From NCBI RefSeq assembly GCF_964204645.1, contig NC_134025.1, forward strand, positions 7,130,001 through 7,194,000: DNA of 64,000 nt, read 5' to 3'. A program made the position numbers and the translations under genes. The DNA comes from Tubulanus polymorphus. Its lineage: Eukaryota; Animalia; Nemertea. Shown piece by piece: positions 1 through 64,000 of this stretch (positions are counted from its first letter, which is position 1; every line of letters begins with the position of its first letter). The notes beneath the pieces are model-generated. The model did no database searches, was not told where the DNA came from, and saw only the letters and a program-made list of their open reading frames with translations.

Positions 1-3000
1 TTCTGGAATCGTCTGGAAGGCGTTGAAGTTATATGCCGCTAACGATGGCGATGAAATAGTTACTCACTTTATCAGCACTACTGCTAGAGTGTTCAACCAT
101 AAATATTATGAATAATAAATGAAGGACTTTACACTGCTGTTAATATCTGCAGATCATATCGTAACTGTTTATTCCCCATCCCGCGTGCACTACAACCCGG
201 CAGCTTTCGTATCTGTTTTTGCTGCAAATCGCCGAGATCCTGAAAATCTGCTTTTAAAGCTGGCGAGTTTAAAGGACTCGTGAACATGTCAAGATTACCT
301 TACAACGTTGTAAACACTCGACGAAACGAAACATGGAATTTGATACATGCGCTTTCGCTGTAAAAGTGAAAACGAATTTCAAAGCGAATAGGACTGTTAC
401 AAAATTCATCAAAAATTCTACATTCACAAGAAATTCCGTCAGAATCTCCAAAAGAGTTTATCTGAGGTCGGGACAGCTTCATATAAAAGGTAAACGTTTC
501 GGTCATTATTTCTGCACGCAGATTAGCGGATTCTAGTATATGAGAGTTCTGCATATTGAATGATATTGTAGGGAAAAATATAGTGAGATGCATAGACACA
601 ATACTGCCATGTGTCACTTAGAAATGGATGCTTTGAAATAAGGAAGTGACGAAAGAGAAAAGTACATTATAGTGATTGCAGAGGTGTAACGTTTCTCACG
701 CGGGAACCGATGGTGCAACAGAATGCCGGCTTTCAGGACATAAACGATGCTTGTCAATATTATTGAGCCTCGGGGTGAATTATTAATATATGAAGAACGC
801 GACTGTGCTCCGAGATTTGTATTTAATTCACCAGATTTCAGCGAATGTCGGAGATAGTTCATTCCAACGAATACAGATTTTTCGACATTCTATATCCTCC
901 GAAGACTTTTTTGTCCGGTAGCAAATTCTTTCCCAGGGATAATCTAAGATGATTCGTAAATGTAACCTCATGATAATTTTTTTCTATTTTCACACCATGA
1001 ATTCGTAAAGATGAATTCATCTAATCTGTTCGTAGCACTCCTGATCATGATTATAGTCGAGTAGGATAATCAACAATGCATGTACAACCAACACCGTTTT
1101 ACTGTTAGAATATGTTTCTTGTATTTTTGAATAAATAGATCATTGCTAAAGTCTGTGACACCCGCGTGTAGCATTACGATTCTGCACACGCAACTTGGTA
1201 GGCAAACTTTTGAAGGCTCATTCGCACGCGAAATATTCAAAGGACCATATCAAAATTTGAAAAAAAGTTTTACCAGCTATCTTTGTGAAAACTTTTATAA
1301 CCTGAGAAGCTTTATGAATATACTTTGAATGATCGATCAGAATTGCAATCGAAAATTGTATGCAGTAACGCTGATCAAAGCTCTAAGTACACTTCGGAAA
1401 TATATGCAAAGGTCGCTTACGCAGGGCCGTAAAATGAAATGTTTTGCAATTCTGACGATGCAAGAAACACGACGCAGCTCGGCTCCGGGAGTACTGTTCG
1501 ATATAAATGGCTGTAAGCAGTTAATAAGCCGATATAATATTAGTATTGACCTGTGATCGCTTGTTCGCCACATTATTATATTTCATCGAGCAAATATACA
1601 AAACCACCTTAAGACAGGAGGCTGGGTGTGGAAATGAGATTCTCGGCGTTCGTCTAATTACCTGGCAACACAGATAATACGTCGAATAAGTCATACGCCT
1701 TCAGTCTTCAGTCGCCGAGAAACACTTATCGGACTCTTATTAATAAAAACGGCTTAATTATTACGAGCGTTATAGACTCTATTGATGTCGAATTATTTCT
1801 GTGGCGATGAATAACATTACGTACGACACCTGATAAATCTAGAGTTCGATATTGGTGGCTCGGTTATTGTGACTCGCGATGCCAGTCAACGAAAAATAAG
1901 CTTCGAAAAGTTGTACGTTGATTTTGCCCACAAAATACTTTGACCTGAACAAAAAGAAAGTTTATAAAATGAACGATACGGTTCATAGATACTATATATT
2001 CTTAAACTCGATAATATAGGGTAATATATCCAATATACATTACGTGATTTAGATCATTAATGAATCGAAGAGATTATACTATATGTTTTTATGAGACAGT
2101 TTTACTACGTTTGTCGCGGTGTATTGGTCGGTCATCTCGGTCAACTCTCAGAAAAACTGAAGACCTCTCGTTATCTGTATACCGACTAACCCCTTGGAGT
2201 AAGTCTGGACAGGAAATACAAAAGCGAGAGTCCATCTGCAGAAGCTTCGCCAGTGCAATGTGACAAGACGATGCACGTAATGGTGATTCTGATGACAATT
2301 GACTTGTCAGTGAGTTGCGCAGAAGAGACACCGGCAAACAGCTCGATGCGAGGCTAATCTTGTCAGAGTAAGTTCATTTCCTATGGACTGCTCATTGATC
2401 TAATGTCGTTTTATGCATGTGTCACTGGTCACACAAAACGAGTCTTTTACACGAACGGCAGAAAATACTCGAGTCCAACGGCATCTAATAGCTATCGGCG
2501 CTATACCGATGCTAGTTTCCGGTTTATCGTTACAATTTCAGTGTAAGTGGATGGTACTTGATTTCCAAAATTTTCAAGATAGCGAGATACGGTTTCCATA
2601 TAGCGGCAAAGCCATCGGTATCTGCTTACCAAATTGAGCGATTGCTGAAAACAATATTGAGTGCATTATTTGAGTACTGTAATTGTGATCGTGCACGAGG
2701 TGTTTAATAGGCAGTAGAGCCAACCTTCATAAAAACGTAGAAAAAAGTAGTAGTTATTCCAGTTCCAAAACGGGAAAATCATATTTTTCATTAAGTATTA
2801 TATGCATCGGCTACAAATACAAAATTCATAAGCCGCTATAGAAACAAATGGACTGATAGTCCGGTATGACTCCCGGCAGTCTGAGCTTTTTGAAAGCGAT
2901 TCAATTCATCAATTACGTCGTGTTGGCTAAGTCTATTATTGCGTTGAAGATATCCGAACGGTTTCATGTGTGACCAGAATAGCTTATTGCCGATTTAAAA

Positions 3001-3136
3001 ACAAAAGCAAATCATTAAGTTTGTTATCAAATCATAATTACGAATGACTCAGGAGGGAATTATTATGTCCTGACGCAAACACGCGAGTTGAGAGCGGGCA
3101 GTTTCCATACTGTTGAACTAGTAATATTACATGAAC

Positions 3137-3392
3137 TCATTTGACGCCGCAAAAACTGTTACAATAACGTTTGATAACTATTCGTTATCTAAGCGGTTCT
3201 GTGTGAGTCGATGCGCACTACGTCATCAATATTGGCGCTTCGAAATAACAATTACAATTGCGAATATTGGCGTTTATTTTGTATTCAAATTCATTCCATG
3301 ACGCTTATTTTATTTTTGATAAATATGAGTAATCATTTTTGAGAGGAGGTGCACTACGTCATCGATATACCGCATCTAGACTGGTTGACGGT
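3137..3392 (+). repeat. Dispersed repeat, copy A
   Basis: Aligns by eye to the reverse complement of 53586-53830, e.g. ctgtgtgagtcgatgcgcactac and atttttgagaggaggtgcactacgtcatcgatataccgcatctagactggttg. Contains the internal repeat gcactacgtcatc twice. Confidence 0.8.
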
Positions 3393-6300
3393 CAATTCTT
3401 TTCTATCATCGACACATCTAAATCCAATATTACTCTATCGATTCTATTATATGATCTATAATATACTATTAATTGTCGACAATGTTAAGCAGTATATGTG
3501 TTGTTTATCAAGGCGTCAATAAACTTTCAAGTTTAGTTTTCTTGTTTATCGTACCAGGGACCATACTTAAACTCCACACTCCACTAAAGTCTCACTGTTT
3601 TGAAGAAGAAGCAGCAGATTGTTAATGTTTTAACCGATCTAATTTTTTTCCATCTCGAACTATATACCGATTTCCGTCGCACGCAAATTGTTTTACATTT
3701 CATTTTATTTGCACATTTGCCCGTGTTGTTAATAAGAAAATCCGTGACATAAAAGTTCATCGATTTCGACGGAAAAATATGTCGGTATATTACAAGTGCT
3801 CTATAAATAGTGTGAAGCAGTGACCGCGCGTTTATTGAATATTGTATCGGGTAATATATTCCTACGAGACTCGGCAGGCCAGCAGATGAATTGGTCTTGT
3901 AATGGCCATCCGGTTCATAAATCAAACCTCGCCGCACCAAACTTGTACAAATCGGTGGATTAATCATAACTAAAATAAATACCTCTTTTATTTGTCCGAT
4001 CGGATAATCATGGACATCGGATCGGCCGGACTGCTGTGAATCCCGGTGAAAGCATGCTCGCCTTGCTTTCTCCGGGTGAAAAATTAATACGGCCGGCTAC
4101 TCATCGACTAGAGGATGAGAGAAAATTTCACCATCAGTGCCAACGATGATTTGAATAATGTAAATGCAATTTACGACAAAAATCCCATCAGAGAGATGAG
4201 ATATGTGAGTTGGTTTTGCCCAAAAAGTTGCTGATGCATCTGCATGTCTTAAAAGCTGATAGTTAAAACATTGTCATAAATGAAATGAGAATCGAAAGAT
4301 TAACTTTTTCTTGCTGACACAACATTTAGCGGTTCGATTCGGGTATTGTGAATTCCATCTTTCAAGAGAAGTTGACTTACAAACTCAAATTCTTTATTGA
4401 TTTCAACTCTATGAATCTCGTCCTGTTCATTGCGGGTTAAATACTAATTCTGAAGCGGAATAATTCATTTTCGGTTATTCAACCTAAGATGGTAAACCGA
4501 TGTCATAATTTGCACTATAACTATACTATCGACTCCATGGTTGTTCACATGGTTCAGAATCTGCCGCTAACGTTATTTCCAATATCAGATTAATTGAACG
4601 GGAACGACACTGAGTAATATATCAATGGCAATCAAACACTTCGGTAAGACTTATACAACTAATTGAGAGAAGAACCGGTAAATAACAAGAACCCTTCATA
4701 ACTAATCCTACTTATTCCCTACTTATACGGCTAATAAATGCAGTCAGTTGATGCCTAAGTTGATGATGACTGAAATATGAAATATACGTTGATCGTATCA
4801 TTTCAGCTCGCTAATAAACTGGCCAGGTATAATTAGTTTATTGAACACGATAGAAATATATATTTTAGATAATTTCGTAAGGCTCATTCTTATACTTTAA
4901 TTCTTTTCACGCTTCTCGCAAAGCAAATGGATAATTCGACATATAAAATGAGACGCCGATTACGATCCTAAGGAAACTGATGCCTGACATTACTCCTGAT
5001 CACCGTTGCTGGCCTTGGCTATTGAATGGCCATTCAGAAGTTAGTTAAAGGGACAAGTATGCTGAAAATTTCCTTGGATACCGGTAATGTGATGGGCAAA
5101 GCGACGAAAAAGCTGTCTGGTAAACGGAATAGCAGGTATCAACATTTTGATGAGTCTCAGTAGTACGATCACACGTGTCCCTAATGGTGATGTATCATTT
5201 CTGATCCACAATTTATAACCACGGCGAGCAAAAGGTCGAATTAAGAGAATTACCGTCAAACTGGATTGTATGGACGGCTGCATGTTCACCGCGTAATTGA
5301 GGACTGACTTGGGATATGGTTGCGACGTGTTGGTGGCGAAATGAAAACGACAGGCCGAAAGATTTGCAAGGCTATCTATTTCAATGAGAAACATAAGTGT
5401 AATTAATGTTTCGCCGTCATAATCCGAACATTTCAAGATTGAAAACTGACGACTGTTGAAGTGGCACTTCAAAACCGTGGAAAAAATGTATTTACACAGT
5501 CATGTGTACTGAAGAAATGTTTGTAAGAACTGCGCGATGAAAACAAATTGAAACTGAAGATTTAAATCTGACTAAAATTCATTTTGTTGCATATTTGAGA
5601 TGGATTTCATCTTCAAAACGTCGAGGGAAAAGCATATCTCGAAAAATTATGCTTGACGCTGATTTTCCCGCTGTTTTTATTGGGTTATCGTTCTTCTCTG
5701 CAAAAACAATTCTGGTGAGTAAAGATAGGCGGTAGAAAGTAAGCGATCTTACATGTAGGAAAATAATGAAGATAGCGGCTAGTTGATTAGTTATCTGTCG
5801 TGCATACAAAAACCCATTAACTGTCATTTTACGACTAACGAATGACCTGGATTCCTAATCCGCACCGCAACGATATCATCCACCAAACTCCGGCAGACAC
5901 CAAAAAGTGGCGCGTAAACCAGTAACCGTGCATCTTTCAACACCGAGCCAATAGCGGATTAATAGTCCGAAGAAGGACTATTACCTACAGAAGAAAGAAT
6001 GCCTAATCGTAACGCAAGGTGTCTGTGATGGGTCCTTCAGGGACTATAATTAACCACTGACATTACCTAATCAATGTATCGGAGCGGTGAATCTCAATGA
6101 CCTCATAAAAAGTCCGGAGATGCGTCCAGTGTCGATGCCGAGTGACCGGTAAACAACAGGAAGGTAAACGCGTTAATGAAAACGAATGGTCGGGAAAGAG
6201 AGCGCTCATGAGGACACATGTTCCTGTCTAAGCAATACATAAGTCTCAATATAACCGCAGAACGAGTCTGCAATATTTCACACAGGTTCGAGCATTATTT

Positions 6301-6961
6301 TCTACTGTCGAGATCTATAAATTTCTCGGAGTGTAATGCAGACGGTTATATTTCTTTGGTAGATGAGAAATGCGATAAATGCACTAAAATAATTTTGTTG
6401 AATTGTCACTTCATCGATGAAATCATGTAAGATCTAGGTTAGGCGTTATGAAATTCAAGATCATCATAATAAGATCACTTCTTTTTTTCTAAGCGCAGTT
6501 GCGTTTGGAGTGCTGTAACAGCTAAAAAAAAGTTTTCTTGACATCAAAGATTCCACGAGGTTCGTTGATGCCCTATTCGATTTCTATGGCTTTCAGACTT
6601 TTTTTATTTGACAAAAGTTTGCCTGACTGTTTACTCGTCTAACTGGAGACTTTCCCGATAAGATAAGATCTAGTTGCCTAGCAACTGAAACAATGCTAAA
6701 TGAGAATGACATGCCCAGAATAGCTCACCGAGATTTTTCCGCCCGATTCTTCGACTCAACGAAATGTTCATTACGGCGCGCGATTATTGCTTAATTACAA
6801 CGCGAGCAAAGTCTTGTATTATTCATGCATTTTCCTGTTAGTAATACGCCGCAAAACTGCTCGATATGATTGACAAAATAAGCCCGAATTAACGATCATG
6901 TGACCTTTTGACTACTAACTGGGTCACTACGAGCACTGCGGTGTGCAGCGGCATGAGTATC

Positions 6962-7068
6962 GGGCGGAGGCGATTTGCGCTGGTAATCCCTGGTGCGCCT
7001 GAGCCCTGAGCCAATGGGTTTGTATCAATCATGCCGATTGATGCAACCGCTTCCTCTCGCAGTCATTC
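6962..7068 (+). promoter_or_regulatory. Putative TATA-less pol II promoter
   Basis: GC box gggcgg (6962-6967), CCAAT (7011-7015) and Inr-like gcagtcattc (7059-7068) occur in canonical order within a GC/CpG-rich island. Confidence 0.4.
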
Positions 7069-7110
7069 TCTCTCGTTCTGCGGCGCATCCCGCCGCCGCA
7101 GAACGAGGGA
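7069..7110. other. Stable GC-rich hairpin (17-bp stem, 8-nt loop)
   Basis: ctcgttctgcggcg (7072-7085) is the perfect reverse complement of cgccgcagaacgag (7094-7107), extended by tct/gga with one G-U pair. Confidence 0.75.
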
Positions 7111-10100
7111 TTTGAGAGATCAACGCCGATGTGTGAATTATCCCGTAATACGCAATACGACGATTCGCGTACACGACGCGCCGGCGGAGACCGTAGAAAA
7201 AAAACCGCCAGTTAGATTCTCACTCGCGATAAGAATGTTTCGACGAGATGTCGATGATGATGGTGCTGGTGACGCCGATGTGGTCGATGCGCGGACAGCA
7301 ATGGTTAGCTTCTGGAGATCGGCTCGGAACCCAGAAAATCACATTTCTAAAATCGAATAACTAAGTGCCGTGTCCAGGCCTGCAAAACCTGAAAATGAAA
7401 CTCAAAACACGAAACAACATAGATCAAATCAGCCGTGCCAAATTTGCCGATTTGATTCCATTTTCTCTAGCTTTTCCTATCGTAATGGTCGGCCTTTTTC
7501 ATGAGACGCAAACGCACAAAACAGCCTTGCCAATTCATCTCGGCTAAGCTTTCTCTCCGTATTTAATACTACGCTGCATTATTCAAAAATTATTCAGATA
7601 GGTAGTGAAAAGAAAATTGAATGTCGCCAAACATTAATAAACGGCTATATTTCATACAACATTCGGATATGAAGTGGTATCTTGAACGGCATATTTCAGC
7701 TTTCCTACGGGACGCGTAACATCAAATATTCATGCACGAATTCTTGAATTACTGGACATCGTGTTTATAGAATAAACTCGTTACTTCAAAGAGAATGCAG
7801 CGAATGTGTTAAACGGTGAGTTGGAAAATTAATCCTCGAGTCTTTGCGGGTGTAAATCATTTCGGCTCCAGTCCCAGACGTGTTCGTATAAGATTATTCT
7901 AGCGTTCTGTATTCGTCTTATAGGCAAAAACGAAGGCGCACGCGTTCAGTACTGATTTATCGCCCGGTGGGAGATGACGCCGACGCTACAAATATGTCAC
8001 ATGAGATAGACAAAGCCCGGTGAAAAGAAATAAGTTAAATCTTCTCATTTCCTTTGCGGACCAATTGTCCGGTGATTTTATGAGACAGTAAGCGAACCAT
8101 TCGCATACTGATCCAGGTGTGGCTATATGTATCACGCAAACACAGTCACAACTTCCGTATTATAAATTAGTATTACACACACGATATGCATTTTCGGCAT
8201 GTAAATGGAAGGCCTCGGTTGAACCCGTCCGACAGGGATTGAAATGGTTATTTCCGTAAACACATACGATGTCTGGGAAGTGAGCCTATGATTGAAGCCG
8301 AGACATGCCACTAAGGAGTAGAAGCGTTTACGAGTCAATTAAACAGTTCGTGCAGAAACAAAATAGCATCCAGTCAAGAGGATACCAGGTGATATCTGTC
8401 AGCCATTAGAATGCCTTAAATTCAGATTGATAGATTTCTCAATAAATCGTCGTCCATTAAATCCCATGCGATTCGAAAAAGGGGTACGGAATAGCTGATA
8501 GGCTACAGTTGAAAGGCTGACTATCGCCTTGGTCTATTGCCTCGATAACAACGCACCATCTGCTATCTTTCATCAGATAGACACGAGCTCCTGGCGGGTG
8601 TTTACCGAAAAAGTATATCAGGTATAATTGTCATTTCGGTGTAAATCCAATCACCTAACAGCTCTTTCCGATGTCTCCGTTAACCCTGGCATCTATGATT
8701 CACTCGTGCAGCTTATGCATCATGACTCGAGGGATAGTCTCTCGAACACACGTGATCTGATGGCCAATGTTCAAAAAATCGCTCAAAAACCGTTATCAAG
8801 TTCATTGTTAAAACGCAACGTTTCCGGGATCATTTAAAAGGGATTCGTCCAATAGTTAAAGGGTTTTGATTAGAGTTAAGAGTTTAAAGATTACAACTTT
8901 ACTTCACGGACTCTTTCGTTTTAGAGTTCATGACAGCATCCAACCTCAGGATAAAACATAAAACAGTCGATTCAGAACGAAAACATCGTCAGAAATCCTC
9001 GATATAAACGCACTTGATAACCCTATATATGTATTCATGTTGAATAAATTGTAAATTCAAAAACTTGCAAAAAAGCCATGTCAGTAAAATTGGATATATT
9101 AAGTGGATTTAAATGAAAAACTATTATGACGAGAGATACATGAAAGAACGCCGCCGCCTCGCGTTCTCCAGTACTCTAGGGTCCTGATGTGCACCAGCTT
9201 GAAGACAACGCTCACGACGTAATGTCTGGATTAAACAGAAAACATTATCAGAATTAGAAACTCATTTCATGGAATATAATTTCAGTAATGTCCTCATTGA
9301 GCTCTTATCCTGATGATGGGTCCACTAAGGGGAATAGAATTTTTAGCAGATACCTGAACGACCGACCAAGCCTCCGACCACCGATATCAATTAAATCTTT
9401 TACAAGACGATTTTTCCAAATATGACTGGAATTAAGTGGTCCTTCTTTAGATGATATGGAATTGTGAACTATCATAAGCCTCGCGGTACTTTTCACTGGC
9501 ATGACTGATTTCTGGACGCTATTTCTACGGTTACACAGGTGGTGGAAACTTGATCAAATCTGTTTGAATTGCTCGTGAAATGTGATTCGCTGTTGTCAGG
9601 ATAATGTCGGATTTACTTCGCGTTGATTAACTAACGCGGAATTGGTCAGATTTGATTTATAAAATCGTACGACGTCGTTTACACCGAGCTTGTTATAGCA
9701 GGCCGTCACTCTTTTTCGACATCTTTATTTTTTTGTTTAGTGTCCCTGAACCAGAAATAGATGGAAACTCTGGTGCAAATTCTGGTGCAAGGACTGGTAG
9801 ACGATGTCGCTGGAAGGATTACCCAGGTCTGGTCAGGAAATGGAAGCTCTTCGGATGTGGATTGTCATCAAAGGGAAACAAAGATTTGGACCTGAACATC
9901 TAAAAAAGACATCTCTTGTACATTTACTGCTGGCTTTATAGCCTAATTAATGATATCGTGTGGGCGGATGGGTGTTTTTATGTATTCCGCGCGCAAATTG
10001 TACTAACCATACCTCGAATTAGTGACTAATAACAAATCTCATTCTCTGCCCCCAACTTCCTTCCGCCCTCCGCCTGTCTGTGCGTCTGTCCGCCCGGCGT

Positions 10101-12963
10101 GGATTTATACAGAAAATCGTATTTATTCAACCAATTTTTGTCGACGCAATCACCAAAGCATAAATACCGCTTCACTTTTCAATGATACCGGTACTATATA
10201 TATATACAATGTACTTGAGATTTTGTAGTATATAGAAATGGTATGATTCATGAGGCGAACGGCGAGATGACCTTCTTCAGCGGACTGGTCAGAATTTTGC
10301 TGAACAGCTTCCCAGGGCAGTACTTAGCGACACTGAAGTCAATGAAGCGAACTCCACGACACTAATATAAGTATAGATATTGAGCGCGCAGAAAAACTGA
10401 TCCATGCATGCTAATTCCGCGGAGCCAACGCTATAAATTACCCGGAATATTGTGTCATCAATTTCGACCCATTCAAAAGTGCAGTCCATCATTCCTCGCC
10501 GTGGCTTTATACTGGATATGTGTAAATAGCTTCATGAAACGGCGATCGGCGCTGTCAACTGAAGACGTCGCGTTGTCCGGAATGACGGAAATAATTGGAA
10601 ATTTCATTTCGATTATTCCCGCAGTCGGGAACGCACTTTGCGTGGTTCAGTCTCGTAGAGTTTAAACGTATACGGTCCATGGAAAATACAGCTTGGCCGA
10701 CCGCCGAACTTAAGAAATACAAATAATTGGCGTGTTCACAAGCAGAAACCCAACCATCAATTCCAGCCAGGATTTAAGCAATGGCATTTATTTCACCTAG
10801 AGATAAGACGTATTTGGCTAATGCTTTGATCGTCTGATAAAAATAAATCGTCTCTTCATAAAGACGAATAGCGGTTTTCTTGAGATAGAATTTACGTAGA
10901 AAACATGAGGCGTTTTTCGCATTTAGTAAATTTATCTCCTCAACTCCATCGAGTAACTCTGAGATGACTAACAGTGGCTATGATATCAAAAGTTGCGTCA
11001 CAGTGAAATTTACAAGGCTAGAAACAATATGTGAAATCATTTGAAATTAAAATTCACGAAAGATCAAAACCAATAAGACACGCTTGAAAAGGGAAACACC
11101 GAATGATAACGTGATCCAGCTGATTGGTTGCGCGATTGATCACGACACCTGGGATATTAAATTTCATCGATTAAAGATGGCGGAAAATTAATGAAATATC
11201 AACAACACCGGTATACGCCCTAAATCGAAACCAACTGGTGAAATCGTAACGCGCATTTCGAAACCTTAATAAGTTCTCTGGAAATATGATTGAGTATGAA
11301 TTACAAGACAAAGCGAATTAAAACAACATTCGACAAAGGAAATCACCATTAGGGATTTCTTCGGCTATCTGTTCTGCGCGCTCTTCTGCCGCGGATTAAA
11401 CCTGACGAGATTCGCACTACGGTGTAACTGACACCTGACCGGGATATTATATTAAATTTCTAACTGCACTTCCGATGTAATCTTTGCGATCAGAGAAATC
11501 TGCTGATACTTATCACAGCGCAAGCTGTGTACAGTCGTGTGAGATAATCGTCTCAGTTCACGAGCTTAAAACTGCTGTTCCCCCCATATACATTCTTGGT
11601 GAACATAACGGATTTTCGCCGAGGGTGTTTAGCACTGGCCACCGATATATCTAGCAACTAGTAAAAGTGTCGAATGATCCCCTACCAGTGGGAATTGACA
11701 CAAATCTCGATATTTGACCGTACGATCAAAAAGTTAGGTTAGGTTTAAGCTAGTTATAGGTTTACAACTAACGCAGTTGGTCGCCGCTAATGCGTCAACG
11801 GTTTTCGTTGTTCTTCTGACGGTACTCACCATCACGGTCACCGCGAATGGACTCGTTCGTTGTTTACTTAAGAGAGGGAAAGAGCCCTTACGATGAGTAG
11901 CTTTCACCGGAGGAAAATATTTATTTACGGTCCGCGTATAGAAAAAATCACCCGCATTTCTCAGCAAGCGATGGTCAAATGATAAGTGTTCATTCGTGGA
12001 AATCAGTGGTTTTGATCATGATCGAGCTTTGATTCGAATAGTTGTTTTTTTATGCGTTAAAACACATACAGTGAAGTACTTTTAGCCAAGTAGTACTTTT
12101 ATAACCTTGGTTTATAAATATTCCCTTTTTTCCTCGTGAGGAAAAGTATAGGTAGAAAACGCTCTCAAATTGATATGTCGAGTCAATAATACAAGCGAAG
12201 AACTGATGAATATTTGCTTAAATTGGGTGCATTACATGTCTTCCTGCTAAAGCCACTTTGAGCAGGATATTATTGTAACTTGAGCCCATAAATCAAAGAA
12301 TACAAATACTGACGATCCGGCCATATTTCTGAGATACTGAGAAAGTTTCAAATCGTTCACAGTACTGACTGCAGAATACCGACCTAAAACTTCATTCAAT
12401 TGATAGAGACAGCATATGATCATATAATACCATATTGGAGGCTGATATATCAGCAATTCATAGCAAGAAGATTCATAATGGATAAGTTAATTGCCATAAA
12501 GGCCACATTGTCACCTTGGTTGGAAATATGCAGTCAATACATTGCGGCTATACACCAAATTGATACATATAATATACGAGTCTATCGGAAAAGTGAATCT
12601 TGGCGCTGTCATAAACAACGCCGGTAATATTTCTCTTGATCAACACTTATACGAAAATAAGACATTTCGAGTGTAAGATAAATGCCTGCAACGTTAATCC
12701 GTTAATGATTAACGATGTTTTAAGACGCTGCAGTCGATAATCGGTGGAACGTTGCGGAATAAAGCGAAATCACTGCGAATTAATCAAGATCAAACATTCC
12801 GATGTATTAATACCGACAATATTTTTCGCTGCCTACTGAAAATATAAGTTTTTCGAGTCAATCAAATATCCAGTTATGGAGTATATAGCTGCACCAAGCT
12901 GCTATATGCGGATGTGCGCATAACAATTTCTACTTTCAAACGGATAAACTGTACTCACTATAG

Positions 12964-13233
12964 CAGCGATCGTTCACACGGGTGCTATATGGGCCCGTGC
13001 CTGTTTAGCCAGGGCAATATTAGGCCGACCAAGAACGTCGGACCAGGCCTCAAATTATCGCGTGTGAATTGCTAGAGGTTCCGGAAGTGACTCACTTTTC
13101 CAAGCATTGCTTAGTGCCGAGTAAGTGATTTGCGTGTGAACGCGCTCTCTAATTAGGCGCCAGCCAAATTCGACTCAGGCCTGATCCGTGACGAGTTGGC
13201 CTGCGCCAAATCGTCTCCGTGTGATAGCGGCTT
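12964..13233. mobile_element. Degenerate GC-rich MITE (Harbinger/Tourist-like)
   Basis: Termini ...ttcacacgg and ccgtgtga..., plus an inner inverted pair ggccgacc...cggaccaggcct / aggcctgatccg...gttggcc. GC content stands out from the flanks. Confidence 0.5.
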
Positions 13234-16200
13234 TTAGGTGAACGGGGAGACGTTGGTCCTTCGTCCTAATCCACAACAAAAATCCGTTCATTTTAGACTT
13301 GGATTTTAGATTTCCTTGGATAGTTTAGCGACAACGAAACCCGAGTTTTACATTTCCATGATGTAGATAATTTTTGTCGAAACAACCCCATAAAAAACAG
13401 TGATATTGACACCAGAATGAATGTACGTGGGAAAATGTTTGCACGCAGTATAGCGGAAACATGATGAATAATTAAGAATTATTTTACAAAAATGACAGTT
13501 TGAGATTCTGTAGTGAAAACACCGTACGTTAGTTGAAGCTACAATAGCAACATCTTCAGTTGATCTTTATAGCTCAAATTACTCATATTTTCGTCACGTG
13601 TTTTCACCAGGCGAATGTTTTATCTCATCAGATTTAAGACGTCAACTCGAGAGAAGAAAGTAGCTTTTTTTCCAGTCTCTCTAAACCACGCGTACTAACA
13701 TACTGTCTTATTTTTTGCAAGAATATCGATGACGGAATTTGTATTCTAGATAATGTGACGTATGAAAATGAAACTGATCGTTGCCTCGTGTAAACATGAG
13801 TTGTTCTGTTTCTTCATTGAAAGACTCAATTAACAACTAGACAATTTCTCGCGGTGCTTGACATATGCAGTATTTCGCGTTCTGACCGTACGTAATAAGA
13901 ATCATAAAATTCCGGACGGACCCGTCTCGTGATCGCACATGAACAAGTGCGATTATGTTGAATATGCATTTAAACGTATAGTACACACAGTATAACGGGA
14001 ATATATCACAAATCAAATATACACGGTGTTCGCTGATGTAAGTCGTATCCAATAACCTTAAGTCGACAGATCGTGTTTAATTGTTTATTCATTTCAGTAG
14101 TTCATTCAGCGGCTTGAGATGCAGATTTTGATTTTGTAAAACATATTCACGACATTGCACGTCGAAATCCTAACAATGTTGATGTCGAAAATACTTTGAA
14201 TTGAAAATCCGATGGAGCTGATAAATTAACATTTCAGATGTTTTGTCAATGATTTATCTTATATACCAAATTCAAGCAAATAATTGAACTTGTGACTAAA
14301 TGAGATGAATTCGCATCCGACGGCACCAAGAATATTGATCAAATGCGTAATATTCTGAAACTTTTATAATCCGTTAGAACAGCCTACTACTGCCAGTGTA
14401 TACTTCAAAAGACACGAGGAACGGACCCCCAAGGACATCAATTTATTTCATGAACGGAATGCCACTAATGAGCTGAATAGTATAACGTTTTTTTAACGTA
14501 GGGCTCCTTTGTAGTAACCTTTACATTACATCGGATGATCGGACTGCTCGATATGGCGTCATATCCCGAATGCAGTATAAACATAGCACGCTTTTTAAAT
14601 GAAACAATATTTCATCATGATAATTATCAGTGTAATGCCTGCTTTCGAATCCCGTGAGAAAATTACATGAGGCTTTCAATTGATAACAACGCTATACGAA
14701 AAAGAGCGTATTCAAGTGATTAAAACAAGGCGCATCTTCATTAAAGCGCTTTCGTAGATACAGACACTATACAATGCATCAGGCGAACAGGATTCTACAA
14801 CAAAAAATTGAAAACCATAACCGTTCATATCATAAAATAAATGAATATGGAACCGATTCCCTAGGGGTGGAAGTGTGATGTTCATGTCCTGGTTTTTATT
14901 TCCATAAAATGTGCGGTTCGAATATTGAAATTTGAAACGTTGGCAATTAATTGTTAGTTCGTTTTCCCTGTTTTTACCAACTTTTCAACACGATACGAAA
15001 ATGGAAAGCTAGAAATATACGGTTATATAGCGGTTTAGCTGACGAAACACGACAACGAAAACTATATCCGGTTCGTAAGGAAATCCAGATTTCGGACAAC
15101 CGCGGGTTCTCTGCAAGTGCCTGACGACGATGATTGAAAAGTATGGATGCTCGCGAGTTGGATGCTCAGTTAGAGCAGACAAGTTTGTGACAAATAATCG
15201 ACTTCCTTCAATATCATCGATCATTCTTATGAAGAGCTTTGCGAACGCGACATCATCTAGTGTCACCGATTTATCAGATGCGGAAATATGATGCGTGTAG
15301 TACGGTGACTATGATCCAACGTTCATCTCTCCGATTGAGAACTGCTACGAGTCTCTCTTAAAAAGTATTTCTTTGCGTTAAAAAAACCAAGTCCAGCGAC
15401 CGAAAATGCGTTTGGTGTTCATTTTTTTAATAATACATACATGGATAAACGGCTAAGGCATTCGCTTAGTCATCCTATACTGTGTAATTGGTGGAATGCG
15501 AATAAAGCTCTAGCTGATCAGTATTGATCTATACGCGCTTATCTTACCTGAATTGACCGAGGCCTACATGACTAAGTTGCCTTTTTTTGCGACTTTGTTT
15601 TGTTATAAGCACATCTTATTCGTGTAATATGGCGATCGTAAACTACCATAAACTAGAATATTGACAATGGAAGTCGGGGTCTAGATGTCTTCGCAATAAG
15701 CTGGAGGTTCCTTTCATATGTATGACGTCGTCACCCGCAGACGTGAATGACACAATGTGTCGGTGTTGTCCGAGTCGGCAAGAAGGTCTCTTCAGAGCAG
15801 GGAGGTTTCGAGACCGAATCCTCGTAATATTGTGACCACCTAAGTGACCAAGGCTCTACGTCACCCACACGCTCAGTGGACACACATTAACAAATGTAGT
15901 AATGTTTTGCGTTTTTATCATTGTATTTTGATAATTGAAGTCTTCAATTTAACCCTTTGTTCGCTAATCGTTCCATGCAATTTTACAGTCTATACATTCT
16001 TTGTGTCAGATGAAAGTAATGTAGCTTTCCCTATTCATTTCATTCCCCGTTAATAGCAAATGACGTTTTAAAATCATACTCTGAACAAAAAAAATCGCCC
16101 TTCTTTTAAGTATACAGATTCTTACTCAAAAGTGTTACAACCGCACGCACTGACAAGGGTAATGATACCCGCTGGAGACGTCTCCATCAAAACGAATAAT

Positions 16201-19200
16201 TCAAATGTCATCCGACACCGAAACTGTAATGGAAAACACAACCATGCCTGCTGCGTTCAATCAAGCACTCGAAGTTTGAAAAATCATTCGCATAGAAAAT
16301 TTCGAAGCTGGATTTAAAATCGAGTGCAGTGAAGCCCGAAGTGTACTCCACCATGTATCAAGATACGGCTAAGATTTATTGTCGCGTGTTACGGATAATA
16401 TTCAATATTCTTGTCTGAAGCGAAAAACTAGTTATTTCCGACGAAGAAATTATTAAACGGGTGACAGTAGATTATACTAGTTTTCAAGGTGTGGAATGAA
16501 GAAACTTAAGGCAATTTCTAAGCATGTTTAACATCATATAATTTCACATCACTTTTACCGTTTTTTTTAGGAAATGCTTTCGTTTATAACTGATATATAT
16601 TCATATTGATAACAAGTATACCGAAGAGCTCATGAAAACCGGGCAATTATCGAATGAAAAAAATGACAATCGCTCATAGTCGATTTTTTTAAAGTATTTA
16701 GATAGACCTTTATAAAAAAAAACCTACTAAAGGATAGCGAAATGTAGGATGACACGAACATACAATGATCAAAATATTGACTGCGTTGTCGCTGATGAGG
16801 GTGATATGCGTAGGTAAAGCATTCTTTGCGGATTGCATGTTTAATTCATGAGACAACCAGTTCCAGTTGTTAAGCATGAAAACAGTTCTGCCACCCGACT
16901 AACTATCGTCTCGCAGTTTCGGCGCTCTAACTAGACTTTGCACTCTGATACGGTGCTAAAACTCAACTGCTTTTAAATCCAGCCAATTAAAACGTATTGA
17001 AATACTCGCCTGAGTCGCAATGACGGAAACACTTTGCGGGCAATGCATTCGAAACGATCTGAACTTTGGGCCGTGGAAGGCTGCTTACTGTTAAGACAAT
17101 TAACACAGGATCAAGTTGATGACTGCATTATGCTGCGCTACAATATTCTACAAGAGTTCAGAACCTTCGAATCAAAATTCTAATCAACCAAGAATTACGC
17201 GATTATGACTCAGTTACCAATGATTTTAGACGGTTTTAAACATTGCTACTTTCAAACGAGTGTAAAACAAAGGTGGATCAGACAAGGTTCAGAGCAGAAC
17301 ACAAGCTGTAGCGTGAGGCGGTCCTCGTCAAAAACATGCATTGTTTTGTCGAGACACTGGAATATATCCGACCGCAATCAACGCGATTCTATCTACATAC
17401 AACACATGCTGTATATGAGAATAGATTACGAAATTACAATGTCTAACATCTACGATGTAGATTTTTTTCTATATAGAAATGAACTTGGGTCGCACAGGTA
17501 ACAGCTTGTGTACTCATTGATACCGCATGACTTCCGCAATAGTCACAAGGAAAGTACTAATTATCACTGACTTATCACCTCAGAAAATGCATATGCAAAT
17601 TTGAGGCCTTAATGTGCCTTCGGACTAATAACTGACGAATGGGTAGAACCTATTCACCCTTTTTCTCATGCCGGGATAGATAATCGAATTGAGAATCGCA
17701 GAATTTCGAACTCATCTCTTCGAAGCCTTTGCAATATTTTGAAATTCAACTACTGTCATTCACGAAACCATTTCAAAGTCTGTGATCAATAAAGGAAACT
17801 GTACAGAGTTCAATTACGTCTTGAAAATCACTTTCAGTACGCGCACTTTTGTCAGATGCAGAATGTCCTGTCGATGACACTAACAAGTTCATTTAGAATG
17901 AGCGAATCAGATGACCTTTCGTGAACAGGCTGCGAAAAAATGATGGCGAATCGGGAAAAGCGTCACGAAACGTCAGATGCTACAAAACCCTGTAACTTTT
18001 TCAACAACGGAATCATTTCAAGCCATACATTATCAGTTAGCGTGTTCCAGATCTTTTAAAACTAGTTTTAACAGCGAAATTCCATATATCAAGCTGATGC
18101 CGCTAGTTAAGGGAAGTCGAACAAAATTCTTCGTAGGTTCGTAGGATAAAGCATAATCAAAATCTTCAGCCAGACCTGTGAAGCTTGTTCTATGATTATG
18201 AGTATAAACAATGATTTCTTTATTATTTCTACATATTCGATCATCTGTTGGCTGTTGATACGTTGTACGCAGTATATCATTTGAGCTATCTGATTTATTA
18301 AGACCGAGTCATTTAATCAATGCGCACTGCAAGGGCCAATCTTTGAGGAGTGAGAATATTACATAAACTATAAGACGAAGCCGCACAGCCGGACGCCGTC
18401 GTGATTTGTGGCCTCCTATCAGTGGAAATCACTCGAAAACTCCTCTCGTAACATATGAAAACACAGATACATCGAAACAGCCACGGATTAATCAATTGCT
18501 TTATGGGTCCATAACACCAGGTGATTCCGTTCCACAGGGCAGTTTGTCGGGAAATTCATACGATCTCATGAATAGAACATTTATCATATAATTTGTCCTG
18601 ACGTCTTGTATAGTAACGGCGAAGATTGGACGCGTAAAAAGATTCTAGATAAAAAGTAGAAAAGGTATTCAGAAATTTCACCTCTTGTGGAAATAGACCA
18701 AAATCTAATAGAAAAATTCTCAACTTGATCAAAGTGTTGAGTTATCTCTAAATGCAAGCGCAACGCCGGATTACTGATAGGCGTTAGAGAAAATGGGGAT
18801 GGCGGTAACCAAAATGAACCTTCGCGATTAACCCCTGATTGAATAAACAATAAATGAATGATAGGCCAATTGATCTCGAATTCCGATATTAGTCACCGTG
18901 CATTCAAACTGTATTCAAATTCTTCACATGGTAGATTTTCAAATGCAAATTTCGCTCGAGTAGAAAAACCCTTCGGCTTTCAAGCTGTATATCTTTCATC
19001 CATCATGTAAATTCTCATTGCGTCATGCAACTTGAAAAATCCAGGGTGAAAGGCATCTCAGATCGGTAGCGCGTCTTCGATAGTTCAGGCAGATGCGACA
19101 CGCGAGTCTCCTCGGCTCGTCGCTATGTCTTCCCCGTGTAGCGACTAATTTAAACAATCAAACCATCAACTTTCTCGTTCATTAAGGAAACCGACGCGAA

Positions 19201-22200
19201 ACGGAGAAATAAACTGCAAACAAGGTGCTGATATCGCCGTCAAAATGTCAATTTAATACAGTTTATTGCGGAACGATGGCGCGAATACAAAACGGTTCTC
19301 CAGCCGACACAACGATAATCATTACCAACAACTAAAACTCCTGCCTAGTAAAACAAGCCTTTGCGGCCATGTTATCTAAAAGCGAATAGGTAAAACATGC
19401 ATGAGGACCACCTGGAATAAAGATGCAACATATTCACTACGATAAATTACCATAATAAAAATTAAGACGAATACATACAATTTATGATATGATACACTCA
19501 TCTCATTACGTTTATAGTAAAATTAAAATTAAAAATGAAATGATATCTTTTACAATATGTGTTAGTATTGTTAGAACAAACACATCACGGATACAGGTGA
19601 ATATATTTGCCGAGTAGTATGAATCACATGGAACGAGCAGGACGGATCGGGGATACAAGCCATAGCTTCGTTTTAAGTATGATCTTAATGCGGGCTAAAA
19701 ACAATGAATTCAAAAATGTGCAAAATCAATCAAGATAAAATTTCCGTAGACACAGGTGAGTATACGAACGTCACTTCAATTATTCACACGTGCAACTTCA
19801 CGATGAAATATTCATCGAATATACAAACGCGGCCATGAGCTATCCGACCAAAGTGAATTGCTAATGGCGATTCGAGTCCGCGCTCGGTTTAGTCCGATGG
19901 GATGAATGTTTCATAATTTTTCAGACGACCCGAGGAAAGCGTCGGGTTATGATTCAAATAATTCGACGTCGATCCAAACGAGATTGTCATCGAAAAACGG
20001 AGATGAACTTTTTCAGTGAAATGGATTCAGGCGCAATAATACGTTGGGTCGCGTATTGACTTGTACGGTAACAACGAGGGATAGCTGACTGCAGTTAGGA
20101 AAACCATTATTCTTTGAACATATCCTTTGGATACAGTAAATTCAAGGGAATCTCTCAACTAACAATGAAGGAGAAACATGTAAACAAATATCGATGCCCT
20201 GACATTCATTGGTTTCAAAATGAAAATTATTCTTTGGACATTGAAAATTCAGGGATGAGTAAGTAGTTGACTTTTCATTAATAATGGAATAGAAATTGGT
20301 TCTGGCAGTTGATTTAGTTAAGTGCGTTCAGCGATTCGGGAATAACATATATATTATACAGTGCATTATAAAAGATCATTTAGTTGTTATTTTTTCAAGG
20401 CTTGAATATCATTACTTGACTCGAGATCCACGTGTCCATTTTGACTAATTGTTACATTCCCACCTGAAATGTGCAACGTAAATAAATAACAGAAATGAAA
20501 AACATGCAAAACAAAATAAACCGACATGAATTCGACACCTGATAAGGAAAACAAGCAGAAATAACAGTATACAGAACGAAATAAATAGCTTAGTCATTAA
20601 ATGAAATTTGATCTGTTCTAATTAAACGCATAAGGGTTATTAGTTAATTTGATACCAGCTACACCCTCCAGGCAATATATATACCTATTGTCAGACCTCA
20701 ATAAACCTTACCGATAACTTGCATATGAACGAATAGCATAGTTTAGGGAACATTTATCTCGGAAATCGTCGTATTTTCACTCAACTAACGGATGTTTGAA
20801 TGCATATAAGACTTACGTAACGCATTATCATGCGCTAATGCATGCATATGCAGTTGCAAGTGATGACAAAATTCTGATTATGCAGGTTCGAATATTCGAA
20901 ATCATGGGTTTACGATGGACTTAACTCCACGACTGAAGATGTCGATGCTTAGGAAAAAAACGAAATGGGTGTGACTCACAGTAGGTTGTGTTACAGCGAG
21001 GCTCGCTCGCCGCTTGAGTCTTTCACAACTCGGAGGTTTCGAAACTAATGCCCGAATCGAAACGCTTTCAAATTGCATAAATGTTTTCGACAAATTTTAC
21101 ACGCGCTCAATATTTTGAAACGAAGTGCTTGCCAAATTCGAACCTCTATTTCTACGTTATTTATAACAATGGAGGTTTATTCGGTCAGAAGGCAGTACTC
21201 ACTTTTATCATTATAAAAGATAGAATTTTTTTTCATATCATATTCGATTGTAATTATCTTACTGTTGTCTTTTGAGCGTCAGGATTTCATAGATAAACTG
21301 CTTCATATATTGAAAGCTATTGAAAAGCGATTTTCTATTTTTGCTAGATTTTATTACATGGCTTACAAGGCTGACTTTATTCGTATCTAAGATATTAACA
21401 TCAATTTTTCTAAGAACTTTCAAGTTACGACGATACCATAAAATCAAGTTTTTGTTAACATATTCGTGTAGTGTTTCAAGCGATAGAGCATCGAATAACA
21501 TCATCAAAGTGGCAAAAATAGAATGTAAGTTCACGGTATTAATTCATAATCTTGTATACGATTGATGCTTCCTTAGAAATGTTCTAGAACTTATATCTGA
21601 AGATTTGCATCGTGTCTCGTTTGTTCACGCGCACAGTTGAAACATCTTTCGAATGGAAAACGCGTTGCGTTTATTGAGTAAACATAATAAAATCTCTAGG
21701 AAAATTTATTTACATTTTTGCACAAATTTATGCAATGAATAATTAAGCAACCTCGAATAGATTCATACGATCCAAAATTTCTGAAATTAGTCTTTTGATA
21801 ACATTTGTGATGCGTTTGTCATGAATTATTAGCTGGCACGAAATTGTGTGGTGTCAAACTAACGGAAAATAAAGATATAAAAAGCCCGTGGAAATAAAGC
21901 AAAGGTGATTCACACTGCTAAAATGTCAACAAATCTAAAACAATTAAAGTTAATCAAAAGTTATTTGAAAGTTTCTATAAAGGTATATTCATTACTTACC
22001 ATTCACTTCGGTCATATTCTCTGGTTTTTGCAGGCCATAAGGACTTCCGTAATCTGTGTTATCTTTTGTGACGCGTTGCAGCCCTCCTTTCACGACCCAT
22101 GTACAATATTCAGTGTCAAAGTCACACGATTGGCCTATAGGTAACAAGAACACGAAAATCACAAATCCATGCAACATATGCATGATCGCGACTATGTATT

Positions 22201-23565
22201 CGATTAAAATTGTTTTTTTTTTCTAAAAAAAAGAACTCTCCTCGCCCACGGCAAAATGTAATTTGCGTGGATAACACCGTACTACGTTTTACTATCTAGA
22301 GACAAACACTATAATATTTAGAAATATTTATCCAATTCTTCAGCGGCTATCTCCAAAATTGAGACGGTTTTGGCCCCCCTTTCTGACAGGGAAGGCGAAA
22401 ATACGAGCGCGCACATTTTTTTATTCAAGCGAATGAATAATTTTTCAGCGTAAAATATATCCGGGTAAAGGTTAGTCCTTCGTCGCAGCCGAGTAGGAAA
22501 CATTCGCGAAACAAGTTTTCGTTGAGCGGTTGGGTTGTTTGTGAGTACGGCAGAGCAGCGTCACTGATGATGTCATTACGGGGTTCACCAACAAGAAGAA
22601 GCGACCGGGGCGATTAGCATGTCACATGTTTTTCGATTCATATTCGTCACGAAACAAACCATCATCGCACGACGAATCTGAATTATTCGTTTCTTTAGTA
22701 CATCGAAAACTTGGTCATTAATAAGAATTATCTATCCTAACTAGGAATGGCGCGGATGTCGCGCGCGCTGATCGGTTTTAAAAGTGTTTGTCTTTGCTGC
22801 ACGAGCGCGTGCTGTAGAACTGTTTAGCAGCCATGCAGCATGGTTATCGCGCGCGATGGCGGGAAAATGATTACAATAGGCAGACTGATCAGCCAATCGC
22901 CACGAAGCTGTGACTGTACGATTTGCTATTCCAGCACCGCGCACAAGTCGATGATGGTTTAGGTGTTGATTACATTTCGCCTGTCAGCGTCATATTATTG
23001 GCGTTGACCCGAACTAATACCGATATGCAATGCCGGGACAGGCAAATGAGTCGAATCATGCCGAGAATCGATACACGTCTGATGGCCGGAGGGTGTAAAA
23101 CACTCTTTTAACTCGCCATCGCAATATTATCAACGCTTTGTACTACGACGACGTAGAACGGTGCTAAATCATGCGCCATGAAATCTACTGAAAACGACTT
23201 ATTTATCTCAGTATCATCTGCTATTCTCTCGATGTATCGCCAACGCTACAGATATAGATGTTGGTGGTTGTTTCAATTCAAAATTCGTCTGCTCTATGAG
23301 GCCAGTGAACTTCGTAACTTATCTTAATTAAAGCAAAAAGCAATTCGACAGAAATAGCGGGTGAAGAGTTTTTAATTAAGACCACCATCAAACGGAGATG
23401 ACACATCATCGCTGCAAAGCCTTTAGAATTTAAAATTTACTGCGAATCTTCGCAGTTGAAAGTGAATCAGAGTGCAAGATCTCTTAATTTCTTTTCCACA
23501 TCTTGTTCGTTGGACATAGGTCTATGGTGATTCATGTTCAACATTTTCGAGCAGGTGATGACCAG

Positions 23566-23665
23566 GGGGTCGTTTCACAGACAACTTGAAGCTTCCTCGT
23601 AGTTTCATTGGTATTGTGTTATCATGACTAATCGAACTTCAAGTCGGTCTGTGTGAAACGGCCCC
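23566..23665. mobile_element. 100-bp MITE (GGGGYCGTTTCAC termini, PIF/Harbinger-like)
   Basis: ggggtcgtttcacagacaacttgaag ... cttcaagtcggtctgtgtgaaacggcccc form ~27-bp TIRs. The right flank is TTA; the left target duplication is not preserved. Confidence 0.75.
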
Positions 23666-26600
23666 TTAATTAAACATTTGGCCGTTAACATTTGATTATC
23701 ACCTGCAGATCCTTGATTAGCAAATCCGCTTGACACCTATAACTCTGACGTTCAAACGCTTCATCTCAAACATCGTGATATGTCTTCATTTTATACGGCT
23801 TCGATATATCATTAGTAGCGTTATCATAACAAAATGATGCGTTACATAAGAGTTAGACAAGTCTGTCTTCTTTAGTGGAATTACTTCTATAAGCTAATGT
23901 AGGAAGATGTATTCCGAAAACACTCCAAATACTGAAAAAAGCTCAAATACATAAGTCAAATTGGAAAAGAAGGGAACTCAATTTGGATTTCATGTTCTTC
24001 ATGTTCTTTGGAATCAATGTATTTCATGTTCTCCGAGTTCATAACATTTCCACTTTTATCCTCATAAAGACGACAGAACCGAGATATGGAATGGCCTTTC
24101 TCTCAATTCATTATTCTGTACAGACACATCTCGCCCGGCGTATCATGTATACATATGCACGTATACATATAACAGGGGGTACCTAGTATCAATTACAGAA
24201 TAAGTTAGCCGGAATATATCTGATAGCGGTTCGCGAAGACTGTTGACATTCTTGTTTTCTAAGGGAGACATCCGCAGCGTTTCCCACCACTGACTCTGTG
24301 CATGATGAAAACTTGTCCGACATGCATCGCATATGAATTGTAGTTGTTGCAACGGTTTTGATAATGACAGAAGTCAATTAATATACTGTATATATTACTG
24401 ACAGCCCTGTTGAATATGCATTCATTACCAAATGACATTTATTCAGAATCTAAATCTCGAACGTCTTGCGCTACGAAGTATTTCGAGGAATTCTCTGAAT
24501 TTTTATGATTAATGGCGTTCAATCGGAGATGTCGAAGGGAATGAATGGACGTGACGTAATCTCGAGAAACCCGATGCAGGTATCGGAGAGACGGTGCGTA
24601 TTGAAATAGAACGGAGCGACGAATTAAAAACTTATTTAATAGTTATTTGCAGAGAAAAGTGAATAAATTCAAGCCCCGAGGGAATGAGGCAGTAGTAGAC
24701 TACTTCTCTTTAAGACGTTAATAATGTACAAGAATGCATTAAAGCCAGCCAAAATCAGTGTGATTTCCCAACGGTATATTAATTTGTCATCTATTCCGTC
24801 AATCAAAGTAATAACGAATGGGCTGAAAACCTATAAATAATGAGTAGCGTTCGCACTATACTACTACACGAATCGACCTCAAAGAACTCGCGTGCATTCA
24901 GAAAAATAGCTTACCGTCAATAGAAGTATTTCCGGTACAATGGACTTAGACACACAGACAGCCAGGACACACGATTGGGACTTAATCTTCTATTATGTTA
25001 ATAATATTTCTTGAAGCGACTCTTATTTCGTTGTTTTAATCATTAGAAATAATTAGGTGTTTTCTCAATCTCCCCTGGAATATGGATAGCTCGCGCATAG
25101 CTCCCATATACCTAATCTTTAGTGTCTTGCAGACCAGACATAGCCATCTGTGATCAGGCCTACTACCTTTCCTATCGCATCAAAAGAGTCTAATCATATT
25201 AACAATTCATTTTTCCAGCTGGTTTTATGTCAATACAGCTATTTTTGCTGGGTGTTTTCCATTTTTATTATCTTTCGTATCACTCATATCGGTATTCGTG
25301 GCCGATGTTCAAGGTAGAAAATACAATGAAATGAATTTTTATGGAACTTTGTATACGCGCGGCGATGTACAACACGCGACAACGTGGTGTAACTTCATCA
25401 TTATATAACGAATTTAATTCAATCAAAGAAAATGCGGAAATTATTGCGCAAAGAACACTAATGAAAACGGCTGTAGACGTGACCACAGACGCGCGATGAT
25501 ATCACACTTATGGCAGCTTCGGCAGAAAGCTTTTATAGAAATACCACGTAAAAATCCATTGATATCCTTTATATGAAACCATGCAAAAAATATCATAACG
25601 CCCTCGGCCCTTCGGCCAAAAACAAACCAATGATACCAAGACAATGGTGGTAAGTTAACATTCATGTCATGAATCTTATTCTTCAAATTTCGTGATAAAC
25701 ATTGAATAATTTAGCAGGAGTAATAAGCATGTTCACAGTAATCTAATGGGAAATGACCAAATTTACGTTGAAGTTTATTTGCTTCGAAACTGTTGATGCT
25801 TGCGTTGGAGCTAACGTGGACTTCGTTAGTTCATAGGACGTCATTTTTTCTTCAAGAAATTTTCAATTCGATCAACACTATTCTGTCGTCGTCGCCATAA
25901 CAATGCTCCGCGCGCTGTGTTTCTTGCAAGGGGCACGTACACTTAACGGCCGCTTCTTGCGTATCAGCAACTTGAAAATAGTCGTGTGAATATTCGAACC
26001 TAAAAAACCTGTTTGCAATGATAAAATCTTGTTTGATACAACATTCTGCGTATACGCGTTTCATGATAGTCCAGGATGCACGCTCGTCGAATTGAGAATA
26101 TCTAAACCAACGCACAGCAGGGTGTCGAGGAACATCTTAAAATCATGAAAAAAAACCAAGAAAATTCTGTTTTCAGTATTGGATTTTATCATACCAAAAC
26201 TGTCTTGAAAGAATTCGGTTAAGACTTAAACGCGAAAGATGTCCAAGACGAAACGTTTTGACTCCAATTGACATCATTTTCTGCCCTCAAGGTGTAATTT
26301 TCTCGTTACAAAATGAATTTCGTTATCACCAGGAAATTTGTAGTGAATTACTCCCATTTTGTTGACCGAAATAACCTTTTCCATAATCGAACGCAAGAAA
26401 TGTTTCATATCAAAGTAATGATTTTACTCACTAAAATTCTAGAGTAAATTTTATTCATTATTCAATAAATTGATTAAGCCATAAGCTTTAAGCATTGCTT
26501 TAAGGCAATCGTGTATTCCGAATGGGTTGGTGACAAAAGGTGACTTTTCTTGAAACCGACAGCAATATGTCAAAACTGTATTGGGTGTTGTCTCTTTTTG

Positions 26601-27340
26601 TATTTCTTTTAAACGTCTTCAAACTTTTTCTATAAAAAGATGCCAGACATAATTTGATTATCAACGAATATTGACTTCTTCCGACCGTCGCAGAATTGTG
26701 TACTAGCGCTCGGTCGTTTGTTCGTTGTAAGTATCTGCCCGCAGTGTTGCGCAAAAAAATCATTAGCTAATCATTTAAATACCGTATGTGTCTACAGAAA
26801 TCGCTAAATCGATTGCGCAAACAAGAATAATTCGAAATCAAAATATAGTGAAGACAGCTACGATGAAAAGCAAATTCATCGTATCCGCGGACGTGCCATC
26901 GTCTGTGCAGTGTTTATGTATTATATTGAGACTTTCAATAATTGTTCCCCAGTCTCCACATTAAAACCGAACGCTCCCAGGGGCCAATCAGATTTTATGC
27001 TTAAATTCCCGTAAAGAATAAAAGAGTGAAATTCCCTCGGCATTTTGTGATGACTCATAATTACATCTTGATCAGAAGACGAAATATTATGAGTACGCAC
27101 ATACCAACAAACGATAAAACCTCTTTTAATTGGTGGTTTGTCCCCGATGTATTCTCGAAACGTACGTTTTTTCATTTTGACAAGTTAGGCTAGAATGCAC
27201 TACTGCGGCACGGGAAGCATTACTCGTATAAAAGCAATGGCAAAGTTAGATTCCATCTAAACGAGTTGAGGTTGAATCCTATGGAACAGCATGCGTTAAA
27301 GGGGACAAGTGGAACAAGAGAAAAAGCCCATCTTCCCTCG

Positions 27341-27648
27341 GCAGGGATTCGAATCTGATGGCATCGCTGGGCTCAGCCACGACACGAAACCCTGCCACAC
27401 TAGACCGGATGCGCAGGTACATGCGCATGTTTGCCGCAGAAAACTTGCGGCGCCAATCAGATTTCTCGTTGTAAAGTCGTTGAGGCAAATTTCACGGATT
27501 AACTTTGAATGGAAAATACCTGGCTTAAACAAAACGGGATTTCTGATTGGCTAATAATGACTTAATCTAAGCTGCACTTGTAGCCAGGCTAGTGTGACAG
27601 GGTTTCGTACCGAGACGAGTCTTGAAGCCATCAGGTTGGAATTCCTGC
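27341..27648. mobile_element. Foldback / long palindromic MITE-like element
   Basis: Nested inverted matches: gcagggattcgaatctgatggcatc vs reverse complement gcaggaattccaacctgatggcttc; acgaaaccctgccacactagaccgg vs acgaaaccctgtcacactagcctgg (22/25); gccaatcagatttctcgtt vs gccaatcagaaatcccgtt. Confidence 0.75.
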
Positions 27649-28193
27649 AGGTAAACGCGGAAATGGGACACAGAAAAATGTTTCCGTGCGTCGTGTGCGT
27701 TGGGCTTATGAAACGTAGAAATCGCAACAAAAAAATAATTTCACGTAAATTCGGAATTCGGAGTTTTTATTCGTCCGGTGTGCCTTGTTATTTCTGTTGA
27801 GTCATTCTCGGTAAATCCACAAGTTGCCTGGAAGAATGATAATGCGACACATATTGGGGGCAAAATGACGAAATAAACTCTGTGTCTGAATCACAAATTA
27901 CGTGCACAATCGCACAGTTTTTAAGGCCACATTCTGAAACAGATCAAACAATCAATTAATTGTAGAGTGATTCATAATCCGCCAATATCAGAAACAAGTA
28001 GTTTCATCAGATAACTAACGCTAATTATGTATATCTTAGTGGCTTAAGGCGGTTTTTTCCTAATTGATGAGTCAGTTACATCTGTTACTAGCATTGTATT
28101 TACAAAACTCTGCGATAGCGACCATAATTCCTGAGCGATTCCAAGCCAAATCCTATTAACCTAATGCACGCAAATCTGGATTCCGAGCCAAAG

Positions 28194-28606
28194 TATTCAC
28201 CTTGCCGTTGATGAAAATACTATATACGTGTTGCGACGATAATATAGAAAAAATCCCACGACAAAGACAAAAAACAAAGTCCGAACATATTTCTGATTTT
28301 TATCCATTCTCTATTGTATTTGTATAGTTACCGCCTAGCTTGCTCCGTTGTTTTTAGCGTGTAACTGTTTCTATGTTGATTTTCCCCTTTAGTTTGTATC
28401 ACTTTTGATTACTGAAATTAGTGTCTTTGCTCTGAATTGTAAATATATTTCATAATTTCTGTTGTAACTCAGTATTCCTGAAGATGACTATTAGAATATA
28501 GCCGAAACGTCGAATAAACTACTAGCTCTAGGAAACATCTTCGGACTTTAGGTTTTTCGTATTGATTGTGGGATTCTCTCTATAATATTCACCTTACTTT
28601 GATGAG
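28194..28606 (+). mobile_element. Non-autonomous Penelope-like (pLTR) or retrozyme-like unit carrying the hammerhead
   Basis: Inverted arms 28241-28293 and 28532-28589 (~80% identical by eye). Flanking direct repeats tattcaccttgccgttgatga (28194-28214) and tattcaccttacttttgatga (28586-28606) match at 18/21. Internal hammerhead plus AATAAA; no RT or GIY-YIG ORF. Confidence 0.6.
28473..28516 (+). ncRNA. Minimal type I hammerhead ribozyme (Penelope-like element type)
   Basis: UAUUC-CUGAAGA-U-GACUAU-uagaau-AUAGCC-GAAA-CGUC^GAAUA. Stem I UAUUC/GAAUA is a perfect 5 bp. The CUGANGA and GAAA core boxes are intact. Stem II is 5/6 bp. Stem III is reduced to a palindromic ACGU. The GUC cleavage triplet ends at 28511. 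An AATAAA overlaps at 28513-28518. Confidence 0.75.
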
Positions 28607-31600
28607 CTAATGGGTTGTTCATCTCGGCCAAAACCAGCTGATTTTTCACTGGGTGACGTAAATTATCTTGTAAAGGCGGGAAACAGATGAATGAAATCGG
28701 CGTTCGTGTGAGAAGCAACAGCATTGATTTGCTGACTGCGCGTTAGTCGCATCCGTCTGCTGTCGAGCGATTGATAGCCATCGAGCAATCAAATTTGTCT
28801 AACTCGATTCGAGTGAGATTCGTGCCAGTTTTTCTGAAACACGTAGCAGATCAGTCAAACGTCGACTCGCGTGAACATCAAAACCGTGTATACGACAAAA
28901 CCGGCGCCGCCGACTCCCCGAGTCAAGCGAAACATATTGATCCCTGTTTCTTGTGACTAACGTGATGCAGTATCGTCTCTACGCCATCTCGATCCGCGTC
29001 GGACGAGTTCAAGAACTGGCCAGGTAAAAAACCAGCGAATGAGCGAACGAAGGTGTTTATTCTGACTGGGAATGAAATGTGACTAATACGCACGATATCG
29101 GAGCTAGGTAGCGTTTTTCTCGTTTCGTTAATCCCCACGAAATATCAATAAGCCAACGACGCCGTTCATTTAGCCAAGCCAGAAAGTCAGAAATTGATTG
29201 GAGGTTGGTGTGAAAAAGCGACCTAAAGAAACTCTTGAGAGATTTTATCAATTTGAATAGATTATACTAGCCATTACACGGAATCGCGTGTACTGCGAGT
29301 AACATCGCTCGAACGTTAGCATCAAAAAAGCCTTTGTATTCCCTGAGCGACAGTCAAATCTAAATACGTAAAACCAGGACTTTAAGACAACGTTCGACCC
29401 GGGAATTGTTTGCATGCATAAAAAATGCCGAAGACATTACGCAGCACTGGCTACTATGCTGCGGATAGGGACCTCTTCACTGGGTATGTTTGATTTGAAA
29501 ATACACCGGAAAAATCATTGGAAAGATCGAAATATACACATTAGTAATTTTTTCATTTGGTGAATTTGCCACGTTTAAACAGTTTCCAATTTCCAATACA
29601 AGGTGCCAATGGTGCATTTCCAATCTTTAATCGGCCAAATGCCAGGTCATTCCAGCATTTATATTTTTTTCAGACAAAAATGGAGTTGGAATAGATTTTG
29701 CGATAACCAACGCACACAGGAAAATCAGTCACAACAACAAATCAATGACTGTGCACTAGATATCCTCAAAGGTTTCTGTGCTCTGAAATTGGAAAATCCA
29801 TCCTTGCCATTGATATCTAATTTGATCCGTATTCGGCGCAAAGTTAGTCAATGTTTTCCAAGAATTGAACTAATCTCACCAGTCTCACGGCGAGAAAATG
29901 AGGAATGAATGACGATTTTCGTCGTTCTGTCACACCAGCTAGTGATGTATACGTGTAATAGTATACCAAAGAGTTGCAAATAAAAGAAGTGAATGTATGT
30001 ATGGTTTCTAGAAACCCTCGGTATTATACGATGACACGTGGATAAGGTTTTTTTTCAGGTCAGAGCATAGATTTTTAAATTTGACGTCACGTTGTCATCT
30101 AAAAGAGAACTACAACATATATTTCAATGAATATTTTCTAGCATCCTTCAAGCACTGCGCCGAATAAGGAATTACGTGAATAAAAGAGAAGAATTAAAAG
30201 GTTTTAAGACCTGACAGAAAACTATTCGCTGAGCTGAAATAAGTACGTCCAGGCAAGTCGATTGTAAACGGGAGTACGAAACAAATTGACGAATGTCAGT
30301 AGAGACGAAATTCTGAGTGTCAATGAGTCACAAATACCCGAACAGGATGTACACCCATCTCCTAGAGTCCCCGAGTCTTAATAAATTTCTAGATACGTAT
30401 CATCTCTGATAGTCAATGCAGCAATAATCTAAAGAGATAGTCTGCTTATACACGTATTGTAAGCTTTGATTTCATACGTAAGTGAACTTCAAAAGTTTTA
30501 TCTCACGATAGTATAGTACGTATGTTAAAATAGAAAACACTTTTAATATTTGATGTACCACTTCATATGATACCGAAAAATATTCAAATTATTATATATA
30601 TGAGTATATGTATAAAGCCAGTTATTACGTGGTAAATGTGTAAACCTGCCATTTCCTAATTAACACCCGACAGTTCAAGCAAGACGTTTCCCGTGTGCCG
30701 AATGCGAGATGTCAAACATAAGCTGAAGCAAACAGAAAAAGATACCAAACGAATCAATAGGCGTTAGGCTGGAAATATTGGCCCAAAGTTAATATGACAC
30801 ACGATCAAACGATGCACAGACCACACACTGCATCATCACACGCTTCACTGCTTATGACGATATCATTATTAAATGATTCGTTCGCGTTGCGTATTTTAAC
30901 AGGGGATGCTTTACAATTCGTGTATCATTAATAAATGGCGAAATAATTTCTTTACCTGCATAAATATTAGAAAAGCAATAACTTATAATAACTCGATTGT
31001 TGCTCTACTCCTCACCCTGCACAAATTTACCGTATTTGTCAGTGTGACAGAAATTAAAAACGCTTAATTAAGATGGCATAACGTACAGCGGAGTCAGAAC
31101 TCTACCGGCTGGTGTATGCGATGCACTTAACTCTACAAAACAGATAACATAATGCGCACCTCACTTCTAAGTTCTCATGCAGTTCACCTCGCCTGTGAAA
31201 ATGACGCAGAGCTCATGAAATAATCAAATATTGTATACGAAGATGCGAAATGCAACATCAAGTGTTTGTCGTTTATAAACTGTTTCGATAGCGAATACAA
31301 AGGAACCTTTCTTCACATGTATAGGGCTTCGTCAAAGTGGCATTTAAGATCACCCGTATTCCCCGGAGCCCCCGAGTACCTGCAAGCTTTACCTACAGTT
31401 AATATCCGAATGTCGATAGGTTTTTAGTATCGATGAGCGTATACGTTTATTCATCGTGCCCGGGTTTGTTATCGTAGTACCATTGATAAGACTCCCGGCA
31501 TCGGGTGACTATTTCATTCATTCATTTGATTCGGGGCAATGAGATCTCGGAGAATGAACGCCCGCGCTGAAAGCGGCTGATTATTAGCGGGATTGTTACG

Positions 31601-33842
31601 AAATCCAGGGTTCACTTCATTCGTCCAACCACAGCCGCGAACGCTGATGAACGTTTCGGTGATATCATCTTTAAGATACAACCTCGATACCGATGTCAGC
31701 CGCGCGGATCTGTGCTGATTCCGACGACAAGTTATTTTTATCTTCGCCATACTCCCACGTACGGTTAAAAACCATTTTGTCTTACTTTATATATTCTAGA
31801 GATTAATGATCTTATGATCCCGTGTTCTTTTCTTTTGCTTCATCGCATTTCACATGGTTATATGAGGGCTTTGTGGAGACCTATCCCGCTATTTTTAACC
31901 TGATAGATGTAACGTCATAATATGGTTGAATAAAATTAACTAGATATAAACCTGGTTGAATTAATTTCTAAAATAATTTCAAGACTAGTCAATGCCGTAA
32001 ACAGGTTTGATTGCGTCGGGTACAGTCCATCCTTCAGACAGCATTATCAATTCCGACTAGAGAGAATGAAGTCGGTTATATCCAGTAATAGCCTGTCGAG
32101 TCAGCTCATTTTCTAATATCATGTCGCGATAATTCAGTTTTCAATGAATTCATCCATCACCATTACGAGTTTAATACGATCAAGACAGAATCGCGAGCAG
32201 TCGATAGCCCGAACAACCGTGCGAACAGGAGAGGCAACAGAACCGCATCGGTGTAGCGCACGATCGAGGCTGAGCAACCGATTCTGTAACAACGCAAATA
32301 AAGAGTTGTTGTTTTTTTTATATATTCCACGTGCCTCGACGAAGTCAAGCGGCTTATGAGGAAACTTAACATTTATTAATGGGCTTATTATTTGATCTTT
32401 GATTTCTATGTAATTTTCTATTTTGTCGGCTGAATCAAATTCGAATGAAATGTTTGATCCGTCATTTTCGCTGCGTATAATTCACGTCGTCGGTAAATTG
32501 AAAACATCGCGGCGAGACTTCATCGTCGCAGACGCAGTGAATTCCGTATGTTTCAAGTTAATCAATCATTGTGATTATTGAATAGAACTATCCGATTTTT
32601 GTCTGAAGAATATTCAGCGTAACCGAATAGAACGATTCATGTTTTCAGATATACGACGTATACAATACATTTTCGCCGATCTCAATTAATATCGATATGA
32701 CTTGTGGGCTTGAGTTTGAATACACGGTGTCGTAAATATATACACGGTAAATGAGTGTTTCTCTCGTTACGGTATTTTTTGATAACAGGGTTTTCTGCAA
32801 CGTGAAAATTAAACAGAAAATCATTTTGTATTGCTCATGAATTCGACCTCCGCAAATAACGAGACAGTTTTGGGGTAACTTGTTGGACTTGTCGTATCTA
32901 ACTGATATACACTTCATTTTTTGGTATATCAAGGGGTGTTATGATTTCTCCTAGGAAAAAAACATACTGTCTACATGTAAAGATGTTTAGGTCTTCGTCA
33001 CTGGCCAGGGATGATACCCTATGCTATGGCGCCTACTTGCCGGGATAGTCGAGAATGGTGCTCAGATTATCGATGACGAGAATTCTATAACTACGGTAGA
33101 TTTGTTTATTTATTGCTGGATGCAACATGCAACAACGATAATTTGGGTTCGAATCCTCGAACCCTCGAAACTCTTACTCAGTTCCATAAATCATTCTCGA
33201 GTCCAGAATTTCAGATTTTTTTCGATGCCTGATATACAAAACAGACATAATTTCGGATATCGAAAAATAATGATTTACAAGCATTAAAATTGTAAATCGA
33301 TACAGATAATTTCTATCAGATCACGTCCTGCCCATGAGTGTCATTCATGAAATTGTGTAAATGCATTCGGAACTTTCTGGCCTATTATCGTCATGTTCTT
33401 CGTTCGCGCATCCAACTATCTAATCGGCATGTAATTCAGCACACAGACACATTCACAAGGAGGAGAGACGGACAGAAATAATAATTCCTTTCAATTTCCT
33501 GCCAAGCATCGCCATGGCGAAGGACATGCATGCCGCCATCAGCGAAATCTCCTTAATCCATCAAAACCCTGGTCGAATCACCGCACGATCAAAATAAAAT
33601 CGCTTTCGATAATCAATTTCGTCGTGAATCGCTTCTCATATTTCACCGGTGGTTGCACGAACGCGATCCAACTGCAGCTGTAATTATTGAGTCTCTCGCG
33701 CGCGTACAGGATTCTTCATTCATATTTGTGAAGATTTAATATAAAATCCCCGACAGACCATCGCTACCCAAACCGATGACTGTGTTTGATGGGTTCAGAT
33801 AACTATTTAAGAAATTCGGCGCTTTTTTGTTGTTTTGGCGTT

Positions 33843-33975
33843 CAGGGGCCAGTTCCTCGAAAGTTTGTTAGACATAACCAGTGGATAGCTGACATAGCGA
33901 CGATTAAAAGTTCATTGTTACTATGGTACTTATCCGCTGGTTATTTTCAACCAACCTTTGAGCAACTGGCCCCTG
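33843..33975. mobile_element. 133-bp palindromic MITE
   Basis: The first 45 nt (caggggccagttcctcgaaag...) match the reverse complement of the last 45 nt at 37/45, and the terminal 12 bp are perfect. Confidence 0.85.
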
Positions 33976-36900
33976 GTGTTCTAGTACCCTATTGCATATC
34001 AGGAATTTGTATGTAATGGCCTGAATCAGCCACCATGTAAAACCTACAATCGTATTCGTTTGGAAACATGATTTTTATTGCACGATACCAAACGAACTGC
34101 CATTGCATGTGACATCGCAGCTTCATTTGGTAAATAAACCCTTTTTGGATAATTAGAACTTCCCCGGGGATTCTGAACCTACACTGGAAGTGTCTAGGGA
34201 TATCGGACGTTTGCTAATGAGTAATGATTGGGTAATAACTCGGCAACAAATCCATCTTAGCAAATACTACTTTTTACTACGGGGGCTAGTCCTGCGGCGT
34301 ATCGCGACATGAGCTTATACCCAGCTCCATTAATTGAGGAAGGATTAACGATATTTAATCGGCCATATCCCTGACAAAACGTAGATTGTTTCCATAGGAC
34401 GTGGTCGCCAAACTTCAAACTCATCTATATACGATACACTCCATTATTACTTATAAAGAATGATTTAACGTGTTAAAGTAAATGACCGACCTCTGATGAA
34501 CCGATAGACTGTAACTTGACAATGGACAAGGGTGACACAGGATATTCTAGAACAACAGACGAGATGTCCCAGGCGTAAGTTCACCGAGGTTAATGAAGCA
34601 CAAGAAATGCTGGCAATAAAACCTCATGCAATATTTATCCACGCAGAAGTGAAAACACTAAATCCACGGTATAACAACAATTCATTAAGGCTTCAGCTTT
34701 TCCTAATCCTTCACTCATTGCTGGAAGATTTAAATGGGGCTGATGTTAACGTGAATGAGACATCCACGCTCTACTACTTGTGCTATCCAGACCATCGTTA
34801 AGATTTTAACCCTTAAAACAGAACTAGAAATGAAAGGACACGAATGAACCTCCTTCAAATTTTTCTATATCGCAGCGGCATTGAAAACTTGAAATTCGTC
34901 TTTACTTTTATAACCAGCTGATTCCGCTATACTGGTGTTGGAATCTGAATCAGGCAACGTATCAGCGAGATTTTCTAATAATCTATATATTTTTAGCAAT
35001 CAATCAATCAATTGGGCACATTTTCATTTCATATCGAAGATTTATAAGCCACTGTTGAACCTTCGCGTTAATAAAATAACGTTTTCCGATGCGGAATATC
35101 GGCATAAACACAGTGTTGCGGCATCTGTTCAAAGCTCGCATTTTCCCACGAATCAAACTTATTTTAATCTCCTTAAACACTAAGCGATTTTCGGCCTGAT
35201 TTTCACGACAAGTGCTCTCCAAAGAACAGTATATGGCAGAAATCATGATTTTCTGAAACACATGTAATCAAAGTAATGCGCTCCCACTATTCCCTCGCAA
35301 TCATTATGTACAAAATTAAAATGTAATCACCAGCAATTGATTGCCATAAATCCAACGAAATTGTCAGTGCATTATTTCAGTTAATCGTTTTCTACTTCTC
35401 AAACGAATATTCAATTGGTTCGAAAATGTTGTTTACGGGATAATTACTAGAGCGATGTAAACAACAAATGGTATTTTCATTAGATCAAATGGCTGTCAAC
35501 CTAAAAACTAGATAACAAATCCATTTAATATTTCGACGACCTATCTACTCATATATACGCCAAAAATATATTTATAGGGATCCTAATATTTCATTATCAA
35601 ACATCACCCATTTCACTTGAACGTAAGATAAGCGATACATTTTGTGAAAGAATTCTTTTCAGCGATGAAGTCTTTATCGCCGACAAGTTCAAGCGACAAG
35701 GCTTATATCTTACGCGAAATCTTTTTCGGACGGAATGTGCACGAGTGCATCGCATAGTGCGAAATAAACTGTGCTACGACCTTCAGGGTAAACGATAGAT
35801 AGAGATAGACGATGCACTGAATTTTCTACCTTCGTGATTTCAACAACGCTATATTGAAGAATCGCTTTCAGCCTTATGTGAAAAAGAACAAGATTGAAAT
35901 GACAAGTAAATTAGTTTCATTAGATGTGTTCTTTATAGAGATACTCATTAATTCTACGTAATCTGCGCAATTACGTTTATACCCAATGAAACTAAGGTCA
36001 CCATATGAACTGTTCGACCAGCGCTCATTCGAGAGATCGAGAAAATCTACTTCCCGACTTCAATTTCATAAGAATAGTCGCAACTAGTCGTTCAATAATC
36101 TGATATTAAGATCTGGGACGACGCCTGGAGACGTTGAACAGAAATTCCCGACTAAAAAAAAGTATGCGATAGCATACGTTTTTCCAAGCGAACTGATATA
36201 AAAACGATTTCTTTTTCGTGTGTTTCACCAAATAAGAACTAGCTGTATTTCGATGGCTTATACGTGTCACATGAGGCTCGTCTGCGTCGGATCGGAGAGA
36301 CAACATTTTCCAAGAAAAGATTTAAAATAAAACGCAGTAACGCTAAATGCTGAACAGTATGTCGCTGGAAAATAATACTCTATCATCATGTCCACGCGTA
36401 ATTTTCTCAACGACACACGATCCCGAAGACGGACATAATCGTCTGGTCAATACGACTAAAAAATGTCAATCGAGATTGTCATCGAGAGCTACGTCGAGAG
36501 CCAGTTTAGCTTTGTAGCGTCGTTGCCCGCAGGGTCGCAACGACGACAGGGGCCAAATGTCATATTTGCGAGCGAATGACACCGTGTGAGTAGATTATTT
36601 CAGCCTCATCCTCTCGCAGAGTCGATGATGCCGCCGCAGTTACATGTCTGTGAGTCACAACGGGAGCCAGTGACAAATCCGCTTCTATACTACCTTCATA
36701 AGAACTGGGGCGCGCTGTTGTCGCCTGTGTCTTATTTCATTGATACTGATAAACTGACTTGTTTAATATTCGAACGGTGCGTTCTTATTTGCGACAAGTG
36801 AATAGTGTCGTCTCTGATCTTTCGATTAGAATCCAATATCAATCCATACCAAATAATTTACCCGTCTTAAACGCATTGTTGATTACTCCAAGGTTACGTA

Positions 36901-39151
36901 GATGTATCTAAAAATCTACGAAAAAAATTGAGGGTTTTTTGTATGGAAACAAGAGCAAAATGAATACCAAGATGTTTGTAGCCTCTCTATATTGGATCAG
37001 TGAGAGAGAGAACTACAGATATTAAACTTTTGATAGAGAGACCAATGTTTTGTAAAACTACAGTACATCGCGCCGATTAAAAACTCATTGATAGCTGGTT
37101 TCAAAAAATAATTGATTGCCTACCATTATAAAAATGAACAAACAGAACTTTTAACATGTGATTCCAAAGAAGAGTGTACCTCGCAGGCAGTTTGCTCTAA
37201 AATTCAATCATCTTCATCCTGCCATGTCATTCTTCATTTTTCTAATTATCAAAATTCATTTTTGTTGTTGTGTTCCTGTGGAGGGGGAATGGTCCCCTCA
37301 TTGGATCCACTGCCAATAATGGCTTTCCATACATCCCTGTCATAATAGTACTATGTAATGTTACGAAAATGTATGAAATGTTCGTATTTGACTAAATGAA
37401 TTATAATTATCATCAAATCATTAATCAACAACAAAGTTTTTGATTCTATTGTGGTTCTACAAACTATAGATCTGTTTTGGATGTAAATGGGTTATTTACG
37501 ATTTTTACGTTAGGAAATTCACGGTGTTCGTATCGACGTGAGTCGTATTTCAGAATCTACCGTTCAACCGGAAACGCGTGAAGATATTCTGTAAGACGAT
37601 ACCGCGAAACACGCTTTAACTAGCAATTCAAATCTCGATTACAGGTCGCGAAAACAGTTGTTCATTTCGACGTCGTGGAGAAAGCTAATTCTGACATCAG
37701 CGGCAACGCCAGAGATAGCGAGGCAAGGGAAAGATGCGCACACAAAATCGATGCTCGTAACATAACTAATCATTGATGCGGCCCCGTCTCCGAAATTACC
37801 GCCGTAGCGAGAGAAACGCATTGAAAACCTAGAATCGATTTTAGATTAGTAACCAATGAACACCGACTGTTCTATCATTTTTCATGGCGGAAGTTCAACG
37901 TCGATATATTGGATTACTTCCTGCCGAGACAATTCCAGTTATTTTCACGCGATTCGCGCACTCGCCACTCACACGCACACTCACTCGCGTCGCATCGAGT
38001 TCGAGAAATACATCCCCACTTTAAAACGGCAAGAAAAGAATCTATTCTAAGACGCTTTAAGTTCTATTCAACGCATTGAACTCTTTACAAAACGGATCAA
38101 TTCCGCCAGTGTAATTTAGACATATTAACAGCTCCGACTTGCCGCTTACGATAATATTTTCACGAAAAAAATTCTCAAGCAGATCCGAGAAAAAGAAAAA
38201 GTAAAGATCGTTTTCTATTATATTCCAGGGATTTTTTTCTGTTTGTATGGCAGTAGAATCCTCGATGGAGAAATATTCTGCGGATTGTCAGCGATGTCAA
38301 GATGGTTTTCATATCGCATGTCATTTACGCGTCTAGTTCTCGATGTTTTGACAACTCTCAACATACACGAGTATTTCCTGAACAAGTTGTTCTAATGCGG
38401 CGTCGATATCCGAATGTGTCATTTTAAGGAATACGAACAGAGTCGCGTTGACATGAGAAAATCTTTCAAACCAAATCACCGAGCGTGTGTGTGTGGGGAC
38501 GACAACGGCGAAAATATGAAACTTCTAGCGGGACATGAGTGAATTCTCTCCGGAGGCTAGCATACACACACCGTAATAAATCAACATTTCTTGAATTAAC
38601 TCTAATGAGTTTGGTGCTAAAAATCACGTGTTAAATTCGCGACGACGCCGATGGTAATTTGTTAGCGACTGTTTACAACAAATGCAAACCGTACATTTAT
38701 CATTGGCGGCAAGAATTTAACAATATACTACTAGCTTGTCACGACATGCCACGCGATAACGTGGCTGCTTACTGTTCACAAACGTAATTACCAATCGGAT
38801 TTCAGATGTCTACGGCGCTCGTTTCACAATCAAAGGTGCCCGTTTCGATTGAAGCGATATCCGCCTAGAGGGAGATTTCGAATTATTCAATCAATTAACT
38901 AGTAAATTTCATTCGTTTAAGTACAGATCGCAGGGTTTTTCACAGATCAATGCCGACAGCATTCAGCGATCATCATACCCTGCTTATTGTAAGAGTACTT
39001 GCCAGAGAAGAGTACTGTAAAGGCACTTCAATAAGGAATTCAATTCAGTGAATTTTCTTCAGTACAATCAGGTTGATATTTTTGCCTGTGGACAAAATCT
39101 GATGTATACAGTTTATAATGTCACTTCCATCAAACTGTATAACCACTTGCC

Positions 39152-39215
39152 AAGTGGACTAGTCCTATTGGTTTACTGGTTCTACGTACGAGACCCGGGT
39201 TCGATCCTGGTGAGT
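39152..39215 (+). mobile_element. tRNA-derived SINE head (degenerate pol III internal promoter)
   Basis: A-box-like gtggactagtcctattgg. B-box GGTTCGATCC at 39198-39207 sits within a T-arm-like stem ccggg/cctgg. No complete cloverleaf. Confidence 0.5.
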
Positions 39216-42200
39216 GCACGTAAATTTCACTGTATCACTTAATCGTTGTATCGGTGGGGAATCCGAAGTTATCTCGGTAAAACCTCGTTCCGCATGGACA
39301 ACAGGATCAATAATACAATCATAGTAATTCAGACTCGATGATTAACGCCCGAAGACAGTCAAAATTAACGAGTTCGAACAAGTTCTTGGTTTGCTGTTCA
39401 GCACGCTCGCTTTCTTACGTGATCTCGCTATCACTTCTTAATCGTTACGCCCTATAGTTATTTCTATAACACTGTCTTCATCTTCTACCCTATCAACATC
39501 CACACCACTCTCCTTCCTTCATTCATTCCATCCCTCCATAAGCCTATCTGATGTGGACAAAAAAGGTCATCTTTTTAGTAATTTGTTTTAATTTCGAGTA
39601 AATGCGCACCGTATATCGCAAAAAAATAACAATGTCATTTCTCGTATGGATGATAATGAGTGAGTCTTGTTAGTCTCACGTTGGCATTCTATAACGGTAG
39701 ACAGTGGGAATGATGGATGCGACGAATTAACGATCTTATATCTAGAATATCCTATCAATTGCATCAAAAAAGTTTGATAAATCCATCACACAATTACCCG
39801 CACGACTTCACTAAGACATTTTCCCTGACATCTATCTATATCAATCTTTCTATATTCCATCAACTACTACTCTACTATGCGCGTTACGACACACGGCGAT
39901 GGAGTCGGGCCATTCAATATAGATGACAATCATACGATTTGATTCAAATACAGAATGAAATATAGATATGGAAATCGGAAGGTAAAATGCGACATTCGCG
40001 TTAAAAAACCCGTTCCCATCTTGTTCGTAGCCAATATTTTCTACGAGATTTTATCTACAAGAAATGCGTTTTATAGCATACATATGGCCGGACATCTCTT
40101 ACTTTCAAATCAATGCCTTCTTTCGACGGATCGACCTGCGCGTAAAACTGTAAAATAGCAACACTGGCAGCACTAATAACTAGTTCGATCCGGCGAGTTG
40201 ACGAATACCGAGCGCAGATGGCATCGGGGATATGAGTCGATTGAATATTCTCCTGTAATTGATACTTAATTGGAAAAAGTGGCTGGAGATGTACTTGCGG
40301 CAAATACAAGCAATTATTCGGGTCGAGATGGTAAACATGTTACAGCCGAAAAATCAATTTATTATGAGCCCAATGTCAACATTAACCCATTAAACTTCGA
40401 TGTGATAATTCAATTCCGACTTGGAACTCGTTGCTTCGGTGCAAGATGAGGAATTTACTTATGGCGTCCATATACTTAAAATGTCCTCTGTTCGTAAGCT
40501 TGATGACACCATATTGATGGTCAATACAAAGAGATATTTACATGGCATTTCCCCGAAATTTGTAAAAGACTATAATAACTTTCGTTATGTATAGCAGGTT
40601 TCCACTGGCGGACAGACAATCTATGACGTCACGTACACGGCCTACACGTACGATACAGGGTCCTAATGATAGTTCCAAGACCGTACCGTCGATACCTAAA
40701 AGCTTTTACAACTGCAGAAAATTAGGGTTAAAGGTAAAGAGGAAAGAGTTTAAGGTCTAGAGGATTTGGGTCTAGAATTGAATCCAGAGGCTTATAGGGC
40801 ACTAATGATAACCATAAGTCGCTTGAGAATAAAGCAGCCATAATCATTGTTCCCCGTTTGTCGAATTTCACTATGATCTAGAAACTGTTTACAAATCGAC
40901 TAGATCCAAAAGATTTCCTTTCTAGAATAAGTAGAGAGGAATTTTCATCGGCAAAAACATATTTCAAAAAATTTCACTGGTGTACTACTCCTCCACATGT
41001 GTTTTCGTCCGACAGATCCTCTTCGTTTTCGATGCGTTTCGGTTTCTATTATCACACACTGCATTAAACGAAAAAACGCCTGCAGTCACGAGGAAACTAA
41101 GTTATTTGCGCGAGCACAATTATGAATTGAATAGAAATTAGCGAAAGTTGTAGAGAATGCTGCCTTTATCGATCGGATAGAAGTTTAGTTTAATTCGAAA
41201 ACTAAACATAAAACGAAAGACAAACATCGTCTATAGCCTTTTATGGGCGTGTATTAGATTTCTTAAGAAGAAAGTTTCTATTTTCGGAAGAAAATCAAAA
41301 TCTAATCAGCCTAACTGCTGAAGGGTATTCTGTGAGAAGCGACTACAAAATGATGAGGAAATTGTCTCAGGATAAAGAATCCATATTTGTTGACATATGC
41401 GGCTCTATATGAAAAGTTCGTCCAAAAGCTGTCATGGATTGGGTTTATAATTTCATATAATAAAAACGGTTCTTAAATCGCCATTTCATCGATACATGTA
41501 TATCTTGAGAAATATAAATGTGTCTGTTTTGTAATGAAACCTCTATTTGGTATGTAGTTTTGTTCTTGTTAAAGGGCAATGCGTTCCATATAGTTCTCAT
41601 CTAGAAGAATGCACAGTCATTCTTAAAATGAACGGTTGCATTGTCGACACAAGAACGCTGATCCATCATTTGTCACTCCAGCGGCGATTAATAACGTATT
41701 ATCATCCAGCAAAACCGACCATCATCTCATCCATCCAATGCTGCAAAGATGCACCGCTGATACTATAAACGGTTGTACACCGATGGCATATCTTTCGTTC
41801 GTTCAGCGTAGGTTTTTTTCGTAATCATTCCCTCATGCTGCACTAGCGTTTTACGGGCGCAAACTGAATCCAATTATACGATTGCGAACGAAAGGATGGA
41901 CGTTTCATGTCGGTGCCCTAGTCGTGGGTTGAGTCGTTCGCATACTCACGATTTATTCATAGTTTTCCCCGATTTGGATTCGAGTCACATCGACTTGGTA
42001 GATGAAAAGGGCATTTAGTATACGGAATGGATGTGAGCACGCGACCGATATACCAGTCATACGAGAGACGCTCGGCCCACAAGAAAATCTGAATTAACAG
42101 TCCCGTGTTTTAGGCTACCGAGTAGGTGTAACCGTCACCGGTTCATTGAGAAACAGTCGTAATACTATATACAACTATGATTTTAATTGGATAGCATTGG

Positions 42201-42437
42201 TCATAGGTCAGTGGCAAGTCACCGACGCATCAGGAATATGAAAATCAGGCACTCGATATCAACGAAAGTTCATTCAGAGGGATTCGTACATTAGTGAAAC
42301 TAATCCGGGTATCCGACACCTTGCATGTGACGTCGCATTAATCTTACTCTTGCGGCCAGATCTACAAGACCGTTTTTGACGCCGTGCTCGTTTCATTCCT
42401 GTAACTCAAACCCAACCGACCATAATTGACCAGGAGT

Positions 42438-42582
42438 CAGGTCCCGGTTCCACGATCTGGATTGAAGTCTAAAATCTGACCCCATTATCGCTAAATATTA
42501 AAAATTATTATAAAATTTATTTTAAGGAACTGATTTCAATACAATGGTTAGCCCAAATCAACATCTATGGAACTCGGACCAG
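42438..42582. mobile_element. Small degenerate MITE
   Basis: ggtcccggttccac ... atggaactcggacc inverted termini (11/14) around an AT-rich core. Confidence 0.45.
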
Positions 42583-45500
42583 ATCACTTACGAAACCCCG
42601 AAGGATAAGTCCATAGTTACTAACAGCGATAAAAGGGAATTTCATATTTTTCATATTTTTTACAACCAAAAAGATATTATATTCATTTTATAGGTATTCG
42701 ATGAAACACGTTTGGATTTAAATTGTTTATTTCAACCTGGCAACATTTCAGGAATGCTTTTCCAGTTTTCTTTTGTCTTACCATATAGATTTTAAAAGTT
42801 TCACAGCGTCGGTATACGCCGGTATATACAGGCTATTTAAGTCATTTTAAGAAAATTCATTTTTTACTTTATCACGGTGTCATGCCTGGATTACAAATAT
42901 CCATTAGTAAATTAGAAACCGCCGGAAGAAACATTAGTGTAGGGAGAACAAAAAAGTTATATAAGATAAATCGAAATCTAAGTCAGATTAAAACTAAACA
43001 TATTCATATTTCCAAACACGCGTGGAAGACTCACGTCGCAAACTATATGAAAATTGAGCCGACAGATGAATGTTAGATTGTGAAATATGCACGCCCAGCG
43101 GCCACATAACACGTATACAACCCCCAGTAGATCATGGAGATTCGTAGAAGCGGGGTATACGCCATACGCCGATATTCATCGCCCGAGTCTATAGTGTCAG
43201 GTTCTGAAAATTCATGAAGACGCCATCGCCACACCGACGGTCGCAAAACGAACACCTCGGGTGGAAGCCAAATCAGGCAAAGACGCGGTAATTAGCCAAC
43301 CGGGCAATTATGGCATGAGCGTGGAGGCGCGAATACCAGTCGCGAAATGAATCGGTGACATGCGAACGCATGGCCCATCTTCAACGTAACAACAGTCAAC
43401 TCGTTCGTAATGATGGCAATATGATATACTCGACGCGACCGTCCAACAGCCAATATCTAACTAGCCGCCGCTGAATACTTAAAAAACTTCAAGCTCGTTT
43501 GAGAATATATTCCCCGATATCGATGCTTCCGCTCGAAGATATTTCGATGGAAAAATTCCAGCGCGCTGCGTCGAAGCGCGTTATACTTTTGATAGTTTTA
43601 CACGTGGATCTGATTTTCAGAAACTCATTTGCACGGATTTTTGCGTGCGTGTGTCGTCACGCGCCCGATCACCAATGAAACAGGCAACTCTTTGAGTCGT
43701 CGGGAGAAGTATGCGCCGCCGCCGCGCGCTATGCTACTAAGGCATTGGAAGACGACGAATAATTTTCTTTTCAGGGGAAATTTCTGAAAAACTGCCGTCG
43801 TCGAGACCTTGCATGCAGCGCATCCTGCAGACTTAACTCGCACCTTTCAAGTCAGGAGAGAAACGCCGTGTTAAGCTCCTTGTACGACAACGCGTATAGC
43901 TTAGACCGGTGATTTGCACTTTTTTACACACCCAGAGTTGTGCCGCGCGCTTTCTTCGAGCAGACTGACAAGTGCCGAGAAAATCTAATTCCATCTAACG
44001 ACGACGCCGATGGTCGGCGAGGATTCTGCCTCGGCATCGTTGTTGTTATTGTTCATTCATAATAACAGGTTACTCCATGCATTGGCGATTTCGTCAAGCG
44101 TGATGCATTATCTGCGCCGTACGTTTCGGGGTGCTAAAACCGCTCTCCGCGCGCGGCTTACGGGTAGATATCTCGAATCGCGATGTTTGCTGGAAAAATA
44201 TTGACTCTGCGCGTAACAATAATCTCGCTGTCATCCGCGAGCATTTGTTTATTTATATCGAGAATCCATTTCGCCTTACATGTCGAATACCGCAAATTTG
44301 ACCAAGTACCTTTTAACCCTTTTATCACCGTTCGCATTTCGAGACGATTATGGAGTTAGTGATTAGAAAACTTTTTTGAACAGGATATACAGGGCGAATA
44401 CATTTTCTATTGAAATTGGAGATAGCCATTGTTGAAATTCAATATGTTTCGGGTTTATTTCCGTTGAGCGCGCCGGAACTATACATGTGAATCACTAGTT
44501 CTTGTTTCAGTTTTTCATTACGGGTTTTTTCCATCTCGAGAATTCCGAAATTAGACTTTCGTGTCTGAGTGAAATAAGTTCAGCCTTTGTCGTTTCGATT
44601 TTCTTTTCATTTAAATCCAGATTGAAAAATGTTAACCCACAACGCTGTGAAATGGCTATTTGAAAAAACAAATATACGAGTTTTGATATTGCTCGAATGC
44701 GAGCTTGTTAAAACTGACAGATAATTCGCATTGGTTGTTTATTCATTCGGAATAGAAGACTGGTGGGTCCATCTATGAAATGATCGAAGATACTGACGAT
44801 GCTACATCAATGCTGTATAATGAGATTCGGTTATGTAACGGCACTGTTGCAGTAACTGATTGGTCGCCATAAATTTACTGCATCAATTACTGCTTCAACG
44901 TCTGAATAATTCATGCCCTGGCTTAAGATATTATTTCATCTTATTAATTGTCACATAGTGAAAAAAACTCGGTTAAGATACGTTTGAATGTTGTAAATGA
45001 AGATATTAATTGTACAAATTCTCTATAAATTCATCGTCATAAAAGAAATATTAAATTCAGTTGGAAAAAGAGTCTGACGTATTTGGTCACAAATCCTGCA
45101 CAGCCAAACCATTTTTTCATAAATGTTATTGTTTTACGTACAATGGATATATGTACATATATCTAGTTATATGTACATGGATAATTCTATTGGGTATATC
45201 TAAACTAGATGATTTTGGAATGGTCGATGAGAGGCTTAATATTCCAAAGCAAAGGTCGCCACATCTGGTGGTAATTCGATGAACTATTCCAGTGAGACGA
45301 GGTGACGACTGCATCCACGAGATGTCGCTAGTGTAGATGACGGTAGTAATAATCCAGTACCCGTGGGCGGCTGATGCTGCTGCCGTTGCAGCGCTCCGTG
45401 CCATGCGATCTCATGAAAAAGCGTTGCCTGGCAACGGTTACTATTTCGTGCATCTGTCGTTCTCGTAGTAGTAGAGAATCCGAGTCACGTAATCTCTCCC

Positions 45501-48500
45501 GGCGCGCTGAACTATTGTTGATAACGCACAAGTAATCCCAGCAGATGTCGGTTAGATTACGGCGAATAAATCCAGAACGCTACGCATCCGCCATAGCCAC
45601 CGCCGCTGCTGTTGGCAAAAAACATTATTCCGAATAGGTCGGCACATACAACGCGGTCTATTTAGTGACCACGACACGTATTATGTATATTCCCGTTGTG
45701 TTTTATGATATTCCAATCACCGTCAAGAATGAGATACGATATTTGATAGCATAGTTATTATCAGTTGAGTATTCCAGATGTCACCTTCCATTGACCATCC
45801 ACAAAATCCCCAGCCGCACTATATTTCCATTAAACAGCCCTTAACCTTACTAGGATATGATATCTAAAACTTAACTCTCAAAAATGCATCTAACCGGCTA
45901 AAAAGTCCTGATGCAAGTCCTAAAAAAGGTTTAGCATTCGCAACTGAATTTGGGCCAAGGGGGTTTATTTTAGGGGTTGGATTTGTGACCAGATATAGGA
46001 GAATCCTTTATTGATCTTTTCGCTGGAAATTACTTACTGCATTTCTGTTCGTCATCTCTGTCCGGGCAGTCCGGTCGAAAGTCACAAATTTGTGTCCTCC
46101 TCAAACAATCACCGGACAGACAAGTTTGCTCATCGCTTTCACACTCTGCAAGAAATTAAATATTTTCAAATATCAGGATTCATGATAAAATTCTTTTTTT
46201 TCTATAAGTTTATCTATAAATAACGACAGAACATTCATTAACATGACGAGACATTAATCATATGTTGTTTATCATAAGCCATATTCATCTATGTAAACAT
46301 GTTTTCTGAAATTTTGCATTCGACTTGCCACGATCATGAAATCGAGAATTGTTATTTCATTTTGCGAGGTAAATTCAATAATCAGCATTATATTTTGACA
46401 AAATGAAATTCATCGCGTTTGCCCATCTGGATCGACATGATATTCTGATCAAATTGATTGAATTGATTTTTTTCCCGATGGCGCAGTGGATTTCGTACAG
46501 GCGTCTCTTCCCCTGCCCGCGCGTTCCCGTTATCGTCTGAATGGCACAATTTGATGAAAGATATGAATGATTTTCTCTAGTGGCGAACCGAGATGATGCA
46601 TAGAAAATCAAATTGGCAATATGCCACTTTCTGATGTCTGATTTCGATAGAACTTTCTCCTCAGCGCCAGTACAACTGAATTTGAATGCGACACAATGAC
46701 ATCCAGCAACCCGCATTAATGACAAATCGCGCAAGAACCGGCCTAAGAAGATTACAAACACAATAAATTGTACGTTTGTATTGGCCAATATTAGTTTTAT
46801 GCTGTGTACATTTTTCGAACAATAAACTTTTGGCAGTGAATAATATCTTTCGCAACAAAATTCAAATCGGAGCATAGCAATTTTTGAGTTCCTTTTTGAG
46901 TAATGAATTTGGAATTCTGAATTCGTCAAATCGTCGTCGAAAAGCTAGTCCGGAATTCGCTTTTAAAAAGTAAGAATTCCGAAGGTTAGGAGATTATTCA
47001 ATGCCCTATGTTTTTTTTTCTAAATCTCGTAACAATCTGTCAGTATTTCCTCTGGTAAAAAGTGATTGCCGTAGGCATTTAGGTTCTAAAAGTAACGGTT
47101 CGCCTTTTTCAATTTTTGAGTGTTTATCTAGTCAGCGGTTTTCTTCGGGATGCTGTTTGCTGTTTCTCTTAGCATCTCTGTCATTGATTTTCTGCTAACA
47201 AATTTCAGAACAGATTGTAATGAGCCATCGCGCTATGGGGCTTACACGAGTGAAATCAGATTGTACGGAGGGAAATTTCTGATAAAATAAACCGCAATAA
47301 CGCCATCAAACTAGCGATAACGTTATTTCCATCGCGGACAATGATATGAATGGCTTTCATTTCTGATATTTGTGGAATTCTTGATTCGGCGATGTGCGCA
47401 CGTTGACGATGTTAGGGTATCAGGCGATATTTTTATCGATATCGTTGCCACGTGGATACGAATCTGATACCACTGCGTATTCATAGATGGCATAAGAATG
47501 CAATGTTTCACACTATGCGCCGGAATCTGTTCATGAAACTTGTGTATGCCATACCCATAACCAAAAGTATAATCCTTATGTACTTTTATAAGAAAGTATT
47601 CTTGATGAAAACTTTGATAAAAAATCGTTAAGACTGGAGTATGCACTCCAATACTGTATTGATAGGACGATTCGTATTTTATTTGTAGGTAGAAATGAGA
47701 TTGTATGTATACATATAACAAAGGGATACAATCAAACAAAAATCAAATCAACAACAAAATAATTTTCACATAAAACAGAGCGATTTTATCATTGAAAAGA
47801 TTCTCGAATTGGCTTACAAATTAATCAGTTGTAAAATCGTAGTAAAATTTATACCTGAAAGCTGCAATTATGATCGCTCACGTACGCGTTGCTCGCGTGA
47901 ACTCAATTAGCAGCACATGTTACGAATTTGTATTTTATTTGCTTTGCAAATCAGTATATCTTACGGTGTTGTAGATCATAGCATGAATGGAAGGTTAAAG
48001 ACAAATTACAAGGCTAAACAATGCATAGCTGGCATTTTTCCAGACAGAAAATATACATCGAATTTCGATATAAAACGAATTATCTCTTAAAACCCTTCTA
48101 AAAATATTATGGTAGCGCTTTAAATTGATGGTTTGCACAAAACGCTACACAACTATCTTAATCTAAGGTGATATACTGTAGAATAGGGAATTGCATAAAA
48201 ATACCATCTATACATCACAATAAAATGGTCATATTTAAGTTTGAATTTTATTTCACCAAGCTGTTACAATTCCATTGTCAAATTCTGCCTGCAGGTATGC
48301 ATTTCGTATGTTGACTAAAATGCGCATGACAATGCATAGCTTGCTGCAATCGCCGGATTTGTGATTTATGAAGCTCTTTGACATCAGGATTTGTAATTTT
48401 AAACAGGAGGAAATATCCCATCAAATCGTGCGATCATCGCTTAATAATACGAAGACAACGATGCAAGGCCAGGTTCTTCAATATCATACGTGACCAAACT

Positions 48501-48635
48501 CTTCGAAAACTATGTTCGCTCCTATAGTTTTCCTTCGAAGAAATGTACTACATGTATTGAAATCATTTTGAAAATTTCCTTTTGTGGGCGAAAGTATCAG
48601 ATATCTGATACAAGAACTTGGATTTAATGCTGTAC

Positions 48636-48878
48636 CAAGGGTTGATTTAGGGGTGTTCACGGAGTCCAGACCCCTGCCTTCCCATTGAGGTTGCCCTCTT
48701 CGTCAACACCGACATAGTTAAGACATGCAAATTTGACACTCATCTTTTTGGAAATTGTGCACATTTGGATTTATTTCTTCAAACATATCTAATGCCGATG
48801 GTGGGACCCCTATCCCATGGCTACTTCATCTGAAAATCTCTTTTCCCTGGTCTTCAGATTTTCCTAGATCCGCCCCTG
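48636..48878. mobile_element. MITE of the CAGGGGCGGATC-terminus family, copy 1
   Basis: Degenerate left end caagggttgatttag, right end ctagatccgcccctg, and 5-bp flanks tgtac / cgtac resembling a target-site duplication. Confidence 0.6.
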
Positions 48879-50704
48879 CGTACTGCGTACTGTGTGTTAT
48901 TGTTATCAATTCTGTACCGAGATAATCTTGAATAAAACCTTCAACCGACTGAAAATATATACTATTCAAAAATAAGATATTGAAATTCAATTTGTTCTTT
49001 CACATATTCTCATTTTCATCAATGGGGCAATGACAAATTTGAATGGATGCGTTTGACACGTGAGTGAAGCTGGCGCCTTGCCATATATATCATCCTACTA
49101 CTACAATGATATCGATTCCGTCTACTACTGAAAGAATATCTCCGTCGTCAGTTCAGAAAAACACCTGAAATGTTCATACAACACACCGAAGATCAAACAC
49201 ATTCTTGGCATCATAATAGAAATATCGTACAAAAATGAAAAATCTGCAAAGCATCATCGCTTCAAAAGTATTATCAATCGCCTTTTCATATAGCGGAATA
49301 GCCGAGCGAAGACAATCAATTCGCAATTAAACATCATATCCAGAGATTACCGGTGTATGGAGCAGCTTTTTCGCAAATTGTATCGGGCGGATCGACTGCC
49401 GCATCGTTATGCATTTTTCATGATCGGTTGATATGATCCGGAGCGCGTTGCAGGAGGCGTATTATAGCGCGATTGACCATTCTGTTCATAATCTTCGCCG
49501 CAGCACACGTTGTCCAGATTGTCCCCCGAGGTTCGCCACAGATCATAAATGAAGCTATTGCAGTCCGCATAGTGACAGTTATGCCCTACCTTGCATTTAG
49601 CGATATGAAAGTGGCAAATGATTAGCGGCCCCGCGATGTACAATATTCCGATAAAAAGTGTTCACTTTATACGCATTTGACCGAAGACTCGAAACGTTTT
49701 AAGCCAATTATACATCCCGACTATTTATCTTTCTATGACATTGCGGTACGCGTTATTGCACCTCTGGCGAATTTTAGAAATCTAAACGAATATACTTCAT
49801 ATACAGTTTTCGACAATACATTAAAATGCCAAAACTGAACTGTTAATTTTGGTATAGAAAAGTGAAAAATCGTATATCTAAATCTTAATGTCGGAAGCAT
49901 TACATTGAAGAACACGATCACCAATCTATGTCGTATGAAACGTGTTTTTGTTCGAATGAAATTCTTGACATTACACAATCTGACGCTAAGGTGAATCCAT
50001 TACTTCGTTCATGATACCCGAGGGACCTGTTTGAAATCCACAATGTGGCTTTTAAAATGTGCACATCACAGAGGTGAAGATGTTAACTGTAATGTAGCTC
50101 AGCGAAAAGTTACAATTAGCCTTTAAGAAAGACATCATATCATTTCTAGAAGCAGCTATATTTTTCCAGTAAATCTCGGTAGGCCAAGTGGCGAAACCTA
50201 AAGCTTGTAAAATAGATCAAGCGATCACAGTTAGATCTTTCTACATATTATTCAACTCTGATATTTTCTAAACATATGCGCTGTCATTCGTTATATTAGT
50301 GTGTTTTCTGAATTAACATACGTATTCTATTAACATTATCGACTGCAGCCTCAAAATTGAAAATGATTTTCGTTTAGTTTTTCACGAATATAAAACGTTC
50401 CGTCGATAATGATTTCACGCTGAACCGAATAAATTCAAGCAGTGAATGTTATGCAGCACAACATTTATACATTCAAAAAGTAATTCTGACTTTTTGCAGA
50501 ATTATAAACAACTGGACTGTTAGTTTAGGATTTATGGTACGCATCAATAGGGCCAAAAGCATAAAAGTAAAATGCTGATTAGAATTAAACTAGCTAACAT
50601 ATACTTCGACTGGACGCTATATCCTATACCCACAGTGGCTTGACTGGATTCTCTGACAATCAAATCTCAGTAATTTTCTATCTCTCGAACCAACATATCG
50701 AGTT

Positions 50705-50748
50705 CACTTCAACTATCACTTCAACTATCACTTCAACTATTTCAACTA
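50705..50748. repeat. 12-bp tandem repeat (cacttcaactat)x3 plus a partial unit
   Basis: Directly visible in the sequence. Confidence 0.9.
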
Positions 50749-51456
50749 AAACTACTTTTTATTCTATCAAATTTCTTAAATTCAGTTTTTTAGCACTTTC
50801 TCGGCAATTTTCAACAGATCGATACGGAATTGGTCGCCATCTGATATAGCCTTTATAATAAGATATTTGTGATGTTGGCAAGATGGCTCTGTATATAGGA
50901 AAGCTTAATTCAGTGGAACGTATAGGTGGGGTTATCATTAAATAAAACACATAATTGTTTAAGATATTGCATAGAATCGCTCCACCCTAACCAGCAGCTT
51001 AAGATCAAACAGAATGTGACTTCTTAAAAAAATGCTCGTGACTAGCCCACTTGTAAGACAATTCATGCTGATTTGCCTTCATAATCGTGGGATGTAAGCA
51101 GCAAGCCCGCGGGGTTTGTACTTTCCAGTAAGACCGGTAAATACTGTGATACAGAATTCGTGACAATCCAACAAAAATATTTAGAAAAAAATTCAATACA
51201 TGTATAAGGAGCAATATCTGTCATCGTGTCTAATTCAAACCACTTTTCATTATCTATACATGTAGCATTTTTTTTAAAATCAACCGCCAACTTACGTCAG
51301 TCGGTCACGTACGTGACATTTTTACCGTTTACTGCGTTAAGTAACACATGATTGATGACTTTTGTCATATTTCTCTAAAAATTGATTATACATGGATTAG
51401 TCGTGTTTCTGTAAGACAGATTTCCACGTACAGATCTACCGAGGCAGGGCTGCTAT

Positions 51457-51457
<1 letters not shown>

Positions 51458-51493
<36 letters not shown>
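51458..51493. repeat. (CGT)12 microsatellite
   Basis: Perfect trinucleotide run; explains the poly-Val and poly-Arg ORFs in the track. Confidence 0.95.
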
Positions 51494-52610
51494 GTTTGTG
51501 TGTGAAAGTTACACGTTAAACATCTGCGGAAATTGATTTCAATGACAATCGGCCGGAGGAATTTGCTGAAAGGTTTAACATTAATACCCGACTCTCCGGT
51601 AGGATATCCTAAATCCAAAGCCAATTACAATGACCAGACGATATTCTGTATATGTATCGTATAGACGAGACCTACACAAAAACAGAAGCAATAGTAAGGA
51701 TCCATACAAACAGCGGATCATCTAACCAAAATCATTAACTGACCATGAGTTCCATGATTAAAACCTTTAAAATTAAGACCCGACTAAGCTCATTTTACCT
51801 AAAGTCTAACACATTAGGGCTGGTCTAAAGATCGATGCACATTTTCTAGAATAGGTTTTGACTGCGAAGGATATTGACTTTGAGAAATTCGGCGTGAAAT
51901 TGTTGAAAAAAGAAACTCGTATCTTATTTTGCCGTTACATATTGAAGTTTGAAAGCAGGAACGTTACTGTGACGTCGATAGCGGATGTCAATCCTCGGCG
52001 TCTTACCGTTAGTGAATTTTACTGCTGGTTGAAATATTTCAGGCATGTATAGCTATCTTTACATCAATGCCGTTATCCACTAGATCAATTTTGAATTCAT
52101 TTCAGAATTTAATAACTGGTGATTAATTATCCAACAGCAATTTGCAAAAACAGGAAGCCTACTGAGATGAAATCCGAAGCCATGCGTTCGCATCATTCCT
52201 AATGGCATTGTTTGTAACCTGACAACATTTAACTTTTCAAATAGTGGAATGAAGCTGGAGAGTGAATACAGCCGTCCGCCCGAGGCCTCAATAATGAATT
52301 CAACGATGGCTAACCGTGCCGATGATTGATTTCACGCAAATAAAAAAGTTTATATCGAAAATTCGGCACACGGAATGCTAATTTGTTTTTGTTGCTCAGT
52401 TTGAATGTCAACGGTAAAAATAACAAAACATGATTCCGAGGCCAACCACAGCAAACAAGCTCAACTGATGCTTTGGGAATGCACTAGCGGTAAATAACTA
52501 TGAAAACAACCACCGGATTTTCAATAAATCCGATTCTTGTATTCATGTATAATTAGGAATACAATGTATTTACTTTACTACTGTTTATTTAAATCAAATA
52601 CATATGTATT

Positions 52611-52832
52611 CAGAGCTGCCAACTGTTCCTGATTTTCAGTATTTGTTACTGTTTTATAACGAGAAATACTGATTTGATTTGTTTGATGCGTACACAAATA
52701 TGAAAGATGTTACTGGGGGTCTTACTATTGATTACCGATTAATTTGAACATTTTCTTTCATATTTCAATGACATTTTACTTTAAAAAATTCAATTTGTTA
52801 CTGATAGCATTTTTTAGAGGTTGGCAGCCCTG
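52611..52832. mobile_element. 222-bp MITE with CAGRGCTGCCAAC TIRs (hAT-like termini)
   Basis: cagagctgccaac ... gttggcagccctg (12/13), AT-rich interior, flanks tgtatt / tgtatc. Confidence 0.75.
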
Positions 52833-53585
52833 TGTATCTGATTCGTGACTGTGTCAATCATTAAGGGCACAAACATTTCAGATGTTTTTTCCTATCTTTT
52901 GAAGAACGGCGTGAGATATGTCAGTTTGTATGATTCTCGTACAGGAAAATATGAGGCGAAATCCTATTAGAATCGTACTCAAGAATGTCTAGTAGAGAAC
53001 CAGTAAGTGGGATGCACGTAGACATTGTAGTGACACATTGCGACGACAAGCATTTAAATCCTGAGCATTTCCACAAACCATTGAAAGCAGGAACTTCGCA
53101 GCACGGAACGTCAACTTAATGAAAATAGATTAATATGAATGTGACACTTTAATAGTCAGTCAGCGTTTAGCTATTCTAGCGCGTAAAGATCCGAAACCAC
53201 TGTTGAAATTCAATTAAATCAGTCACATTTTATTGAAAAGCGAGTTAAAATCACATGCAATTCATGAAAAGCAATTTTCCGAGTCAATATCGAAGTAAAT
53301 GCGCTGTGAAGAATTGTCTACTCCGTTGAAAGATGCGAGAATGTTTTCATAATGCTTCACGAATAGTTTTTCAGTCCACGCGACGCGATATACGTGTTTT
53401 TCTCTTCTTTGATCGGAGCGACTTGTACCAAAACTCATTTCAAACAAGAAAACGAACTCGAAAGAATATTGACGCCTTGAAGAATAACGCATATATTGCT
53501 TAATATTCTTGAAAATAGATAAGATGATATAAACTGTACGATATTAGGGAACTATTTTGATTTGAACATACCGATTGAATTCATC

Positions 53586-53830
53586 ACCGGCAACCAGTCT
53601 AGCACCGATATAGGTGACGTAGTGCACGCGCTCTCAAAAATTGATTATTCAAATATATGAATATTATTGAAATACATTTGATAATGATATTCCCGATTGA
53701 AATTGTTATTTTGAAATGCCAGTATTGATGTTGTAATGCACGTCGACTCACACAGGACCCTTAACAACGCGTATCAGGTATCAATGTATATAAAAATTGT
53801 TCTGGCGGTTTTTACGACGTCTAAAAATGA
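53586..53830 (-). repeat. Dispersed repeat, copy B (inverted relative to copy A)
   Basis: caaccagtctagcaccgatataggtgacgtagtgcacgcgctctcaaaaat and gtcgactcacacagg are reverse-complement homologues of 3137-3392. Confidence 0.8.
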
Positions 53831-56340
53831 ATGTACGAATCAGTAGAATATAGTTCAGTAAATATAGTAATCAACAATTCAATTTATTCCTGGTTACACA
53901 TAATATCATACCGTACAAAATTTGCCACAAAGTACAATAAAGCGAAGTCCAAATTCACAATTTACTCACTGATAATGATGGCAGTGATTTAACGGTCCAA
54001 ACTCAAAATGAAAGCACGATATTTGAATTTGACAATAAAAAAAGACCAATTCATTCAGCGAATATCGACGAAGCATCCCTTTGCCAAAAACATGCATGAG
54101 CTCGTTGTTCTGATTCGAATCAAGTGAGTGACTAAGCTGAAGTGTAAGAAGGGTTCTACTGTTGACGAGTAACCAGCTGGGAATGAACAGGAGGTCGGAA
54201 AGTAAACATTTTCACGTAGATTTACATGTCTAATTAACGAACGGCTCGGGCCATTAATCAGACGCTAGTTTTCATTCTGCACACACTCTGACAATGTTTG
54301 CAGAGAAAATGTCACGAGATATCGACGACTAAACGATAAAAAAACGCTCCGGAATTCCTACGCTGCTAAAAAGCGTCGTCAAATTTTGTCCCCAGTCGGT
54401 CGAGTACGTGCGCCTAACCTAAACCTCAGAATGGCTCACAGAATCTACCTGTAGAAGATTGGCTATTGCTATAACGCAAGCAGATTGCTAGGACCACTTA
54501 TTTTGGGATTCTCCGTCACTATTTCTATTGGCTTGAAATTAGCAAAAACTATTGGGATTTTCTAACCCTATCATGCCTGCAGTGCATTATCATAAAATGG
54601 TATTGAAGCAATCCTTGAAAACGCGAATTATTGAAGCGAGTTTTTATTTCTCCAGTCAGCAAAAAAAAGGCGATCACCGAGTAGAATGTCTGCCTTCGTG
54701 ACGGAGCTGATATGAAGAATTAATGTAAAATAACCGTAAGCACCCAATTGATGATTGCCTTCATGGGCAGATTACACGAAATTAATCTCTTCCGCTAATA
54801 TTCGCACTGCAGGCAAATTCAGCTAATTCTTTACTTACATGGCCAGAACACACTACTTATGATTCAGGTCTGCGATATACAACGAGTACGCTACCGTTTT
54901 AACTTTTTACAGAGATCTACTAGGAGAAAAATGCCGCAGTTCTAAGGTTTTTTGACCGATTTTTTTAAGAATACAGAAATCACGTGATGTTTTATGCAAA
55001 GCAATATTTACAATTTCAACGAATTCACTGATAAAGATAATTATTATTTATCATTGCTGGCAGCTATGCCAATTGCTAATCGGCAGCTCACAGAAAGAGC
55101 TATGAATCAGAATTTTTCTTTTTCATTTCACTGGTTTTACATCGGCGTTATATTTCGCTTATCGGTCAAGACACTTTCTATTGACTCGCACGAGGGATAA
55201 GAGTCGTCCTAACGTTGTTGATAACACCATAAATCCGAAAAATGGCCAGTGACTCTTTTGATAATTCGCGGCCAACAGAGCTGCGCAAACATTGGTACTG
55301 CAATTAGACTGGTAATATTCACGGCAGACGGGCACAGAACATCGGAGCAATCAAACACAGCGTTCAATCATCGCGGTCGTATTTTTACAATCGACGCATC
55401 GGCAACGAATATAACGAAAAACAACGGACGCGAAATCCGACGGAGTTCTGTTGACTGGCTTAATGCCCGTTCGGTCTGGCGTGCTGCACCCAAGATTGAA
55501 CTATTTATGGTCACTTGACAGGCGATGTTGATTAAACATAAGCTACCCCGCGCATAGAAATGTCGCCAATTATCGCCCGGTTCAGATCGTCTGCCCGCCT
55601 CGCAGTACCGAGGCAGTCGCGTCTTTAAAGCGCGCAAAATAATTTCAGAGTAAATGATGCCCTATTAAGACGTTCGAACCGTTTCGTACAGTTTGACGAG
55701 CCCGGTGGGCCTGATCACACAGGCAATTGACAGCTGACCCGACTGTCTGCGCATGTTAATGTCGCTAAAAGTCGCGCCGGGATGCAACCTTACAACCCGG
55801 AGTAAAATAAATAAAGCTGATACCGGGGCTCGGGTATTACGGTTTGATAAATTGCGAGTTTGTTTAGTAAGCAGCGACACCGGTTTCATTGAAATTAATT
55901 CTATCACCTTCGTCCCAGGAGCGCACGTATCAAGATGGTTTATTGACAGCCAACGACTGGCAGGTTGTTTAAAACATGCATTTATTAAGGCGACTCTAGT
56001 TCGGTCGCTTCAAGTCATATCATTCGAGAAAAGTCATTTAATCAGTTCATAGAAATAATTCTTGGAGTGATTTTAAAATTGCATCGTTGTCAAGAATATT
56101 TCATGGGAATATTTCACCGAATCTATCAATGTGAAGCTAACATCTCTCGTGTGACATGAGATGTTTGGCACTCCAGTCGATGCAGGCAAAGTTAATGATC
56201 AAACTGAGGAATCCACGCGACTCTGTCCATCAAACACGAAAGAGCCAGCGGCTATACGCGAGTAAAGAACGTCGCCACTATCGATGCCTGGTTTGGTGGC
56301 ACGCAATCGTCCTGGTCTAACATAATCTATACTCCGAGGT

Positions 56341-56700
56341 AATTCAATTCAATTCAAAATTTATTCAGTAAATAATCATACAAATGATTGAGGCTGAACG
56401 GAATATAAAATTACAACAAATGTATTAAAAGGTTAAACATACACCAATAAGAGAGCTGTGCTGTGAAAAACAAGTGAAATGCGAACACAATGATCAAACT
56501 CATTCAGCTCGGACGCAACAACAGGGAGGGCACTGGCCAGACCAGCTCACACGGCCCCAGGCCAAAAGGACCCAAATCAAAATCCGGCATGTGGTTAATA
56601 CATTGTCATACAACATGACTTTAATTCATCTTCAAACAGTACCACGCTCTTCAAACCTCAAAACCTTATCAAAATATACACATTTACCAGCCTTATAGAC
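56341..56700 (-). mobile_element. 3' end of a non-LTR retroelement (CR1/L2-like tail)
   Basis: The minus strand ends AATAAA-tttt-(GAATT)3, preceded by a CpG-poor, TG-rich segment. A short tandem-repeat tail after AATAAA is typical of CR1/L2 clades. The 5' boundary is approximate. Confidence 0.5.
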
Positions 56701-59700
56701 TTTTATGCCTTCGAATCAACTCCAAAACGGGCGTTTCAGGTTTTCATGGACGTCATGGTGAGCGCGTGTTATATTCAAGGGATAGATACGGTGCCATCAA
56801 AAGCAGTACTTCAATAATCATACGATCGGTTTAAGTAAGACATCACATGAATGCCACGTACGGTGAATTACTTCCAACCGATTTATCGCGTTAAGAAATG
56901 AATGATCATTTGGCGCGAAGTTGTTTCCGAGAAGAAACACAAGTCCGATGACACGTTGTCATATATACATGTATATAATACTTTTTGTGTATAACTGTTG
57001 ACATTAAGATGATACAATATTTGCATCTTATAGGCGTATACTTGCCCTGGGCGCAACTAAATCTTGAACGGCATTCGATATATTAATATTGCTGCGCCAT
57101 TCACAGAATCGTTCATTCACCACAGGGTCGATTGAATTGACGCATTTACCTTGGATAACGATTTATTTTAATACATATTTTCTACGCCCTATATCTGTTT
57201 ATTCAGATTTCGAATTCAGAAAGTTGACGATCATCTAGATGATCGTAATCACTCAATCGCGTTGTAATTAAGCCCTACCTTAATTCCGCAATTGATTACA
57301 ATGAGCTTTTGGCTTTCGAAATTCTCCGAAAAAAATTATTATCTTAACTTTTTACCGGTTTCGACCGATTTCACATTGTCGAGGAGATCGCGGAATAATA
57401 CCAACGATGTTCTGTCAATCGCGAGAATGAAATCGTAACGTACGACCGTCATTCCAGGCGAACATAAATTCGAATGCACGTCAAGAATCGAGAATCACCC
57501 CTTAATCATCGCGGAAACTAGTGTTATTTCGGCATCACGATTCGCGTATTTCAAGTGTAATTACGCGGTGTTCGTCTTTTAGCGCGCTAACTGCGGCAAT
57601 TGAGTGCCAGTCAATGAAACCACATCCGAGATTATTGATGACATGATTGGCTAATGCACATTCACTCACCTACGGATAAAACCTTCCTGCAAAAAGCATC
57701 TTTTGTCGTATCGTTTGTGAGTCCCTATAATGAACTAAAGAAGCCTCTCAGGGGACGATGTCATTTTGAAATCCAGAAAACCTAAGACGTTGAAATCGAA
57801 AGCCATAAATTGTCATTGTACCATTGAAGCTATTAGTTCTAGAGAAATTCTACTTTACCGCGTTAAAATACATATCAAAGCACTCTTTTATTAAGAGTTT
57901 TCAGCTAGGAAATCGTGCTGGAAATTGTTTTTAAGATATGAAGTTGTGGCGCCAGAAGCGCGGAAGGAAGGTATCAATTGTTCGTAAGTTTATTCTGATT
58001 GAAATTTTCTCGGATTGAATCAGAAATTTGAATCAGGCGTCGCCCAAAGCTACGTAGAACCGCGATTCTGTATTTACCCGCCGTGATGGAATCGTCGTGT
58101 AACTTACGACGCGCATATTGAAAATTGAAATTGAAATTCGAAGTAAAATCGACACGCTGAACTACCTTCATGTATTCTATTCTATAACCTAAGTACACAG
58201 ACCGCGCACTATAGGTCACATTGTAAAGTTAAGGTAATGAAGCGATTTACCCCACTTCAAACTGGTATCATCTATAAATTGGCTTACAAACCTCTCGCGA
58301 GTAAGTTTGCAATCTATATTTACTATGAAAATTTTTTAAAGAAGGCAATTTTTCTACTGTTTCGAAAATTATTGACCCCACACCAGTCATTTCATAAGCA
58401 AAGATGTACAACATGGACGCACAAACTCTACACTCGGCCCTTCTTCTAAACCAAACATGGACTCAATAACGAAAATGAGCGGCTTTATCGTTTCACGTCC
58501 CTTCGCTTTAGATTCGATGTAGAGGCAAATGGTGTTAGTGGTGTGCGTTTGACAAACTGTTTAACTATACATTATTCCAGTTCAAACCGATTTTCATTCG
58601 ATCTGTTTTGGTCCTGCGGATATTTCATTCATATCATACAGCGACGATAGATCGTGTGTAGGTTATCGGAGAAACAGTGAGGCAATTAAATATCGGGCGA
58701 TAATTAATTGTACATAGATCAGCCCCATTTGTAGGAACAAGGCTGCGTCATTAATCTTTGCGTTCTGCGGCCGTTCATTACCAACACGCTGCGATTCGTA
58801 ATAAAAACGGCTTAGAGGCGTTAGCGTACGCGCGTGTTCGTGTTCAAAATATCGGCTCGAACACGGATTTTCAATCAACGACCGAGTTTCGTTTTAATCA
58901 AAATCGAGAGGCCTCCGCACCGGCGTTCAATGGGCCGTAATTCGAGCATTATCGACGGATGCGGCCGAGTGAATGGATGACGCGACGTGAACTGTGCCTG
59001 GAACCGCACGGCGCGCGGATACCAACTAGCGACAATCACCTCTGGGTAGACACTCTTCATGACGTAACCATGCCGTAGCGCACTAACCGTAATAAACCAA
59101 TAAAATTGTTACTTCCAAATTAATTGATCCAGTAATATCAATATGCATGCACGCGCGTGTATCAATAACACCATTAATGGCTACTTCGAATGTACTTTGA
59201 CCTTAGATACCCCGAACAAAGGTGACCGAGAAAAATCTTTTCGAAATTCGAAGTCACTCGATTGAGAGGTCTTAAGCGAAATATATTCGGAAATTTAGTT
59301 AGTGAGACCCACCAGAAAAACAATAGCTCCCATCGTTGTCGCGTCGAGGCTTATTTGCCTCTCATTGCTATAACACCGCGTGCTCTCATTAAAGGACAGT
59401 TCAACCGGGAAGTTTCATGTGCCTAATCAAAGTCACGCATTTGGTGTTCCATTGGGCATATTTCACCACGACGACTTTGCCCTTAAATATTCAGACACGC
59501 AGTGTCACAAATAATTAAAACCTTATCAATTATTAAAATGAGCAATTATCATTCGTTTTATGGCTATAGCGTATTTAATCTTTCGTGCTAGCAGTGAACG
59601 ACGTTACCATAAAACCACAGATGAATAAGCAGTGAATATTTCTAGACCCAGATTTATTCTCCAAATGAATGTTATCACATCGTAGAAATTCCAAGTATGA

Positions 59701-59763
59701 TTAGCAAATTGTACCATCAATCACAATGTGCTTAAGTAATCCTGAATATTAAACATATTTTGC

Positions 59764-60016
59764 AAGGGGTGAATCCAGAGGGCTTTTGGTGCTAGAGAAC
59801 CCCCCTCCCTCCTGGGAAAATTTCCTTCGTCGTGTAATTCATATTCGGTTTTTCAACTCTACTTTTCAAGTACGAATATGAAATGATCGAGTAGGGCCTA
59901 AAATGCTCAAAATGCATGAAAATAAGAGTAATTTTTAGGGATTTCTTGTGGATGTCAAGCAGAGCCAAGCAACCCCCCCCCCCCCCCCTAGAGAAAAAAC
60001 CCTGGATCCGTCCCTC
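59764..60016. mobile_element. MITE of the CAGGGGCGGATC-terminus family, copy 2
   Basis: aaggggtgaatccag ... ctggatccgtccctc, with internal C-runs including C16 at 59973-59988. Similar length (~250 bp) to the 48636 copy. Confidence 0.6.
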
Positions 60017-60589
60017 AGTGCAATCTCAACTATACTCAACAAATAACAAGTACTAGGAATATAAGGCTATTGGAGAAGAACCTCAGTTCTCTTTCTATTG
60101 TGGTTTTCACAATCTACAAACCAAAAGACAGAAATCTCAAAAACGCGCGCCAACACATTTGGAATCGTTTACCGAACACCTGAAGATTCAAAATAGCGAA
60201 CGAAGTTAAATTTATCTCAAAGTGACATTTGAAATAAACGAGCTAAAACGCGCGTCGATTAAGGCTCTATAAATCAAGCAGCACTGCTGATTACTAAATA
60301 CCCTACTGTTTACTCAACTACCTGTTCTTTACAAATCAGCAGTGTATGAATTCAATTTTCAAACTAAACGAGCTTTTCGCATTCATGTGACGCTTAAACT
60401 GAAAGATGAACTGAACGGCGTTTGTTAATGACAGCGTTGTCTCGACGAATCAGTTGATCACAATATCTTATCTTAAACATACATACTGTGTATTCATTTT
60501 CCATATCATTTTAGACGGAAGACACGTGGCAGAAACCATCAGAAATATTTCTATATTCTAATAAACATTTTGTTCAACTATTGTGGGAA

Positions 60590-60595
60590 TTTATT
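60590..60595 (-). terminator. Candidate polyadenylation signal AATAAA for the secreted-protein gene
   Basis: tttatt on the + strand, ~400 nt downstream of the stop codon on the minus strand. Confidence 0.4.
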
Positions 60596-60989
60596 CTCTC
60601 GACTTATGTGAATCGGATGATGGTTAATGGCTTAAGTTCGGTGAAAGAATATTGCAATGTAAAATACTCAGCTCCACACAAACATATAAGGTAACATATA
60701 CAAAACAGAGTTACAATATAACAAACACAGAAAGACGACATCATCGTGTTTGGTGTTTCCAAATTCTAACGTCGATGATTAAACAAGATCTTTTTTACTA
60801 TGTACATGCGTATTGTTAACCAATGAGCGAAATAGAAAGGCAATTCGCAGCAAATGTTTGATAGGTGAACACTTTTTATCCAAATATTTCTGTGTCGAAG
60901 GAGCGATACAAAAGCAATTGTAACTAAGCGATGAAGATAGCTAAGCAAAGCGACGACGACAAAGCAAGCAGCAGCGGCAGTAACGACAT

Positions 60990-61676
60990 CTAACACTTAC
61001 TAGTTTCGACTCTCAACTCGGGTCTAACGTCCTCATTCTTGTTGTACAACGATGCAATGAAGAAACCGTCCAACTTCCACGAATCGGTCCAAATCCTTAA
61101 ATTGAACCTTTTCGCTCTCGATTCGATCGCCTCTTTCAGGAAATCCGTCACGTCGATTTCGACGATATTCTCCAGTTTGCAGCGGGTATAAGCTAGTTCG
61201 GCCGTCTTGAAATCTGGCGTCATTGTATTGCGCGAAAAGATCATCGGGTCATCCCAACTCTGGTTTTTCGGCATATGTTCCACGTAGATTTTATGAACTT
61301 CATTTTGTTTCGGCGGTTGATAGGTAACGTTGTTTTCCTTAGTGGTAGCACCGCCGCCGTGTTTCAACATTTCCACGTCGACTTTTTCACCTTTGCGGAC
61401 ACAGTGCCCGTAAAGCCGTAGCTGTGAACTACGTACCAAACCCACTTCGCCGTAGATCGATTCGTTCACCGAATCCAGTTTAAAACCCATGAACATTGTC
61501 GATTTGATATCCACTTTGAATATGGACATCTTATCCCTAACGCGGTGGCTACTCCAGACTGTGTTGCCTCGGTATAGATCGTTCGACACGGGTTCGAGAC
61601 TGATCAATTTCGATTGAACAGTCAGCAGTCGCAGGTATAATCCAAAAAGCAGCGATAGAACCTTCCAAACTGCCAT
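60990..61676 (-). CDS. Secreted 228-aa protein with a DNRLRE/CBM96-like (TGF-beta prodomain arm-like) beta-sandwich domain; intronless CDS
   Basis: Longest ORF in the window. The track starts it at a TTG (61697); the first ATG (61676) has strong Kozak context acaATGg. N-terminus MAVWKVLSLLFGLYLRLLTVQS is signal-peptide-like. Ordered motifs MGFKL...SSQLRLY...KIYVEH...SWDD...VEIDVTDFLKE...FNLRI...FIASL...RPELRVE match the pattern FDL..A.L.LY..W.E..DVT..V...S.E..P.L.V. Three N-glycosylation sequons (NES, NVT, NQS). Confidence 0.85.
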   Translation of the reverse strand: MAVWKVLSLLFGLYLRLLTVQSKLISLEPVSNDLYRGNTVWSSHRVRDKMSIFKVDIKSTMFMGFKLDSVNESIYGEVGLVRSSQLRLYGHCVRKGEKVDVEMLKHGGGATTKENNVTYQPPKQNEVHKIYVEHMPKNQSWDDPMIFSRNTMTPDFKTAELAYTRCKLENIVEIDVTDFLKEAIESRAKRFNLRIWTDSWKLDGFFIASLYNKNEDVRPELRVETSKC

Positions 61677-61764
61677 TGTAAAAGAGTCCGCCAACAACTA
61701 CATCTCCAACCGGCCAATTTGCACGAGGAACGCGTGTTTGAGATCACATGAACCAAATCACAAT

Positions 61765-61778
61765 CTGAAAGTAGATAG
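61765..61778 (-). promoter_or_regulatory. Probable 3' splice acceptor of a 5'-UTR intron of the secreted-protein gene
   Basis: Minus strand reads ctatctactttcAG|attgtg, a pyrimidine tract plus CAG 88 nt upstream of the ATG. Confidence 0.55.
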
Positions 61779-62311
61779 ATTGATGAAAATTAAGTTAACA
61801 AATTATAACAGTGGTAGACGTATCTGTAAGTAAAGGGGGCCCACTGAAAATTACATCCAAATAACTTGAATACTGGATAAAAGTAAATAGCACTACTAGA
61901 ACTTGTACGCTTCTGGCCATACAAAATACAACCAAGGCGTAATATGATGTAGTTATCAAGCACCGTCAATGCTCTACTAATAGCTTAACCATATGGTCTG
62001 CTAAAATGAATGTTTCTGTCTGTCTTTCACTTTGTAAAGAGAACCGTGTTTTCGTGACTCAAAATTTGCCGGGCAGAACTCGATCGTAATGTACCCGATA
62101 AAAAAGATCTCAGTATTAACCGAAAGCGACGATCATAGCCCAAAGCATACACAGTTTATTGGCAATCATTCAAAGAATCGCCGTTTACTTAATTCCCGAT
62201 TCGCATTTATACACGACGCCAATGAAGGAACGCTTATAAAATTGGCTACAACGTGTATTACTTTTCTATATTCTCATCATATTCATTCGTTCATCCCGCA
62301 GTTAAACTCTT

Positions 62312-62317
62312 ACTCAC
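62312..62317 (-). promoter_or_regulatory. Candidate 5' splice donor of an upstream non-coding exon
   Basis: Minus strand ggg|GTGAGT matches the donor consensus. An alternative donor gg|GTAAGC lies at 63045-63050. Confidence 0.3.
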
Positions 62318-62542
62318 CCCCCTGACGCGTACGTTATAACCGTGATAGTGACAGTGACAGGTTGTACCTGCAGCTCATGTCGAGGATACTTTTGTTATTT
62401 CGCTAACCTAAAGCTACAATTCGCCGGCTAATTATCACCAATGAAAAAAAAGATTAGCCCAATTAAAGTAGGACGCCGCAGAAATATGAATATGATTTTT
62501 GCACATTCCAGATAATTACGGAGATTCTGCGTAACTGATTAA

Positions 62543-62611
62543 TCTCTCTCTTCCTCTTTCCCACTCCCTCTCTCCCTCCCGCCGCCTCTTCCTCCCTTTC
62601 TCCCTCCCCTC
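62543..62611. promoter_or_regulatory. CT-rich / GA-rich polypyrimidine tract, possibly part of the upstream promoter
   Basis: tctctctcttcctctttcccactccctctctccctccc...ctcccctc lies upstream (minus-strand sense) of the candidate donor. Confidence 0.3.
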
Positions 62612-64000
62612 GATTTGTAGTATATGAACCGATCGCAGCCATGGAAAAACAATTAACAAGCACCATATAGCGCGCATGATATACTCTCGCAAAGAACTCG
62701 GGAAAGTGTTGTAAACCACCATTGATAAGCTTAACTCAAGAGTCGGGTTCCACTTCAGGGAAGCAATCGACACCTGTCGAGATCAAATTGACAAAAAAGT
62801 TGAGGAAACCTTCTCTTTCGATAGAAGCTGCCAACATTCCACCGCGTAAACAAGCGACAACCCCAAGAGATAATACCTTTACATCCATATTCGCGTTGTA
62901 CGACTATACTACAAATGTCGTGCAAGAAACTTATGTGAATTTGACCGCGCCGTAAGGCTCAAATAGAATCTGTACAACATCCATTTTTCTTCTCAACACT
63001 GATTGATGAATATCTCCGTGACACAAGTAGCCCCAAAGCCATCAGCTTACCCTCCAATTAATTATAAACATTTGATCGATCTTCGTTGACCATTTGCTGT
63101 GACATGATCATTAACCAGGCCTCGCGGGATCAGATAAGCCCGTTTAGACTTTTTAGTGCCACTCGCTGGGGACCGCAGCTTGTCAATAAAACTAAGTCTC
63201 TCGCGCTGATTTTTTGAAAGCGATTTCGCGCCGGACCCGTCACGGCACTGAAAAAGACCGACCTGTCAAGATATCGCATTACGGGAAACGAACTGTTTAA
63301 AGACGTTTAACGGCAATGCGATACATTTATCATAGTTCCCCCTGACAACACGCGGGTAAATGTCGATAAGCGATTCCATTGGTCAATGCCTGCAACTGAA
63401 CTCACCAGAGAACGAGATGCAATCATAACTGATAATACGTTGCGGGTTTTTCACTTTAAAGATTCCCAATATCGGAACGGTCCCAGCGCAGGGAAATCAT
63501 TAGTAGGGTAACGTAGTAATTTCATAGTATTCGGACTACGTGAGAGACCGCGGAGTGAGTCAGTGATCGGGGTTCTAACGATCAATCAATCGCACCGAGC
63601 TGGGCTTATCGAATGGCCGCCATTGAATAGCCGGATAATTGATAACAGTACGAATTAGTGGCCCCGATATCGTTCATAAAACGTAATTAACTTATCGCTG
63701 AGCTTACGATTGTTACTGATACGGCGCGATGCTCCGATTGATTTACATCGAGAGCGCACCGCCATTGTCGTCTGTTTGTAATCGCTATCAACTACCGGCC
63801 AACGACAATTTCTCTTCAGCGAACATGACCCCGAACCAACCCTATACAATTCAGTAAACTAATGGAAGCCCGAAGCGAAGCGATTGATATTTAATTTCCA
63901 AAAAGAAAAAAAAACTTGTATAGATTGTTTCACCGGTCGATTATGAGTAAGCAGACGATCTGAGGTCAGCGCGGTTGGAGATGGTCAACCAGGAGGGCCA

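What the first reader, a model, noticed from the sequence alone, without database searches (positions are those of the whole stretch)
28473..28516. Minimal hammerhead ribozyme hidden in non-coding DNA
Seen: all catalytic-core nucleotides (CUGAAGA, GAAA, GUC), a perfect 5-bp stem I, a 5/6-bp stem II and a stem III reduced to palindromic ACGU. Known: minimal type I hammerheads with a palindromic, nearly absent stem III are characteristic of Penelope-like element pLTRs and animal retrozymes, and they cleave mainly as dimers. Inference: if this region is transcribed on the + strand, the RNA could self-cleave after 28511, next to an AATAAA, which would affect processing of any host transcript.
Basis: partly seen in the sequence, partly recalled or inferred. 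Interest (0 to 1): 0.8.

Follow-up and report, generated by a model that had tools for sequence, protein, structure and literature searches.

The report
Leftover Penelope retrotransposon hammerhead ribozyme
The motif is a real minimal hammerhead ribozyme sequence inside a 370-base scrap of a highly repeated element that is likely a Penelope-type jumping gene, and this lone, mutated copy, likely lying antisense in a host intron, is predicted to cut little or nothing, so it is an ordinary member of a known kind.

Summary
Observation confirmed. A minimal type I hammerhead lies at 28473-28516 (+), the only one in the window; 0 of 1000 shuffles give stems this good. It is a repeat copy: 1388 contigs of one run lie on 171 nt around it. 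It sits in a ~370-nt insertion (28215-28585) with an inverted copy of its own 3' end and an imperfect ~20-bp direct repeat at both borders, the described anatomy of 5'-truncated Penelope-like elements (PLEs). Distant same-core motifs lie beside PLE ORFs; the window has no such ORF and the parent element was not retrieved. This copy has a stem II mismatch that most family copies lack, no partner, and is likely antisense to a host gene, so an effect on host transcripts is unlikely. Of more interest, many family copies begin at 28469-28473, at an Initiator-like site 31 nt behind a TATA-like box, and several form 67-nt partial tandems: the element's RNA likely starts at the ribozyme and is copied uncut. 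The scan has noted PLE hammerheads often on other DNA (2576 notes), this start-site idea included. New member of a known kind; interest 0.25.

The parts
28194..28214 (+). Left copy of an imperfect ~20-bp direct repeat, likely the target-site duplication
   Evidence: 18 of 21 columns match 28586-28605; 9 of 19701 random pairs of the same geometry score as high
28215..28238 (.). 24 nt inside the insertion with no match elsewhere in it; possibly an end extension present on the inverted arm only (untested)
   Evidence: lies between the left direct repeat and the inverted arm; one-sided 30-40 bp tails are described in PMC8557442
28239..28293 (-). Inverted, 5'-truncated copy of the element's 3' end (matches 28532-28588); holds no hammerhead
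   Evidence: blastn 79% over 57 columns, E 3.4e-07; local score 65 against a maximum of 39 in 676 control comparisons
28294..28347 (+). T-rich stretch between the inverted arm and the part shared with other copies; likely the 5'-truncated start of the forward copy
   Evidence: position only; no listed contig piece aligns here (table 8, cut list)
28348..28468 (+). Upstream part of the repeat (likely 3' UTR/pLTR), shared with a minority of family copies
   Evidence: 3 of the 8 X1 pieces listed begin at 28348-28361 and run through the hammerhead (table 8)
28440..28447 (+). TATA-like box (TAAATATA), 31 nt before the likely start; other copies have T at 28442
   Evidence: T at 28442 in 13 X1 contigs, 450 of 688 depth. 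The window's own letters fail a strict TATAWA test
28469..28473 (+). Initiator-like TCAGT; likely transcription start near 28471, where many family copies have their 5' end
   Evidence: loose 5' ends at 28469, 28470, 28471, 28473 in 57, 40, 42, 38 X1 contigs, agreement of the loose letters 0.40-0.43; the Initiator consensus is recalled, not from a call
28473..28516 (+). Minimal type I hammerhead: stem I 5 bp, intact core, extra T after A9, stem II 5 of 6 bp, palindromic ACGT, predicted cut after 28511
28484..28486 (+). ATG formed by A9, the extra T and G10.1, placed like the ORF start of the anole Poseidon element; here closed by a stop after 5 codons
   Evidence: translation; PAc geometry in PMC11167929
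28513..28518 (+). AATAAA overlapping the 3' strand of stem I, 3' of the cut site; likely part of the element rather than a host signal
   Evidence: also right behind the motif in L013/L016/L019 and L011
28517..28588 (+). 3' end of the element; family copies end at 28578-28588, likely where reverse transcription starts inside the RNA; partial tandems rejoin from about 28534
   Evidence: all 8 X1 pieces listed end at 28578-28588; summed depth falls from about 10000 to 39 between 28579 and 28598
28586..28605 (+). Right copy of the direct repeat (likely target-site duplication), beginning where family copies end

Best explanation
This is a minimal hammerhead ribozyme motif in a 5'-truncated, decaying scrap of a high-copy repeat that is likely the terminal repeat (pLTR) of a Penelope-like retrotransposon, and this lone copy is predicted to cut little or nothing and likely does not process host RNA. 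Mechanism, inferred from anatomy plus PLE literature: in the parent element a promoter in the pLTR starts RNA at about 28471-equivalent, two bases before stem I; the element's RT-endonuclease nicks a target and starts reverse transcription inside the RNA about 110 nt downstream (28578-28588-equivalent). Copying to the RNA's 5' end gives the common ~115-nt copies that span the cut site, so the template was uncut; template jumps give 67-nt partial tandems and inverted arms. The window's copy came from a longer read-through RNA, since it keeps 120-175 nt upstream, was truncated, gained an inverted arm and a target duplication, and has since drifted. In the parent the ribozyme likely cleaves slowly, as a dimer or with help from the element's protein.
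For: Shown: motif beyond chance. High copy number: 1388 X1 contigs laid on 171 nt, summed depth up to 636544 against 35-39 in the flanks, repeated in X2 and X3 (the tool warns that this depth is no copy number). Family majority restores the stem II pair: T at 28502 in 317975 of 320516 depth; with majority letters stems I and II are the minimum-energy fold of 28471-28520. Inverted arm, flanking direct repeat, 5'-end pile-up and go-back joints match PLE insertions as described in PMC8557442. Of 17 distinct same-core metagenome motifs, 10 have 2 or more extra stem II pairs (31 pairs against 10.0 shuffled, 0 of 10000) and stem I pairing exceeds permuted partners (38 against 26.1, 7 of 10000). PLE ORF pieces lie within 0.5 kb of the motif in 7 of 21 loci (4 distinct groups); in L011 an ORF with RVT_1 and GIY-YIG above Pfam cut-offs stops about 84 nt before it. 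The closest relative (L013/L016/L019, 84% over 44 nt) has a GIY-YIG remnant upstream. Decay: CpG-type transitions hit core positions in tens of contigs, e.g. G12 (28504) to A in 67 X1 contigs.
Against: No PLE ORF in the window (tblastn best E 1.4; profile best E 0.14), and the family's own autonomous parent was not retrieved, so the PLE label rests on anatomy and on distant relatives that match only over the ribozyme. 14 of 21 metagenome loci show no PLE ORF at E under 0.01, and 7 of 17 distinct motifs have fewer than 2 extra stem II pairs. No compensatory pair change within the own family could be shown: T to A at 28499 (85 X1 contigs) breaks a stem II pair with no listed partner change (37 rows not shown). 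A TATA box is not general in the distant relatives (1 of 17, P 0.44; Initiator-like 3 of 17, P 0.014). In longer RNA the hammerhead is not the predicted fold even with majority letters (stem I probability 0.00). All three runs are one study, and X1 may be the source of the window.
Confidence: 0.85

Rival explanations
1. The family is a non-autonomous, retrozyme-like element with a 67-nt unit that spreads on its own account through tandem RNA, double-hammerhead cleavage and small circles, and the window holds a dispersed monomer.
For: Of 11 go-back joints with letters shown (12 of 30 rows displayed), 5 give a period of exactly 67 nt, one 69 and one 72, and 10 return to 28469-28477 (table 5c; my arithmetic). 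Retrozyme units as short as 51 bp are reported (10.64898/2026.07.22.740005).
Against: Each tandem joint is seen in contigs of depth 30-92, near single-copy level. No tandem repeat at this locus. The modelled 67-nt dimer is predicted to fold otherwise: double hammerhead -13.0 against -29.7 kcal/mol, stem probabilities 0.03 or less (the model ignores core contacts). Helix sizes are PLE-type, not canonical. The window copy has 120-175 nt upstream and 50 nt downstream that lie outside the 67-nt unit.
Confidence: 0.09
2. The copy has been kept or co-opted by the host and cleaves a plus-strand transcript next to its AATAAA, changing 3' end formation or RNA stability.
For: The core is fully intact although the two direct-repeat copies differ at 3 of 21 columns and the inverted arm is 21% diverged. 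It keeps a TATA-like and an Initiator-like site, so it could be transcribed.
Against: Single copy without partner; monomers inactive in PMC4209133 and the PAc ribozyme inactive without protein; stem II weakened; identified exons are on the minus strand on both sides; the copy was picked because its core is intact, so intactness is not independent evidence; AATAAA is a family feature.
Confidence: 0.04
3. The match is a chance arrangement in AT-rich intronic DNA.
For: No Rfam match; unremarkable folding energy; the bare core pattern appears in 3 of 100 shuffles.
Against: 0 of 1000 shuffles with both stems; the motif is the most repeated part of a multi-copy family whose majority letter repairs stem II.
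Confidence: 0.01

Closest known systems
[quoted passage not shown]
   Same: Type I; helix I 5 bp (4-5 described); helix II longer than canonical (6 here; 6-8 described); unpaired base between A9 and G10.1; G10.1-C11.1; palindromic 15.2-16.2; thousands of mostly single copies from truncated PLEs.
   Different: This copy has an A.C mismatch in stem II; its parent ORF is not in hand; activity untested; the paper does not, in the parts read, place the RNA start at the ribozyme.
Poseidon element PAc of Anolis carolinensis (Frangieh et al. 2024, PMC11167929; parts 1-2 of 4 read)
   Same: ATG at the start of stem II with the cut 26-28 nt downstream; element 3' ends about 100 nt after that ATG (111-118 in PAc, 95-105 here); uncut RNA is the template in PAc and copies here span the cut site.
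   Different: The frame after the ATG closes within stem II here; PAc is full-length and biochemically active; the clade of this family is undetermined.
EN+ PLE insertion structure (Craig et al. 2021, PMC8557442; 12 of 28 passages read)
   Same: 5' truncation, partial tandems, an inverted 5'-truncated copy at the 5' side, possible one-sided tail.
   Different: Naiad and most Chlamys elements lack canonical hammerheads, so this is more like Penelope/Poseidon, Neptune, Nematis or Hydra; no ORF here to place it.
Animal non-LTR retrozymes (PMC7229834, parts 2-3 of 6; 10.64898/2026.07.22.740005, parts 1-3 of 5)
   Same: Type I hammerhead, no ORF, low GC, long target duplication, PLE ancestry; the family has some short tandems.
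   Different: Retrozymes are tandem arrays (150-450 bp units in PMC7229834), mostly with canonical hammerheads, expressed as circles; this locus is a monomer with a minimal motif and an inverted arm.
Penelope of Drosophila virilis (PMC2377424, 12 of 15 passages read; PMC4209133)
   Same: Promoter in the pLTR; hammerhead near the RNA's 5' end; the AG at 28471-28472 abuts helix I as the fly intron's 3' end does.
   Different: The fly promoter is TATA-less and internal, with the start 46 nt before a 75-nt intron; here copy ends and a TATA/Initiator pair point to a start at the ribozyme itself.

Membership tests
Minimal type I hammerhead of PLEs (min-HHR) | Core C3-U4-G5-A6-N7-G8-A9, G12-A13-A14-A15.1, U16.1-H17 | tested here: met
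   28478-28484, 28504-28507, 28510-28511
Minimal type I hammerhead of PLEs (min-HHR) | Helix I of 4-5 bp closing the motif; helix II longer than 4 bp | tested here: met
   5 bp and 5 of 6 bp; 6 of 6 with the family's majority letter at 28502
Minimal type I hammerhead of PLEs (min-HHR) | Extra base between 9 and 10.1; G10.1-C11.1; palindromic 15.2-16.2 with no loop III | tested here: met
   T28485; G28486-C28503; ACGT 28507-28510; features from PMC4209133
Minimal type I hammerhead of PLEs (min-HHR) | Large within-genome family with compensatory changes | tested here: inconclusive
   Family is large; the tool gives no linked changes, and one frequent stem II change has no listed partner. Distant relatives keep stems with different letters
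Minimal type I hammerhead of PLEs (min-HHR) | Self-cleavage as a dimer or with protein help | not testable with these tools
   Folding only
Rfam hammerhead families | Score at the gathering threshold of a hammerhead covariance model | tested here: not met
   No match; not filed under an Rfam family
Autonomous EN+ Penelope-like element | ORF with telomerase-like RT and GIY-YIG endonuclease | tested here: not met
   None in the window; so filed as a likely PLE-derived remnant, not as an autonomous PLE. Met in the distant same-core locus L011
PLE insertion (truncated copy) | Hammerhead near the 3' end; 5' truncation; partial tandems | tested here: met
   Motif about 70 nt from the 3' end; 5' ends and go-back joints
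PLE insertion (truncated copy) | Inverted 5'-truncated copy at the 5' side | tested here: met
   28239-28293, E 3.4e-07
PLE insertion (truncated copy) | 30-40 bp tail on one end only | tested here: inconclusive
   24 unexplained nt at 28215-28238, and a 50-nt part absent from tandem units
Non-LTR retrozyme | Two or more consecutive tandem units, each with a complete hammerhead | tested here: not met
   One copy at this locus; short tandems exist at other loci, completeness not seen
Non-LTR retrozyme | Expressed as small circular RNA | not testable with these tools
   No RNA run available

The most novel reading that the evidence does not exclude
In this family the capped RNA starts two bases before the hammerhead, from a TATA plus Initiator promoter, so the ribozyme is the RNA's first 45 nt and cleavage would remove the cap and the ATG built into the core: a switch from message to a non-translated RNA. 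The genome records both states: hundreds of copies that begin at the start site (uncut template), a precise 67-nt partial tandem made by a jump from the RNA's 5' end to a complementary site at 28531-28534, and two head-to-head joints with one end exactly at 28512, the first base after the cut (2 of 3 opposite-strand joints), which would be fossils of cleavage in living cells.
Probability: 0.35. Interest if true: 0.5.

Novelty: new member of a known kind. Interest (0 to 1): 0.25.

Why it matters
As a single locus it matters little: animal genomes hold thousands of such motifs (PMC4209133; over 6000 type I hammerheads in one coral, PMC7229834). Its value lies in the family. What the PLE hammerhead is for is still open (PMC8557442; no cut-site RNA ends found for PAc). 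If copy ends in this genome mark the RNA start at the ribozyme and, rarely, the cut site, the timing of cleavage in the PLE cycle can be tested from DNA alone. The locus also gives a complete small insertion, with both borders, an inverted arm and a target duplication.

Tried and rejected
No whole genome is held for the window, so copies could not be aligned one by one and no covariation analysis of the own family was possible. No RNA holder listed (3 runs of unknown kind, one study); this says nothing on expression. Gaps in X2/X3 cover near 28029-28190 are not read as an empty site. Rfam: nothing. IMG/VR scan: 0 matches. The stem II counts printed were off by one position and were redone; only one search's counts are used. 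The 28259-to-28514 opposite-strand joint is most simply a normal copy laid partly on the window's inverted arm and is not used. A splice acceptor as the cause of the 5' pile-up (CAG at 28470-28472) was considered; a shared upstream exon would give high agreement among loose letters, but agreement is 0.40-0.43 in X1, so it was set aside. A search for longer homologues of the first minus-strand exon found none among 920 candidates (weak evidence), so the link of the three exons into one gene is not shown; the MAM-like exon has no Pfam match and its label is recalled. Pfam was run on 5, then 15 chosen window frames out of 1676 six-frame pieces of 25 aa or more, only minus-strand ones, so a plus-strand gene is not excluded. 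A predicted hairpin at 28565-28586 has three G-U pairs and is not kept in the inverted arm; not used. Lunse et al. (PMC5785218) is not held; I saw only its title in a reference list. Supplements were not read; those of PMC4209133 and the 2026 preprint may list motifs or unit lengths that bear on novelty.

Full report
The observation. The bare core pattern occurs in 3 of 100 shuffles, but with stems it is the single hit in the window, and 0 of 1000 shuffles reach both stems at five pairs. Rfam does not recognise it, and the isolated strand folds no better than shuffles. The defining features listed by Cervera and de la Pena (PMC4209133, parts 1-2 of 4 read) are all present.

It is a repeat. No genome is held, so I laid the contigs of three public runs (one study, two samples, kind unknown; X1 may be the window's source). 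In X1, 1388 contigs lie on 28430-28600, and summed depth reaches 636544 at 28484-28489 against 35-39 in unique flanks; X2 and X3 show the same profile. The tool warns that this is no copy number. At least 177 X1 contigs have long unrelated sequence 5' of 28469-28473 (57, 40, 42 and 38; agreement 0.40-0.43; 6 X1 rows shown, 329 rows of all runs not shown). I infer hundreds to thousands of copies. The majority has T at 28502 (317975 of 320516 depth), which restores the missing stem II pair. About 45% of depth has T at 28511, a GUU site. CpG-type transitions hit core positions in tens of contigs (28504 in 67, 28508 in 66, 28509 in 73), as expected of copies that decay. One frequent change (28499, 85 contigs) breaks a stem II pair without a listed partner (37 rows not shown), so covariation in the own family is not shown.

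Anatomy of the locus. 28239-28293 is an inverted copy of 28532-28588 (79%, E 3.4e-07; score 65 against at most 39 in 676 controls). An imperfect direct repeat, 18 of 21 columns, lies at 28194-28214 and 28586-28605; 9 of 19701 random pairs score as high, and the right copy starts where family copies end. The insertion is thus about 28215-28585. Three of eight listed X1 pieces share the window's sequence from 28348-28361 onward. 5' truncation, partial tandems and an inverted truncated copy at the 5' side are the described structure of PLE insertions (PMC8557442, passages).

Link to PLE proteins. The window has no PLE ORF (tblastn best E 1.4; profile of 60 of 150 RT-endonuclease proteins, best E 0.14). 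A metagenome scan with the core pattern gave 21 loci, 22 matches, 17 distinct. The positions not fixed by the pattern pair beyond chance: 31 extra stem II pairs against 10.0 (0 of 10000 shuffles), 10 of 17 with two or more; stem I 38 against 26.1 (7 of 10000). Seven of 21 loci in four groups carry PLE ORF pieces within 0.5 kb: L011, an ORF with RVT_1 (E 2.4e-08) and GIY-YIG (E 6.8e-05, above cut-off) ending about 84 nt before the motif; L005/L015 and L013/L016/L019, GIY-YIG remnants upstream; L006, an RT head-to-head with the motif. The other 14 show none. These loci match the window only over the ribozyme (best 84% over 44 nt), so they show the class and not the parent. An IMG/VR scan was empty.

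How it likely works. Family copies mostly begin at 28469-28473 and end at 28578-28588. TCAGT at 28469-28473 is Initiator-like (consensus recalled), and a TATA-like box lies 31 nt upstream, better in other copies (T at 28442 in 13 contigs); only 3 of 508 such Initiator-like sites in the window have that neighbour (a test made after the fact). I had seen the pile-up, but reading it as a transcription start came from earlier scan notes. Distant relatives support it weakly: Initiator-like 3 of 17 (P 0.014), TATA 1 of 17 (P 0.44). In the anole element PAc, the ORF starts at stem II, reverse transcription starts inside the RNA 111-118 nt further on, uncut RNA is the template and the ribozyme cuts only with the protein present (PMC11167929, parts 1-2 of 4). 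Here an ATG sits at the same place (28484-28486, closed after five codons) and 3' ends fall 95-105 nt after it. I therefore infer that the common ~115-nt copies are complete cDNAs from an internal priming site to the RNA's 5' end. Of 11 go-back joints with letters shown, 10 return to 28469-28477 and 5 have a period of exactly 67 nt; I read them as template jumps. Two of three opposite-strand joints have one end at 28512, the base after the cut; the table does not fix their direction and they may be one event, so this is a hint only. No loose-end row at 28512 is among the best supported.

Is this copy active? Probably not. With its own letters the mean pairing probability of stems I and II in 28471-28520 is 0.18 and 0.17, against 0.52 and 0.59 with majority letters; in longer RNA stem I is not predicted in either. 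The intermolecular ACGU duplex is worth -1.7 kcal/mol, and a modelled 67-nt dimer prefers another fold (-29.7 against -13.0); these models ignore core contacts. There is no second copy in 64 kb. A single minimal hammerhead gave no cleavage and dimers little, and 8 of 9 Xenopus dimers gave none (10.64898/2026.07.22.740005, parts 1-3 of 5). The exons I could identify are on the minus strand: a CBM96-like first exon (61676-61001; Pfam E 5e-04, below cut-off; Atlas 0.96), an LDLa exon (46145-46038, E 3e-07) and a MAM-like exon by eye (22134-22000), all with phase 1 GTAAGT donors. If they are one gene, which is inferred (one search found no longer homologue), the ribozyme is antisense in an intron and absent from the pre-mRNA. 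Plus-strand genes were not searched systematically.

Comparison and novelty. It works like, and by sequence is, a PLE minimal hammerhead. It is not an autonomous PLE (no ORF) and not a retrozyme at this locus (no tandem; PMC7229834, parts 2-3 of 6). A review states the dimer model (PMC6765202, passages). In D. virilis the promoter is TATA-less and the start lies 46 nt before an intron (PMC2377424, passages). Five literature searches (listings only, apart from the papers named) showed no paper placing a PLE start site at the ribozyme or describing this host group's elements; that is limited evidence. The scan holds 2576 notes with these words in at least 71 genomes, several with the same start-site or cut-site reading, and none for this genome. 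Other notes call the host a ribbon worm, which I did not test. Verdict: real, new member of a known kind, interest 0.25; the family's copy ends are the part worth pursuing.

Noticed in passing
window 61676-61001, 46145-46038, 22134-22000 (minus strand): Three phase-1 exons that may form one gene for a secreted or surface protein: signal peptide plus CBM96-like domain, an LDLa repeat, and a MAM-like start (label recalled). No longer homologue was found.
   Followed up: partly
window 27329-27620: A second very high-copy repeat (summed depth up to 91780 in X1) with a sharp left border at 27329 and an internal 25-nt inverted pair (27384-27408 / 27584-27608); MITE-like.
   Followed up: no
window 3195-3533 and 53455-53759: Two diverged copies of a dispersed repeat of about 340 nt in opposite orientation, 77-85% alike in blocks.
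   Followed up: no
window 33843-33975: A 133-nt imperfect palindrome (65-nt arms, 75%, 3-nt spacer), likely a small foldback or MITE element.
   Followed up: no
family contigs, joints at window 28528-28534 to 28469-28473: The 67-nt tandem junction is itself a short palindrome: the letters before the downstream copy complement its stem I 5' strand, and are predicted to pair with it and block the hammerhead. This could reflect fold-back copying before a template jump (speculation).
   Followed up: partly
L014 950-1022: Two same-core hammerheads head-to-head within 73 nt on opposite strands, a tight inverted pair.
   Followed up: no
L005/L015 3703-4096 and 7186-7748: Direct and inverted copies of a hammerhead-bearing terminal repeat 3.7 kb apart, with a GIY-YIG remnant upstream of the first.
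   Followed up: partly
window, whole: CpG observed/expected is 1.33, yet the repeat family shows many CpG-type transitions, which may mean methylation restricted to some repeats or loci. Also (CGT)12 at 51458-51493.
   Followed up: no
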